A stretch of DNA of 64,000 nt. It comes from Longimicrobiales bacterium (lineage in GTDB: Bacteria > Gemmatimonadota > Gemmatimonadetes > Longimicrobiales > Gaopeijiaceae). This document shows positions 1 to 64,000 of this stretch, one piece after another (the stretch's first letter is position 1; every line of letters starts with the position of its first letter). Location of the stretch: positions 384,001 through 448,000 of the forward strand of contig OZ252251.1 of NCBI GenBank assembly GCA_965249725.1, given 5' to 3'. Under the pieces are notes generated by a model. That model saw only the letters and a list, made by a program, of their open reading frames with translations, made no database searches and had not been told where the DNA came from. Both the position numbers and the translations under genes were made by a program.

Positions 1-1820
1 CGGGAGACCTGCAGGTTCCCATCGTCCGCCCCGACCCACAGGATCTGGGGATCGAGGGGCGACTCGGCGATGACGCTGATCTCGCTGAAGTTCGACGTCC
101 CGTCGTTGGGTGAGATCGTGAGGTCAGAGCCGTAGACACCCATGAGCTGAAGCTCGCCTCGGTCGACGTTGCGGGTCAGATCCTCGGTGCGGGCCCACGA
201 GTCGCCACGATTGCGGGAGATGAACAACCGATTCCCGCCCAAGTAGACCACCGACGGGTCATGTCTGGACACCAGGCTCGGCGACGCCCAGTCCCAGCGG
301 TATGACGACTCTCCTTCGGGCGCGCGGGGCCGAATGTCGAGCATGTCGCCCGTTTCCGCGTCGAGGCGGTAGTAGCCCCCTCCGTTCGAGTTCGCGTACA
401 CGTACCGGTGACTGGTCGGGTCGACCTGCTGGTACATGCCGTCGCCGAAGCCGGTCTGCATCCAGTCATCGTTGATGATGCCGATCCATCGGCGCGTCTC
501 TGAGGGACCCATCCAACTGTGGTTGTCCTGCATGCCGCCGTAGACCCAGTACGGGTCGCGGTTGTCCACACCGATGGCGTAGAACTGTCCGATCGCGAAG
601 TTGTTGAGCTTCCGGAAGTTCACACCCTGGTCGTACGTCTCCCACAGGCCCGCGTCACCGACCAGGTAGAGGTGATTCGGGTCGTTGGGGTCGATCCACA
701 GTCCGTGTTGGTCCGCGTGGACTCCCACGTCGTAGGTGGGACGCATAGCGATCTCCGTCCAGGTGGTCCCCCCGTTCTCGCTCTTGTAGGTCGAGGTCCC
801 CAAGACGTATACGCGGTCTTCGTCCGACGGGTCGATGAAGATCTCCGAGTAGTACATCGGCCTCGGGTCCATGGAACTGACCCTGCGCCAAGAGGCTCCT
901 CCGTCTTCGCTCCGGTAGGTGCCCTGCTGATCCGCGTCGGCGTGCTGAACGAGGGCGTTCAGCACCATCGGATTCGACTCGGAGATGGCGAGGCCGATCC
1001 GACCCTTGTCTCCCTCCGGGATGCCTCCAGTGAGCTCACTCCAGGTATCCCCGCCGTCGGTGGTCTTTTGGATGCCGCTCCCGGGCCCGCCGCCGTTGAA
1101 TCCCCAGGCCCGTCTCAGACGCTGGTACGTGGCTGCGTAGAGAGTCCCCGGATTGCGGCTATCCATGACCAGGTCCACGGCCCCGGTGTACTCGTCGATG
1201 AACAGGACCCGCTCCCAGCTTCTGCCGCCGTTCCTGGAACGGTAGACACCGCGCTCCTCGTTTCCGCGCCACAAGTTTCCGAGCGCTGCCACGTAGACCA
1301 CGTCGGGGTTCGTGGGGTCTACCAGCACCTTGCCGATGTGCCGGGTCTCGACGAGGCCCACGTGACGCCAGGTGTCCCCTGCGTCGTCCGAGCGATACAC
1401 GCCGTTGCCCCAGGACGAGCTCTGGCGGTTGTTCTGTTCACCGGTGCCGGCGTACATGATGTCGGGGTTGGACGGGGCGATCGCCACGTCACCGAACGTG
1501 CTGACTTCCTTGTCGGCGAAGACGTTGCTCCAGGTGTGGCCCCGGTTGCTGGTCTTCCAGAGTCCGCCTGACGCCGAGGCGAGGAAGATGGTCGAGGGAT
1601 CGTCGGCGAGCGATTCCACGTCGTGAATGCGTCCACCGGTTACTGCGGGTCCGATGAGACGCGGTTGGAAGGTGGAGAGCTGGTCGGCGGAGATCGGGAC
1701 CGCCTGTGAGGAGCCCTGGGTTGGGAGCATAGCGAGGGCGGAGAGCATCACGAGCGCAGGGAGTATCACGGAGGCGGTGAGTATCGTGAGGGCCGGGGGC
1801 ACTGTCTCCAAGGACCTCAT
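1..1820 (-). CDS. VPS10/sortilin-like BNR (Asp-box) repeat secreted protein, putative glycosyl hydrolase; partial, runs off the window's left edge
   Basis: Not in the ORF track because its stop is outside the window. My translation from ATG 1820 gives a signal peptide, then RLIGPAVTGGRIHDV, ASASGGLWKTSNRGHTW, YAGTGEQNNRQSSSWGNGVYRSDDAGDTW, repeated SxDGGxTW boxes and GGMQDN. Confidence 0.88.
   Translation of the reverse strand, partial: MRSLETVPPALTILTASVILPALVMLSALAMLPTQGSSQAVPISADQLSTFQPRLIGPAVTGGRIHDVESLADDPSTIFLASASGGLWKTSNRGHTWSNVFADKEVSTFGDVAIAPSNPDIMYAGTGEQNNRQSSSWGNGVYRSDDAGDTWRHVGLVETRHIGKVLVDPTNPDVVYVAALGNLWRGNEERGVYRSRNGGRSWERVLFIDEYTGAVDLVMDSRNPGTLYAATYQRLRRAWGFNGGGPGSGIQKTTDGGDTWSELTGGIPEGDKGRIGLAISESNPMVLNALVQHADADQQGTYRSEDGGASWRRVSSMDPRPMYYSEIFIDPSDEDRVYVLGTSTYKSENGGTTWTEIAMRPTYDVGVHADQHGLWIDPNDPNHLYLVGDAGLWETYDQGVNFRKLNNFAIGQFYAIGVDNRDPYWVYGGMQDNHSWMGPSETRRWIGIINDDWMQTGFGDGMYQQVDPTSHRYVYANSNGGGYYRLDAETGDMLDIRPRAPEGESSYRWDWASPSLVSRHDPSVVYLGGNRLFISRNRGDSWARTEDLTRNVDRGELQLMGVYGSDLTISPNDGTSNFSEISVIAESPLDPQILWVGADDGNLQVS
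1722..1793 (-). repeat. Imperfect 18-bp x4 tandem repeat within the signal peptide
   Basis: GCCCTCACGATACTCACC / GCCTCCGTGATACTCCCT / GCGCTCGTGATGCTCTCC / GCCCTCGCTATGCTCCCA, encoding ALTILT-ASVILP-ALVMLS-ALAMLP. Confidence 0.6.
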
Positions 1821-1921
1821 TTGGCTGGCGCGAAGCATTAAGGACTCCAGTCGTATCGGAAACTCTCGGAGCAGGTTCTCGCCGGAGGCATACCTCATAA
1901 AGCTCCCGAGAGACGGTAGAA

Positions 1922-2704
1922 TTAGGCGGGTGGCACCGGGCCCGCCAGGGCTTCTCGGACGATATCGAGTACTTCACCTGACATGTCCTGCGCGCCGAGC
2001 ATCCACTGGAGGTAGTCGGGCTCGGACAGAGCCACCTCGGCAAGAGATCGCCCCTTGTGTTTGCCCCTCCGGAAGAGACGACCGTCGGGCCCTGATTTGA
2101 ACCACTGGTCGACGGCCGTTCGGATCGGCATGACTTCGTCGCAGTACCGATTGAGAGCGTCCATGTCGCGGGGCAGATCGGGATAGCGGTCCATCTGGGC
2201 CGCCAGGACGGCGGCCGTCGTACGGATGTCACCGAGCGCGCTGTGCGCCTCCTGGTGCTCACGGTCCAGGTAGAACCGCGCGGCCGCCGACAGGTCACGG
2301 GGTTCCTCCCGGTGGAAGATTCCCTGCACGTCGATGATCCGGCGCGACTTGTAGTCGAAGTCGAGGTCGGCGCGTTTGAATTCGGCCAGGAGCATCGGGA
2401 GATCGAAGCGGCGGATGTTGAAGCCGCCCAGGTCGCAGGGGTCGAGGAGATCGAAGAGGGCCTTCGCTCGTGACGTGAACGGGGCCTCTCCCGCTACGTC
2501 CTCGTCCGAGATCCCGTGAACCGCAGCGGCCTCGGGATGGATGGGCACACCCGGGTTGAAGCGACGTACACGCTCCAACACGTCACCCTGTGGGGAGACA
2601 CGGAGGATGGCCATCTCGATGATGCGATCATCGGTGGTGCTCAGCCCCGTCGTCTCGAGATCGAAGAAGACGATGGGCCGGTCGAGCTCGATGGGGAGCA
2701 GCAT
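1922..2704 (-). CDS. DEDDh 3'-5' exonuclease (DnaQ/epsilon-like)
   Basis: FFDLETTG (ExoI), GFNIRRFD (ExoII), AHSALGD (ExoIII), and a C-terminal GKHKGRSL..DYLQWM module. Confidence 0.92.
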   Translation of the reverse strand: MLLPIELDRPIVFFDLETTGLSTTDDRIIEMAILRVSPQGDVLERVRRFNPGVPIHPEAAAVHGISDEDVAGEAPFTSRAKALFDLLDPCDLGGFNIRRFDLPMLLAEFKRADLDFDYKSRRIIDVQGIFHREEPRDLSAAARFYLDREHQEAHSALGDIRTTAAVLAAQMDRYPDLPRDMDALNRYCDEVMPIRTAVDQWFKSGPDGRLFRRGKHKGRSLAEVALSEPDYLQWMLGAQDMSGEVLDIVREALAGPVPPA

Positions 2705-2766
2705 CAGGCGGCCTGGCGAAGAGTGGGCATCAGCCTATGATAGCGGGCATGGAACGAACAGGCAGC

Positions 2767-3747
2767 ATGCGGGCGGTCGTCATGGACGAACCGGGAGGGC
2801 CGGAGGTTCTCTCGGTGCGATCCGCACCCATGCCGATCCCCGAAATCGGCGAGATCCGAGTGAAGGTTGCAACGTCCGGCGTCAATCGGGCCGACCTCCT
2901 GCAGCGGATGGGGAACTACCCGGTCCCGGAGGGTTGGCCCGAGGATATTCTGGGCCTCGAGTTCTCGGGTGTAGTGGACACTCTGGGTCCCCAGGTCGAG
3001 CGGTGGAGTGAAGGGGACCGGGTCATGGGCATCCTGGGTGGCGGCGGATATGCCGAGTACGTGACGACACACGGTACGTACGTCGTACCGGTTCCGGATG
3101 CGGTCGGACTCGAGGAGGCCGGCGCGATTCCCGAGGTGTTCATGACCGCGTTCGATGCGGCGGTGATGCAGATGGGGCTGCGATCCGAAGAGACCATCCT
3201 CATCCACGCCGTGGGTAGCGGTGTGGGGACGGCCGCCGTGCAGATCGCGAATGCCCTCGGCGCGCGCACGCTCGGTACGTCTCGCACGCCCGCCAAGCTC
3301 GAGCGGGCGATGGCGCTCGGCCTGGAGCACGCCGTGCCGGGCGACGCCGAGTGGCCCGAGCGGGTGCTCGAACTCACGGATGGTCGCGGCGTGGACGTGA
3401 TCCTGGATCTGGTGGGCGGACCCTACCTGGAAGGGAATCAGAAGGTCGTGGCGGTCCGCGGGCGGCACGTGGTCGTGGGAGTCCCGGGCGGAGCGGTCGC
3501 GACCATCAATCTGAGGGCCATGATGGGCCGACGAGCGACGATCAAAGGCACGGTCCTGAGAGCGCGGCCCCTCGAGGAGAAGGCAGTGCTCGCTGCGGCG
3601 TTCGAGGAGCGCATACTTCCGCTGTTCCCGGGTGGGCAGGTGAGCCCGGTGATCGACCGTGTGTTCTCACCGGAGGAGGCTGGGGAGGCTCACCGGTTGA
3701 TGGCAGCGAACGAGAACTTCGGGAAGCTCCTGCTCCACTGGGAGTAA
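2767..3747 (+). CDS. NAD(P)H-quinone oxidoreductase, PIG3/zeta-crystallin MDR family
   Basis: GVNRADLLQRMGNYP, ILGLEFSG, GGGYAEY, IHAVGSGVGTAAVQ, ENFGKLLL. Start chosen at MRAVVM. Confidence 0.93.
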   Translation: MRAVVMDEPGGPEVLSVRSAPMPIPEIGEIRVKVATSGVNRADLLQRMGNYPVPEGWPEDILGLEFSGVVDTLGPQVERWSEGDRVMGILGGGGYAEYVTTHGTYVVPVPDAVGLEEAGAIPEVFMTAFDAAVMQMGLRSEETILIHAVGSGVGTAAVQIANALGARTLGTSRTPAKLERAMALGLEHAVPGDAEWPERVLELTDGRGVDVILDLVGGPYLEGNQKVVAVRGRHVVVGVPGGAVATINLRAMMGRRATIKGTVLRARPLEEKAVLAAAFEERILPLFPGGQVSPVIDRVFSPEEAGEAHRLMAANENFGKLLLHWE

Positions 3748-3756
3748 CCCGCCCTC

Positions 3757-3863
3757 GGTGGTGCCTCGTCGGTGGTGCCTCGATGGTGGTGCCTCGATGG
3801 TGGTGCCTCGATGGTGGTGCCTCGATGGTGGTGCCTCGATGGTGGTGCCTCGATGGTGGTGCC
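3757..3863 (+). repeat. Intergenic tandem repeat, 14-bp unit GGTGGTGCCTCGAT, about 7.6 copies
   Basis: One variant copy, six identical copies and a partial copy, contiguous with no spacers, between two convergent genes. Confidence 0.97.
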
Positions 3864-3869
3864 CGGTGG

Positions 3870-6698
3870 CTACCCCGTCTTGAGCGACTCGCGGATCACC
3901 CGAGCTTGTTCGACCACGTGGCCGATGTTCTTCCCTTCCGCGGGGCTGGCGCGTTCGGGACGCGCTACGTGGCTCAGCTTGAGTTCCCGAGGCACCACGG
4001 CTCGAAGGCGCGGGCCCACGTATGAAAGGGCTCCCATGTTCCTCGGCTCTTCCTGAACCCAGACAACCTCGCGCACGGCAGGGTAGCCGGCGAGCAGTTC
4101 CTCGATCTCGGATGCCGGGAACGGATAGAGTTCCTCGAGTCGCACGACCGCGACCCCGGATTCGTCTTGTCGCAGTTCACTGCCTGCCAGGTCGTAGTAC
4201 AGCTTTCCGGAGCAGAGCAGCAGGCGGGTGACCGAGTCGGCTTCGGTCACCACGGGATCGTCGAGTACGGGCTTGAAGCCCCCTTCCACGAGATCGGCGA
4301 CGGCTGATGTGGCTCGAGGGTGCCGGAGAAGGCTCTTCGGCGTCATGACCACGAGGGGGCGCTCCGGGCGGACATGTGCCTGCCTTCGGAGCAGGTGGTA
4401 GTACTGCGCGGGCGTGGTGGGTGACACCACCCGCATGTTGTCCTCGGCGCACAGTTGGAGGAAGCGTTCCAGCCGGGCGCTCGAGTGTTCGGGCCCCTGG
4501 CCCTCGTAGCCGTGAGGGAGGAGCATCGCGAGCGTGGCGACCTGCCCCCACTTCTCCCAACCCGAAGACACGAACTGGTCGATGGAGACCTGGGCCGCGT
4601 TGGCGAAATCGCCGAACTGGGCTTCCCACAGGACCAGGTCCTTCTCCGAGGCCACGCTGAAGCCGTACTCGAAGCCCAGGACGGCCATCTCGGAAAGAGG
4701 GGAGTTGTGCACCGTGAAGCGCGCTTCTCCGTACTTGGCGAGCGGCGTGAACTGCTGGCCCGTCTCGGCGTCGTGGAGCACCAAGTGTCGATGGCTGAAC
4801 GTCCCGCGCTGCGAGTCCTGCCCGGTCAGCCGCACCGGAACGCCCTCCCAGAGGAGTGAGCCGAACGCGAGAGCTTCCGCGTGACCCCAATCCAGAGAGA
4901 AGGCGGGACCGAACCCGTCGTCACGTCTCGAGAGTTGCCGCTCCAGCTTGGGATGGACCGTGAAGTCCTCCGGCGTGGCTACTGCTGCTGCGTTCACCTC
5001 CAAGAGAACGTCGAGCGGAATGGAGGGAATGGAGCCGCGCGGCGGCCCCAGGTTCGAGTCCTCCATAGCGTCGGCGGCCGAGTGCTCTTCGCTCTGCACC
5101 TCGTCCTGAGCGTCGCGAAGGTAGCCGGAGACTCGGGCGGTGATCACATCCACGTCGTCAGCGCTCAGCACGCCCGCACCGACGAGGGCGTCCGCGTAGA
5201 CCGCCCGAACCGTCGGATGCTCCTTGATCCTCTTGGACTCGAGCGGTTGGGTATAGCCCGCTTCGTCACCCTCGTTGTGGCCGTAGCGACGGTAGCCCAC
5301 CAGGTCGATGACCACGTCATCGTGGTACTCGGCCCGATATGCCATAGCGAGCCGAACGGCGGTCATGCACGCCTCGGCGTCATCGGCGTTCACGTGGATG
5401 ATCGGGAAGCTGAAGCCCTTGGCCAGATCGCTGGCGTAGCGCGTGGAGCGATCGTCGATCGGAAGCGTCGTGAAGCCGATCTGGTTGTTGGCGATGAGGT
5501 GTACCGTCCCGCCCGTCGTGTAGCCGGGCAGCCTTCCGAGGTTGAGCGTCTCGGCCACGACGCCCTCACCCGCGAACGCGGCGTCACCGTGGATCAGAAT
5601 AGGCACGACGGCCGCCGTATTTCGCTCGGTTCCCTGGTCATCGCCTTCATGCTGAAGCGCCCGCGCCATTCCTTGTACGACAGGGTTCACGAACTCGAGG
5701 TGACTCGGATTCGGCGCCAGCGTGATGTGGATGACCGATCCGTCCGGCAGGCTGCGTTCACCCTCGGCCCCGTGGTGGTACTTCACGTCACCGGTACCCT
5801 CCACGGAGAAGGCACCCTTCGCTTCAATGCCCTCGAACTCGCGGATGATCTCCTCGTATCCGACTCCCACGAAGTGAGCAAGAACGTTCAAGCGGCCCCG
5901 ATGAGCCATGCCCAACACGACCTGCTGGGCCCCGGCTCGGGCGGCCTCTTCGAGGGCGAGGTCCATCATGGGGACCATCATGTCGGTCCCTTCGATGGAA
6001 AAGCGCTTCTGGCCCAGGTAGGCCTTGTGAACGAACTGCTCAAGCCCCTCGACCTCAGCCAGTCGCTGTAGGAGCCTGACCTGGTCGCCGGCCGCCATGG
6101 GCTGTGCGTGCACCCCGGACTCCACCTGGTCCCAGAGCCAACGTACCGCCGAGGGGTCCTCGAGGTGCTCGAACTCATAGCCGATGGTCCCGCAGTAGGC
6201 CTTCCCTAGCCTCTCCAGCGCCGACGCCAGGGACTCCTCTCCCACTCCCTCCATGACCAGAGAGGCGGGCAACTCCTCGAGCTCCTCCATGCTGGTGCCG
6301 AAGAACGACGGATCCAGCTGAGGATGTCCGGGCGGTGCCGATCCCAGCGGATCGATCTGGGAGAGGTGGTGGCCATGGTCGCGGTAGGCCTGCACGAAGG
6401 ATGTCGCGCGCGCCACCACCGGAAGGAGCCGGCGCATGGCATCGGCTTCACCCTGCACGGCGTGCAGTTCCTCGGTCCGGAACTCGGTGACCTTCGCTGC
6501 AGGAGCGTCGACTGAGCCGCCCCCGTTCGCCGCCAAGCTCTCGGGTACCATGAGGCCTGCTTCACGAGCCGCCGCCGGCCCCAACGAGAAGAATCGTCGC
6601 CACTCTTCGGGGACCCCTGATGGGTTCCGGGCGAACTCTTCATAGAGCGCCTGAGCGTACGCGGCGTTCTGGCTGTCGAAGGGCTTCTCTTCCATCAC
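3870..6698 (-). CDS. sucA: 2-oxoglutarate dehydrogenase E1 component
   Basis: GQKRFSIEG, GMAHRGRLNVL, GDVKYH, NPSHLE, HGDAAFAGEGVVAET (ThDP motif), GQDSQRGTFSHRH, WEAQFGDFAN, HGYEGQGPEHSSARLERFLQ. Confidence 0.98.
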   Translation of the reverse strand: MMEEKPFDSQNAAYAQALYEEFARNPSGVPEEWRRFFSLGPAAAREAGLMVPESLAANGGGSVDAPAAKVTEFRTEELHAVQGEADAMRRLLPVVARATSFVQAYRDHGHHLSQIDPLGSAPPGHPQLDPSFFGTSMEELEELPASLVMEGVGEESLASALERLGKAYCGTIGYEFEHLEDPSAVRWLWDQVESGVHAQPMAAGDQVRLLQRLAEVEGLEQFVHKAYLGQKRFSIEGTDMMVPMMDLALEEAARAGAQQVVLGMAHRGRLNVLAHFVGVGYEEIIREFEGIEAKGAFSVEGTGDVKYHHGAEGERSLPDGSVIHITLAPNPSHLEFVNPVVQGMARALQHEGDDQGTERNTAAVVPILIHGDAAFAGEGVVAETLNLGRLPGYTTGGTVHLIANNQIGFTTLPIDDRSTRYASDLAKGFSFPIIHVNADDAEACMTAVRLAMAYRAEYHDDVVIDLVGYRRYGHNEGDEAGYTQPLESKRIKEHPTVRAVYADALVGAGVLSADDVDVITARVSGYLRDAQDEVQSEEHSAADAMEDSNLGPPRGSIPSIPLDVLLEVNAAAVATPEDFTVHPKLERQLSRRDDGFGPAFSLDWGHAEALAFGSLLWEGVPVRLTGQDSQRGTFSHRHLVLHDAETGQQFTPLAKYGEARFTVHNSPLSEMAVLGFEYGFSVASEKDLVLWEAQFGDFANAAQVSIDQFVSSGWEKWGQVATLAMLLPHGYEGQGPEHSSARLERFLQLCAEDNMRVVSPTTPAQYYHLLRRQAHVRPERPLVVMTPKSLLRHPRATSAVADLVEGGFKPVLDDPVVTEADSVTRLLLCSGKLYYDLAGSELRQDESGVAVVRLEELYPFPASEIEELLAGYPAVREVVWVQEEPRNMGALSYVGPRLRAVVPRELKLSHVARPERASPAEGKNIGHVVEQARVIRESLKTG

Positions 6699-6817
6699 TC
6701 ACGACTTCGGGCGGGCCGAAAAAGCGGTCCTAGCGGACCTCGAAAATGGAACTCCTAACCTAGTGGAATTTCCCTCCCCGGCGAGCCCTGTCACCGCGTG
6801 GTGAAACGCTCGGGCTC

Positions 6818-7591
6818 TTGTTAATCGACTCGGGGATCTTGAGTATCCCTGACATGTTCGCTGACTCTACCGTCCCGTTTCATCCATTGAATGAGTGGGT
6901 GGATCGCTTCCCCTGGGTGATTGCCGGTATCACCAATGCCGGTGACGCGGACGAGCCCTTCGATCTTCGCCTCTTCGGCGACGCGCCTCCACCCTCCGCG
7001 CCCGACCGCTGGAAGGCCCTTCTCGAGGCATCGGGCTTCTGGACTGTGGCCAACACTCAGCAGGTGCATGGAGCCCACGTGGCGGTACACTACGACCTTC
7101 CCCGGGGCGTGCACGTCCAGAGTGGACCTGCGGACGGGCATGTCACGTCTAGGCCGGGTGTGCTCCTGGCGGTCACGATAGCCGATTGTGTGCCCGTCTA
7201 CCTCGTCGACCCGGAGGCGCGCGTGGTCGCTCTCCTGCACGCCGGTTGGAGGGGCATAGCCGCCGGCATCATGGTGGAGGGGGTGGGCGCACTCCGGAGT
7301 CGGTTCGGCTCCCAGCCTGCCGACCTACACATGCATCTCGGACCGGCCATCTGTGGCGCGTGCTACGAGGTCGGTCCCGAAGTCTTCGTCGCCCTCGGGT
7401 TGCCGGCACCAGCGGGCCCGACCCCCGTGGACGTGCGGGCCGCTCTGGTTTCGCGGGCCCGGGCGGCCGGTGTGGCAGAAGGCCAGATCACGGTCTCGCA
7501 AGAGTGCACGCTGTGTGGAACGGCCGGCCTCTTCTCCCACAGAGGAGGCCGATCCGAACGCCAGGCAGCGTTGCTGGGGATTCGGCCGTGA
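6818..7591 (+). CDS. pgeF: PgeF/YfiH/YlmD family purine nucleoside phosphorylase (laccase-like domain)
   Basis: QQVHG, ADGHVT, TIADCVPV, HAGWRG, GPAICGACYEVG, FSHR. The start may be ATG 6854. Confidence 0.9.
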   Translation: MLIDSGILSIPDMFADSTVPFHPLNEWVDRFPWVIAGITNAGDADEPFDLRLFGDAPPPSAPDRWKALLEASGFWTVANTQQVHGAHVAVHYDLPRGVHVQSGPADGHVTSRPGVLLAVTIADCVPVYLVDPEARVVALLHAGWRGIAAGIMVEGVGALRSRFGSQPADLHMHLGPAICGACYEVGPEVFVALGLPAPAGPTPVDVRAALVSRARAAGVAEGQITVSQECTLCGTAGLFSHRGGRSERQAALLGIRP

Positions 7592-7782
7592 ATCCCGGAG
7601 TGGGCCTCTGTGAGAAGTGTGCCTTCGTTCGGGTGGTCGAGAACAATCGAGGGTCTATCTTCCATCTCTGCGAGCGATCAAGCGAGGACTCGAGCTATCG
7701 AAAGTATCCGCAGCTGCCCGTGCTGACCTGTCCGGGCTTCGAGGTTGCGAGAACAGAACCAGACGGGGAGGTGGCTGAATGA
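7588..7782 (+). CDS. Small Cys4 putative metal-binding protein (64 aa)
   Basis: The GTG start overlaps the pgeF stop (GTGA) and its stop overlaps the next ATG (ATGA). Sequence GLCEKC..FHLCERS..KYPQLPVLTCPGF. Confidence 0.75.
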   Translation: MNPGVGLCEKCAFVRVVENNRGSIFHLCERSSEDSSYRKYPQLPVLTCPGFEVARTEPDGEVAE

Positions 7783-8243
7783 GCGATCCGTTCTACATCG
7801 CGCGGGCCGACGTGGGAAGGCTGTCGGGCATCCATCGGCGTGCTCTCCTGGAGGATGGCACCCAGGTCGACTTCGGCGTTCATGGTCCGGTGAAGTCCCA
7901 CTACGGGCTGGACTCGGAGCCGAACCTGCCTCTACCCGTAGACTACATCGTGGCCGCCGCCGCTGGCTGACTACTCGGGACTCTAATAGGCGCACTGGAG
8001 GTGCGCGGGGTCAGGCTACCGAGCGACCACATCCGTTCGAGCGCCGAGGGGATCAACGAGATGCGGAATAGGATGCCACTCCTCACTGAGATCCACGTTC
8101 AGTACACCATCCAGATCCCGGAAGGCGACAGGGAGACCGTGGACAAGGCGTTGGCAAGGCACGTGGACAAGTGTCCCACGGCCCAGAGCCTGAAGGACTC
8201 GGTCGAGATCAGCTGGACGGCCGAGATCGAGGAGAGCGCATAA
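7779..8243 (+). CDS. OsmC-family protein, probable selenoprotein (UGA 7968-7970 read as Sec64), 154 aa
   Basis: ORFs 7779..7970 and 8001..8243 are in the same frame and join as PVDYIVAAAAG-U-LLGTLIGALEVRG. The second Cys is in HVDKCPTAQSL, and a hairpin follows the UGA. Confidence 0.85.
7971..8023 (+). promoter_or_regulatory. Candidate bacterial SECIS element
   Basis: Apical stem GCGCAC(7990-7995)-UGGAG loop-GUGCGC(8001-8006), with lower pairings GACUCU/GGGGUC and CUCGG/CCGAG. The loop begins 25 nt after the UGA, with G at loop position 2. Confidence 0.7.
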
Positions 8244-8334
8244 CGTCCGGAACCCGATGCTCGCCGGCCGGGTTTGAGGTACACTGGGGCTGCGAGTTCA
8301 ATTCTCATCGAGATTTCAACACCTGGGCGAGCTG

Positions 8335-9954
8335 ATGCCGGAAATTCTGGCCTACATCACGTTGGTTGTCACGGCAGGGGTGCTCGCCCTGCTTGTGCCT
8401 TTTGCGCTGCACCGGACCTACCTGCTTTGGCTCTCCCGACGGAAGCGATCTGCCATTCGGGATCCCTGGCCCGAGTCCGAGCTCCCGCGAGTCACGATCC
8501 AGTTGCCGGTCTACAACGAGCTTCATGTCATTCGACGTCTCGTGGATGCAGCGTGCGCTCAGGATTATCCCCGTCATCTTTTCGATGTGCAGATCCTGGA
8601 CGACTCGACCGACGAAACGGCAGACGTCGCGGGGACTGTGGCCGACGAGTGGCGGGCCCGGGGGGTTGGGGTGGACCATGTGCGCCGCGCCACTCGGGGC
8701 GGGTACAAGGCCGGCGCCTTGGCTCGTGGGACGCACCGATCACAGGCCGACTTCCTGCTCGTCCTGGATGCCGACTTCGTTGCGCCCCCTGATCTGATCC
8801 GGAGCCTGCTACCCCCGTTTCGCGACCACGCGGTCGGCATGGTGCAGGCCCGCTGGGACCATTTGAACGCGGACGAGAGCTGGCTTACTAGGGGTCAGAG
8901 TCTATTCCTCGACGGGCACTTCTTCTTCGAGCAGGGCGGCCGGTACAAGAGCAGACGTTTCTTCAACTTCAACGGCACGGCGGGCATGTGGCGGCGTACC
9001 TGCATTCTCGACTCGGGGGGCTGGCTGGCCGATACGCTGACCGAAGATCTCGATCTCAGCTATCGCGCACAGATGAAGGGGTGGGACTTCGTCTTTCTGG
9101 AGGATGTCGGTGTGCCTGCGGAAATCCCGTCGACGGTGGGGGCGCTCGAGGTCCAGCAGAGGCGCTGGGCTCAGGGAGGGATCCAGACCGCGAAAAAGGT
9201 CCTACCGGAGCTGCTACGAGGACCGTGGCCCCTGGGCGTGAAGGTGGAGGCGACGGTGCACCTGTGTGGCCACCTCGCTCATCCACTGACGCTCATGCTG
9301 GGTTTGCTGCTTCTGCCCTCGCAGATCGCTCGGCGCACACTCGGCGTCGAACACTATTTGCTCCCGGATCTATTGGTCTTCACGGCGGCCACGCTGCCGT
9401 TCCTCGTGTTCTACGCCCAGGCAGCCCACCGGAGGGGTCGAGATCGAGGCTGGAGCCTCCGCGCCGTCCCCCAGGCATTGGCGCTCGGCATCGGATTGAC
9501 CGTGGCGGTGACGGGGTCCGTGATCCGAGGGGTCGTTCACCGGGGTGACGATGCTTTCGTCCGAACCCCGAAGAAGGGAGAAGCCACCCTCACGTCGTAT
9601 CGGACGCCCGTGGCCATGCGTGACCTCGTCCTGAAGTTGGCCGTTGGTGCGGTGATGGTCGGATACCTGTTGGGCGCCCTCGTATCAGGCTTCTACGGGT
9701 CCCTACCGTTCATCGTGCTCTTCGGGGCAGGCTACCTGGGTCTGGGGCTGCGTGGACTGGGCGACCTAGGCCTCGAGCGTCCGTCCTGGGAGCTTGAACG
9801 CGTCATAGGCGAGCAACCCGAACACCGGCACCCAGAGCAACACGCGGGCCCACACGGGCTGAGGCCAGACTCCCTGGGTGTGATACGTCTCGAGGCCCCA
9901 GTAGCCGAGGAATGCCAGCCCGCTCAGGAGGATCCAGCCTCGGCTCCGGCGTAG
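8335..9954 (+). CDS. Cellulose synthase-like GT2 glycosyltransferase (membrane-bound)
   Basis: QLPVYNE, QILDDSTD, YKAGAL, LDADF, FNGTAGMWR, TLTEDLDLSYRAQ, QQRRWAQG (QxxRW), followed by TM helices and FVRTPK. Confidence 0.93.
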   Translation: MPEILAYITLVVTAGVLALLVPFALHRTYLLWLSRRKRSAIRDPWPESELPRVTIQLPVYNELHVIRRLVDAACAQDYPRHLFDVQILDDSTDETADVAGTVADEWRARGVGVDHVRRATRGGYKAGALARGTHRSQADFLLVLDADFVAPPDLIRSLLPPFRDHAVGMVQARWDHLNADESWLTRGQSLFLDGHFFFEQGGRYKSRRFFNFNGTAGMWRRTCILDSGGWLADTLTEDLDLSYRAQMKGWDFVFLEDVGVPAEIPSTVGALEVQQRRWAQGGIQTAKKVLPELLRGPWPLGVKVEATVHLCGHLAHPLTLMLGLLLLPSQIARRTLGVEHYLLPDLLVFTAATLPFLVFYAQAAHRRGRDRGWSLRAVPQALALGIGLTVAVTGSVIRGVVHRGDDAFVRTPKKGEATLTSYRTPVAMRDLVLKLAVGAVMVGYLLGALVSGFYGSLPFIVLFGAGYLGLGLRGLGDLGLERPSWELERVIGEQPEHRHPEQHAGPHGLRPDSLGVIRLEAPVAEECQPAQEDPASAPA

Positions 9955-11079
9955 GGCCGCGAAAGGCAGCGCCCAGAGCACGTACCAGGGATGGATCGTG
10001 TGAGAGAGCAGCAGGCCGGTCCCCAGAATCCAGAAGAGTGCCTTCTCGGCGTCGTATGACTTCCAGGTGGTCCAGCCGATGACCGCCAGGACGATCAGCC
10101 CCGCCGCCACTCGCGGCGCACGAGGGCCCGGGATGATCCACTCGACGACCGCGAACGCGCCTTCCTGGAATCGCCAGTGCTCCGCAAAGGTAGACAGGCC
10201 ACCCCACAGCATCGTCCCAGCCGACGCATACGGCAGGTAGAAAACCACGATGGCGACACCGAAGGCCAACACTGCCCTCCATCCATACCGCCTCCACAGT
10301 GGAGGCAGTGCGGCCGCCGGGGCGAACTTGGCCAGGGTCGCGAGGCCCAGCGCGAGGCCCATGCGTATGGGATGGGTACCCAGATAGAGGAGAAGCGCGA
10401 TGAACACGAGCCCCAGCGTCTCAAGGTGACCGTTCCAGGCTGTCTCGATGAGAAGTAGCGGTGACCACAGGTAGAGAATCAACACTCCGCGCGGGTCACG
10501 GCCGGATCGGCTCGCAACCTTGCCGAGGAGCCAGCCCGTCACGAGATCCAGACCCACCCACACGATCTTGAGCCCCAGGATGGTTCCGCCGAGCAGCGCG
10601 TTGAGCAGGAAGACGATCTGGGCCAGGGGCGGGTAGATCGTGGACACCGAGGGGTTGTTGATCGATCCGTGCCAGGGCGTCCGAAGCGCTTCGAGTGCCG
10701 GGTCACCCGGCGCGTGCAGGTAGGGGTTCACTCCCTGCAGCTGGACATGTCCGTCCCAGAGGTATCGGTAGAAGTCGTCGGTGAGTTCCGGGGCGACGGG
10801 TAGCAGGGCCAGGCGCATGGCTACGGCCCATCCCCAGATGATGACGAGGTGCGTGCGGTGGGAGCCAGGCGCATTCTCGGCCTGTCGTCCGGCCGCAGAA
10901 GCCGCGAACGCGTAAACCAAGAACGCGCCCGCGACGAGTCCGAGCCCGGGGGACGGAAACCCGCGACCGGGCCACCACGCGGCAGTCGCGAGCAAGACCA
11001 ACTCGACGGCGCCCATCGCCGCGAGGAAACGGCCCCCACCCGTGAGGGGTTCCTCTTCCGCAGGCGTTAGCTTCACCAT
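9766..11079 (-). CDS. GT-C polytopic glycosyltransferase (DUF2029/GT87-like mannosyltransferase)
   Basis: TDDFYRYLWDG, NPYLHAP, TIYPPLAQ, YLWSPLLLIETAWNGHLE, IHPWY, and many TM segments. Confidence 0.85.
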   Translation of the reverse strand: MVKLTPAEEEPLTGGGRFLAAMGAVELVLLATAAWWPGRGFPSPGLGLVAGAFLVYAFAASAAGRQAENAPGSHRTHLVIIWGWAVAMRLALLPVAPELTDDFYRYLWDGHVQLQGVNPYLHAPGDPALEALRTPWHGSINNPSVSTIYPPLAQIVFLLNALLGGTILGLKIVWVGLDLVTGWLLGKVASRSGRDPRGVLILYLWSPLLLIETAWNGHLETLGLVFIALLLYLGTHPIRMGLALGLATLAKFAPAAALPPLWRRYGWRAVLAFGVAIVVFYLPYASAGTMLWGGLSTFAEHWRFQEGAFAVVEWIIPGPRAPRVAAGLIVLAVIGWTTWKSYDAEKALFWILGTGLLLSHTIHPWYVLWALPFAALRRSRGWILLSGLAFLGYWGLETYHTQGVWPQPVWARVLLWVPVFGLLAYDAFKLPGRTLEA

Positions 11080-11173
11080 CGGCGCCTCACCATCGGCGCC
11101 TCACCATCGACGCCTCACCATCGACGCTTCCTTCACCACCGACGCCTCACCATCGACGCTTCCTTCACCACCG
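11073..11173. repeat. Tandem repeat of 14/18-bp units TCACCAYCGRCGC(C|TTCCT), about 6.5 copies
   Basis: Units start at 11073, 11087, 11101, 11115, 11133, 11147 and 11165, filling the divergent intergenic region. Confidence 0.93.
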
Positions 11174-11186
11174 TTCCCTGTCTGCC

Positions 11187-11906
11187 GTGACCAAGTCCGT
11201 AGCCGTGCTGATTCCCGCCCTCGACGAGGAGGAGACCCTTCCGGGTCTTCTCGCCAATCTGCGGAGTCGATCTCTGGGTCCGGTCGTGGTGGTCGACAAC
11301 GGCTCCCGGGACCGCACTCCCGACGTCGCCGTCGAAGGAGGGGCATACCTGGTCACGGAGACCGAGCGGGGTTACGGGGCCGCGTGTCTGGCGGGGATCG
11401 AGTTCTTGCGGTCCATGCCCAGCCCGCCCGCCGTTCTGGTCTTCCTCGACGCGGATCACGACGAGGGTCCGGAGCAGATCGAGATGCTTACGCGCCCCAT
11501 CCTCGACGGCGAGGCCGATCTCACGCTCGGAGTCAGGCAGCGCGGGATCGGCAAGGTCGGCACTCTCTTTCCACATGCACGTCTCGGAAACCGCCTGATC
11601 ACTTCGATGATCCGCCTCCTCTATGGCCGGAGCTTCCGCGACCTGCCCCCATTCAGGGCCGTCGACTTCCGCAAGCTGATCGAGTTGGAAATGGACGATC
11701 GCAACTGGGGTTGGACGCTCCAGATGCAAATCCGGGCGGTTCGACATGCGTTCCGCATCCTCGAGATCGAGGTCGCCCATGGCGCTCGTTCCGCAGGGGA
11801 ATCCAAGATCTCAGGATCGGTCATGGGCACGGTGCGCGCCGGGAGCAAGATGCTCCTCACTATGGTGACGGAGCGTTTGAGGCGTCACCACCGCCGTCGC
11901 CGCTAA
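11187..11906 (+). CDS. GT2 glycosyltransferase, polyprenol-phosphate sugar synthase (DPM1-like)
   Basis: VLIPALDEE, VVVDNGSRD, RGYGAACLAG, FLDADH, GWTLQMQ, GESKISG. Confidence 0.9.
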   Translation: MTKSVAVLIPALDEEETLPGLLANLRSRSLGPVVVVDNGSRDRTPDVAVEGGAYLVTETERGYGAACLAGIEFLRSMPSPPAVLVFLDADHDEGPEQIEMLTRPILDGEADLTLGVRQRGIGKVGTLFPHARLGNRLITSMIRLLYGRSFRDLPPFRAVDFRKLIELEMDDRNWGWTLQMQIRAVRHAFRILEIEVAHGARSAGESKISGSVMGTVRAGSKMLLTMVTERLRRHHRRRR

Positions 11907-12771
11907 CGTCGCCGTTGACGTCGCCGTTGACGTCGCCGGGGACCTCGCCCCTGAGAAAGCTCTCGACGATCTCCAAGGATTCCCGGTGCAGCTCCTCGGG
12001 GGGCAAGTGGCCACAGTCTTCCAGAACCTGCAGCCTGGCGTTGGGCAGCGCCGTCAGGAGCTTCTCGCCGACGGACAGCGGGACCACCCGGTCATGGCGT
12101 CCCCAAAGGAGCAGCGTCGGGACGTCGATTTCAGGGTATCGAGCGGTCAACGTGTCGAGGTCCAGCGGGACGATGGCCAGCGCCGTCTTGATGAGCGCCG
12201 ACCGGTGGGGCGCGCTCCGGAGCGGTTCGGCGTAGCCCTCCACCTGTGCTCCGCTGATGGCCGACGGGTCGTGGACGATGGACCGGAGGACCCATCTGAT
12301 AAGGCGCCGCTTCGGTACCAGAGTGAAGACAAGCCGGGTCAGCAGACCCTGCCGTGCCAGCTTCACGAAGGGAGGCAGCCGTTGGGCATATGCGGCCCCG
12401 GACACGAGGACCAGTCTCCGGAGTCGGCCATCCTCCAACAGGCGAAGGGCCACGAGCAACGCGATCCCTCCACCCATCGAGTGTCCGAACAGGGTCAGAT
12501 CGCGGAGGTCTTTCTGGATGATGAAGCGGTAGACCAGTTCGGCGTGGTCGTACGGAGAGTAGCGATCGTCATCCGGCGCCGGCGCCGAACCGTGCCCCTT
12601 CAGGTCCACGGACCACACCTCGTGGTGCTCCGCCAGGGCCGGGACCCAGTACCGCCACGAGAAGGAGTTTCCTCCGAATCCGTGAAGGAGCACGAGGGGA
12701 CCGCCGCCCTGCCCGGAGCACTCCGCGTGGAGGGGAAGGGCGTACTCCTCCTGCGGAGGCCACCTCGTCAC
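11860..12771 (-). CDS. Alpha/beta hydrolase
   Basis: LLHGFGG, DLKGHG, GHSMGG nucleophile elbow, WGRHDRVVP, CGHLPPEE. The C-terminal tail has a GDVN repeat (12 bp, about 11894-11949). Confidence 0.92.
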   Translation of the reverse strand: MTRWPPQEEYALPLHAECSGQGGGPLVLLHGFGGNSFSWRYWVPALAEHHEVWSVDLKGHGSAPAPDDDRYSPYDHAELVYRFIIQKDLRDLTLFGHSMGGGIALLVALRLLEDGRLRRLVLVSGAAYAQRLPPFVKLARQGLLTRLVFTLVPKRRLIRWVLRSIVHDPSAISGAQVEGYAEPLRSAPHRSALIKTALAIVPLDLDTLTARYPEIDVPTLLLWGRHDRVVPLSVGEKLLTALPNARLQVLEDCGHLPPEELHRESLEIVESFLRGEVPGDVNGDVNGDVSGDGGGDASNAPSP

Positions 12772-15470
12772 GGCAGGTCGATTCTCTGGGCACCGTGCGC
12801 CGCCAACTCGTCGGCCCAGGGGGCGTGGCAGGTCATAACGAACACCTGACGGGTCTCCGAAAGCTCGCGCAGGAGCTCGAATCCCCTGTTGCGACGAGGT
12901 GAGTCCCAGTTCACGAACGCCTCGTCCACGAAGACGGGCAGGCGCTCCTTGCCCTCGTCCAGATGATCCGTCACCGCCAAGCGGATCGCTGTGTAGAGCT
13001 GCTCGCGACCTCCGGTGGACAGCTTCGCCGCCTCCACCGGCCCGGCCGACTCGGGTCCGCGCACATGGAAATCACCACCCTCGCCGACCGTGATACGGTC
13101 GTAGCGACCGCCCGTGATCGTGTTCAGGAAGTCAGAGGCCCTTCGCACCACATCGGGCTGGTGCTCTTCGCGAAAACGGCGGTCGGCCTCTCGGATCAGG
13201 TGGGCCAACAGAAGCTTGCGGTCGTGCTCCATCTCGAGATTGGCGAGGTCGGCCTCGAGCGCTTGGATCTCCCCGTCGATCTGATCGGCCGTCGTCTGCT
13301 CCCCGGCCCGGGCACATACGCTCTCGAGTGCCTTCATCCGCCCCGTCAGCTCCTCGACCTGGTCGGACTGCTCCTCGAGGGCGAGCCGGGCGGCTGCCAA
13401 CTCGTCGTCTCCCATGCCGCGTCCATCGGGGCCCTCGAGCTGGTCGAAACGAGCGGTCAGTTCATCCAGGTCGGGATGGGAACGGGTCAGGTCCTCGCGG
13501 ATCTGTTCGGCGCGTTCACGGGCGCGTTGTCTCCGAGCGGCCGTCTCCAAGCCCGCTGATATGTCCTCGCCACCGAGCGTCCGGACTGCGTCTTCCAGGC
13601 GGTCGAGTTCCTGAGTGTGCCCGTCGAGTTCCTGCCGTAGCTCCTGCTGGCTGCGGTCCAGGCTCTCCAACTCTCGACGGGCCGACGTGGACGCCTCCTC
13701 GGCTCGCTCTGCCTCGCGCAGCCTGGATTGCAGCACATGAACCGCCGCCGAATCGTCCGACGGGAGATCGATCTCCAGGTCGCCTCCGATGGTAGCCAGG
13801 CACCCCTCCGCGTCGGTGAAGGCACCTCTGAGTTCCACGGTCTCGACAGTCCGAGCGTCCAGGTCGTCGAGCAGTTCCTGGATTCGCACGACGACCGGAC
13901 CCAATTCCGCCCCGGCCTCCTGGAGGTAGTCGTCCCGGATCGGCAGGTCGCCAAGGACCCCGCGCAGCTGCGCGAGAGTCGATGCCACGGTTTCGGAACC
14001 GTCGGCGTCGCTTTCGGGCGGGCCGAGACCACCACCGGGAGGGGACCCGGCAGGACCAGAGCCCGAGGCCCGGCCGTAGGCCTCGCGCATGGTCCACCAG
14101 CGCGCGAGGAGCGCTACGGATGCCACCGCCAGGCTCGCACCGACCACCCGCTGCCAGGTCGCATCGCCGCCCAAGAGCCAAAGGACCGCGGCCCCCAGCC
14201 CCGACGATATGCCGCCCAGGAGCGAGCGGGGGGACGGTGCAGGGGCCTCTACGTGGAGTGTCGAGCGCAGAGCCCGCTCACGCTCACGGTCCCTGGCTCT
14301 AGCTGCATCCCTCACGCGCTCCCTCAGCTGCTGCGGCACGATTCGCCTCAGGGCGCTCTCCTCGGCCTCGCTGAGAGTCTGCGTGAAGATCTCGTTCAGG
14401 GCCGCATCGGCATGGCGCCGACGATCCTTGATCTCCCGTTCGAGCGATCCGAGGCGGGTGCGGGCGGGTTTCAGACCGGCCACCTGTGCTACTACGTCCT
14501 CGATCGTGGCCCGAGCCTCGAGGAGGCGTGCGTCGGCCGCTCCGAGAGAGCCAGCACGCATATGGGGGCCCGCAGCCTCCTCGCACGAGCGAGCGAGTCG
14601 CTTCTGGAGCTTGGCCACCTCGGAGACGAGCCGCTCGTGCGTGCCGACGGGATCGGAAGGAACGGCGTCCAGCTCTCGGGCCGGGCCCGCCTCTTGGTCG
14701 AGCTCAGCGGCCCGATCGAGCAGCTTCCTGGCCGGAAGGAGCGTGGTCGTGCGCTCGATGAGGAGCCGCTGTTGCTCGCGGACGAGCTTTCTGTCCTTCA
14801 GCTCCTGCCGGACCCGCTCCAGGTCGTTCATCGAGCCTCTGAGCTGGCGATCGGTGTCCAGCGCCTCACGCCGTCGGGCCCCCGCGCCGTGGATGCGCCC
14901 CCTCAACTCACGGATCTCCTGTTTGCCCCGACGGTCGGGCCGCCACAGGCCGCGGGCCTCGAGCTCGAGCACTTCCGCCGCCGATCGTGCCGGCACGAGA
15001 TCGCGCGCTCCCATCGCCCCGATGAGCCGGTCCTGAATATCCGACCAGGCCTCGGACTCGAGTGTGGAGACCTCGGCGTGGGTCAAGGCGAATACCTGAT
15101 GGAAGACCGGGCCGGCGACGTGGGTCGCGCAGGACAGCGTCTCATTGCGCAGCGGCCCTTCGTGGTCGCTCCGGCTTATCTGGCCTGTCGGAGACGCCAG
15201 AAGCCGCCGGCGGACACTCCATAGTTCGTCGTCGTCCAAGCGGAGGTCGGCTTCGATGTCGAGGTCATGCCCGCTCCATGGCTCATACGGATGCAGATCT
15301 CGAGAGCTCGGATAGAGCCCGTAGATGATCGAGATCAGCAGGTGGAAGAAGGTCGTCTTGCCCGATTCGTTGGGCCCGACGACCACCACCAGCCCCGGGA
15401 GTGGCTCTTCTCCCGAGTCGAAGCCCTCCAGGGTGCCGAAAGCCGAGGCGCGGATCCGCTCGAACTTCAT
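12768..15470 (-). CDS. YhaN-like SMC/Rad50-type ATPase (AAA_27) with coiled coil and central hydrophobic hairpin
   Basis: Walker A GPNESGKTT, signature LSTGGREQLYTAIRLA, Walker B FVDEAFVNWD, and QVFVMTCH. Confidence 0.9.
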   Translation of the reverse strand: MKFERIRASAFGTLEGFDSGEEPLPGLVVVVGPNESGKTTFFHLLISIIYGLYPSSRDLHPYEPWSGHDLDIEADLRLDDDELWSVRRRLLASPTGQISRSDHEGPLRNETLSCATHVAGPVFHQVFALTHAEVSTLESEAWSDIQDRLIGAMGARDLVPARSAAEVLELEARGLWRPDRRGKQEIRELRGRIHGAGARRREALDTDRQLRGSMNDLERVRQELKDRKLVREQQRLLIERTTTLLPARKLLDRAAELDQEAGPARELDAVPSDPVGTHERLVSEVAKLQKRLARSCEEAAGPHMRAGSLGAADARLLEARATIEDVVAQVAGLKPARTRLGSLEREIKDRRRHADAALNEIFTQTLSEAEESALRRIVPQQLRERVRDAARARDRERERALRSTLHVEAPAPSPRSLLGGISSGLGAAVLWLLGGDATWQRVVGASLAVASVALLARWWTMREAYGRASGSGPAGSPPGGGLGPPESDADGSETVASTLAQLRGVLGDLPIRDDYLQEAGAELGPVVVRIQELLDDLDARTVETVELRGAFTDAEGCLATIGGDLEIDLPSDDSAAVHVLQSRLREAERAEEASTSARRELESLDRSQQELRQELDGHTQELDRLEDAVRTLGGEDISAGLETAARRQRARERAEQIREDLTRSHPDLDELTARFDQLEGPDGRGMGDDELAAARLALEEQSDQVEELTGRMKALESVCARAGEQTTADQIDGEIQALEADLANLEMEHDRKLLLAHLIREADRRFREEHQPDVVRRASDFLNTITGGRYDRITVGEGGDFHVRGPESAGPVEAAKLSTGGREQLYTAIRLAVTDHLDEGKERLPVFVDEAFVNWDSPRRNRGFELLRELSETRQVFVMTCHAPWADELAAHGAQRIDLP

Positions 15471-16708
15471 CGTTGCTCGACGACCGTCTTGAGCATGCGC
15501 GACAGGAGCTCTTCTTCGGCTGCATCCAGGAGGGTCGAGACATACGAATCGAGCGCACCGTCGCCCTCGAGGCCGATGAGCAGATCCGCCGACAGACCGT
15601 CGACGGCGGTCTCACCCGACCGAACCGACGACACCAGTCGAAGCACCTGACCCAGCACGTCCTCGCGAGCTGCGTGTTCCTCCACCTGGATCTCCGGATG
15701 CACGCTCCCGACCTGAAGGGTCGCGTCGAGCAATCCGAGACGATGAATCAACTCCTCCCGCAGGTGCTCCTGATCTTCTTCGCGTGACAGCTCCCTCCAG
15801 AGCGGCGTGGCTCCCGAGATGCGGATGCGCGCTATCCATCCCGAGACCCCGGTGCCATCCGCCGTTTCGTCCCATCGCGAGGCGACGGTGCGGACGAGGG
15901 CGTCGAGCGTACCGGCGTCCGTGGGATTCCGTACTTCCACGTCCTCCCATCGAATGGGAGCCAACTCCCTGAATTCCACGCTGGGGGGCGCACCCGGCGA
16001 TAGCTCCACCAGCAGGCAGCCCTTTGCCCCACGTTCGCCGTGAGTCCGTCCTTGGAGATTCCCGGGGTAGTGGATGCCGGGGTGTTCGCACAGGCAGGAA
16101 CGCTTGTGCACGTGACCCAGCGCCCAGTAGTCGTAGCCGGCGTTCTTCAGGGCTTCGAGGTGTGAAGGGGCGTACTTCGCGTGGTCGGCCGCTCCGGGTG
16201 AGTCGACCACCTGGGTGTGCAGAACGGCCACCTCCGGGAGGCGTCCTTCCGGTCTGGGGAAGGCCGCCGACAGGTCCGCCGTCTCGGCGGCGCTTTCATG
16301 CCCCGCGGCCGTCACGATGCCGACGACTTGGCCCTCTCCGTCCTCGACGGGGATGCGGATGGGCCCGGGGCCTCGGACCACCGTCACGTTCTGGGGCCAC
16401 GCCAGATCCTGCGATCGCCGCCCCGCGTGGCCGGGATCGTGGTTGCCGGTGGCGTATACCACGGGCATGCCGGCCTGCTCGAGGCGATGGAGCTGCTCCA
16501 TCAGGAAGCGCTCCGTCTGAAACGACAGCCGCTCGTCGTCGAAGAGATCCCCCGCCAGGAGGACGGCGTCCACACCTTCGGCCAGCGCCAAATCGACGAG
16601 CCGCTGGAGCGCGATGCGCGACGCCTCGCGCAGGCGCTCCCGAACCGTGTTCGTGCGGCTCGAGAAAGCGGTGTCGAGGTGTATGTCGGCGGCGTGGATG
16701 AAGCGCAT
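15467..16708 (-). CDS. YhaO-like Mre11/SbcD metallophosphoesterase DNA repair exonuclease
   Basis: HAADIHLD, AGDLFD, GNHD, YWALGHVH, YPGNLQGR. ATGA-coupled to the ATPase gene. Confidence 0.92.
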   Translation of the reverse strand: MRFIHAADIHLDTAFSSRTNTVRERLREASRIALQRLVDLALAEGVDAVLLAGDLFDDERLSFQTERFLMEQLHRLEQAGMPVVYATGNHDPGHAGRRSQDLAWPQNVTVVRGPGPIRIPVEDGEGQVVGIVTAAGHESAAETADLSAAFPRPEGRLPEVAVLHTQVVDSPGAADHAKYAPSHLEALKNAGYDYWALGHVHKRSCLCEHPGIHYPGNLQGRTHGERGAKGCLLVELSPGAPPSVEFRELAPIRWEDVEVRNPTDAGTLDALVRTVASRWDETADGTGVSGWIARIRISGATPLWRELSREEDQEHLREELIHRLGLLDATLQVGSVHPEIQVEEHAAREDVLGQVLRLVSSVRSGETAVDGLSADLLIGLEGDGALDSYVSTLLDAAEEELLSRMLKTVVEQR

Positions 16709-16932
16709 CGGTTGCCTGGGATGGTCAACGAGTGGGCCGGCGCACGAAAGCTAGACGCAGCCGGTGGGCGAGGGCCAGGGCCGGCCGGGCAGCGTAGACG
16801 TCGAATGCCCGCGAACGTGCTTCTTGAAGGGACCCTCCACGGTTTCTATCTTTGACGATCTCTCGCGAGGACTCCACTCACGACCCCCGATCGTCGCGAT
16901 GCCAACGCGCACAGGCTCCGCCTGATCCACCC

Positions 16933-19900
16933 ATGAGCGACACTTCCGAAGTGACGGTCCGCCAGGCTCGGCAGGACTCGCCGACCGTCGACGCCGTTTG
17001 CCGGCAGCTCGAACGACAGGTTTCCCCGGACGAAACCGAGATCGTCATTTCGTTCGCGATCATCTTCCTGTCCAAGGCGACCCGGGAGTTCCTGCAGGAG
17101 CGCAGTTCCGACGCACTGGCCCGCATGGTGCTCGGGGCGTGGCGTTTCCTTCAGCGTGGCCGACCCGATCGGGTCGATGTCGAGGTGTTCAATCCCGACG
17201 TCGACAACGAGGGCTGGTTCGCACCCGTAACGGTTCTGCGGACCAACATCTCAGAGCGTCCCTTCATCGTGGACTCGCTTCGCGAGTTCCTGCACACGCA
17301 GGACCTTTCCATCGAACACCTCATCTACCCCGTCATCCACGTCGAGCGAGGGGAGGATGGCCAGGTCACGGAGGTGCGGTCCTCCAAGGAGGGTGAGACC
17401 AAAGAGTCGCTCGTGCACTGCGAGGTGGCTCGAGTCACCGATCCGGTGGCGTTGGATAGTCTGCGTAACGAGGCGAACCGCCGGCTCCAGGACGTGGTGC
17501 GGGCCACCGACGACTTCCACCCCATGGTCGATGCGGTGAACGGCGTCGTGGCCGAGCTGGCGGAGAGCATGGGCGAGCTTCCCGACCTCGGTGAGGAACT
17601 CCGAGAGATCCAAGCATTTCTGCGTTGGCTGCGAGACGGAGGTTACGTGTTCCTGGGGTATCGGGGCTACGACCTGGTCGACGCCGACGGGGGAAGGGCC
17701 ATCGTCGTAGAGCCGGGGTCGGGTCTCGGCGTGTTGAGGAACGAGGCCGAGTCGTCCTACGCCGAGCCGGTGCTCGTGAGCGGCCTCCGGCCCGGGATCA
17801 GGGAGCTCGTGGAGGGAGGTCCCAATCTGATCATCAGTAAGACCAACGCCCTTTCCACTGTGCATCGCCTGGCCCGGATGGACTACATCGGGGTCAAAAA
17901 GCTCTCATCGGCCGGGGAGGTCGTTGGAGAGCATCGCTTCGTCGGCCTGTTCACCTCCAAGGCCTATTCGGAGGAGGCGGAGAAGATCCCGATTCTGCGG
18001 CGCAAGCTCGAGATGATCCTCGAGGCTGCCAGCGCCCCCGAGGGATCGCACGACTACAAGGAAATCAAGACGATCTTCAGCTCTCTGCCTAAGGAGGAGC
18101 TGTTCGTCTCGACGTTGGAGCAGATCGGCGCCGACATCCAGATCGTCCTGACGTCGTACCACACCGATGATGTACGCGTCACGTTGAGAGAGGACCCCTT
18201 CCGTAGGGGCTTCTCGGTCATGGTGATCATTCCCAAGGACAGATTCTCGGGAGATGTCAGGCGGGCCATCGAAGAGGCCCTCGTTCGGCATCTCCAAGCT
18301 GATGTTCTCAACTATCACCTGACACTGGGCGAGGGTGACCAGGCGCGTCTGCACTTCTACATGGCCTCGCCCGGCGAGAAGGTCGAAGGGGTCGATCCTC
18401 ACGATCTCGAGAAGTTGATCGGCGAGCTCATCCGCTCCTGGACGGATCGCGTACGAGGCGGCCTCGAGAAGGTGCGACCGCCCGACGAGGCCCGCCGTCT
18501 CGCTCGTCGATACGGCGAGGGCTTCAGCCCCGAGTACCGGGCGGCCACAGAGCCGGCGGTGGCGGTCAACGACATTCTCGAGCTGGAAGCCATGTTGGCC
18601 GACGACCGCATGGTATCCATCTCTTTTGCCGGAGGTCAGGCGGGAGACGAGGAGGGCGCCACCACGGAGTTGAAGCTCTACCTGTGCGGCGAACGACTCA
18701 TCCTCTCGGACTTCATGCCGATTCTCGAGAACGCGGGTCTCCGGGTGATCGCGGTGGTGCCCTACGAGATCAAGGGGCAGGGTACTCCCGACGCCATCAT
18801 CTACTCGTTCTCGGTGCAGGATTCCGAGGGGAGACCGCTGGAGGCCGAGGATCAGGGACCGTTGCTCGCCGATGCCATCTTGGCGGTCCGCTTCGGCGAC
18901 GCGACCAACGACACCCTCAACGCGCTCGTCATCCTGGCGGACCTCTTCTGGAGGGAAGTCGACGTGCTGAGGGCTTACGCCGCCTACGCCTTCCAGTTGG
19001 GTGCGGTGCCCAGTCGCTTGTCGCTTCCGACCGCGCTCGTGAGCTACCCCAACATCGCCAGGGTTTTCCTCGACATCTTCAAGGCGAAGTTCGATCCCAA
19101 GGGGCCCGCCACTCGCAGTGAGCGGGAGGCGTTGGTAGAGGACCTTCGTGTCCTCCTGACCCAGCTCATGACCTCGGTCACACTCTTGGCCGATGACCGG
19201 GCTCTCCGCCGCATGGTGGCGCTCCTCGACGCCACGTTGCGCACCAACTACTTCCGCAACGGCGGCCGATCGCCGACACGACGGTCGGGGGGCGTGCCCT
19301 ACATCTCGTTGAAGGTTTCGGCCCAGGCGCTCCGGGACGTCGCACGCACGAGGTTGCTGTACGAGGTCTGGGTCCGGTCTTCGCGGATGGAGGGGGTGCA
19401 CCTCAGGGGGGCACGCGTCGCTCGCGGGGGGATCCGCTATAGCGACAGGCCCGACGACTTCCGGACCGAGATTCTAGGGCTCGTGAACACTCAGATGGTC
19501 AAGAACGCTGTCATCGTCCCTGCCGGATCCAAGGGTGGCTACATCACGCTCCGGAAGATCGCCGACCGGGACGAGATGGCCGAGGAAGCGCGCGAGCAAT
19601 ACAAGACGCTGATGCGGGGCCTGTTGGACCTCACCGACAACCTCGACCACGAAGGCGAGACCGTGCCGCCGGAGCTGGTGGTGAGTTGGGACGATCCCGA
19701 CCCCTACCTCGTCGTGGCGGCGGACAAGGGAACGGCCAAGTACTCGGACGTGGCCAACGGTGTGGCGGCCGAGTACGACTTCTGGTTGGACGACGCGTTC
19801 GCTTCAGGAGGATCGCACGGCTACGACCACAAGGTCGTCGGGATCACGGCGGGAGGGGCCTGGGAGTGTGTGAAACGGCACTTCCGCGAGCAGGACAAGG

Positions 19901-21828
19901 ACATCCAGACAGAGCCGTTCACCGTGGTGGGGATCGGAGACATGAGCGGCGACGTGTTCGGGAACGGCATGCTCCTCTCCCGGCAGATCAAGCTCATCGC
20001 GGCGTTCGACCACCGACATGTCTTCATCGACCCGAACCCCGATGAGGAAGCCTCGTTCGTGGAACGTGAGCGCCTGTTCGCGTTGGGACCGTCGAGCTGG
20101 GAGGAATACGATCGAAACGTCCTGAGTCCGGGTGCCATGATCATCCCTCGAGGGGCGAAGGAGGTCGATCTCACACCCGAGGCCCGAGACGCTTTGGGAG
20201 TGCCGGATGAGGTAGAGACGCTCGACGGCGAGTCGCTGATCCGAGCCGTGCTACAGGCGCCGGTGGAACTGCTGTGGAACGGTGGGATCGGCACCTATGT
20301 GAAGGCGCCCTTCGAGTCGGACGCCGACGCCGGAGACCCCTCCAACGATGCGGTCCGCGTGAACTCGGACGAGCTTCGCTGCAGGGTCGTGGGTGAGGGC
20401 GGAAACCTGGGGTTCACCCAGCGGGCTCGGATCGACTTCGCCTTGCGTGACGGCAACCTCAATACGGACGCGCTCGACAACTCGGGTGGTGTGGACCTTT
20501 CCGATCGGGAGGTGAACCTGAAGATCCTCCTCAGGCACCCCGTCCGCTCGGGGGCCATGGGTGAGGACCAGCGAAACCAGCTGCTCGAGGACCTCACCGA
20601 CTCCGTGGCCCAGTTGGTTCTGGCCGACAACGAGAAGCAGAGCCTCGCGATCTCCCTGGACCAGCATAGGACCAAGGAGAACCTGGACGACTTCAGGGAT
20701 CTCATGTCCGCGCTGGAAAAGACCGGTGGGCTGGATCGGGTGGCCGAACACCTTCCCACGTGGGAGGTCCTGTGCGACCGGCTGGAGGAGCAGGGGCGGT
20801 CCCTCACCCGTCCGGAGCTTTGCGTGCTGCTGTCTTACGCCAAGATGGAGCTCATGGGTCGCCTACTCAAGAGCGACCTCCCGGACGACCCCGCGACCAA
20901 GGAGTACCTGCTGCACTACTTCCCCGACGCCGCTTTAGACGCTGCGGGCAAGCAGGGCCTCGAAGCCCACAGGCTGCGTCGCGAGATCGTGGCCTGCCAG
21001 CTCACCAACGACTTGGTCGACCTGATGGGCGCGACGTTCGTGAGTCGCGTATCGAGAGATACCGGTAGGGAAGCCGCCGACGTCGCTCGTGCCTGGCTCG
21101 TCGCGGCGCGCCTGGCCGGTCACCAAGAGCTGGTGCGGCGGGTGAGCGGGGCCGAGGCGGGACTCTCGTCGAAGGTGGCGTACCGATGGCTGCTGGGGCT
21201 GTCGCGAGTGCTCGAGAGGACCACGCGCTGGATCCTCGCCAACGTGGACGGCGAGGGCCGCACGGCGATGCTCGTAGACGAGAATCAGGGTAAGCTGGAG
21301 ACACTGCGTGCCGACTTCGGAGATTTCGTGGCGGGAGAGGACAAGATCGTCTTCGAACGGCGTGTGTCGGAGATCGAGCGACACGGTGCGGAGCCGTCCT
21401 TCGCTCGGAGCCTGATCACACTTCGATTCCTGGACCAGTTGCTGGAGATCCTCCGCGTGGCGAGGGAAACCGGTTCAGAGCCTCTCGTTGCCGGCGGGGC
21501 CTACTACAAGGTGTCCGAGCGCTTCCACATTCCGTGGCTGAGGCAGGCGATCTTCGGGTCGGCTTCGGAGGATCGTTGGGAGCAGCGGGCAGCGCAGGCC
21601 TTGGCCGCCGATCTGAGTCGGGCGCATTCCTCTCTCACCCGGCTGGTGGTGGGGTCCGGAGACGGCAGCGGAGCGTTGAACACCAGTTCCGGCGAGTACG
21701 CGCGTTTTAAGGAGCTGATGGAGGAGATCCGCGCCGAGGAGACGATGTCGGTGTCCGGACTCTCCGTAGCCGTCCGGGAGATCGCCCTCGTGGCGGAACG
21801 TGCCAACGGATCGGCATCGACCGAATAG
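16933..21828 (+). CDS. gdhB: Large NAD-specific glutamate dehydrogenase
   Basis: About 1630 aa with EGVHLRGARVARGGIRYSDR, VKNAVIVPAGSKGG, DPYLVVAADKGTA, AFASGGSHGYDHK, GIGDMSGDVFGNGML, GEGGNLG. ATG 16933 preferred over the upstream TTG. Confidence 0.96.
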   Translation: MSDTSEVTVRQARQDSPTVDAVCRQLERQVSPDETEIVISFAIIFLSKATREFLQERSSDALARMVLGAWRFLQRGRPDRVDVEVFNPDVDNEGWFAPVTVLRTNISERPFIVDSLREFLHTQDLSIEHLIYPVIHVERGEDGQVTEVRSSKEGETKESLVHCEVARVTDPVALDSLRNEANRRLQDVVRATDDFHPMVDAVNGVVAELAESMGELPDLGEELREIQAFLRWLRDGGYVFLGYRGYDLVDADGGRAIVVEPGSGLGVLRNEAESSYAEPVLVSGLRPGIRELVEGGPNLIISKTNALSTVHRLARMDYIGVKKLSSAGEVVGEHRFVGLFTSKAYSEEAEKIPILRRKLEMILEAASAPEGSHDYKEIKTIFSSLPKEELFVSTLEQIGADIQIVLTSYHTDDVRVTLREDPFRRGFSVMVIIPKDRFSGDVRRAIEEALVRHLQADVLNYHLTLGEGDQARLHFYMASPGEKVEGVDPHDLEKLIGELIRSWTDRVRGGLEKVRPPDEARRLARRYGEGFSPEYRAATEPAVAVNDILELEAMLADDRMVSISFAGGQAGDEEGATTELKLYLCGERLILSDFMPILENAGLRVIAVVPYEIKGQGTPDAIIYSFSVQDSEGRPLEAEDQGPLLADAILAVRFGDATNDTLNALVILADLFWREVDVLRAYAAYAFQLGAVPSRLSLPTALVSYPNIARVFLDIFKAKFDPKGPATRSEREALVEDLRVLLTQLMTSVTLLADDRALRRMVALLDATLRTNYFRNGGRSPTRRSGGVPYISLKVSAQALRDVARTRLLYEVWVRSSRMEGVHLRGARVARGGIRYSDRPDDFRTEILGLVNTQMVKNAVIVPAGSKGGYITLRKIADRDEMAEEAREQYKTLMRGLLDLTDNLDHEGETVPPELVVSWDDPDPYLVVAADKGTAKYSDVANGVAAEYDFWLDDAFASGGSHGYDHKVVGITAGGAWECVKRHFREQDKDIQTEPFTVVGIGDMSGDVFGNGMLLSRQIKLIAAFDHRHVFIDPNPDEEASFVERERLFALGPSSWEEYDRNVLSPGAMIIPRGAKEVDLTPEARDALGVPDEVETLDGESLIRAVLQAPVELLWNGGIGTYVKAPFESDADAGDPSNDAVRVNSDELRCRVVGEGGNLGFTQRARIDFALRDGNLNTDALDNSGGVDLSDREVNLKILLRHPVRSGAMGEDQRNQLLEDLTDSVAQLVLADNEKQSLAISLDQHRTKENLDDFRDLMSALEKTGGLDRVAEHLPTWEVLCDRLEEQGRSLTRPELCVLLSYAKMELMGRLLKSDLPDDPATKEYLLHYFPDAALDAAGKQGLEAHRLRREIVACQLTNDLVDLMGATFVSRVSRDTGREAADVARAWLVAARLAGHQELVRRVSGAEAGLSSKVAYRWLLGLSRVLERTTRWILANVDGEGRTAMLVDENQGKLETLRADFGDFVAGEDKIVFERRVSEIERHGAEPSFARSLITLRFLDQLLEILRVARETGSEPLVAGGAYYKVSERFHIPWLRQAIFGSASEDRWEQRAAQALAADLSRAHSSLTRLVVGSGDGSGALNTSSGEYARFKELMEEIRAEETMSVSGLSVAVREIALVAERANGSASTE

Positions 21829-21863
21829 GACCCCCGCTGGACTCTGAGGGGGCTGCGGAGCCC

Positions 21864-22478
21864 CTAGAGAATCAGCAGGACGAGGGTGAGGCTCATTCCC
21901 TGGAGATCGGCATCTGCCAGGTTGAGCAGATCCTGGACTCCGAAGACCGCCCGATAGCCCGCCGCCGCACCGAGATGCACGGGGCCTAATGCGCGTACTC
22001 GTACCAACACTTCGGGCTCCATCACCAGAAAGTTGTCGGCTCCGAGTTCGTTGCCTACGGGCACGGCACGGATCGACGCATGCCCGGCGCCTACTAGGAG
22101 TCGCCCGGCCAGCGAGACGCTCCGGCGGGTCCGAGCCTGGTATCCGAAGAGCAGGCCACCGTATCCCATTCGCAGGTTCGTACCGAGGTCGGCCCCCGAT
22201 TCGACCACGGGTACCGAGTTGAGCAGCCCCCCTCCGACAGCTCCGATCGAAAAGTGGCGTGAGAAGTGGAGCGAGGCTTCGCCGCCCATCATCGCCTCGG
22301 TGCCGCCCAGGATCTCGGCGCCGCGAACGAAGGTGCCGATGGAGGCGCTGACCCCGTCGTCGGACCCTGGATCGTCCAGGTTCTGGGCGTGGAGACCCCC
22401 GTGTTGGGTCCACGTCAGGCCGATGAAAAGGCCGCCCGCGACCAGGGGATGGGCCAGACGGAATGCCTTGCGGGGTAT
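21864..22478 (-). CDS. Hypothetical secreted or outer-membrane beta-barrel protein; start uncertain
   Basis: Signal-like PRKAFRLAHPLVAGGLFIG..LHAQ followed by amphipathic strands (MGYGGLLFGY, FLVMEPEV, GAAAGYR). The best RBS (GAGGAG) precedes an ATA codon at 22478. Confidence 0.6.
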   Translation of the reverse strand: MPRKAFRLAHPLVAGGLFIGLTWTQHGGLHAQNLDDPGSDDGVSASIGTFVRGAEILGGTEAMMGGEASLHFSRHFSIGAVGGGLLNSVPVVESGADLGTNLRMGYGGLLFGYQARTRRSVSLAGRLLVGAGHASIRAVPVGNELGADNFLVMEPEVLVRVRALGPVHLGAAAGYRAVFGVQDLLNLADADLQGMSLTLVLLIL

Positions 22479-22651
22479 CGGGATCTCCTCATGCCGCGGT
22501 AGGATCGAACGGTACTTGCACCGTTCGAAACAAGGTATACTTCCCATCCTCTCAGGGAACAGGGCAAACCCACGCGCCCGCTGGAATACCAAAGCTGGAA
22601 CACCAAAAGGTTGAGAACTGAGACATAACGTAACAATGTTCAGATAACGCA

Positions 22652-23173
22652 TTGGGACGCAGATACTTGGGCTTTACGAATTGCAGCGGCTGTTGGAGGA
22701 GTGGTGATCGCACGACGAGTCTAGGCTTTACGCTTCTCGAACTCGTGATCGTCATGCTCCTCCTATCACTCTCGCTCGCGGCAGCGGCGGGGGTGTTTTC
22801 GGCTTATCAAGGCCGTACATCCGCTCAGCGCGCAGCGCAGGTGTTTGCGCTCGATATCGGGCTTGCCAGGACGAGTGCCGTCAGGAGTCGAGAGAAGGTG
22901 GTTGTCGATTTCGACGAATCTCAGGTGACCTACCTGCTTCGGTTCGAATCGGGTGACACGATTGTGAGGCGGGAATTCAGTCGGCAGAACGAGATTTTCC
23001 TCGACTCGGTGAACCTCCAGCTGACGGGAGACAGCTTGGTCTTCAGTACGCGCGGTGTGGGTGACCTGAGCGGAGCAGGCTCCTCCTTGGGGGTGGCGAG
23101 CTTCGTCGCTGGCGCGGCGGGGTACGAGGTGTCCTTCAACGGCATGGGGGCTTCAAAGGTCGAGAAACGTTGA
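22652..23173 (+). CDS. FimT/GspH-like minor (pseudo)pilin; start uncertain
   Basis: Class III signal G|FTLLELVIVM followed by DIGLARTSAV. Confidence 0.85.
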   Translation: MGRRYLGFTNCSGCWRSGDRTTSLGFTLLELVIVMLLLSLSLAAAAGVFSAYQGRTSAQRAAQVFALDIGLARTSAVRSREKVVVDFDESQVTYLLRFESGDTIVRREFSRQNEIFLDSVNLQLTGDSLVFSTRGVGDLSGAGSSLGVASFVAGAAGYEVSFNGMGASKVEKR

Positions 23174-23562
23174 GCAGACGGCGTCGCAAGCGGCTGCGCG
23201 TCTCCTCGGGGGGCTTTACACTGATCGAGGTGATCGGAGCGTTGGTGATCTTCTCGGTCGGCGTGCTGATGGTGATGAGCCTGACCGGAACGCTGTCCCT
23301 TCGAATGGAGACCGCCGCGATCCGGTCGGAGCTCAGCGTCATGGGGCAGGAGCGGTTGGACAGCCTGGAGGTCATAGACTACGACGCCCTTCCCGTCACA
23401 TTTACATGGGCTCTCACGGAGGTTCGAGGATCATCGTACTACTGGGTAATCATCGTAGCCGACTCGACGGCGCTAGCGCGCCACGCCAAGGTATGGCTGC
23501 TTCCGTCCAGCGGGTCGGGTCCGTCCTTTACCGGTTCCACGTTCGTCACAAAGTCCTGGTAG
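23170..23562 (+). CDS. PilV-like minor pilin
   Basis: Basic leader RRRRKR, then G|FTLIEVIGALVIFSVG; short protein, second in the cluster. Confidence 0.85.
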   Translation: MSRRRRKRLRVSSGGFTLIEVIGALVIFSVGVLMVMSLTGTLSLRMETAAIRSELSVMGQERLDSLEVIDYDALPVTFTWALTEVRGSSYYWVIIVADSTALARHAKVWLLPSSGSGPSFTGSTFVTKSW

Positions 23563-24395
23563 CCGACCGCTCGGACGCGGGTTTTACTTTCCTCGAGGCC
23601 ATTCTGGCGCTCACCCTTTCCTCGCTGATCGTGGCGATGGTGGCGTCCGTTTTTCTTGCTCAGAACGACTTCTACGCGCTCGTCGTCGAGCGGGCACACG
23701 TGCAGGACAATCTGCGCGTCGTGTCCGACCTCATCGCGTCCGAGGTCCGGGGCACCTCGGCCGGGGGCGTCACCACGGCCCAGTCACGCGACTTCGTGGT
23801 TCGCTTGCCGTTGGCTGTGGGTGGTGTGTGCCATGATGAGGCGAGTCACGGGCGGGTGTACATGCCGGGCCTGGCCGACATCGCGACCGACGAAGTGGCC
23901 GGTTATGCCAGGCGGGACGTGAACGGTGATTGGACCTACACCACCGGCACGTGGTCGACGCTGCTGGTGTCGTCAGGGTCCAATGACGCGAACGAGTGCA
24001 CGACCCGATCCGGTTCGGATACAGTAGGCGCGACGCAGGACTTTGGACGCCTCCTGATATCGGGGGGGACGACTCTCGGAGAGTCGATCATGATTTGGCA
24101 GGAGATCGAGTTCAAGATCGACGAGTCTCAACTGGACTCGACGACGTTGGCGGTGTTCCGGGGAGTCACAGGCGACACTCTGAGAGAGTTCGCCACGGGG
24201 ATCACGCCCGACACGAAGTTCGAGTATTCGACCGACGGCGGCTCGTCGTTCTCCGACTCCGAGACGGGGGGCGACCTCGACGACATCGACGTGATTCGAA
24301 TCACGGCAGCGGCCGTAGCAGCGGATTCCGCGGGAGTCGATGAGGCGTACAACTATCAGTGGACCATGAGAATCCCCCTGAAGAACTCGAACTGA
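23556..24395 (+). CDS. PilW/GspJ-like minor pilin; start CTG 23556 or ATG 23493
   Basis: G|FTFLEAILALTLSSLI, QDNLRVVSDLIASEVR, and a C-terminal IPLKN. Confidence 0.82.
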   Translation: MVADRSDAGFTFLEAILALTLSSLIVAMVASVFLAQNDFYALVVERAHVQDNLRVVSDLIASEVRGTSAGGVTTAQSRDFVVRLPLAVGGVCHDEASHGRVYMPGLADIATDEVAGYARRDVNGDWTYTTGTWSTLLVSSGSNDANECTTRSGSDTVGATQDFGRLLISGGTTLGESIMIWQEIEFKIDESQLDSTTLAVFRGVTGDTLREFATGITPDTKFEYSTDGGSSFSDSETGGDLDDIDVIRITAAAVAADSAGVDEAYNYQWTMRIPLKNSN

Positions 24396-24469
24396 CCGTG
24401 CACCGGACTATCGCACCCACTGCGCGTCGGACCACGGCGCCCACCTTGCGTCGGGCCGTCGATGCGACA

Positions 24470-25492
24470 ATGAAGGACGATCCGCGGGCCGGGTTCGTGC
24501 TCGCGCTGGTGGTTCTCCTTCTCTTCGCCATCGGAATCGCGGGCGCCGCGGGGTATCGGATCGTGCTCAACGAGGCCCAAATGGCCACGCACGCGAAGGA
24601 GACGCAGCGGGCACTGTCGATCGCACGAGCCGGGCTTCAACGGTACATCGCAAACCAGATCGGTGTGCACGACGACACCGTGACCTATGCCATCGAGAAC
24701 GGCGACGCAGTGGTCACCGCCCGCCTGGTAACCGAGATCGACGACTTCGAGTCGCTGTATCTGCTTGGCTCCGAGGGCGTCTTTACGGATCCCACGTTCA
24801 GGGGTAACGCCGCCAGGCGGACGGTCTATCAGTGGGCCAAGAAGCGGGAAGTGGCGATCGATCATTTCGCCGCGATCACCCATGCCTCGGGCAATGTATA
24901 CCTACGAATCTCTTCCGATGTGGACGGTGACGATCAGGCCACGGTCGGAGCGTGCACCCAGACTTCGACCAACATCGGTGGCGTGGTTCGTGGCGGCGGC
25001 TCACTGATCATCGAGGGAGGCGACCCGATCCACGGGCATCCCGACGATACGGATTTCGGGTTCTACGATGCTGTGATGGACTCCCTCGGGCTCGACTGGA
25101 GCCTGCTGACCGACACGGGCTTCCCCGTCGACTACGAGAACACGTGGCCCGGGTGCGGGCTGCCCTCCGACTCGTTCACGGTCACGCGCTTTACGGGCAA
25201 CCTGAGCGCTCCTTCATCGGCGTGCGGACAGGGCGTGCTGATCGTGACCGGCGACCTCACACCCGGGAACAACTTCTACTGGGACGGCATCGTCTTGGCC
25301 GGATACGTCGTTTCGACGTTCAACAATTTCAGAATCTACGGAATGCTGGTAGGCGGTCTGGACAATGGTGGGGTCCAGACGAACTACAACAACGACACGT
25401 GGGTTCGGTACGATCGCTGTAAGGCGTTCAAGTCCGGTAGACGCTTGAGCCACTTCCAACCGATCGGCTCCACTTGGTGGGAGAGTATGTAG
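24470..25492 (+). CDS. PilX/GspK-like minor pilin
   Basis: G|FVLALVVLLL lacking Glu5, as is typical of PilX, then RALSIARAGL and a C-terminal GQGVLIVTGDL region. Confidence 0.8.
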   Translation: MKDDPRAGFVLALVVLLLFAIGIAGAAGYRIVLNEAQMATHAKETQRALSIARAGLQRYIANQIGVHDDTVTYAIENGDAVVTARLVTEIDDFESLYLLGSEGVFTDPTFRGNAARRTVYQWAKKREVAIDHFAAITHASGNVYLRISSDVDGDDQATVGACTQTSTNIGGVVRGGGSLIIEGGDPIHGHPDDTDFGFYDAVMDSLGLDWSLLTDTGFPVDYENTWPGCGLPSDSFTVTRFTGNLSAPSSACGQGVLIVTGDLTPGNNFYWDGIVLAGYVVSTFNNFRIYGMLVGGLDNGGVQTNYNNDTWVRYDRCKAFKSGRRLSHFQPIGSTWWESM

Positions 25493-25557
25493 CTCCCGAG
25501 GGCCGGTCCCGGTTTCCTCAGCTTGCCAATCCGGCGTCAGGATGACGAAGTTGCCCC

Positions 25558-25980
25558 ATGGCTGAGATCATGTCCCTCATGGCGCTGGTGGAGCGCATCC
25601 TGGACCACCTCGAACACGGCACGCTCGCTGTGGGGTTCGAGGAGCCGATCCAGAGAGGTTCCGCCTCGGGTTTCGTGGGCGTCGTGCGTCAGTCCGAAGG
25701 CCCCGAGGGCCTCGTCTTGGTGGTCCGCCTCTCGATCATGCGTGTGCCGCAGGATCGGCACGAGGAATTCACGAGCCGGCTCCTGGGCCTCACCCACGAC
25801 TTCCTCGGGCGCGCCGCATTCTCGGTGGCCAAGGACGGCATCGTCTTTCTCACTGCGGGACGTCCGGTCGAGGACCTCGATCCGGGTGAGATCATCGACC
25901 TTATTCTCTGGACCTCGGAACAGGCCGATCACTTCGATGACATACTACTCTCGGAATTCGGTTACGAGCATTCACTTTGA
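25558..25980 (+). CDS. CesT/YbjN-like (type III chaperone fold) protein
   Basis: 140 aa acidic protein with IQRGSA, RLLGL and DLDPGEI...EQADHFDDILLSEFG. Confidence 0.65.
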   Translation: MAEIMSLMALVERILDHLEHGTLAVGFEEPIQRGSASGFVGVVRQSEGPEGLVLVVRLSIMRVPQDRHEEFTSRLLGLTHDFLGRAAFSVAKDGIVFLTAGRPVEDLDPGEIIDLILWTSEQADHFDDILLSEFGYEHSL

Positions 25981-27059
25981 GTAATCCTGAGACCAATCCC
26001 GAGCGGGGGGTCACGGATCGGACGGCCCGGTCCATGGTCCGCATCTCGGTCTATTATGGACTGCTGGTCACCTCTTTCGCGGTTCTGATCTGGGCCTTCC
26101 CCTGGTTCACACAGGCCGTCACCCGGTCCCAGGAAGACGGCATCTCGGACGCCATCACGGAGACGTTCGGGGGGGTGCCGCTCACGGACGGGTTGTCCAG
26201 TCAGGGTTTGGAAGGCCTGGCCGTGGAAGGGATCTCTCTCCTGGGTGCGCTGGCCATCATGATCCCGGTGGCCTGGACCTACATCATCATCAAGAGGAGG
26301 AGCGGCTACGACCAGTCCGTCGTGCACACCCTCATCATCCTGCCGGTGGCGGTCACGGGCATCGTGATCGTGGTCAAGACGAGCGTGGCCCTGGCGTTCA
26401 GCCTGGCGGGCATCGTGGCGGCGGTTCGGTTCCGCACGACGCTAGAGGACACCAAGGACGCCGTTTACGTCTTCCTGGCCATCGGTGTGGGGCTGGCCGC
26501 CGGTGACCAACGGCTCGGGACCGCCCTGATGGCGTCGATCGTCTTCAACGTCGTGAATCTGGTTCTCTGGAAGATGAACTTCGGCAACATCTACGTGGAT
26601 CAACTCAAGCGCACATCGGGCCTGGCGCTGGGAGACGTACTTGCGGGACCCGAGTCGGCAGCGTCCGCACTCAAGATCGGGGATGAGGCACTCCTGACCG
26701 CAATGCCGCAGACTGACCTCAGGGAGGTCGCTCGCCGCAAGGCGAGGGTGGAGAGCTACCTGGAGGCGGAGACCGACATCCACAAGGAGAAGAAGCAGTT
26801 TTCCATTCTCCTGATCTACTCGGACGCGGCCGGTGAGACGCAGCAGATGGTGGAACGGAACCTCGGCCTATTCGCCGTCCGTTGGCGGCTGGCCGAGATC
26901 ATCCCCGGTGAGGACGGCGTGTCGATTCTCGAGTACCTGGTGCGGGTGAAGGAGCATGTGCCCGCCGGAGCGTTGTTGGACGCCATTCGCAAAGAGGGCG
27001 GAGATTCTGTGCGTGCCGCGGAGCTGAGGTCGCTCCAAGGACTGAAGAAGAGGAGCTAG
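25977..27059 (+). CDS. DUF4956 family membrane protein
   Basis: TLIILP, SVALAFSLAGIVAAVRFRTTLEDTKDAVYVFLAIGVGLAAG. Confidence 0.88.
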   Translation: MSNPETNPERGVTDRTARSMVRISVYYGLLVTSFAVLIWAFPWFTQAVTRSQEDGISDAITETFGGVPLTDGLSSQGLEGLAVEGISLLGALAIMIPVAWTYIIIKRRSGYDQSVVHTLIILPVAVTGIVIVVKTSVALAFSLAGIVAAVRFRTTLEDTKDAVYVFLAIGVGLAAGDQRLGTALMASIVFNVVNLVLWKMNFGNIYVDQLKRTSGLALGDVLAGPESAASALKIGDEALLTAMPQTDLREVARRKARVESYLEAETDIHKEKKQFSILLIYSDAAGETQQMVERNLGLFAVRWRLAEIIPGEDGVSILEYLVRVKEHVPAGALLDAIRKEGGDSVRAAELRSLQGLKKRS

Positions 27060-27065
27060 CAGACC

Positions 27066-28139
27066 ATGTGGAAACCCGTCATTCCGGTACTCGTCGCAGC
27101 CGTTGCCTCCGCTGCCCTCGTACCCGGTTCCGTCATCGCCGCTCAGGTCCAGACCGCCTCGGCGGACGCTACCGAAGGGCCTTCACCCGTCCCCCCGCTT
27201 TTTGCGTCCCATGAAGTGGTTGAGTTCACGCTCACGGCGGACTTCGACAAACTCAAGGGAGACCGCAAAGAGGAGAGCGAGTATCGGCCCGGCGTCGTCA
27301 GCGTAGCCGGGGACGATGGCTCCCAGAAGGAGATCGAGGTCAAGGTGAGGACGAGGGGGAAGTTCAGGCTCAAGACCTGCCGGTTCCCCCCCCTGCGGCT
27401 GAACCTCCCCAAGAATTCACTGGGTGGGACCGTGTTCGAGGGACAGAACAAGATCAAGCTCGTGACGCACTGTCGGGATGGTGAAGGCGACGAGCAGAAC
27501 CTACTCGAGGAGTACCTGGTCTACCGGACCTACAACGTCATTACGGACTACAGCTTTCGGGTGCGCCTGGCGCGCATCACCTACGTGGACAGTAGCGGCG
27601 AGGACGATACGCTGACACGGTTTGCGTTCCTCATCGAGGAAGAGGACGCCATGCCCGAGCGTCTGGGCGGTATGATCCTCCACGTGAAGCAGGTCCACCC
27701 CAAGCACCTCTCGGCCCGAGAGTCGGCGCGCATGGCCTTGTTCCAGTACATGGTGGGCAATACCGATTGGTCCATGATCTACTTCCACAACGTCGTGCTT
27801 CTCAGAACCGCGGAGAGCGTCCACGTTACCATACCGTACGACTTCGATTGGGCGGGATTCGTGGCCCCCTCCTACGCCAAGCCGGATGCCAGTCTCAACA
27901 TCCGCTCGGTGCGTGACAGGATCTATCGCGGGTTCTGCAGATCGGACGTGGATTATACGGACATCTATTCGGAGTTCGAGGGGCTCCGGCCCGATTTCGA
28001 GGCACTCTATGCCGGCCTGGAGGGGTTCCAGGAGGACAAGCTCGAAGACGCCCTGAGCTACACGAGAGGCTTTTACGAGGTCATCGGGTCCGAGAACCGT
28101 GCGCGCCGTCGCATTGTCGACGCCTGTCGCAAGACCTGA
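27066..28139 (+). CDS. Secreted CotH-like atypical kinase-fold protein
   Basis: Signal peptide, then KVRTRGKFR, KIKLVTHC, EYLVYRTY, FLIEE, YMVGNTDW, HNV, IPYDFD. Confidence 0.6.
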   Translation: MWKPVIPVLVAAVASAALVPGSVIAAQVQTASADATEGPSPVPPLFASHEVVEFTLTADFDKLKGDRKEESEYRPGVVSVAGDDGSQKEIEVKVRTRGKFRLKTCRFPPLRLNLPKNSLGGTVFEGQNKIKLVTHCRDGEGDEQNLLEEYLVYRTYNVITDYSFRVRLARITYVDSSGEDDTLTRFAFLIEEEDAMPERLGGMILHVKQVHPKHLSARESARMALFQYMVGNTDWSMIYFHNVVLLRTAESVHVTIPYDFDWAGFVAPSYAKPDASLNIRSVRDRIYRGFCRSDVDYTDIYSEFEGLRPDFEALYAGLEGFQEDKLEDALSYTRGFYEVIGSENRARRRIVDACRKT

Positions 28140-28179
28140 CCGGCAACGCACCTCCCCCGCGGCCGGGCTGCCTTCCGCT

Positions 28180-28584
28180 CTAGTGCTTCTTGCGGCCGGC
28201 GTTCGGGTGATCCAGGTGCTTCCAGGTGTCGCCGCGTCGAACGGCCAGGATCGTGCTCGGGGATACCTTCAGCAGCTTGGCCCAGTGGCCCGCCGCATGA
28301 CGCCAGTATCCCTTCTCGTCGTCCCAATCGTCGAGCACCTGCATCACGTCCTGCTTCGTGAGGAGGGCATGGGGAGACCTCTCACCCTGCAGCCACGGAT
28401 TATCGGGCCAGCGACGGCGACGTTGGAGCGGCCCGGGGGCCTTTGCGCCGGAGTGCCCGAGACAATAGTGCCGGATCTGACTGGCAGTGTACTCGGGGTG
28501 AGACTTGGCGATATCGGTATAGAAACGGCCTTCCTGCGCCAGGTCTCTCCACTTCACGATCAACGGTAGGGGGGGTTTTGACAT
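28180..28584 (-). CDS. Small basic helix-turn-helix DNA-binding protein
   Basis: GERSPHALLTKQDV...WAKLLKVSPSTILAVRRGDTWKHL resembles the C-terminal HTH modules of phage HNH endonucleases. Confidence 0.6.
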   Translation of the reverse strand: MSKPPLPLIVKWRDLAQEGRFYTDIAKSHPEYTASQIRHYCLGHSGAKAPGPLQRRRRWPDNPWLQGERSPHALLTKQDVMQVLDDWDDEKGYWRHAAGHWAKLLKVSPSTILAVRRGDTWKHLDHPNAGRKKH

Positions 28585-28782
28585 GTCGGTGCATCCGAGA
28601 TTGAACGGCTATGAAAGCAAAGGCCCCTAACGTGCTAGGGCCCATCCGTAGACTCCGTAGTTGCCGGCGGTTCGTGCCGACACCTTAAGATACGGTCGGG
28701 CCTCGATCAGGTACACCCATCGACGAGGCCCTCGGGCCGGCTGTTACATCCTTGGCACACAGAGACGTCCGGAACGGCTCCG

Positions 28783-29295
28783 TCAGGCCGAGCCGAGCCC
28801 ACCGCGGTCGCGTATGAGGGGTACCATTCCGCCCGCCTCGAGGAGGTCCTGTGCGGTGTCGGAGAGCCTCCCGGTTCGAACCGTCGAGCCTCGGGTCAGG
28901 TTCGTTACCTGGACATTCTCTCCAGACAACACTACGGCGATTCGGTCGAGATCCTCGATGTCTGACACCTCGCACTCCAGCGGAATGAGCCCGTTGTTCA
29001 GTGCGTTCCTGTAGTAGGTGCGAGAGAAGCCGGCAGCCAGCACGACTCGGATTCCCGCGGCAAGGAGGGTCGTGACTGCGACTTCCATGGCGGACCCGCA
29101 CCCGAAGTTGGCTCCAGCGACCAGAACGTCCCCCTCTTCCACGGCGTTGGCGAATCCGGGCCTGGAGGTCTCGAAGAGGAACGCCTTCAGGCGGTGGGGG
29201 TCGAGCGTCTCCTTCTTGCGAGACGATGAGATGATGTGGTCGGTGTTGATGTCATCGCCAAGGCGGTGGGCGCGGCCCTCGGTGCGGAACTCCAT
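28783..29295 (-). CDS. LeuD/HacB-family hydro-lyase small subunit
   Basis: GDDINTDHII, AGANFGCGSAME, FSRTYYRNALNNG. Its ATG overlaps the large-subunit stop. Confidence 0.92.
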   Translation of the reverse strand: MEFRTEGRAHRLGDDINTDHIISSSRKKETLDPHRLKAFLFETSRPGFANAVEEGDVLVAGANFGCGSAMEVAVTTLLAAGIRVVLAAGFSRTYYRNALNNGLIPLECEVSDIEDLDRIAVVLSGENVQVTNLTRGSTVRTGRLSDTAQDLLEAGGMVPLIRDRGGLGSA

Positions 29296-30560
29296 CACTG
29301 CCCGATCAAACCGCGGGGATCGGTGATCCGTCCCAGGGTCGCGCTGGCGGCACACGTTTCCGGAGAAGCGAGGTAGATCGACGCCGTGGCTGCACCCATG
29401 CGGCCCTGATAGTTGCGGTTCGCGGTGGAAATGACGCGCGCTCCCGGTGTGGGGATGGGCTCCGAGCTGCCACAGCAGGGACCGCACCCCGACATGGTGA
29501 CCACGGCGCCCATATCGCGTAGCGCGTCCAGGGTGCCATCGTCGCGCAGTTGGTCGTGGACCTCCCGGGAGGCCGGCGTGACCACGACGCGAACCCCCTG
29601 TGCCGGCCCGCCCCCGGCGCGGAGGACGGCCAGGGCGCGATGAAAATCTCCCACTCTGCCTCCGCTGCAGGTCCCCAGGAATACCATGTCGATCGGCTCC
29701 CCCAAGGTCTCGTCGATTCCCACCACATTCGTGGGATCGTGAGGCAGGGCGACCAGAGGCGACAGACCCGCGACGTCGATCTCGATCTCACGGACGAAAC
29801 GGGCATCGGGATCGGACTCGACCGCGTGCCAATCGTCGGAGCAGCGCTGGCTCAGGTAGTCGCTGGTCGTCTCGTCGGCTCGGAAGATCCCCGCCTTGGC
29901 ACCCATCTCCACGACCAGGTTGCTCACCACGAATCGTTCGTCCATGTCCATCTCGGCCACGCCGCTGCCGTCGAACTCGATAGCCATGTATCCGGCCCCA
30001 TCGCCTGCCGTTTCGCGGAGCACATCCAAGGCGATGTCCTTGGCCGTCACCCCGGGCTGGAGCTCTCCTTCGAGGCGGATCCGCATCGATTCGGGCACAC
30101 GGAGCCACACCTGCCCGCACGCGAAGGCCCCGGCCAGGTCTGAGGATCCGATCCCGGTGGCGAACGCGTTGAGGGCGCCCAGCGTGACGGTATGGCTGTC
30201 GGCCCCCGCCACCAGATCTCCCGGCCGCACCCAACCCAGCTCGGCGGCCAACTGATGGCTGATCCCGTCTCCCACTCCGCAGACCTGCACCCCGTGGGTC
30301 CCGGCGAAGCTCCGGACCCGCTCATGAAACCCGGCCGTCGCGTCGGAAGAGGGAGGGGAGTAGTGATCGAGCGCGATCAGCACCCGCTCGGGGCGCAGGA
30401 CCGCCTCGCTTTCCATCTCCTCGAAGTAGTCCACCGCCATCGGAGTCGCAGCGTCCGTTCCGAGGAGGCGGTCGGGCTCACAGATGACGACATCGCCGGC
30501 GGAGACCGAGTCGCCCGACTTCACCGAGAGGATCTTCTCGCTGATGGTCTTGCCGGTCAC
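29295..30560 (-). CDS. LeuC/HacA-family [4Fe-4S] hydro-lyase large subunit (aconitase superfamily)
   Basis: GKTISEKIL, DH, GISHQ, GADSHT, GTCSGGR, GCGPC, STANRNYQGRMG, YLASP. Confidence 0.93.
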   Translation of the reverse strand: MTGKTISEKILSVKSGDSVSAGDVVICEPDRLLGTDAATPMAVDYFEEMESEAVLRPERVLIALDHYSPPSSDATAGFHERVRSFAGTHGVQVCGVGDGISHQLAAELGWVRPGDLVAGADSHTVTLGALNAFATGIGSSDLAGAFACGQVWLRVPESMRIRLEGELQPGVTAKDIALDVLRETAGDGAGYMAIEFDGSGVAEMDMDERFVVSNLVVEMGAKAGIFRADETTSDYLSQRCSDDWHAVESDPDARFVREIEIDVAGLSPLVALPHDPTNVVGIDETLGEPIDMVFLGTCSGGRVGDFHRALAVLRAGGGPAQGVRVVVTPASREVHDQLRDDGTLDALRDMGAVVTMSGCGPCCGSSEPIPTPGARVISTANRNYQGRMGAATASIYLASPETCAASATLGRITDPRGLIGQ

Positions 30561-31660
30561 GGGCCCAGCTCCTCGAGCACCTCCGTCAACGCGGTAAGGG
30601 TCCGCTCGACATCGCCGGGCCGGATGTCACCCATATGGCCGATGCGAATGCTACGGCCCTCGAACGGTCCGAGACCCACGGCGACCAGAATGCCCTTCTC
30701 TCGCATTCCGCTCCGGATCGCATCCGCGGTCAACTCCTCCGGTACATCGATTGCCGTCAGCGTGGGTGAGTGATGCGGAAGGGCGGGGCATTGCAGCTCG
30801 AGCCCCAGGCTCGCCACATGGTCCGTCGTCGTACGACCCATCGCCTCGTGGCGGTCGAATACCTGTTGCAGTCCCTCCTCGTGAATCATCGCGAGAGCCT
30901 CTCGGAGCTGGAGGACCAGGTGCACCGGCGTCGTACCCGGGGTCTCGGGACGGGTGCCCGCCAGGGTTTCCCGTATGGCTCCGAAGTTCCAGTAGTTCGC
31001 GGGTAGGCTCGCCGACTCGGTGGCCTTCCAGGCCCGAGGTCCCATGACGGCGAACGCCAATCCCGGACTCGACATCAAGCATTTCTGACTTCCGGTGACC
31101 GCCACGTCGACGCCCCAGTCGTCGAAGCGGAAAGGAACACCTCCCACTCCACTGATGGAGTCGACCAGTGTGAGCGCGCCCCTGGACCGGGCGAGAGCCG
31201 CCACCGCTTCGACGTCGTTGAGCACGCCGGTCGAGGTGTCGGAGTGCACCACCAACAGGGCCTTCGTCCCCGGGAAGTCGACGAAGGCCTGTTCGATCTC
31301 CGCATGGTCCAGTCCCTGGCTCCAGTCCTTCGAGACACGGTGGACCGTGAGCCCGTAGGACTCGGCGAAGCCCGACCACATGTTGCCGAACTTGCCGTTA
31401 CAGCAGGCGATCAGCTCCTCGCCCCGCGAGAACAGGTTGCAGATGGCTGCTTCCATCGCTCCCCTGCCCGTGGTGTGGACGGGGAGCACGTCTCCCGTCG
31501 TCCCGAACAGGGGCCTCATCATCTCGACGACCGCGCCCAACTGCTCGGAGAACTCGGCTGTGCGGTGGTGCATGACGGGCTGCCCACCGGCCTTCAAGAC
31601 CCGGTCCGGAACGCGACTGGGCCCCGGGGTCATGAGAAGCAGAGGTGCGGTGGGGGTCAC
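30557..31660 (-). CDS. Class V PLP aminotransferase (alanine-glyoxylate/serine-pyruvate family)
   Basis: LMTPGP, HSDTSTGV, VDSIS, GSQKCLMSSPG (PLP Lys), RIGHMG. Confidence 0.92.
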   Translation of the reverse strand: MTPTAPLLLMTPGPSRVPDRVLKAGGQPVMHHRTAEFSEQLGAVVEMMRPLFGTTGDVLPVHTTGRGAMEAAICNLFSRGEELIACCNGKFGNMWSGFAESYGLTVHRVSKDWSQGLDHAEIEQAFVDFPGTKALLVVHSDTSTGVLNDVEAVAALARSRGALTLVDSISGVGGVPFRFDDWGVDVAVTGSQKCLMSSPGLAFAVMGPRAWKATESASLPANYWNFGAIRETLAGTRPETPGTTPVHLVLQLREALAMIHEEGLQQVFDRHEAMGRTTTDHVASLGLELQCPALPHHSPTLTAIDVPEELTADAIRSGMREKGILVAVGLGPFEGRSIRIGHMGDIRPGDVERTLTALTEVLEELGP

Positions 31661-32337
31661 TCAATGACTCCCTTTTCGCGGAGGCTCTCGTCGATTTGGG
31701 CCTTGAAGACTTCGCCTCCGGCGATGGCCTCGATGCGCGCGGCCTCGCGGGCCTGCAGTGCTTCTACGAGGTCCGCCACCTCCTCCGCCGCCTCGCGCGG
31801 CACCACGACCACACCGTCCTCATCGCCGATGACGATGTCCCCCGGCATCACGACCGTACCCCCGCAGGCAACCGGGACGTTGATCTCCCCTGGGCCATCC
31901 TTGTCACATCCGCCCGGGTTCACCGATCGGCTGAAGACGGGGAAGGACAGATCGGTGATCTCGGCAACGTCGCGCACCGCCCCGTCCACCACGATGCCGC
32001 CCAAACCGGCGGCCACGGCGGAGTTGCACATGAGCTCGCCGATGACGGCGCTCGTCGTGTTGCCGTTGGTCGTCACCACGACGACGTCGCCCGGCTCGGC
32101 GACCTCCAGGGCTTTGTGCACCATCAGGTTGTCCCCCGGTCGACAGCTCGCGGTCACCGCCACTCCGCACGCGGATACGCCGGACCGGCTGACGATGCCC
32201 GGGTCCATGAAGTGGAATCGCCCCATGGCGTCGGCGGCGTTCGAGCTGGGCACCCCTCTGAAGCGATCCACCAGATCCGGGGTCGCTCGGGGGAGGTCCG
32301 TAATGATGCGGAAGCCAATACGTCCGGTCTGCTTCAT
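31657..32337 (-). CDS. RraA-family protein / HMG-CHA aldolase
   Basis: ADAMGR, GDNLMVHKAL, AVIGELM, VVDGAVRD, PGDIVIGDEDGVVVVP. Start at MKQTG. Confidence 0.9.
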   Translation of the reverse strand: MKQTGRIGFRIITDLPRATPDLVDRFRGVPSSNAADAMGRFHFMDPGIVSRSGVSACGVAVTASCRPGDNLMVHKALEVAEPGDVVVVTTNGNTTSAVIGELMCNSAVAAGLGGIVVDGAVRDVAEITDLSFPVFSRSVNPGGCDKDGPGEINVPVACGGTVVMPGDIVIGDEDGVVVVPREAAEEVADLVEALQAREAARIEAIAGGEVFKAQIDESLREKGVIE

Positions 32338-32512
32338 CCACTCGCTCGCTTGATCACGGTTCTGGTACCCGTCGGTTATGCCGTGCGTCTGATCCCGGCG
32401 GGGTTGGACCAGGAGCCGCGGCGCGGGCCCTGAGGCTACGATGGAGCGGCGTACGAACCGGGGCAACTAAGGGGACGCGAGAAGCCGCCCCATGTGTTTC
32501 GCGAACCGCCTG

Positions 32513-33838
32513 CTAGGTCCGGGCCAAGCTGTAACCCGACGCCCGCAGCACCTCCAGCGAACTCCGCATCAGGTAGACCACGCCGGCCAGGCGACCTCCC
32601 AGGAATCCGATGAACGCCGCCGTGACACCTACAAGATCCAGGCCCCATCCAAAGGTCACGAAGAGGATGGCGATAGCCCCGACTTCGAGGGCCGTGGCCA
32701 TCGTGATGGGATGGGTTCTTCGTCCCTGCATGAGCACCGCCCGCTGTAGCGACAGCACGACCGACAAGGCCGGAAGCGGCACCAGCCACCGGGCCGGCGT
32801 CACTGAGAAGCTGATCAACTCGGGGGTCAGTCCCTGAACCGTCCCGAACCACACTGAGGCCAAGGGCGTGAACGTCACCAGACCGAGCGCGGCCGAGCTC
32901 ACGGCTCCGAGCCAGAGCGCGAACTTGGCCAACTCGGGGAAGTGCTCATGCCGTCCTCCCATGAGGGCGAGTGCGGCCTCCTGGAAGCTCAATCCCAATG
33001 ACCTGAACAGGAATGAGAGGGCGTGGACCACCGGAAACACGGCGAGCGACTCGATCGGTGAGAGGGCGCGACCCATGAAGAACGTGAGGAGCGGCTGCAC
33101 GGTGAGGCCGATCAGAGAGGTCAGTGCCAACGGGTAGTAGAACCGAGCGATCCCCCGGTACCCGAGCGGCTCGCCGGAGTCGGGGCTTCGAGTGTGGGTC
33201 GCGAGAAGTTGGCGGATGGTGGTGATGGCCATGATGCGCGAGGCGATGGCCTCCATGCTGACGCCCACCGTCAGCGCGGCGGCCCCGACCCACGCCCCCG
33301 GCAGCGAGAACCCCCAATACAGGATGAGGGCGGTGGCGGCCATCGTCGTGAGCCGCACCACGGTTCCCAGGGCCACCAGGCGGGTGCGGCCTGATCGGAT
33401 GAGGAGGCCGTGCAAGAACCGTCGGTATCCAATGGCTCCGGACCACGGCAAGAAGATCCAGAGGGCTCCGTAGGTCAGGTCTGCCACCTCCGGCGGCAGG
33501 CCGATAACCCCGTCCATCAGCCAGTCGTACACAGGTGGGATCAGCACGAACAGCAGCAGGCCCGTCGACAGGGCGCACAACGCGTATGTGAAGTGCCTGA
33601 GCTTGCGGTACGTCGCCGAGTCCTCTGCCAAGGCCGTCGACGCGCTCATGAGCATGATGACCGGCGACTCGACGAGGATCGCGAAGGCGAAGGCCACACC
33701 GTAGGCAGCCAAGTTGAACTTCGGGTCGGCCAAGCGTGCGATGACCGCGGCGACGAACGGACCCTCCGACGCCATCATCACCCACGTGGCAGCGAGTGGT
33801 GTCCAGAAGAGGAGGATGGAGGAGGCGGAACGTCTCAA
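32513..33838 (-). CDS. MATE/MOP-superfamily transporter, ANKH-like
   Basis: About 12 TM segments in two repeats (FWTPLAATW.. and FYYPLALTS..), with NLAAYGVAF. Confidence 0.72.
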   Translation of the reverse strand: MRRSASSILLFWTPLAATWVMMASEGPFVAAVIARLADPKFNLAAYGVAFAFAILVESPVIMLMSASTALAEDSATYRKLRHFTYALCALSTGLLLFVLIPPVYDWLMDGVIGLPPEVADLTYGALWIFLPWSGAIGYRRFLHGLLIRSGRTRLVALGTVVRLTTMAATALILYWGFSLPGAWVGAAALTVGVSMEAIASRIMAITTIRQLLATHTRSPDSGEPLGYRGIARFYYPLALTSLIGLTVQPLLTFFMGRALSPIESLAVFPVVHALSFLFRSLGLSFQEAALALMGGRHEHFPELAKFALWLGAVSSAALGLVTFTPLASVWFGTVQGLTPELISFSVTPARWLVPLPALSVVLSLQRAVLMQGRRTHPITMATALEVGAIAILFVTFGWGLDLVGVTAAFIGFLGGRLAGVVYLMRSSLEVLRASGYSLART

Positions 33839-35019
33839 GAATCGGCCGTCACAGTGCCTTCAGCGACTTCGTCGAGCACCCGGAGGAAGTTCGTACCGAG
33901 GATCTTCTCGATGTCCGCTGCCGCGTGACCTCGGTCCAGCAGCCCTCGGGTGATCCTAGGAAAGTGGGTTACGTCGTCGAAGCCTTCCGGAGTGGACAAG
34001 TATGGCACGTCCAGGTCTGAGCCCAGCCCGACGTGGTCGATCCCCGCCACGTCGACCATCCGGTCGATCTGGTCCAACAGACTCTCGAAGGGAGGACGCG
34101 GCACGTCGCGTACGGCGTGGCCGTAGAGACGCTCGCGTGCCATACGATCCAGGTCTTCGGCCGGCACCTCGACGGGCTTGTTCATGGCAGCCAGCCCGTC
34201 CTCGTGTGTGTCTCGATACGCGTCGAGGTAGGTCTGGTCCACGAAGGCGGAATAGAAGTTGATGCCGATGACGCCACCCCGCTCCGCGATGCTCTTGATG
34301 AGATCGTCGGAGAGATTGCGGGCGTGGTCGCACAGCTCACGGCAGTTCGAATGGCTGGCGATCACGGGTCGTTCCGACGCGTCGAGCACGTCTCGCACCG
34401 CTTGATCGGACGTGTGGGACACGTCAACGGCCATGCCCAGACGATTCATCTCCGCGATCACGTCTCGGCCGAAGTCGTTCAGCCCGTTCCAGCGAGGCTC
34501 GTCGGTCGAGGAGTCGACCCAGTCGGTCGTCCGAGAATGGCAGAGAGTCATGGAGCAGGCCCCGAGCCGGTGATAGGCCCGAAGAATGCCTGTATCGTTC
34601 TGAATGGCGTCGCCCCCCTCGATGGAGAGGAGCATGGCGAACCGCCCTGCCGCCGCGAGTTCTCGGACGTCCTGGCCGGTGCGGGCCAACCCGACCCGGT
34701 CAGGATGCTTCTCGAGCACACGGTGGAAGGCGTCGATCTGCTGGAGCGCGCGCCGCGCCGCGTGGTGCGGCAAGTAGATCGTGTCCACCCAGACGGCGAA
34801 GATCTGGGCGTCGACCCCCCCCTCGGCGTAACGGGGCAGATCGGCCCGCTCCGCCATGGTCTCGTCAGAGGAGCGGACGGAGAGATCGACGCCGTCCATC
34901 ACGGGACGCTGTAGCGTGTCCGTGTGGGCGTCCAAGACCAGTGCGCTGGCGTGCAGTTCGTCGCCGACGCTCAACCGCTGGGGATTCAACCGCTGGGGCT
35001 TCAACCGCTGGGGATTCAA
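33835..35019 (-). CDS. Membrane dipeptidase family M19
   Basis: DAHTD, LSIEGG, TLCHS, GLNDFGRDVIAEMNRLGMAVDVSH, ASHSN, DHVGLGSD. Confidence 0.93.
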   Translation of the reverse strand: MNPQRLKPQRLNPQRLSVGDELHASALVLDAHTDTLQRPVMDGVDLSVRSSDETMAERADLPRYAEGGVDAQIFAVWVDTIYLPHHAARRALQQIDAFHRVLEKHPDRVGLARTGQDVRELAAAGRFAMLLSIEGGDAIQNDTGILRAYHRLGACSMTLCHSRTTDWVDSSTDEPRWNGLNDFGRDVIAEMNRLGMAVDVSHTSDQAVRDVLDASERPVIASHSNCRELCDHARNLSDDLIKSIAERGGVIGINFYSAFVDQTYLDAYRDTHEDGLAAMNKPVEVPAEDLDRMARERLYGHAVRDVPRPPFESLLDQIDRMVDVAGIDHVGLGSDLDVPYLSTPEGFDDVTHFPRITRGLLDRGHAAADIEKILGTNFLRVLDEVAEGTVTADS

Positions 35020-35020
35020 C
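34971..35020. repeat. 15-bp x3.3 tandem repeat TCAACCGCTGGGG(A/C)T
   Basis: Encodes NPQRL-KPQRL-NPQRL at the dipeptidase N-terminus. Confidence 0.93.
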
Positions 35021-35179
35021 GAGTCTCCTGCTAGCTGGTGTGAAATCCGTCAGAGACCCGCATCTTCCTGAAGGATGGCTGGTCCGGCAAGGTGCGAGAT
35101 GTGCGACGATTCGCGATCGTACCGAAGGTAGCCTGATGTGCACGACCCGAGGGGGTCATGAACGGGGGAGCGAAGAGCA

Positions 35180-36697
35180 GTGCCACGATTTTTCGGCCGC
35201 AGAGCTGCGGTATTCGGCAGCAGAGCTGCCGTGGCCGCGCCTCTTTTGGTGTTCGGGTGCTTGGGTTCGAACGACGGGACGGGACCCGCCCCCGATCCGG
35301 GACCCGGGCCGGACGTGCCTCTCCAGATCCAGTCGCTCATCCCCGCCGCCAACGCGATCTCGGCCGGCGCCTCCGATGCTCTGATGGTGGGGTTCGACCG
35401 ACCCATCGACGTGGGGACCGTATCGGCGGCAGACATCAGGGTGTTCGGTAGGTGGTCCGGAGTCCTGACGGGGTCTGTGACGCTGGTCGACGGAGGCCGG
35501 ACGCTTCGTTTCGCTCCCGATCGATCTCTGTCTGCGGGGGAGTGGGTGACGGCGACGATTCCCTCGGGGGCCGTTAGAGGTACCGACGGCGGCGAAATGA
35601 ATGACGGCTTCACCTGGACGTTCTGGGTCGCCGTCACCCCCTCGTCCATGTCCTTCGAGGAAGAGATGGCCGTCGACGTGCGAAACCCCGGAGAAGGCCG
35701 CATCGAGACGTACGGTGCCTATGCGGGGGATCTCGACGGGGACGGATGGTCCGACATGATCGTGCCCAACGAGGGATCCGACGATCTGCGGGTCTTCATG
35801 AACGACGGAGCCGGCGGGTACGGCCCCTTTACCGTGATCCCGATTCCTGAGGGAGACGGGCCGAGCCCGAACGAAGGTGCCGATTTCGACGGCGACGGAG
35901 ACATCGACTTTACCGTGGGAAGTGCCGACGGCAACTACGTGGCGGTCTTCCACGGAGATGGAGCCGGCGGTCTCACGCACAGACAGAACCTGGAGGCCGG
36001 CGCACAGGTCCGAGGGCTCTGCCTGCTCGACTTCGAGAACGACGGCGATCCCGACATTGTCGCCGCTACGCGAGAGGGGAACCATGTGGCTCTCTTCCAG
36101 AACGACAGCGGAGTCTTCAGTCCGGCGGGCACCCTCGAAGCGGGAGACGGAGAGTGGGCCTGCGCCGTGGGAGATCTGGACGAGGACGGCTTCGTGGACC
36201 TCGTCATCGGCGCCCGGCTCGGTGGCGAGCTGAGCACCCTGCTGTCGAACGGTGACGGGACGTTCACCCTGACCGCCGAGGTATCGGCGGGAGGCGATCC
36301 CTGGATGCTCGCGAGTGGCGACCTCAACGGAGACGGCCATGTGGACTTCGCCGGAGTGAACGCCGTTGAGGGTACTCTGGCGGTGTACCTCGGGGACGGG
36401 CAGGGTGGCCTGCACCTGGACCAGAACCACGTGTTGGGCGACTTCCCATTGGCCATCGACCTTGGGGACCTGGACGGAGACGGAGACCTGGATGCCGTTT
36501 CGTCGCATTTCCAGTCGGGGACCTACGAGGTCCTCGAAAACATCGGCGACGGCACGTTGGTGCGGTTCCCGGTCTCCCTCACGGCGCCCGGCGCGGCGTC
36601 GTGCACCATTCTCCATGATCGCGACAACGATGGAGACCTGGACATCAGCGGGATCGACGAACTGGACGATCTCCTGATCCTCTTCGAGAACCGGTGA
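35180..36697 (+). CDS. Lipoprotein with an Ig-like (Big_5) domain and FG-GAP/VCBS repeats
   Basis: Lipobox-like VFGC, an Ig-like FDRPID..LRFAPDRSL segment, and about seven GDLDGDG-type Ca-binding repeats. Confidence 0.85.
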   Translation: MPRFFGRRAAVFGSRAAVAAPLLVFGCLGSNDGTGPAPDPGPGPDVPLQIQSLIPAANAISAGASDALMVGFDRPIDVGTVSAADIRVFGRWSGVLTGSVTLVDGGRTLRFAPDRSLSAGEWVTATIPSGAVRGTDGGEMNDGFTWTFWVAVTPSSMSFEEEMAVDVRNPGEGRIETYGAYAGDLDGDGWSDMIVPNEGSDDLRVFMNDGAGGYGPFTVIPIPEGDGPSPNEGADFDGDGDIDFTVGSADGNYVAVFHGDGAGGLTHRQNLEAGAQVRGLCLLDFENDGDPDIVAATREGNHVALFQNDSGVFSPAGTLEAGDGEWACAVGDLDEDGFVDLVIGARLGGELSTLLSNGDGTFTLTAEVSAGGDPWMLASGDLNGDGHVDFAGVNAVEGTLAVYLGDGQGGLHLDQNHVLGDFPLAIDLGDLDGDGDLDAVSSHFQSGTYEVLENIGDGTLVRFPVSLTAPGAASCTILHDRDNDGDLDISGIDELDDLLILFENR

Positions 36698-36814
36698 GGG
36701 GCGGCTGAAACCGCCGTGTCCGTGGGGCTCAACCCGTGTATGTTGTCGCAGACGCCCGGACACCATGTGTCCCGGCACACTTCGGACCCCCGGTCACGAG
36801 GAGGATAGCTCGCC

Positions 36815-38296
36815 GTGTCCAAGAACCCACTGACCCGGCGCGACTTCGTCGGGGGCGCCTCGAAGCTCGCATTGGGCGGCATGATCGTGCCGCGACACGT
36901 CCTGGGAGGAGTCGGCTATCAGGCTCCCAGCGACACTCTGAATATCGCGATCGTCGGTGCCGGTGGCATGGGCGGTGAAAACGCCCAGGAGCTCGGCAGC
37001 GAGAACATTGTCGCGGTTTGTGATGTCGACTTCGATTACGTGACCAGGAAGGTCGCCGAGCGGACCGTGGACAGTGACGGGAAGGCCCGGCCGAAGGGAC
37101 TCCGTTGGCAGGAGCAGTACCAGACGGCGACCCGGTACAGTGATTTCCGCGAGATGCTGGACAAGCAGCGCGATATCGATGCGGTGCTCATCGCTACCCC
37201 GGATCACGCGCATGCCGCCATCGCCAAAGCGGCCATGGAGCTCGGCAAGCACGTCTACGTGCAGAAGCCCCTGACGTCGACCGTGGCCGAGGCCCGCCTG
37301 CTGGCGAGGATGGCGGAGGAGTCGGGCGTCGTCACCCAGATGGGCAACCAGGGGCATTCCGGCGATGACGGACGGCTGGTCAACGAGTGGATCGAATCAG
37401 GCGTGATCGGGCCCGTGCGGGAGGTGCACATCTGGACCAACCGCCCCATCTGGCCCCAGGGGCTGCCTGTGCCCGTCACGCCCGAGGAGATGCCGGACGA
37501 ATCGAATTGGTGGCCCGGCTCCATGGACAGTCGTGTCGCCGCAGCGATGGACGGCGGCTACGCTCAGCCGCTCACGCTGGATTGGAACAACTTCGTCGGG
37601 CCGATCGCCGAGGAGGTGGCGTACCACCCCATCTACCACCCCTTCCATTGGCGTGGTTGGACGGCGTTCGGCGTCGGGGCCCTGGGTGACATGGGGGCAC
37701 ACCTCGTGGACCACCCGTTCTGGGCGCTCGACCTCGGGTATCCTACTACCGTCGAGGCCACGTCCACGCCGTGGGGCGGCCCCCGCGAGGCCCCTGTCAG
37801 CTACCCGGTGGCCATGACGGCCCACTACGAGTTCCCGAGCCGTGGCGACCGTCCCCCGGTCGACCTGCATTGGTACGACGGAGGGCTCATGCCGCCCCGC
37901 CCGGAGCAGCTTCCACCCGACGTCGTTCTGGAGAGAGAAGGTGGCGTGATCTTCGTCGGAGATCGCGGGATACTCATGCACGAGACCTACGGCGGGAATC
38001 CGGTCCTCTTCCCGGAGGCCCTCCAGGAAGAGGCGGCCGGGGTAGCTCAGACCTATCCCCGCATCGAGGAGAGCCACGAGATGAACTGGGCTCTCGCCTG
38101 TAAGGGAGAAGCGACGGCCACGTCGCCGTTCGACTACGCGGCCCGACTCACGGAAGTGATGCTCCTCGGCATCGTGGCGCTGCGAACCGGGCAGGGTCGG
38201 AAGATCGAGTACGACGGGGCGAACATGAGGGTGACCAACGTGGACGAGGCGAATCAGTACCTGACTCGCGAGTATCGGCCCGGGTGGTCGATGTGA
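36815..38296 (+). CDS. Tat-exported Gfo/Idh/MocA oxidoreductase
   Basis: [45 protein letters not shown]. Confidence 0.93.
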
Positions 38297-39072
38297 GCGG
38301 CGTGATGACGAGTCGACCGTCCGTGGCCGGGAGCCTGTCCGTAACGCTGATGGTCGCTGTGTTCGCTGTCGGCCCACTGATGCCAACCGGAGAGGTGGGG
38401 GCCCAGGAGATGCCGCCCCAGGCGCCGCTGCCCCAGGCACCGCCGATCAACTCGCTCACAGAAGCGGAGCGAGAGGCGGGGTGGGAGCTCCTCTTCGACG
38501 GCCAGACAACGGCGGGCTGGCGAGGCTACATGATGGACGACATGCCCGACGGATGGCGGGTTATCGACGGCGAGCTCACTCGCACGGGGCCGGGCACGGA
38601 CATCATCACGACGGAGCAGTACCGGAACTTCGACCTGACTCTCGAATGGAAGGTGGAGCTAGGGGGAAACAGCGGCGTCTTCTACCGGGCGGCAGAGGGT
38701 TCCGAGAAGATCTACATGGGCGCGCCCGAGTTTCAGGCCCTCGACGACGAGAATCATCCGGACGGTGAACTGGCCATCACCTCGGCCGGATCCAACTATG
38801 CCATGCATCCCGCACCCCGGGGCCTGGTGCGGTTTGCAGGGGAATGGAACTTCGTCCGGATTCTGGTCGTCGGCGACCGCGTCGAACACTGGATGAACGG
38901 CGTCCGTATCGTGTCCTATGAGTTCGGGAGCCCCGACTGGGTGGAGCGCGTGGCCGCCAGCAAGTTCAACGAGTGGCCGGAGTACGGGCAGGCATCAGAA
39001 GGCCACATCGGCCTGCAGGATCACGGTGATCGAGCGGCGTTCCGCAACATCAAGCTTCGGCGGCTGCCGTGA
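38293..39072 (+). CDS. DUF1080 (3-keto-disaccharide hydrolase family) protein
   Basis: [49 protein letters not shown]. Confidence 0.93.
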
Positions 39073-40850
39073 CCCAAGCGCGGCAGGAGTACGACGTCAT
39101 CATCGTCGGGTCCGGCGCTGCCGGCGGCATGTGCGCGTACCTGTTGGCCGTGGCCGGCGTGAAGGTCCTCCTCCTCGAGGCCGGGCGCGACTACGACCCG
39201 GTCACCGAGACCCCGATGTTCAACCTTCCCAAGGACGCGCCGCTCCGGGCCGGTGGCACACCGGAGAAGCCGTTCGGTTTCTACGACGCCACCGTGGACG
39301 GTGGTTGGGAGGTCCCGGGCGAGCCCTACACGAGCGCCGAGGGCACCGACTTCAGGTGGTGGAGGGCCCGCATGCTGGGGGGCCGTACGAACCACTGGGG
39401 CCGGATCTCCCTTCGTATGGGCCCGTACGACTACAAGCCCCGTACGCGCGACGGGCTGGGCTTCGATTGGCCCATGACGTACGAGGACGTGGAGCCCTAC
39501 TACGAAAAGACCGAGAGGCTGATCGGAGTCTACGGGTCCAACGAGGGGATGGAGAACACACCCGATTCGTCTCCCGGAGTCCTTCAGCCGGCGCCCGCGC
39601 CCCGTGCCCATGAGCTCTTCACGCAGCGGGCGTGCGCCGACCTCGACATTCCAGTGATTCCCGCCCATCTGGCGATCCTCTCGGAGGTCCAGGACCACGA
39701 GGCCCTTCCGGGGCTCATCCACCCGAACAACCCACTGGCTCAGCGGGTGCTCGCCGAGTCGATGCGCTCGCGGGCGGCGTGCTTCTGGGCCACGCCGTGC
39801 GGTCGGGGCTGTTCGATCAAGGCCAACTTCCAGTCCACCACGGTCGTGATTCCTCCGGCCGTGGCCACGGGAAACGTGGATGTCATCACCGGAGCCATGG
39901 TCCGCGAGGTGACGGTCGATGCCCGGGGCAGGGCCACGGGCGTCCACTACATCGACAAGACGACGCGCCTCGACGAGCACGTCAGCGCCCGGGTCGTGAT
40001 CCTGGCGGCGAGCGCCTGCTCGTCGGCCCGGATTCTGCTGAACTCCAAGAGCGGGCTCTTTCCCGACGGTCTGGCGAACGGGAGCGGATTGGTAGGGAAG
40101 TACCTGATGGACACGGTGGGTGCGGGCGTTTCGGGACAGATCCCCGCGCTGGAGAACGTGCCGCCCCACAACACGGACGGCGCCTCGGCCATGCACCTGT
40201 ACATGCCGTGGTGGCTGTACGGGGAACAGGCACGCGGGCAGTTGGACTTCGCCCGGGGCTACCACATCGAGTTCGGCGGGGGCCGTCGAATGCCGAGCGG
40301 TGGTTCGTTCAGCCGGTTGGAACGCTTCACTGAGGGGTCGTACGGCGAATCGTTCAAGGAAGATTGCCGCCGCTACTACGGCTCGTTCATGGGATTCGAC
40401 GGGCGGGGAGAGATGGTCCCCAACGAGGACTGCTACTGCGAGATCGACTCGGAGACGGTCGATCAGTGGGGCATTCCGGTTCTCCGCTTCAACTGGAAGT
40501 GGTCGGATCACGAGCTGAACCAGGCCCGGCATATGCAGCACACGTTCGCGGAGATCATCGAGAGCATGGGGGGACGGGTCCTGAGCACTATCCACGAAGA
40601 CGGGGCCGATGCCATCCAGAATCCGGGCCAGATCATCCACGAGGTGGGGGGCGTGATGATGGGGGACGATCCGTCCCGGTCCGTGCTCAACTCGTTCTGT
40701 CAGTCCTGGGAGGTGGACAACCTCTTCGTGACTGACGGTGGCTGCTTCGTGTCGAACGCGGACAAGAACCCCACCCTGAGCATCATGGCCATCGCTTGGC
40801 GCGCGGTGGACTACCTGGTGGACGAGCTCCAACGTGGGAGCATCGGATGA
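39069..40850 (+). CDS. GMC-family FAD oxidoreductase (glucoside 3-dehydrogenase-like)
   Basis: IVGSGAAGG, LGGRTNHWGR, GLVGKYLMD, IHEVGG, KNPTLSIMA. Confidence 0.93.
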   Translation: MTQARQEYDVIIVGSGAAGGMCAYLLAVAGVKVLLLEAGRDYDPVTETPMFNLPKDAPLRAGGTPEKPFGFYDATVDGGWEVPGEPYTSAEGTDFRWWRARMLGGRTNHWGRISLRMGPYDYKPRTRDGLGFDWPMTYEDVEPYYEKTERLIGVYGSNEGMENTPDSSPGVLQPAPAPRAHELFTQRACADLDIPVIPAHLAILSEVQDHEALPGLIHPNNPLAQRVLAESMRSRAACFWATPCGRGCSIKANFQSTTVVIPPAVATGNVDVITGAMVREVTVDARGRATGVHYIDKTTRLDEHVSARVVILAASACSSARILLNSKSGLFPDGLANGSGLVGKYLMDTVGAGVSGQIPALENVPPHNTDGASAMHLYMPWWLYGEQARGQLDFARGYHIEFGGGRRMPSGGSFSRLERFTEGSYGESFKEDCRRYYGSFMGFDGRGEMVPNEDCYCEIDSETVDQWGIPVLRFNWKWSDHELNQARHMQHTFAEIIESMGGRVLSTIHEDGADAIQNPGQIIHEVGGVMMGDDPSRSVLNSFCQSWEVDNLFVTDGGCFVSNADKNPTLSIMAIAWRAVDYLVDELQRGSIG

Positions 40851-41506
40851 CCGAGAAGAACCTCCCCGTACTCGGGCGCATGGACCGACGCATGGCCCTG
40901 AAGGTCATGGCGGTGGCGGCAGCCACTCCCGGTCTGGCATCCTGCTCCTCGGGGGCCGAGCAGGGACAGCCCGCCCGCAACGTCTTGGCCGCCGGAACGG
41001 CCGCAGACCCCGATCTGCTGGCTCCGGTGATCCCCTGGGAGCGCGTCCTGACCCAGGACGAACTGGATACGTTGGCCGTGCTCTGTGACGTGATCATCCC
41101 GGCCGACAACCGCTCTCCTTCGGCGAGTTCGGTGGGCGCTCATCACTACATCGACGAGTGGGTGAGCGCCCCCTACGACGGGATGCGCCGGGACCAGGTG
41201 CTGATCCGGGGAGGGCTGGTGTGGTTGGATGCCGAGGCGGGGCGCCGGTTCGGGCAAGGCACACGCTTCCGTGACCTGGACTCGGCTCGTAGGGACCAGA
41301 TCTGTGCGGACATCGCCCATGTGCCCGATGCGCGGCCCGGATTCGAGGCCGGTGCGCGCTTCTTCGCGAGGGTGCGTGATCTCACGGCCGGGGCCTTCTG
41401 GACCACCCAAGAGGGAATGCAGGACCTGCAGTACATCGGCAACGTTCCGCTGGCGCGATGGGATCCCCCGCCTCGCGAAGTGCTCGAACACCTAGGACTG
41501 GCTTGA
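40847..41506 (+). CDS. Gluconate 2-dehydrogenase subunit 3 family (Tat/lipoprotein partner of the GMC enzyme)
   Basis: MDRRMALK..LASC, LCDVIIPAD, FFARVRDLTAGAFWTTQEGMQDLQYIGN. ATGA-coupled to the GMC gene. Confidence 0.88.
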   Translation: MTEKNLPVLGRMDRRMALKVMAVAAATPGLASCSSGAEQGQPARNVLAAGTAADPDLLAPVIPWERVLTQDELDTLAVLCDVIIPADNRSPSASSVGAHHYIDEWVSAPYDGMRRDQVLIRGGLVWLDAEAGRRFGQGTRFRDLDSARRDQICADIAHVPDARPGFEAGARFFARVRDLTAGAFWTTQEGMQDLQYIGNVPLARWDPPPREVLEHLGLA

Positions 41507-41508
41507 CC

Positions 41509-43065
41509 ATGACCGAATCTCCTTCGGCCGAATCAGGGAGTGGCGGCGTGCCCGGCGGGCTGCCCGGCGGGCTTCACGGCGGGCTTCACGGCGGGTTTCA
41601 CGGCGGGCTTCACGGCGAGGTTCACGGCGGCGCCTTGCGCGACAAGCGGCTCTTCCTGGGCAGTTGCATCGCGCTCATCGCCACGTCGGTTGCGTTCGCC
41701 ACCGTGGGCGCCATCATGCTGGCCTTGAAGCGAGAGTTTGTTCTGACCAATCAGGAGGTGGGGTGGATCGGTGGGGCGGCCCTGTGGGGATTCGCGGTGT
41801 CGCAGCTCGTCTTCGCGCCGCTGTGCGACACGTTGGGGATGCGCTTTCTGCTCAGGCTCTCGTTTCTGGGGCACCTAGCCGGCACTCTCGTCATGATGAT
41901 GGCGGGAGGCTTCTGGATGCTGTTCGGCGGAGCCCTGATCATAGCTATGGCGAACGGCCTGGTGGAGGCGGCCTGCAACCCGTTGGTGGCCAGCCTCTAT
42001 CCCGACAACAAGACCGTGAAGCTGAACCAGTTCCACGTCTGGTTCCCGGGTGGAGTCGTGCTCGGCGGGCTCGCCAGCTTCGGGCTGGACGCCGTAGGTG
42101 TGGGGGCCTGGCAGCTCAAGCTCGGCCTGATCCTGATCCCGACGCTGGTCTATGGGTGGCTGCTGCTCACGCAGCCATTCCCGTCCACGGAAGGCGTGCG
42201 GGCCGGGGTCAGCGTGGGGGAGATGTTCAAGGCCGCGTTCGCGACGCCTCTCATGTGGATCATGCTCTTCGCCATGGCGCTGACCGCCTCCGTGGAGTTG
42301 GGCCCCAACCGTTGGGTGCCGGCCGTGCTCGGGGCCGGCGGCATGGCCGGGATCCTCATCCTGGTGTGGATCAACGGGCTTATGGCCGTGCTGCGCTACC
42401 GGGCGGGCCCCGTGGTCGAGCAGCTCTCACCGACGGGAGTTCTCTTGGCCTCGGCGGTGCTCTCGGGAGTGGGTCTCCTGGGATTGAGCCTGGGAGGCGC
42501 GGGGTGGGCCACGTTCGGATCAGCCACGGTGTTTGCCGTCGGTGTCTGCTACTTCTGGCCCACCATGCTGGGGGTGGTCTCCGAGCGGGTGCCACGGAGC
42601 GGCGCCCTGGGACTGGGCCTCATGGGCACGGTGGGCATGGCCACCGTGGGGCTGGTAACGTCGCCCACCATGGGTGGGATCGCTGATCGGTACGCCCACG
42701 AGCGGTTTCCCGTCGAGGCGACGGTGGCTCTGCTCGAGTCCAGTGCGACGGCTCTCGGCTCGGGCGACTCCGACGCGCGGGATGCGGCCCAGGCTGCCGG
42801 CTCAGTCGTGTCTGACTACAGAAGCGCCGGGTCTCTTCCCACACCCGCGACCGCGAACGCGCTTCGAGCCGTCATCGCCTCGGACGCCTCGCTGGAATTG
42901 GTTGCTGCGGCCCAGGCGGTTCTCGGGCCGGCGGACAACTACGGCGGCCGGATCTCGTTCCGCTACGTGGTGCCGCTGTGCGGGGTCCTGACGCTGATCT
43001 TCGGAACGCTCTACTTCAGGGATCGACGGGCCGGCGGATATGTCGTCGAGAGGATCGGGGCGTGA
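41509..43065 (+). CDS. MFS transporter (sugar/glycoside)
   Basis: About 12 TM segments, with ANGLVEAACNPLVASLYP, FHVWFPGG, YFWPTMLG. Confidence 0.9.
   Translation: MTESPSAESGSGGVPGGLPGGLHGGLHGGFHGGLHGEVHGGALRDKRLFLGSCIALIATSVAFATVGAIMLALKREFVLTNQEVGWIGGAALWGFAVSQLVFAPLCDTLGMRFLLRLSFLGHLAGTLVMMMAGGFWMLFGGALIIAMANGLVEAACNPLVASLYPDNKTVKLNQFHVWFPGGVVLGGLASFGLDAVGVGAWQLKLGLILIPTLVYGWLLLTQPFPSTEGVRAGVSVGEMFKAAFATPLMWIMLFAMALTASVELGPNRWVPAVLGAGGMAGILILVWINGLMAVLRYRAGPVVEQLSPTGVLLASAVLSGVGLLGLSLGGAGWATFGSATVFAVGVCYFWPTMLGVVSERVPRSGALGLGLMGTVGMATVGLVTSPTMGGIADRYAHERFPVEATVALLESSATALGSGDSDARDAAQAAGSVVSDYRSAGSLPTPATANALRAVIASDASLELVAAAQAVLGPADNYGGRISFRYVVPLCGVLTLIFGTLYFRDRRAGGYVVERIGA
41542..41631 (+). 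repeat. 12-bp x7 tandem repeat GGCGGGCTTCAC-like
   Basis: Encodes GGVP-GGLP-GGLH-GGLH-GGFH-GGLH-GEVH. Confidence 0.92.
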
Positions 43066-44288
43066 CGCCCGTGCGGTATGGCATGGTGGGGGGCGGTCCC
43101 GACGCCTTCATTGGACCGGTGCACCGGATGGCTGCGGCCTTGGACGGGCAGTTCGAGCTCGTGGCCGGCGCGTTCTCCTCGGACGCCGAGCGCTCGAGAC
43201 AGACCGGGGCGGAGTTGGGGCTGGATCCGGATAGGACCTACGGCTCCTACGAAGAAATGGCTCGGGCCGAGGGTGCGCTTCCCTCCGATCAGCGCATCGA
43301 GGTCGTCGCCATCGTCACCCCGAACCACCTCCACTATCCGGTGGCTCGAGCGTTTCTCGAGGCCTACATCCACGTCATCTGCGACAAACCGCTCACGACA
43401 ACCTTGGAGGATGCGGAGACCCTCTGCCGTCTCGCCTCTGAGAGCAATCGTGTCTTCGCGGTGACCCACAACTACACGGGTTACCCCATGGTGAAGGAGG
43501 CGCGCGAGCGGGTGCGGTCGGGTGCCCTGGGGACCGTGCGGAAGGTGGTCGTGGAGTACTCGCAGGGCTGGCTCGCCACCCTGCTGGAGCGGGAGGGCCA
43601 CAAGCAGGCCGAGTGGCGAGGCGACCCCTCACGGGCGGGTATCTCTTCCGCCTTGGGGGACATCGGATGCCACGCCCACAACCTGGCCCGCTATGTGACC
43701 GGGCTCGAGATCGAGGAGCTCCTCGCGGATCTTGGGACGGTCGTATCGGGCCGGGCCCTCGAGGACGACGCGACGCTGCTTCTCCACTACGAGGGCGGTG
43801 CGAGAGGCCTCCTTTTCGCCTCTCAGATCGCGACGGGGGAGCGCAATCATCTTCGTCTCCGCGTATACGGATCCGAGGGAGGTCTGGACTGGGGTCAGGA
43901 GTCGCCCGACCGGCTCAGGCTCCGATCGCAGGACGGAACCGAAATGGTGCTCTATGTGGGTGGGGCGAACCTCTCGGATCGAACTCAGGCTCACACCAGG
44001 TTGCCGGGGGGGCATCCCGAGGGGTTCATCGAGGCGTTCGCGAATCTCTACCGCAACGTCGCGCGAACGGTACGCAACCGCACGAGCTGGTCCGAGTCGG
44101 GTCCCTTCGACGACGATTTCCCCACCGTGCAGGATGGAGCGCGGGGCGTGCACTTCATCGAGGCCGCCGTGGAGAGCGGTCAGACTGGGGCGTGGGTGTC
44201 GGGGTCCTACGAGCCTCCTGGATCCTACGAGCCTCCCGGATCCAGCGGACCTTCTGGATCCGATCAGCCGTCTGGAGAGGAGGAATAG
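43062..44288 (+). CDS. Cytoplasmic Gfo/Idh/MocA oxidoreductase
   Basis: [58 protein letters not shown]. The C-terminal tail has an 18-bp GSYEPP repeat (44202-44273). Confidence 0.92.
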
Positions 44289-44291
44289 CCC

Positions 44292-45296
44292 ATGACCCGA
44301 CCGGTAACCCTCTTCACCGGCCAGTGGGCCGATCTACCCCTGGAAGAGCTCTGTCGCAAAGCCGCAGAGTGGGGATACGACGGCTTGGAACTAGCGTGCT
44401 GGGGCGATCACTTCGACGTCGTGCGTGGCGCAGAGGACGAGGCCTACTGCCAAGAGCGCCGGGCGCTCCTCGAGTCACACGGACTGAAGGTATGGGCGAT
44501 CAGCAACCACCTGGTCGGACAGGCCGTCGCCGACGTGGTGGATGAGCGCCACCGGGATATCCTCCCCACACATGTGTGGGGGGACGGTGACCCCGAGGGA
44601 GTCCGTGTTCGCGCCGCGGAGGAGATGAAGCTCACCGCCCGCGCCGCGGCCAACATGGGGCTCCAGGTGGTGAACGGGTTCACCGGAAGTCCGGTCTGGC
44701 CGCTCCTCTATTCGTTTCCTCCGGTGAAACCGGAGACCATCGAGCGGGGCTTTGCCGAGTTTGCGACACTCTGGAATCCGATTCTCGACGTGTTCGACGA
44801 GGTCGGCGTGCGGTTTGCGCTGGAGGTGCATCCTACCGAAATCGCCTTCGACATCGTCACTGCCGAGCGGGCGCTGGAGGCCGTCGGGTACCGGGAGACC
44901 TTCGGGTTCAACTACGACCCGTCCCACCTGGCCTACCAGGGCGTGGACTGTGTCGGGTTCATCGACCGCTTCGAGTCCCGCATCTTCCACGTCCATATGA
45001 AGGACGTGTGGTGGTCCGAGACCGCCATGCCCTCCGGAGTCTTCGGGGGACATCTACCGTTTGGAGATGCGGACCGATTCTGGGACTTCCGATCGCTGGG
45101 CCGGGGCCGCGTGCCCTTCGAGGAGGTCGTTCGGGCTCTGAACCGAGCCGGATACCAGGGGCCTTTGTCGGTCGAGTGGGAGGATCCGGGAATGGACCGG
45201 GAGCACGGAGCCGCGGAGGCCTGCCGCTTCGTTCGCGAGATCGAATTTCCGCCCTCGGACACGGCCTTCGACGCCGCGTTTCAGGGCGAGGAATAG
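44292..45296 (+). CDS. Sugar phosphate isomerase/epimerase TIM barrel (IolE-like)
   Basis: [41 protein letters not shown]. Confidence 0.92.
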
Positions 45297-45404
45297 GTCC
45301 CGTCCGCCCTCGAAATCCAGTACCACACCAAAGGCACAGGCCGGCCGGCCGAGGGTATATTTCTGATACGCACCGGTTCCATCCTCTATCGTCGAGGATC
45401 CACC

Positions 45405-46274
45405 ATGCTTACCAAGCACTATTCCCGATATGTAGTCGCCCTGGCTGCGGCACTTCTCATCCTGCCCGCGGCGCTCTCTGCTCAGCCGAGGGCCAGCGAG
45501 CGTGCTACGGTCAACCAGATCGTGAACGGCACGAGCATCACGTTCGACTTCAGTCGTCCGGTCGCTCGCGGCAGGGATCACCTCTTCGGGGGTGTCGTTC
45601 ACTGGGGCGAGCTCTGGACGCCCGGAGCGAACTGGGCCACCACCCTTGAGGTGGACCATGACGTCAAGCTGAACGGCCACGCCGTCCCCGCGGGCAAGTA
45701 CTCGGTCTGGATCCGGGTGCAACCGGAGGAGTGGACAGTCTTCCTCAATGACGAGACCAGGCTCTACCACGACACGCCGGTCTCTGAGGACAAGCACCTG
45801 CTCAGCTTCGCGGCGACTCCCATGGAGGGACCGCACATGGAGGCCTTGGCGTGGTACTTCCCGTCGGTAGGCCCCATGGACGCCGAAATCCGCGTGCATT
45901 GGGGGACTACCTACCTGCCCCTCACCATCGAGACGCTTCCGTTCAAGGCGGCGACACTTTCCGCCAAGGAACGGGCGAAGTTCGTGGGCAAGTATCAGGT
46001 GTTCGGAATGGACCCGACGACCGAGGGTCCGTTGTCGTTGGTGCTCGAGATCACCGAGAACGGTGAAGAACTCGCCGGTATGTGGGGTAGGGCCCCCCTC
46101 GACCTGATCCCCAACGGGGAAGGTGAGCTGATGCTGGGCTTCCTGCGGAATGGAGCGCTCTTCGACGTCGCCCCCGAGATGACGATACGTGTGGTCGAAG
46201 AGGGTGACCGCGAGGGTGGTATCGACCTGCTCTGGGAAGGCTGGGAGTTCGCGCAGGGCGACCCGATTCCCTAG
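45405..46274 (+). CDS. DUF2911 domain secreted protein
   Basis: Signal peptide, then PRASERATVNQ, FSRPVARGR, LWTPGANWAT, VPAGKYS. Confidence 0.88.
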   Translation: MLTKHYSRYVVALAAALLILPAALSAQPRASERATVNQIVNGTSITFDFSRPVARGRDHLFGGVVHWGELWTPGANWATTLEVDHDVKLNGHAVPAGKYSVWIRVQPEEWTVFLNDETRLYHDTPVSEDKHLLSFAATPMEGPHMEALAWYFPSVGPMDAEIRVHWGTTYLPLTIETLPFKAATLSAKERAKFVGKYQVFGMDPTTEGPLSLVLEITENGEELAGMWGRAPLDLIPNGEGELMLGFLRNGALFDVAPEMTIRVVEEGDREGGIDLLWEGWEFAQGDPIP

Positions 46275-46303
46275 GGGAATCCGAGGCGAGGGGCCTTGCG
46301 GGC

Positions 46304-48544
46304 CTAGAGCCCCAGGGTCAGCGTCGGGGAGTACTTGAGCAGCAGCGTGCGCCGGTCGCTCAGCGGGCGAACCGGATTGAATGAAAACCGATCTGTTACC
46401 AGGCCTTCATTCCAGACCAGGTACAGATCGGTTCCTTCTTTGGGGTTGTAGCGCAGCCTCAGGTTGACGGTGACCGCGTTGGCCGCGCTGCTGTACTGGA
46501 TCAGTGCGCCTGAGCTGATCCGTGTGTCCAGGCGGGCGTCGGTGCGTACTCGGAAGATGTGGGCAGTGAACCCCTCATTGCGCTCTTCGAAGTCGACGTT
46601 TTCTATCTGGTACGTGCCCTCGAATTCGAAGTGCTTGGAGGGGGTCCATGTGCCCCTGACGGAGGCCGACGTGCGCTGCCCGTCGAAGAAGCCGCCGGCT
46701 TCCGCCGACAGGCTCGTGCGGAACATCGAACTCGAGGACTGCCGGAACTCTACCCTCGCGGCTGTGAAGTCGTACTCGCCCTCCGGGACGCCCGATGCTC
46801 CGGGCAGGGAGAAGCCGCGGTCGAGATCCTCGTGTGTGGCGCGCACGGTGGCAGTGAACTCGTGCCCCGACTTCATCTCCACGACCAGCTCGGGCACCAG
46901 TTCGGCAGTTTCGATGGACCCGTCCTCTGAGCGGCGGTACGCCGTGCCGCCTGCTCGGACACCGGCGGAAAGCACGCTCGATTCGACCCCCGGTCGCCAG
47001 CCGTATCCCACCTGGGTGGCCCCCTTGGTGTAGTTGCGGCGAAACATGAAACCGAGTCCCGGCTCGAACGTCTCGCCAGACCGGGTGAGGTCGAACTCGT
47101 AGTTGAGACCGTCGATGCCGCGCCGCTGCCAGAAGACACGCGCCAGGCTGCGATCGAGGAATCCCTCCGCTCCCTCCACGTTGGGGTCGAAGCTCTGTGC
47201 CCAATTCAGGGTGACGTAGTCCTCCCCGAACACGCGTAGCAGTGCGTCCAGGCCGTACACGACGTTTTCGCTCGCCGCGTTGCCCAAGCGCGTGGTCAGA
47301 ATACCGCCGACGAAGGAGTTCTCGTTCAGCACGCGGCGACGCATACGGAGCACGCCCAGGTTCTCAGACGAGGCACCCGGCTCGGCGGCCGCCGTCTGCA
47401 TGTCCAACCCGGCGATGTCCCAATCTCCGATGCGGCCGACGAGACGGCTGCCCCCGTAGATCCTCACCCGCTCACCGTCGGCGAGGCCCATCTGCCTGGA
47501 GTGGAAGAGGCGCTCCACGCCTCCGAGGGAGTAGTCGAAGACGTTGCTGCGTTCCTGGAAGAAGGCCCTCTTCTCGGGAAAGAAGAGTGAGAAGCGGGTG
47601 AGATTCACCTGCTGATTGTCGGCCTCGACCTGCGCGAAGTCCGTGTTCCCGGTGAAGTCCAGCGTGAGGTTGGAGGTGATGCCGTACTTTACGTCCAGCC
47701 CCACCTCGGTCAGGGCGTCGCGGTCGCGGTCGTAGCCCGTCTGGTCGGCGTTGGGGCTGTTACTGTGCCCCCGACCGACGATGCCGTAGGGCGTGACGTA
47801 CAGCGGATCGGAGCGCCTGGCTCCGTGGATCACGACTTCTCGCGTCTGAGACGCCTTGTATGCACTGAACCCGCCCCACTGCGGAGAGATGGCCGGGAAG
47901 GTCGAGAACTCGTTCTTACGAGCGATCACACGGACGAGAGACAGACCCATGACGACTCCGGCCTCCGACTGCTGGAACCGGAGGCTCGTGAACGGGATCC
48001 GGATCTCGGCGTACCATCCGCGATCATCCTGTGAGGCCGCTGCGTCCCAGTAGGTGTTCCAGTTGAAGTTGGCCCCCGCCTCTGTGTCGTTGGCGAAGAT
48101 CATGTCCGTCCGCAGCCCGGCAGGGGTCGTGCCGAAGAGCAGCGCGGTCTCCCTGTCGTTGAACGTGTCGAGCATGAGAATGCACCAATCGCTGGCGTAT
48201 CCGCCCAGGTCACGTTCCAGGGATGACGCTCGGACTCCCGCAGGGTCGGAGTCGTACGCACGACACGACACGTAGAGGTACTTCTCGTCGTGGGCCACCC
48301 GGAACTCGGTCGCCTCGCTCGGGGCGAGGCCGAAGTTGGGCGTGTGCATCGTGGCGGGGAAAACGGGCACCGCCTCCCAAGCGGGCTCGTCGACACGCCC
48401 GTCGAGGTCGATCTCTCCCTCCAACAGGGGGATGACGATGCGCTCGAGCGTCCCGGTGGATTGCTGAGCGGTCGCCGACCCGGCGAGGACGAAGGCGAGC
48501 GCGAAGACGGAGAGACGCCAGCTGGACATGCAGACCCGGTGCAC
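46304..48544 (-). CDS. CBM9-like + DUF5916 outer-membrane protein (most divergent copy)
   Basis: IDLDGRVDEPAW, LDTFND, EIRIPF, NTDFAQVEAD, FFPEKRAFF. The start may be ATG 48529. Confidence 0.88.
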   Translation of the reverse strand: MHRVCMSSWRLSVFALAFVLAGSATAQQSTGTLERIVIPLLEGEIDLDGRVDEPAWEAVPVFPATMHTPNFGLAPSEATEFRVAHDEKYLYVSCRAYDSDPAGVRASSLERDLGGYASDWCILMLDTFNDRETALLFGTTPAGLRTDMIFANDTEAGANFNWNTYWDAAASQDDRGWYAEIRIPFTSLRFQQSEAGVVMGLSLVRVIARKNEFSTFPAISPQWGGFSAYKASQTREVVIHGARRSDPLYVTPYGIVGRGHSNSPNADQTGYDRDRDALTEVGLDVKYGITSNLTLDFTGNTDFAQVEADNQQVNLTRFSLFFPEKRAFFQERSNVFDYSLGGVERLFHSRQMGLADGERVRIYGGSRLVGRIGDWDIAGLDMQTAAAEPGASSENLGVLRMRRRVLNENSFVGGILTTRLGNAASENVVYGLDALLRVFGEDYVTLNWAQSFDPNVEGAEGFLDRSLARVFWQRRGIDGLNYEFDLTRSGETFEPGLGFMFRRNYTKGATQVGYGWRPGVESSVLSAGVRAGGTAYRRSEDGSIETAELVPELVVEMKSGHEFTATVRATHEDLDRGFSLPGASGVPEGEYDFTAARVEFRQSSSSMFRTSLSAEAGGFFDGQRTSASVRGTWTPSKHFEFEGTYQIENVDFEERNEGFTAHIFRVRTDARLDTRISSGALIQYSSAANAVTVNLRLRYNPKEGTDLYLVWNEGLVTDRFSFNPVRPLSDRRTLLLKYSPTLTLGL

Positions 48545-48545
48545 C

Positions 48546-50897
48546 CTACATCCGGAAGAGGTAGCTCAGCTTCATGAAGAACCCGTCACCCGTACGCTCC
48601 AGGTCGTCGAAGTGGAACGAGTCCTCTTCGGTAATGCTGCTGCCGTACCCCGCGAAGATCACGGTCCCGGGGCTGGGTTCGTATGAGAAAAGCGCGTCGA
48701 GGCGGAGGTCGTTGTCGGTGAAGCCCAGCGCGCGTTCGAGTTCCCCTTGATCGTTGCGAATGTAGATGGCGGCCTCCGTCCTGGACTGGTCGTGGAGGTC
48801 GTCGATGTTGGTGGCCCGGTACTGCCCCACGAAGCGGAAAAAGATCGCCCGGGTGAGCTGGTACTCCAACTTGAGGCGCGGAATGTCGACCTTCCGTTCC
48901 GCACTCCAATCGTCCGGACGGTAGCCTCTCTGGCTGACCAACCTACCCTCGATGCGGAGCTGATCGGTGGGTCGCCATGTCGCTTGTAGCGTCAGGAAAC
49001 TGATGTAGGCCGAGGCCCACTCGTTGAAGTTCTCGTCCTGACCCCCAATCCAGGAGAAGCTGCCTGTGAAGCGTGAGGAGCTGGGCGTGTTCAGCCTGAG
49101 GGAGATCAGGTAGTTCTGAAGCTCCGGCGTTCCCACGTAAGGCTCGTACACCGTTCCGGTGGGCGTCTGCAGCTCCACGAAGTAGTCCGTGTAGAGGGTC
49201 GCCGGGTAGTAGAATTCCTCGATCAAGACAGACACTCCGAGCCGCCATCCTCCACGGAACACGAAGTTGTTCGCGTATGTGAACCGTATGGCGTCGTCGA
49301 CGCTCCCCCCATTCAAGAAGGTCTCGTACAGCCACGTGTAGGACAGATTGAGGCTCGGCCGATACTGCTCCACCAGTGCCCCTTCGTTACCGTAGAAGGT
49401 GAGGCTGGTCGAGCCCCCGATGCGGACGGTGCCCGAGCGTCGCACGAAGCCGCTCCCGAGGGCCAGATCGTCGTCGTAGGCGGTGAAGCTGGTGTTGAAA
49501 CCGAACCTGCGCCCCGAGCGCCGCAAGCTCACGTCCCACATGTAGGCGTCGTCCGTCTGCCCGTCCTTCCGGTCGAGGGTCACGCCTCCCTGTGCCTGGA
49601 AGTCGTAGTTACCGCCCAGAATGATTCGGCTGTCGATGCCGATCACCCGGTTGTAGTCGGACCCTTCGATCCGGTCGGTGTAGGCGAGCCCGATCGTGGA
49701 CTCGTCTCCGAGGTTGCGCTTGATGCGGAGGATGTTGAAGACGGGGTTGTCCAAGCCGGTCTCAGAGAGCGCCTTGTCGTCTACGGCGGTGAGAAACCCC
49801 ACCTCGGTCCCGGAGATCTTTCCGGTCAGCTTGGCCGCCGCCACGGGGTTCGCGACGCTGCGCGTGTGGATCAGGTTGTTGGGCGTCTGGAAGCTCTCGC
49901 TGCCCTCGAGAAAGAACGGGCGCTTCTCGGGAAAGAAGATGGAGCGTTGCGGGTTGAAGTCGGTCTGTCCGACGTCGGCTTCCACCTGAGAGAAGTCCGG
50001 GTTCACGGTACCGGTCAACGTCAGGTTCCGGGTCAGCCCCCACCGCACGGTACCGCCGAACTCCGGCGTTGATGCGTCGTAGTCCCACCCGGCGTCGGTC
50101 GAGGCTCCCGCCACAGAGCTCGTCACCACCGGGTTGATGTCGAGCACGAGACCCCGATCCATTCCCTGCAGTCCCTTTAGGGTGCCGCTCTGGGCGAGAA
50201 AGGAGGAACGGCCCTGTACTGCCTGTGTCCAGGTCTGGTCCCTGCCGGAGTGCTGGACCCGGCGGATGACGTTGAGTCCCCAGTCCTGGGTCTCTGCCGG
50301 CTGGAAGGAGAGGCTCTTGAAGGGGATGCGCACCTCGACGGCATATCCGTAGTCGGTGACGCGGCCTCGTGAGTCGAATAGATAGTCCGGCGCCAGATCC
50401 ACGGGGCCGGTCGCGGGTCTCGTGGAGCTCGTGGAGCGTTGCGCGCCTCGCTCCACCCGAATGCCGTCAGCCTGCACCCCGAGGGGGTTCACGCCGAAGA
50501 CCAAGGCGCGGCGGCCGTCGTTGAACGGATCGATCAGAAGCTGCAGATGATCGTCGTTCTGGATGTTGTCCCTATCTGCCAACGTCGCATTGACGGCACC
50601 GTGAGGTTCGAAGGCACGGATGCCGAAGTGGATGGCAACAGAGGAGTACCAGACGAGCACCTCGGTCCGGTCGTCCGCGGGCACCCCGTCCATGGGCTGG
50701 TATTGAGAGAAGCCCGTAAGAACGGCTGCCCCGCTCCACACTTCTTCGTCGAGACTCCCATCCACCAGTATCTGCGCTTCGATCCGAGGCGTCGCCACGT
50801 CGAGTTGCGATCGCACACCCTCGTAGGTCTGTGACGCAGCGACCTGGTTCGCAGGACCGGAAGCGACCTGGAGTACAGCGAGTAAGGAGAGAAGCAC
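48546..50897 (-). CDS. CBM9-like + DUF5916 outer-membrane protein
   Basis: VDGSLDEEVW, EVRIPFKSL, NPDFSQVEAD, FFPEKRPFFLEG, C-terminus GFFMKLSYLFRM. Confidence 0.9.
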   Translation of the reverse strand: MLLSLLAVLQVASGPANQVAASQTYEGVRSQLDVATPRIEAQILVDGSLDEEVWSGAAVLTGFSQYQPMDGVPADDRTEVLVWYSSVAIHFGIRAFEPHGAVNATLADRDNIQNDDHLQLLIDPFNDGRRALVFGVNPLGVQADGIRVERGAQRSTSSTRPATGPVDLAPDYLFDSRGRVTDYGYAVEVRIPFKSLSFQPAETQDWGLNVIRRVQHSGRDQTWTQAVQGRSSFLAQSGTLKGLQGMDRGLVLDINPVVTSSVAGASTDAGWDYDASTPEFGGTVRWGLTRNLTLTGTVNPDFSQVEADVGQTDFNPQRSIFFPEKRPFFLEGSESFQTPNNLIHTRSVANPVAAAKLTGKISGTEVGFLTAVDDKALSETGLDNPVFNILRIKRNLGDESTIGLAYTDRIEGSDYNRVIGIDSRIILGGNYDFQAQGGVTLDRKDGQTDDAYMWDVSLRRSGRRFGFNTSFTAYDDDLALGSGFVRRSGTVRIGGSTSLTFYGNEGALVEQYRPSLNLSYTWLYETFLNGGSVDDAIRFTYANNFVFRGGWRLGVSVLIEEFYYPATLYTDYFVELQTPTGTVYEPYVGTPELQNYLISLRLNTPSSSRFTGSFSWIGGQDENFNEWASAYISFLTLQATWRPTDQLRIEGRLVSQRGYRPDDWSAERKVDIPRLKLEYQLTRAIFFRFVGQYRATNIDDLHDQSRTEAAIYIRNDQGELERALGFTDNDLRLDALFSYEPSPGTVIFAGYGSSITEEDSFHFDDLERTGDGFFMKLSYLFRM

Positions 50898-50909
50898 GTG
50901 AAGGAGGCT

Positions 50910-53309
50910 CTACATCCTCAAGAGGTAGCTCAGCTTGACGAAGAACCCGTCGCTCGTGCGCTCCAGGCGCTCGAAACGGAAGGAGTCCTCTTCGGTCAGG
51001 CTGCTTCCGTATCCGACGAAGATCACGGTTCCGGGACTGGGCTCGAATGAGAAGAGGCCGTCGACCCGGAAGTCGTTCCTCGTCCACCCGAGCGCGGGCT
51101 CGTAGACCCCGTCGTGGTTCCTGACCAGGATGGGGTCCTCGGTCCGCGTATCGTCGCGAAGGTCGTCGACGTTGGTAGCGTCGTACTGGCCCACGAACCG
51201 GAAGAAGATCGCCCGGGTGAGCTGGTACTCGATCTTGAGTCGGGGCAAGTCACGGATTCGGAGAGTGCTTCTGTCGACCGTGCGCAGGTATTGCTGGCGA
51301 ACGAAGCTGCCTTCCATACGGAGTTGGTCCGTCGGACGCCAAACCAGGGTGTTGCGCCAAAGGAATAGATAGCCGGGGGCCCACTCGTCGTAGTTCACAT
51401 CCTGGCCGATGAGGAGTGACGTGCTGCCGCTGAAGTGCTGTGACTGCGGCAGAGTCAGGCCGAGGCTCAAGTTGTAGGTCGCGATCTTCGGCACGCCAAC
51501 GTATGGAGTGATCTCGGTTCCCGTCGCCGTGACACTCTCGGTGGCGTAGTCGTCGTACAGTTCGTGAGGGTAGAACACCTCTTCCGTGATGAGCGACGCC
51601 CGCACTGCCCAACCACCCCGGAGCGTCAGGTCACCACCGACGATCGCCCGCCAGAACTCGTCGAGGCCTCCACCTGCCAGAAACGTCTCGTGTCGCCAGT
51701 TCGTATCCAGGCTGACGCGCCCCGAGTACCGCTCCACCTTGGCGCCGGGCTGGCCGTAGCCCGTGAGGCTCGTGCTCCCCCGGAGCTGTACGATGCCTAC
51801 CCGGCTGAGGAATCCGCTGCCGGCCACGAGTTCGTCGTCCAGACCCTTGAAGGCGAGATTCCACCCGAACTGTCGGCCCCGTCGAGCGAGGCTCAGGTCC
51901 CACAAGTGACCGTCGGTGACTCCACCGTCGGTGCGGTCGAAGCTCATGGCTCCCTGCATCCGGAGATCGTAGATACCGCCGAACACGAACCGGGTGTCCG
52001 CGCTGGCCAGTCGGTTATAGTCGGAGCCCTCTATACGGTCGGTGTAGGCGAACCCCACCGTGGATTGGTCGCCCACATCCCGTTTGACGCGGACCAGATT
52101 GTAGATGGGGTAGTCCTCGCCGTTCGCCGACAGCGCCTGATCGTCCGCTGCCGCAAGAACGGCCAATTCCGTGCCCCCGATTTTGCCCGTGAACTTGGTC
52201 GCAGCCACCGGGCTCGAGACACGGCGCGTGTAGATCAGACGATTCGGTGTCTGGAAATACTCACCCCCTTCCAGGAAGAACGGGCGCTTCTCCGCGAAGA
52301 AGACCGCGCGTCTCGGGTCGTACTGCGTCTGCCCCTGATCGGCCTCGACCTGAGAGAAGTCCGGGTTGATGGTGCCGTTCATGGTCAGATTGCTGGTCAG
52401 TCCCCAGCGGATGTTGCCGCCGAACTCGGGGTCTTGAGCGTCGTACTCCCACCCGGCGGTCTCGGCCCCTCCGTTGATGGCACTGGTGACCACGGGATTG
52501 ATGTCGAGGACGAGACCCCGCTCGAAGCCGGAGAGGTCATGCAGGGTCCCGCCCTGGGCAAGGAAGGATGCTCTGCCCACCAGTGCGGGCGTCCACGTCT
52601 GCTCGTGACCGGAGTGCTGAACCCGACGGATGACGTTGATCCCCCAGCTCTGCGTCGCCTCGGATTGAAAGGAGAGGCTCTTGAATGGGATGCGCACCTC
52701 GACCTCGTACCCGTACTCGGTGAGGCGTCCTCTGGATTCGTACAGAAAGTCCTGGCTCAGATCGACCGGGTCCCGACCTCGGGTCGAGCTGGTGACCCGG
52801 GTCGTAGTGCGCTGTTCGACCCGCGACCCATCCGATTGGACCCCGAAGGGGTTCACCCCGAAAACGATAGCGCTGCGACCGTCGTTGAAGGTGTCGAGGA
52901 GGAGCTGAATGTGATCGTCGCTCTCGATCTTGTCGCGGTCGGCCAGGCTCGCGTTCGGCGGGCCGTGCGGCTCGAACGCGCGGATGCCGAAGTGAATAGC
53001 ATCGGGCGAGTACCAGATCAGCACCTCGGTGTTGTCGTCGGCCGGGAGTCCGTCCACGGGCTTGTACTGTGAAAAGCCGGTGAGAATGGCCGCGTCCGCC
53101 CAAGGAGCGTCGTCCAGGACGCCGTCCACCTCGATCGATGTTGCCAGCCGGGGCACAACCACGTCCAGCTGGCCTAGGGTGCCGCTATAGGTTTCGGCCA
53201 GGGAGGCCGCGGAAGCGGCGTTGGCGGAGGGAGGAGGACTCGGTGGTTCGGTCGTGCCGCCCGATACTCCAGTTGCTACCTGCAGCAGTGCCAACAACGG
53301 TACGAGCAT
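50910..53309 (-). CDS. CBM9-like + DUF5916 outer-membrane protein
   Basis: Same motifs as its neighbours; C-terminus GFFVKLSYLLRM. Confidence 0.9.
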   Translation of the reverse strand: MLVPLLALLQVATGVSGGTTEPPSPPPSANAASAASLAETYSGTLGQLDVVVPRLATSIEVDGVLDDAPWADAAILTGFSQYKPVDGLPADDNTEVLIWYSPDAIHFGIRAFEPHGPPNASLADRDKIESDDHIQLLLDTFNDGRSAIVFGVNPFGVQSDGSRVEQRTTTRVTSSTRGRDPVDLSQDFLYESRGRLTEYGYEVEVRIPFKSLSFQSEATQSWGINVIRRVQHSGHEQTWTPALVGRASFLAQGGTLHDLSGFERGLVLDINPVVTSAINGGAETAGWEYDAQDPEFGGNIRWGLTSNLTMNGTINPDFSQVEADQGQTQYDPRRAVFFAEKRPFFLEGGEYFQTPNRLIYTRRVSSPVAATKFTGKIGGTELAVLAAADDQALSANGEDYPIYNLVRVKRDVGDQSTVGFAYTDRIEGSDYNRLASADTRFVFGGIYDLRMQGAMSFDRTDGGVTDGHLWDLSLARRGRQFGWNLAFKGLDDELVAGSGFLSRVGIVQLRGSTSLTGYGQPGAKVERYSGRVSLDTNWRHETFLAGGGLDEFWRAIVGGDLTLRGGWAVRASLITEEVFYPHELYDDYATESVTATGTEITPYVGVPKIATYNLSLGLTLPQSQHFSGSTSLLIGQDVNYDEWAPGYLFLWRNTLVWRPTDQLRMEGSFVRQQYLRTVDRSTLRIRDLPRLKIEYQLTRAIFFRFVGQYDATNVDDLRDDTRTEDPILVRNHDGVYEPALGWTRNDFRVDGLFSFEPSPGTVIFVGYGSSLTEEDSFRFERLERTSDGFFVKLSYLLRM

Positions 53310-53377
53310 CCACGAACTCCCCTGAGCCTACGAAGGGAGAGCGTCACCCCCCGACAGCGTGTGTATGGCCAACTGCG

Positions 53378-53409
53378 CAATGTGCCACCCAAATGACACG
53401 TTTGTCAGG
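53378..53409 (-). promoter_or_regulatory. Candidate sigma70-like promoter with a palindrome overlapping -35
   Basis: CTGACA-18 nt-CACATT on the minus strand, with palindrome TGACA-N4-TGTCA at 53394-53407. Confidence 0.35.
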
Positions 53410-53417
53410 TGGAACGT

Positions 53418-55847
53418 TTACCGGATGGCGCCGCAACTCTCAGCCGGGACTCCGTTCTCTACATCCTCAACAGGTAGCTCAGCTTCATGAAGAAGCCGTC
53501 GTTCTCGCGCTGCAGGTCGTGAGACGACCGGACCGATGAACTTGAACGAATTCTGCTCGGTGAGGCTGCTCCCGTACCCCGCGAAGATCACGGTACCTGG
53601 GTTGGGCTCGAAGGAGAAGAGCGCGTCGAAGCGGAAGTCGTTGTCGGTCCGAGCCAGCACGCGCTCGTAGCCACCGTTACCGTCGGGCACGACGATGGGG
53701 TCGTTCGTACGTGTGTCGTCGCGAAGGTCGTCGACCCGGCTAGCATCGTATTGGCCCACGAATCGGAAGAAGATGGCCCTCGTGAGCTGGTACTCGAGCT
53801 TGAGGCGCGGGATGTCGCGCACGCGCACGGTGCTGCGATCGGTCTTCCGGATGTACTGCTGCCGGGTGAAGCTCGCCTCGGCCCGGATCTGGTCCGAGGG
53901 CCGGAATACCACATTGCCCGTCCCCAGCCAGATGTATCCGGAGGCCCACTCGTCGAAGTTCTCGTCCTGGCCGAAGACGGCGAACGCGTTGGCACTGAAC
54001 CGTGTCGAGTTAGGCGTGCGCACCGTCAGTACCAGATCGTAGTTGTCCAAGGTGGGCTCACCCACGAACGGAACGATCTCAGTGCCCGTCGCGGTCTGCG
54101 TCTCGATCGAATAGTCGCTGTAGAGTTCGGCGGGGTAGTAGAAGCGTTCGATGAGGAGTGACAGACCCAGACTCCAGCCGCCCCGCAGCGTGAAGTCGTT
54201 TCCGAACGTGTACTTCAGCCAATTGTCCGGTCCGCCGCCGTTCATGAAGGTCTGATGGAGCCAACTGAACTCCATCGTCATGCGTGCGTTGTACCTCTCG
54301 AGGAAGGCGCCTGCGTCTCCGAAACGTGTCAGGCTGGGGCCACCCCGTGCGGTGACCGTCCCCACCCGACCGAGGAACCCACTCCCGGCGATCAGGTCGT
54401 CCGAGAAGCCCTTGAACGACATGTTGAAGCCGAACTCACGGCCCTGCCGCCTGAGGCTCACATCCCACAGATGCCCCTGCTGCTTGACCGACGAGGTGCG
54501 ATCGAAACTCAGAGCGCCTTGCATCTGAACGTCGTAGATGCCCCCGAATACGATGCGGGTATCGGCGCTGGCGAGCCGGTTGTAGTCGGAGCCCTCGACC
54601 CGGTCGGTATAAGCGATTCCCAGTGTGGACTCATCGCCGATATCCCGCTTCACCCTGAGGATGTTGAAGATCGGGTTGCTCCCACTGTCCGCCAGGTCCT
54701 CGTCCACGGCCGAGAGGAAGGCCAACTCTGTGCCGGACACCTTGCCCGTGAACTTCGCCGCGCCGTGGGGACTCACGATCCGCCGGGTGTAGATGAGCCG
54801 GTTCGGCGTTTGGAAGTTCTCGCTCCGCTCCAGGAAGAACGGGCGCTTCTCGGGAAAGAAGACGGCGCTTCGCGGATCGAACTGGGTCTGTCCCGCGTCG
54901 GCCTCGACCTGGGAGAAATCCGGCTTGACCGTGCCGTTCATGGTCAGGTTGCTGGTGACCCCCCAGCGCACGTTGCCGCCGAGCTCGGGGGTGTTCGCGT
55001 CATAGTCCCACCCTACGGTGTTGGGCGTTCCGGCCACAGCCGCGGTCAATACCGGGTTGATGTCCAAAACCAAAGCCCGGTCGAAGCCACTGAGGTCGTG
55101 GATGGTGCCACTCTGAGCCAGGAAGGACGCTCTGCCCTGCTGAACCCGCGTCCAGGTTTGCTCCCGACCCGAGTGCTGGACCCGCCGAATGACGTTGATT
55201 CCCCAACTCTGTGTGCCGTCGGACTGAAAGGAGAGGCTCTTGAACGGGACACGCATCTCGATCTCGTATCCGTAGTCCGTCAGGCGCCCCTTGGTCTCGT
55301 AGAGGAAGTCCGGACTCAGGTCGACCGGGTCGCTACTGCCCCGTCGGAGAAGGCTTCCGCGTTGAACCCCTCGGTCGACGCGCGACCCATCGGACTGCAC
55401 TCCGAGAGGATTGACACCGAACACGGTGGCCGTCCGACCGTCGTCGTAGGTGTCGAGCAGAATCTGGATGTGATCGTCGTTCTCGATCTTGTCTCGGTCG
55501 GCCAGGGTCGAGTTGACCTCGCCGTGGGGCTCGAAGGCCCGGATGCCGAAATGGATCGCCGTGGGCGAGTACCAAACCAGGACTTCGGTGTTTTCCACGG
55601 CTGCGACGCCATCCACCGGGCGATACTGGGAGAATCCCGTCAGCACGGAGGCGTCGGACCAGGCGGCCTCGTTCAGGACACCGTCGATCTGGACCGCGAC
55701 TTCGAGGCGCGGCACGGTGACGTCCAACTCGCCGTCCACGCCGCTGTAGACGATGGTCGCTGCGGTCGTCTCTTCGGCGCCCGTATTCGAGGACTTCTGG
55801 GCGGTGGCGGGAGCCACCTGAAGTAGAGCCAGAAGGGGGACGAGCAT
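53418..55847 (-). pseudogene. CBM9-like + DUF5916 protein with a C-terminal frameshift (16-nt insertion)
   Basis: The conserved tail HDLQRENDGFFMKLSYLLRM* (stop at 53459) is in a shifted frame after an insertion at about 53522-53537. Confidence 0.78.
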
Positions 55848-55925
55848 GTACCGGGACTCCCATACCGAGGAACTGAGCCGGAGATCTACGGATCTGTCCC
55901 GAGATCTATCCGACGGTCAGCCTCA

Positions 55926-55956
55926 AATATCGCATGTGACCGGACACCGTGTCAGG
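55926..55956 (-). promoter_or_regulatory. Candidate sigma70-like promoter with a palindrome overlapping -35
   Basis: CTGACA-18 nt-GATATT on the minus strand, with palindrome GACAC-N-GTGTC at 55943-55953. Confidence 0.35.
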
Positions 55957-55968
55957 GCAGGGGCCGAT

Positions 55969-56183
55969 TTACTCCTCCCGCAGCACTACGGCAGGGTCGA
56001 TTCGAGTGGCGCGTCGCGCCGGAATGTAGGCCGCGAGCAGAGCCACCCCCATGAGAATGCCAGAGACCGCAAGCAGCGTGACCGGCTCCGTGGCACCGAT
56101 CCCGAACAGCAGACTCTGGTGAAGCCCGGACGCCTGGCGAGCGTGCGGAAGACGTACTTCAGGTCTTGGACCAGGGTGTCCAT
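55969..56183 (-). pseudogene. ADOP/MacB-type ABC permease remnant (large internal deletion)
   Basis: GGAGG RBS and N-terminus MDTLVQDLKYVFRTLARRPGFT are joined out of frame to the C-terminus SLLFGIGATEPVT..AAYIPARRATRIDPAVVLREE. Confidence 0.88.
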
Positions 56184-56298
56184 GGAGCCCCTCCAAACTG
56201 TCTAACGGGTCGAAGGGGCACTTCACCTCTCTCACCACGTCCGGCCCCTGTTACTGCTTAGATAGGACGGCGGCTGGGCCCGAAAGGTTGGGCCCGCC

Positions 56299-57561
56299 TC
56301 AGACTTGGGCCTCGGCCTCGCTTCGCCCGACGTAAGCCACGCACACCAGGTCCCCCAGCACGTTCACCGTGGTGCGCAGCATGTCCAGAATACGGTCGAC
56401 GCCCACGACCAACGCGATTCCCGCCGCCGCCTGGGGCCCCAGGCCTATCGCGTTCAGAACGATCAGCGTAGTGACCAAGGAGCTTCCGGGCACACCGGCC
56501 CCGGCTAAGGCGGCGAGGGTCGCCGTGAGGATGATCGTCACGAGTTCGCCGAACCCGAGTGTGAGGCCGTAAACCTGGGCAATGAATACGGTCGTAAGCG
56601 CCTTGTAGAGCGCGCCGCCATTCATGTTCAGCGTCGCCCCCAACGGAAGTACGAAGCCGGCCACCTCGTTGGACACACCGAGCTTCTCTCGGGCCACATC
56701 GATGCTGACGGGCAGCACCGCGTTCGACGACGAGGTCGAGAACGCGAGGAGCGGCGCTTCGGCGACTGCTCTCAAGAAGGCCAGCGGGCTCTGACGGGCC
56801 AACGTACGGACCGCGGTCCCGAGCACCACGCTGGCATGGATAAACAAAGCGATCGCCATCAGCGCGGAGTAGAAGAGCAGGCTCTGGAGGAGTTCCCAGC
56901 CGAAGCGCGCGACGACGGAGGCGATCAGAGCGAACACGGCATAGGGCGCGAGCTTCATGACCCAGTGGATCACGACCATACAGAGCCCGTTGACCGCGTC
57001 GAAGAAGCCTACGACCGCAGCGCGCCGCTCTGGCTCGATCACGGTCGCGGCAGCGCCGAAGATGAGCGTCGCGATGATCAAGGGCAGCAGATCCATGTCG
57101 GCGGCGGCCGAGAACGGGTTTCGTGGGATCATTTCCACGAGAATCTGGGTGAGCCCCGGGGCCGTCTCCGCGTTCGACGCCGCGGACGACGTGCGTTCTC
57201 CCTGGAATTCCGCCGCCAGCGCGTCGCGCACCGCGGGATCCATCGCCTCTCCGGGGCTGAACGCGAGTCCAAAGCCGAGGCCGATGAGGGCGGCAATCAC
57301 GGTCGTGACGAGGAAGAACACGAGGGTCTTCCGCCCGATACGGCCCAGCTTGCGGACGTCGCCGAGCGAGGCCGCCCCCACGAACAGGCTGGCCACGACC
57401 AGGGGCACGACCACCATCGTGATCAGCCGGATGAACGCATCGCCGAGGGGTTGGATCGAGATGAGCGTGACCCCGAGCCACTCGATCTCGAGGAGTTGAG
57501 CGGCGATACCGGCCACGGCTCCTGCAACGAGCCCCACGAGGATCTGCGTGCGGAGTTGCAT
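56299..57561 (-). CDS. Dicarboxylate/amino acid:cation symporter (GltP/DAACS)
   Basis: AFSTSSSNAVLP, LPLGATLNMNG, AGVPG, VDRILDMLRTTVNV. Confidence 0.95.
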   Translation of the reverse strand: MQLRTQILVGLVAGAVAGIAAQLLEIEWLGVTLISIQPLGDAFIRLITMVVVPLVVASLFVGAASLGDVRKLGRIGRKTLVFFLVTTVIAALIGLGFGLAFSPGEAMDPAVRDALAAEFQGERTSSAASNAETAPGLTQILVEMIPRNPFSAAADMDLLPLIIATLIFGAAATVIEPERRAAVVGFFDAVNGLCMVVIHWVMKLAPYAVFALIASVVARFGWELLQSLLFYSALMAIALFIHASVVLGTAVRTLARQSPLAFLRAVAEAPLLAFSTSSSNAVLPVSIDVAREKLGVSNEVAGFVLPLGATLNMNGGALYKALTTVFIAQVYGLTLGFGELVTIILTATLAALAGAGVPGSSLVTTLIVLNAIGLGPQAAAGIALVVGVDRILDMLRTTVNVLGDLVCVAYVGRSEAEAQV

Positions 57562-57787
57562 GGGCGTTCAGCTCTGCCTGCTGAGGGTGATCGGGCGCCG
57601 CTCGATTCGTCCTGAGGGGTCTCGCGTTCCCGCGGGCGTGGAAACCGGGGTGCGGGCAATATACGGGCGGCCGGTCGGCGGGGAGAGGGGTGGGACCGGT
57701 GCCCGACGGTGGCATTGCACAGCGCCCACACCGCGCCCACGATACCATCCAGATGCGATTCACGACCCGGTAGAGGGGAAGAGTACC

Positions 57788-59386
57788 ATGAGGACGACAA
57801 TCAGATGGACCGCCGCCATAGTGTTCACACTGACCGTCGCGCCGCTCGCGGCGGAGGCGCAGACCTTCAGGACCGACGACCCCGTGCTTCAGAGGATCTG
57901 GAAGTTGGGAATGGAACAGTCCCGTGCATCCGAGCTGGCACAGATTCTCATGGATTCCGTCGGTCCCCGCCTCACCGGATCTCCGGGCCAGCTCGCCGCG
58001 CACGACTGGGCCGCGAAGACCTATGCGTCCTGGGGCATCGAGGCCGAGAACGAGGAGTACGGTACGTGGACCGGGTGGCGGCGCGGCATCCATCACGTGG
58101 ACCTCATCGCGCCTCGCGTGAAGACGCTCATCACCGAGGTGCCTGCCTGGAGCGCCGGGACCGACGGGCCGGTCGAGGCCGAGGTGGTGCTCCTGCCCCG
58201 AGTGTCCCGGGCCTCGGAGTTCGAGGCTTGGCTGCCGCAGGCCCGCGGCAAGTTCGTCGCCATCGTGCCGGCGTTGTTGTCCTGCCGGCCAGACCGGAAC
58301 TTCGATGAGTTTGGCACGCCGGGTGCCTTGGCACGCGCCGACGCAGCTCAGGAAGCCGCGAGCGCAGATTTCAACCGGACTCGAGTGGAGCCCACGGGCC
58401 TGACCATCGATGAAATCCGGGCCCGGTTGGGCGAATCAGGCGCTCGGGGGCTGCTCCAGTCGAGCTGGAGGTATGACGGAACCCTGGGCGTGAGCCGATC
58501 GCGGGTGCGGACCGTTCCGACCATCGATCTGGCCTGCGAGGACTACGGGTTGGTCTATCGTCTCGCGGACAACGGCCAGGGGCCGGTCTTGCGCGCGAAC
58601 ATCGACGTCGAGTTCACCGGAGTGGCCCCCACCTACAACACGATCGCCACCGTGCCGGGCACGACTAATCCGGACGAGTACGTCATGCTCTCGGCCCACT
58701 TCGACTCCTGGGACACGGGGTCGGGTGCCACCGACAACGGGACCGGCACGATCGTGATGATGGAGGCCATGCGCATCCTCGCGGAGGTGTATCCCAACCC
58801 CAAGCGCACGATCATCGCCGGGCATTGGAGCGGCGAGGAGCAGGGCCTGAACGGATCGGAGGCGTGGCGAGAAGATCATCCGGAGGTCGTGCAGGGCATG
58901 CAGGCGCTGTTCAATCAGGACAACGGAACAGGAAGGGTCGTGCGAATCTCGACCCAGGGACTGACCAGGGCCTCGGAGTACTTCGCCCGGTGGCTGACGC
59001 AGGTGCCGGAGTCGATCAGCCGGCACATCACGGTACAGTCTCCGGCCACGCCGGGCACCGGCGGAACGGACAGCAGCTCGTTCATCTGCGCCGGCAGTCC
59101 CGCGTTCAGCCTCAGTGCCATGAGTTGGGACTACGGTGTGTACACCCACCACACCAATCTCGACACCTACGACAAGATCGTGCCGGAGGACCTACGCAAT
59201 AACGCGACCCTGTTCGCCATGCTCGTCTACCTGGCGTCGGAGGATCCGGAGATGGTTGCGCGCGATCGACGGTCGCTTCCGGCCATGGCTCCGGGGCGTG
59301 GTGGGCGGCCGGCACGTGAGGTGACCGAGTGGCCGCAGTGCCGGGAGCCACAGCGCAACGATCCTCAGGCGGGGCTGATTCCCTAG
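57788..59386 (+). CDS. Secreted M28 metallopeptidase (carboxypeptidase Q-like)
   Basis: Signal peptide, GPRLTGS, SAHFDSWD, GATDNGTG, WSGEEQGLNGS, NQDNG, HHTNLDTYD. Confidence 0.93.
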   Translation: MRTTIRWTAAIVFTLTVAPLAAEAQTFRTDDPVLQRIWKLGMEQSRASELAQILMDSVGPRLTGSPGQLAAHDWAAKTYASWGIEAENEEYGTWTGWRRGIHHVDLIAPRVKTLITEVPAWSAGTDGPVEAEVVLLPRVSRASEFEAWLPQARGKFVAIVPALLSCRPDRNFDEFGTPGALARADAAQEAASADFNRTRVEPTGLTIDEIRARLGESGARGLLQSSWRYDGTLGVSRSRVRTVPTIDLACEDYGLVYRLADNGQGPVLRANIDVEFTGVAPTYNTIATVPGTTNPDEYVMLSAHFDSWDTGSGATDNGTGTIVMMEAMRILAEVYPNPKRTIIAGHWSGEEQGLNGSEAWREDHPEVVQGMQALFNQDNGTGRVVRISTQGLTRASEYFARWLTQVPESISRHITVQSPATPGTGGTDSSSFICAGSPAFSLSAMSWDYGVYTHHTNLDTYDKIVPEDLRNNATLFAMLVYLASEDPEMVARDRRSLPAMAPGRGGRPAREVTEWPQCREPQRNDPQAGLIP

Positions 59387-59415
59387 GCCGAGCCGGTCTT
59401 CCTAGCAGGAATGCG

Positions 59416-59461
59416 GCTCCGGGCAGCCCCTGCAGGGAGGCCCGGGGCCGTCGTTTCCTTG
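59416..59461 (+). terminator. Possible intrinsic terminator
   Basis: GGCTCCGGGC...GCCCGGGGCC stem followed by a T-rich tract, downstream of the M28 gene. Confidence 0.4.
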
Positions 59462-59568
59462 TGGTCAAGACACGGGGAGGGCAATCTTACAGTAGTTGGG
59501 GTGAGCGCCCCGCGGTGCTCTCCCCTCAGCCCCGCTATTCCGCGCCTCACCCCCCCCAAATGGGACAC

Positions 59569-61314
59569 ATGCCTTCAGAGCCGACCCGGACGCTCGTGGT
59601 GGAGGACGAACCCTCCTCGCGCCATCTAATCAAGAGCATCCTTCAACTGCGTGGCCACGACGTCGAGGCTTGTGCTGATGCCGAGTCCGCGTGGGAGATC
59701 GCCAAGCGCGACCGATTCGACCTAGCCGTGCTCGATATGCGGTTGCCAGGGATGGACGGTGTGGAACTCTGTCGCCGACTGAGAAAGCTCCCTGAGGGTG
59801 GACAGATGGTCGTGATCTTCGTCACGGCTTCGGATCGCTCGGAGGATCTGGGGAGAGCGCTCGAGGCCGGGGCCGACGACTACGTGCTGAAGCCCATCGT
59901 CGACGCGGACCTCCCGGTGCGTTTTGCCCTCGCCGAGCGGAAGGTCCAATTCCTGTCGGATCGAAAGCGCACCGAGGAGGGACTGCTCAAGGACGCGTTG
60001 CGCGACTCCGTAACGGATCTCGTCAACCGGACGCTCTTCACCGAGCGGCTGCAGCGGATCAGCCGAAGGGCGATCCGGGAGAACGAGAAGCCTGGAACGA
60101 GCGGGTATCTATACGGAGTGCTTTTCGTGAACCTGGACGGATTCGCCCAGGTGAACGTGCGGGTCGGATATGAGGCCGGCGACTCGGTTCTCAACCAGGT
60201 AGGTCACCGCCTAGAGGAGTGCGTCCGCTCTGCCGACACCGTGGCTCGATTCGGGTCGGACGAGTTTGCGATCCTGCTGGACGACATGACCGACGTTAGT
60301 GACCCGACGCGCGTCACTCGGCGTATCGAACAAGCCTTCCACAAGCCGTTCGAGGCCGGCGGAGAGGATGTTCGCCTTACTGCGTGTGTGGGCATCGCGT
60401 TGAGTATCGGTAGGATCGTCGATCCTGCGGAGCTTGTCGACGACGCCAGAAGGGCCTTGCTTCGGGCCAAAGAGGAAGGGCCCGGCTCAGTCATGACCTT
60501 CGACGCAGTCGTACACGCTTGAGCGATCGCCCGATTGCAGCTCGAGTCGCGTCTCAGGGACGCGGTCGAGAACGGGGAGATGGTCCTGCACTATCAGCCC
60601 ATCACGCTCATCGAGACCGGGGTCGTCGCCGGATTCGAGGCGTTGGTCCGGTGGAACGAGCCGGATCGCGGCCTCGTTCAGCCTGAGGAGTTCATTCAGG
60701 TCGCGGAAGACACCGGCGTGATGATCCCCCTCGGACAATGGATCCTGGAAGAGGCGGCACGCCAACTCTCCGAGTGGAGGGAAATGTCGCCCGAGCCCGA
60801 CATGCCGTTTGTCAGCGTGAACGTTTCTGGGCGTCAGTTCATGCTGCCCAACATGGCCGAGCAGATCACCACCCTCATGACCAAGAGAGATCTGCCTCCG
60901 GGCTCCATCCAAGTCGAGATCACCGAGACCGCGCTGATGACGGATCTCGACGCCACCAGGAAGACCATCGACACGCTGAACGAGGCTTCGGTGGAGGTCC
61001 ATGTCGATGACTTCGGCACGGGGTACTCGTCGCTGAGCTACCTGAGCCGACTCCCGATCGCGGGCCTGAAGATCGACCGCTCGTTCGTGAACCAGCTTAC
61101 TCATAGTCGGGAGGACATGGAGGTTGTGCGCACGATCTCCCGTCTAGGCGCCAGCCTGAACTTGAGCGTCATCGCCGAGGGCGTGGAGACGGAGAGGCAG
61201 CTCGAGGAGCTTCGAACTCTCGGTTGTCAGTACGGGCAGGGCTATCTCTTCGGACGTCCACGGCCGGCTACCGCGATCACGCAGTTCCTGCACAGTCTCG
61301 AGGCGACGGACTGA
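59569..61314 (+). pseudogene. REC-GGDEF-EAL c-di-GMP signalling protein interrupted by an in-frame TGA at 60520-60522
   Basis: REC (VVEDE, LDMRLPGMDG, KP), GSDEF, linker VVHA*AIARLQLE, then EAL and DDFGTGYSSL, all in one frame. Confidence 0.8.
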
Positions 61315-61325
61315 AAGGCGTCGCC

Positions 61326-61817
61326 TCAGACCGCCTCTAGCTCGCCTTTGTTCAATGCGAAGAGCTGTGCGGGCGCCTCGCGGCTGAGGGCCACCAGGTG
61401 GTTGGGCGGAACCACCGTCCACTCGGGGTCGGCGGTGAGGCGCTCGGAAGAGACGACCACGGATCCGGACTGCTCGTAGCGCCGCCGTCCGGGTGAGTCC
61501 TTGGCCGCGGGCTGGTAGAGTTCTCGCTGGATGTAGTAGAGGCTCGGTGGATCGTCGTCGCCCGTGATGTACCGCGATATCACGGCCTCCCGTCCGTCGG
61601 AGACGGCCACATTCAGCTTGCTCACTTCGCCGTTGCCATACGTCTTCACCAGCTCGTGTACGCGCGTGATGGCGGCGGCTAGCGATCGGGCGAGGCGGAG
61701 CGACGCATGCCCTTCGTCCGAGCGCTTGAGGAGCTCATCGATGAACAGGGCGAAGAAGTGCTCGGTGTCGGTGCTCCCGAACACGTTGTTGTATGCCGTG
61801 TCGCAAACCGACTCCAT
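61326..61817 (-). pseudogene. Class II glutamine amidotransferase (EgtC/YafJ-like), C-terminal fragment
   Basis: GSTDTEHFFALF, LNVAVSDG, PSLYY, VVVSSERL, WTVVPPNH are present. The N-terminal catalytic Cys half is absent. Confidence 0.7.
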
Positions 61818-61891
61818 GCCTCCGCTAGTAAAGATAGCGGGGGACCGCGGGTGTTTTGCACCCCGTCGTCGGACGCGTTACCCCTGGCGCA

Positions 61892-63157
61892 TCAGGAGAA
61901 CCAAAACGCAACAGGGAGCAAGAAGGCCACGACCGCTGCCCACACGCCGTAGACGGGGAGGTAGCTTGTCACGACCCGCCGCATGTCGGTGAACCCGGCC
62001 CTGCCGCGCACCGTCAGGACGTAGGTCCAGCACATCCACGCGAGGTGCACCATGATGATCAGGTTCGCCCCGAGCACGGTCACTCGGTTCGGTGTGAACC
62101 CGAAGGAGGCCAGCCTGAAGACGATTGCGGAGAGCGCGATCACGTCGATCAGGAGTGTCACGGAGGCGAGCGCGATGTTGATGTAGTCGATCAGCCCCGT
62201 CGGCGAGTCCTTGTCGCGCTCCACGATCGAAAAGACCGTGATCCCGAGTACTACCAGGAGCAGGCCGTTGCAGGTGATCAAGAAGTCACGATCGACCAAG
62301 GGATTCTGGCCGCCTAGAAAGGCCACGATCAGATACGTGGTCGCCATGACCAGGAACAGCGGAGCGAAGACACGCGCAAGCACCGCTGCTATGCCGGTGC
62401 GGCGATTGAACACGGAGTCGTACAGGTAAGTCCCCGCGACCGGCACCGCGGCAGCACCAAGGACTCCCACGTTCTCGAAGTACAACTCCTCGATGTTTTC
62501 AGACACCAACTCGAACAAGGCGACCGTCACGCCACTGAAGACGAGTCCGCCAAGCGCTACCAGACTCGCGAGGACGACGAGCTCACCGTTGTAGCGGACG
62601 AAGAGGATCCGCTGCTCCGTCTCACGCCAGGAGTCGCCGGTGAAGACGAATCCCAAGAGGGCCCAGAACACAACAGGGAGGTGAATCAGGGCCATCACGA
62701 CCGAGTCCGTGTACTCGGGCAGAATGCTCACGTATGCAGCCGCAGCGAGCGTGAGACCAAGTCCGGCTGCAAGACCTCGACGGTCGTGGGTCCCGATCCA
62801 GAAGTAGGCGCTCAGTGATAGCATGACCAACGACGGGCCGAAACGGGGGTAGTACCAGTCTTCCAGGAGAAAGAGGGTTGGGAGCCGGACAAACGCACCG
62901 CAAATCAGTCCGACCGCGATGGCGGCCGCCAACCTCCCACGTCGGTCCGCCCCATGATCCGGTCCCTCGTCCGGCCCCTGGCCTGGCCCCCGGTCCGGTC
63001 CCTCGTATGCGAGGCGAGCTCGCCAAACGCGCAGCACCGGGGAGTCGGGTGCTACCCGGAAGGCCTCTTCGAGTGAGCTACGGAAGGACTCCGGATCCTG
63101 CCGATAGAGCGCCTCCAGCCCTTCGGGATCATCCAGAAGCTCTCGAATTCGGCTCAT
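61892..63157 (-). CDS. DUF4153-like polytopic membrane protein
   Basis: DDPEGLEALYRQD, MALIHLP, FVRYNGEL, RVFAPL, RLASFGFTPNRVTVLGAN. ATG 63157 overlaps the upstream gene's stop. Confidence 0.75.
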   Translation of the reverse strand: MSRIRELLDDPEGLEALYRQDPESFRSSLEEAFRVAPDSPVLRVWRARLAYEGPDRGPGQGPDEGPDHGADRRGRLAAAIAVGLICGAFVRLPTLFLLEDWYYPRFGPSLVMLSLSAYFWIGTHDRRGLAAGLGLTLAAAAYVSILPEYTDSVVMALIHLPVVFWALLGFVFTGDSWRETEQRILFVRYNGELVVLASLVALGGLVFSGVTVALFELVSENIEELYFENVGVLGAAAVPVAGTYLYDSVFNRRTGIAAVLARVFAPLFLVMATTYLIVAFLGGQNPLVDRDFLITCNGLLLVVLGITVFSIVERDKDSPTGLIDYINIALASVTLLIDVIALSAIVFRLASFGFTPNRVTVLGANLIIMVHLAWMCWTYVLTVRGRAGFTDMRRVVTSYLPVYGVWAAVVAFLLPVAFWFS

Positions 63158-63621
63158 GGTCCATCCTGTCCCTCGCCCAGGCTGCGCGGTTCGTCGCCGG
63201 ACTCGAGCGCGGGCCCGGCTCTTCGGGCGAGCATCAGGGTCGCTGTGGCCGATCCGCCACCCAAGAATACGAAGATCGCCGCGTTGCCCATGGCGGTCCT
63301 GAGGGTCCAGGCGTCGGCGGCGTTGATGGCAAGAACCCCGAAGAGAAGCAGGCCGGCTCCAGCACCCAGCGCGGCGAAGAGGGGGAGCGAGAGCCTGTCG
63401 AACGAGCCGCCCCGCCTGGTCAGCGCGAGAACACCAGAGAAGGCCACACCCATCGGAAAGGCCCAGATCGAGCTTGCGACGACCAGCCGGATCATCTCTG
63501 GATCGCGCCCAAGAAGTAGCCACGGAATCACGGCAACCAGCGAAGCGACCACGCCGACCCCCACGGAGAATGTCAGTCCCATACCGAGCATCCCACGAAG
63601 AACTCTCAGCCAACGGGGCAT
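63154..63621 (-). CDS. Hypothetical 4-TM membrane protein
   Basis: MPRWLRVLRGMLGMGLTF.., four hydrophobic segments, preceded by GGAGG. Confidence 0.75.
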   Translation of the reverse strand: MPRWLRVLRGMLGMGLTFSVGVGVVASLVAVIPWLLLGRDPEMIRLVVASSIWAFPMGVAFSGVLALTRRGGSFDRLSLPLFAALGAGAGLLLFGVLAINAADAWTLRTAMGNAAIFVFLGGGSATATLMLARRAGPALESGDEPRSLGEGQDGP

Positions 63622-63645
63622 AAAGCGGCCTCCATATGCGGTGAC

Positions 63646-63687
63646 ACTTTGTGCTGCAAAGTACGCTGATCGACGGAGTCGTGTCAA
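63646..63687 (-). promoter_or_regulatory. sigma70-like promoter with a palindromic operator over -10
   Basis: TTGACA (63687-63682)-18 nt-TACTTT (63663-63658), with inverted repeat ACTTTG-N5-CAAAGT at 63646-63662. Confidence 0.6.
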
Positions 63688-63815
63688 CGATGGCCCGCCG
63701 TCCTGTCGGCGAGCCCTTTGGCGCTCGCCCACACTTCAGCAGTTCGTCCTATCCGTGTCAACTAGTGCGGACATGCCGGGGCCTTCCCGCCCGCCCCGGC
63801 CATCGGACCATCGCT

Positions 63816-64000
63816 TCAAAGGCTCCAGCGACGAGCCCAGCCGAGGCCCACGAAGAAGTCTCCCGACTCGATGTCGACCCCTCCAGTCAGGTCCCACTGT
63901 GTGTCCGGGTTCGGGAGCCACGTGATTCCACCTTCCACCAGGTGCTGGTCCCCCGAGAGATCGTCCGTCGACTGCTGATCCAGCACATCGAGGTCGTCGG
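63816..64000 (-). CDS. C-terminal end of a putative outer-membrane transporter (MetA-pathway phenol degradation-like barrel); partial
   Basis: My translation: ...HLVEGGITWLPNPDTQWDLTGGVDIESGDFFVGLGWARRWSL*. Confidence 0.6.
   Translation of the reverse strand, partial: DDLDVLDQQSTDDLSGDQHLVEGGITWLPNPDTQWDLTGGVDIESGDFFVGLGWARRWSL

Follow-up and report, generated by a model that had tools for sequence, protein, structure and literature searches.

A single frame interrupted by one TGA

The window analysed here, a stretch of 64,000 nucleotides from the genome of a Longimicrobiales bacterium, contains two short open reading frames, one of 63 amino acids (7779-7970) and one of 80 (8001-8243), and these raise the question of whether they are two genes, the remains of one, or a single gene in which UGA is read as selenocysteine (Sec). 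The region 7779-8243 is a single frame in which the sole in-frame TGA is codon 64 (reading PVDYIVAAAAG-stop-LLGT ... HVDKCPTAQSL), and the two ORFs are the halves of one OsmC-type frame; the continuity across 7968-7970 noted in the preliminary description can be read directly from the sequence. The features of the locus are as follows.

6818-7591, plus strand: pgeF/yfiH-family gene, the first in an apparent three-gene operon (PF02578, 160 bits)
7588-7782, plus strand: upstream gene for a 64-aa four-Cys protein that belongs to no known family
7767-7771, plus strand: GGAGG ribosome-binding site, 7 nt 5' of the ATG (read from the sequence)
7779-8243, plus strand: predicted OsmC/Ohr-fold selenoprotein gene, 154 codons, ATG to TAA
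7968-7970, plus strand: in-frame TGA, codon 64, predicted Sec at the peroxidatic position (alignment to the Cys of OsmC/YhfA; TGA or TGC in homologous loci)
7990-8006, plus strand: bacterial SECIS-type hairpin, 6-bp stem and UGGAG loop (spacing, loop G and stem; pairing in homologs)
8172-8174, plus strand: Cys132 (TGT) in an H-x-x-K-C-P motif, the putative resolving Cys (aligns to OsmC Cys125)

The best explanation, to which we give a probability of about 0.9, is one intact gene for a selenoprotein of the OsmC/Ohr fold with Sec64 and Cys132.

Codon 64 is TGA or a cysteine codon

If the TGA encodes Sec, homologues should carry either TGA or a Cys codon at the same position, with conservation on both sides. 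We examined codon 64 in three overlapping sets of loci: 109 loci (L133 was dropped as it gave no alignment; the locus of the window itself is counted, as are loci returned twice by separate searches), 39 further genome loci and 80 metagenome loci. The codon is TGA in 108, 36 and 77 of these, respectively; the remaining seven are all TGC, and TAA or TAG never occurs among the 228 loci examined. Both flanks are conserved. Proteins in the databases give the complementary picture. Among the best 20 full-length matches, 19 have Cys at position 64 and the other has a deletion, and Cys is found in 86 of 103 proteins that span the site (query counted). The closest relatives are from Longimicrobiales (Gemmatimonadota) genomes, at 88% identity, and the TGA is retained in records from Gemmatimonadota, Acidobacteriota and Eisenbacteria. 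In one homologue (L118, G029:C49) that has the Sec TGA, the frame breaks off after about residue 126 and the resolving Cys is separated from the rest.

It had been anticipated that automated annotation would split such a gene, and database fragments do break at codon 64: residue 63 is the last in 23 of 28 N-terminal pieces, and residue 65 the first in 114 of 140 C-terminal ones. Storage as separate proteins is also what would be seen if the UGA were a real stop and the gene had become a pair of coupled ORFs, with translation of the second starting anew at an ATG after the TGA, and codon 65 is indeed ATG in 84 of 133 distinct TGA loci. But codon 65 is CTA here, which is no start, and Cys homologues also have Met65, so the ATG reflects an amino-acid preference. 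Such a split would moreover lose the one catalytic residue, and it leaves unexplained why TAA and TAG never replace TGA. We regard it as very improbable, and treat the two-fragment entries in many Gemmatimonadota, Acidobacteriota and Eisenbacteria records as a recurring annotation error, corrected here for this locus.

More improbable still is that the gene is a pseudogene, that TGC or TGT was misread as TGA, or that UGA is reassigned across the genome. The assembly may have occasional indels, as suggested by an extra base at 7563 in the contigs of two studies and by an insertion in a C run of a paralog (see below). Against misreading, in the four runs compared X18 does not reach codon 64, and contigs from three other studies (X5, X6 and X11) span it and show no other letters there, where reads with TGC or TGT would have spoken against recoding, and decay or error is difficult to reconcile with retention of the TGA in three phyla of records. 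As for reassignment, TGA ends both upstream genes in the normal way. The preferred reading remains that UGA64 is decoded as Sec; insertion is inferred from these comparisons, and we consider it highly probable.

A conserved hairpin downstream of the TGA

The preliminary description placed a hairpin, GCGCAC-UGGAG-GUGCGC, just 3' of the TGA. The sequence bears this out in position, spacing and loop: bases 7990-7995 pair with 8001-8006, the loop (7996-8000) lies 25 nt after the UGA, and G occupies loop position 2. If a U-G pair closes, the stem is alternatively 7 bp with a GGA loop. The stem-loop has an energy of -9.7 kcal/mol, and in our own bSECIS-type filter it agrees with all values of the bSECIS model in the portion of PMC13188914 cited here (loop 3-9 nt, stem 4-16 bp, loop G at 1-2, spacing 16-37 nt, energy at or below -7.5 kcal/mol). 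Folding z-scores lie between -0.66 and -2.32 for four short stretches around it, and at +0.16 when 101 nt are folded. The same filter is passed by 240 of 3000 random TGA triplets of this 64% GC genome, so that the hairpin taken alone is weak evidence; energy alone was discarded as proof of a SECIS since suitable values are too frequent by chance.

Homologues are more informative. Across 122 distinct 48-nt homologue windows, 99.6% of the 732 cells that make up the six stem pairs are paired and 58 cells are changed on both sides; none of 500 shuffles was as high, and slid controls were 5-67% paired. Two-sided change affects three pairs, a number reached by 58 of the 500 shuffles. A silent site is coupled to a residue change, in the combinations GCA (Ala72) with GTG (Val75), GCG with GCG (Ala75) and GTG (Val72) with GCA (Ala75). 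In four neighbouring genes Ala is encoded by GCA in 37 of 428 cases; at this Ala site GCA is found in 114 of 171 TGA windows, in each case facing GTG, and in none of six Cys windows. The stem does partly follow from a conserved G-A-L-E-[AV]-R peptide written in GC-rich codons, and two of the seven Cys windows keep all six pairs. Nevertheless, as judged by the alignment, the hairpin exceeds chance through its homologues, though by little on its own, and compensatory changes indicate that a SECIS-type element near the UGA is conserved.

The loop points the same way. Its G is retained in 180 of 185 distinct TGA windows versus one of seven Cys windows, and in the close Cys alleles L155, L233, L240 and L299 CTG has become CTC, with loss of the loop G in all four. 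Synonymous constraint and retention of the loop G go with TGA and not with the Cys alleles, a further point against a UGA that is simply a stop between two genes. Five TGA loci have a UCGCC loop, and selA or tRNA-Sec is found in four of their five genomes. L026 and L032-L035 possibly carry a non-canonical SECIS.

Selenocysteine machinery and other selenoproteins

Recoding requires the machinery to be present, and a search for selA, selB, selC and selD, proposed at the outset as a check, finds all four in this genome. The first three score over their cut-offs, the tRNA-Sec has the anticodon UCA, and selD itself has an in-frame TGA. Four further selenoprotein genes were recognised through family searches with a TGA at a Cys position. 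They are listed here with selD.

G000:C3:2223709, plus strand: Prx-like selenoprotein gene (UxxC)
C3:225121, minus strand: deiodinase-like selenoprotein gene
C3:141249, plus strand: DsbA-like selenoprotein gene (UxxC)
C2:162199, plus strand: formate dehydrogenase alpha (FdhA) selenoprotein gene
C1:279375-280298, minus strand: SelD gene with in-frame TGA

In all five the hairpins are similar and the loop opens with G, that of the Prx-like gene reaching only -6.1 kcal/mol, weaker than -7.5. The genome-wide scan behind the family searches is crude: it missed the OsmC-type gene and selD, and the majority of its 47 candidates appear to be chance hits. Five candidates were checked; the fifth proved false, a stop codon in front of a gene for a phage head-tail connector. 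With this machinery, Sec-tRNA would almost certainly be brought to UGA64 by SelB docked on the downstream hairpin.

Among 61 related genomes, the TGA form (the gene or a paralog) is present in 28, of which 26 have selA, and 22 of the 24 genomes without selA are without any member of the subfamily. As kin are not independent, this co-occurrence is a pattern and not a test. The counts include G056 (TGA form and selA) and G037 (neither), both marked unpublished; the G056 locus, L119, is one row of alignment A2 and also enters the 109-locus count and the counts made together with the 80 metagenome loci. There are two exceptions. G010 has the TGA form and selB, with selA not found, and in G009 (78% complete, 620 contigs) the TGA form at L110 comes with a canonical hairpin, while selA, selB and tRNA-Sec were not found. 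Cys alleles also occur in Sec-using genomes, selA being present in two of the three checked.

Fold, active site and probable function

What would the read-through protein do? It matches Pfam OsmC (PF02566) at 52.6 bits versus a cut-off of 27.5, an AlphaFold monomer model has a mean pLDDT of 92.2, and all matches listed by Foldseek are structures of OsmC/Ohr/YhfA type; the protein is thus predicted to fold as OsmC/Ohr. The two-Cys layout of that superfamily, on which the preliminary description had drawn, is recovered by alignment: U64 falls on the first Cys of Thermus thermophilus OsmC (1UKK), on Escherichia coli OsmC Cys59 and on YhfA Cys47, and C132 on OsmC Cys125. C132 is conserved in 135 of 137 distinct locus sequences.

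Other positions depart from the classical site. In Ohr the triad is Cys61, Arg19 and Glu51, Arg and Glu mutants are only residually active (XfOhr E51A has residual activity only), and OsmC/Ohr proteins are homodimers with active sites at the interface, according to the portion of PMC5962072 relied on here. Ten residues before the peroxidatic residue, at the position of OsmC Glu49/Ohr Glu51, the present family has Val54 (131 of 137 distinct locus sequences), and the next residue is Asp55 (136 of 137). Arg20 is found in all 133 close-family sequences that cover the position and in only 24 of 62 distant homologues. His35 and His128 are each present in 135 of the 137, and G67 and T68 each in 136; distant Cys homologues keep His35 in 44, Asp55 in 57 and His128 in 51 of 62.

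We lean towards a homodimeric peroxidase, a function drawn by analogy with Ohr and OsmC and probably antioxidant. The product would be a 154-residue OsmC/Ohr-fold protein with Sec64 peroxidatic and Cys132 resolving: the Sec64 selenolate would reduce a hydroperoxide, Cys132 would then form a selenenylsulfide, and dihydrolipoyl proteins would re-reduce it, as happens with Ohr and OsmC. The genome has sucB-like acyltransferase genes, which score below the TIGR01347 cut-off. Arg20, His35, Asp55 and His128 would replace the Arg-Glu pair as a putative activating site. At neutral pH selenols exist mainly as selenolates, so the missing Glu may matter less. The earlier proposal of a Sec/Cys peroxidase made by recoding hence stands in its Sec part, on the machinery, the TGA/Cys exchange and the hairpin, while Val in place of the catalytic Glu known from Ohr and OsmC leaves its peroxidase part less secure.

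A less favoured alternative, which we still take seriously, is that the protein is a selenoprotein but not a peroxidase, namely a YhfA-like Sec/Cys redox protein or a sulfur/selenium-transfer protein acting on another substrate through the Arg20/His35/Asp55/His128 site. A hydrophobic residue at -10 and an acidic one at -9 resemble E. coli YhfA (P-M-E) and not OsmC (P-E-E), and YhfA (1ML8) is Foldseek's second match. YhfA itself is described as having neither the Arg nor the Glu and no known activity in the relevant portions of PMC8945050 and PMC5962072, the latter of which, in that portion, states no role in Ohr catalysis for residues corresponding to the near-invariant His35 and His128. On the other side, the protein keeps the two redox positions typical of the peroxidase fold, the Arg20 that is invariant in the close family lies at an offset of -44, comparable to -42 for Ohr Arg19, and of the proteins with solved structures the one closest in sequence is a true OsmC (1UKK, E 1e-4).

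A separate subfamily of OsmC-like selenoproteins

The preliminary description took Sec-containing OsmC-like proteins to be known from some bacteria, and they are indeed a catalogued class, published since 2005: as far as the cited excerpts go, members with a UxxT motif are reported from the Sargasso Sea in 2005 (PMC1088965), from GOS in 2008 (PMC2398784) and in PMC13188914, OsmC-like selenoproteins are named in PMC1976440, and a representative, MCS5647933.1, is a supplement row of PMC12013277. The gene described here resembles the family of the curated model NF041052 (OsmC_like_Se) in its PF02566 fold, in Sec at the first catalytic position, in a downstream SECIS and in having Cys homologues; compared by eye, MCS5647933.1 shares a similar Y-I-V...U-L-L stretch. 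In contrast to the UxxT reported for that family in the excerpts above, the motif here is U-L-L-G-T, with the T four residues on. Since there is no UxxT and the read-through protein scores 22.6 bits against a cut-off of 95, membership of NF041052 was rejected and we place the gene in a separate subfamily. NF041052 gave no match over cut-off in 151 genomes of Gemmatimonadota, and in 301 genomes of another phylum it gave only sub-cut-off matches with a C-F-M-T motif. The GVHG loop and HxxKCP end that mark the present branch are absent from the four near-cut-off NF041052 matches that were aligned, none of them a true member. One 421-codon frame (L227/L230, G418:C36) contains two NF041052-like OsmC domains, both just below cut-off, one with C-F-M-T and the other without Cys there.

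The fold is shared with OsmC of E. coli and T. thermophilus (1UKK) and with Ohr of Xylella fastidiosa and Pseudomonas aeruginosa (TM-scores 0.61-0.79 among the listed matches), as are the redox positions; unlike these, the present protein would have Sec for the peroxidatic Cys and has Val for the catalytic Glu, at 12-22% identity in structural alignments, and it scores 21.4 bits on the OsmC subfamily model TIGR03562 (cut-off 85.8). With YhfA/COG1765 (E. coli YhfA, 1ML8) it shares both redox positions, the missing triad Glu and an acidic residue at -9, and differs by the Sec, the invariant Arg20 and two conserved His, at 19% identity.

The sequence comparisons thus point to a separate subfamily of a known kind, the OsmC-like selenoproteins, and to no new kind of system. 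Among the papers listed in our literature searches, none deals with the GVHG/HxxKCP OsmC branch and none has Gemmatimonadota selenium use as its subject. BSepDB includes Gemmatimonadota genomes, going by the portion of its paper (PMC13326102) considered here, so it may hold members; the branch may already be in that database or in Haft and Tolstoy 2025. The curated model NF041052 misses this subfamily, which would be an addition to the selenoproteins of Gemmatimonadota, one in which the SECIS covaries and natural Cys revertants occur.

Probable switches between Sec and Cys, and a paralog

An initial FastTree of 184 rows had long outgroups and an unreliable root, and for this reason cannot give the order of events. 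A tree test was made on 38 rows (10 Cys, 28 Sec) picked from the 184 after that first tree. Five changes are needed to account for the Cys forms, and the test rejects their grouping in one clade (p-AU 7e-6 on these 38 rows, with a bootstrap that is not fully settled), from which several switches between Sec and Cys are likely. As the root is undefined, the direction of the switches can be suggested solely from the position of Cys rows among Sec rows.

The genome also has a second OsmC-type gene, which shares both the TGA position and the hairpin.

G000:C3:2678660-2679019, minus strand: TGA-containing OsmC-type paralog (L219), 34% identity

In this assembly the paralog is frameshifted close to its start by one extra base in a run of C, while the copy in G002 is intact; the frameshift is either an assembly error or recent decay.

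A more speculative reading, to which we give rather less than even odds, is that the GVHG/HxxKCP branch is a second, independent and uncatalogued recruitment of Sec in the OsmC/Ohr superfamily, in which selenium plus an Arg/His/Asp/His site would have replaced Arg-Glu activation, with repeated Sec/Cys switching accompanied by loss of the loop G. Repeated switching implies that natural Sec/Cys pairs exist. If the reading is correct, such pairs could be used to learn if YhfA-like proteins act as peroxidases and if Sec offsets the missing Glu.

Neighbouring genes and other features of the window

The three genes of the apparent operon are tightly packed: the start of the four-Cys gene overlaps the pgeF stop, and its own stop overlaps the start of the OsmC-type gene (ATGA). 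Neither a promoter nor a terminator was called for the operon. The pgeF-family gene scores 124 bits on TIGR00726, below the cut-off of 141, and pgeF lies within the OsmC-type locus in 60 of 148 loci. De novo clustering of the neighbours of these loci yielded nothing usable because shadow ORFs dominate, and a search for plasmid matches at E 1e-8 returned none. sucA, present in 21 of the 148 loci, was considered as a link to lipoyl reductants and set aside as too weak, being likely synteny among kin.

The four-Cys protein has a conserved C-x2-C ... C ... C pattern and is probably a metal- or Fe-S-cluster-binding protein. It has no match in Pfam or NCBIfam; its look-alikes in the ESM Atlas (score 0.96) are unnamed clusters from Actinomycetota, Elusimicrobiota and Acidobacteriota. 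Its gene adjoins the OsmC-type gene in 63 of 148 loci. A role as a dedicated OsmC partner was rejected, because the protein occurs in 55 of the 61 related genomes, usually directly after pgeF, including all 12 of the family that are without selA, and at 13 of its own 30 loci there is no OsmC gene nearby.

Near the end of pgeF, at window position 7563, contigs of runs X6 and X11 have one extra G, while X5 agrees with the window; this is a strain variant or an assembly indel, and would alter the C-terminus of PgeF. Short tandem arrays lie at gene ends or between genes at 1725-1793 (period 18), 3757-3863 (period 14; 7.6 copies of a 14-mer with 97% match), 11073-11173 (periods 14/32) and 11895-11949 (period 12).
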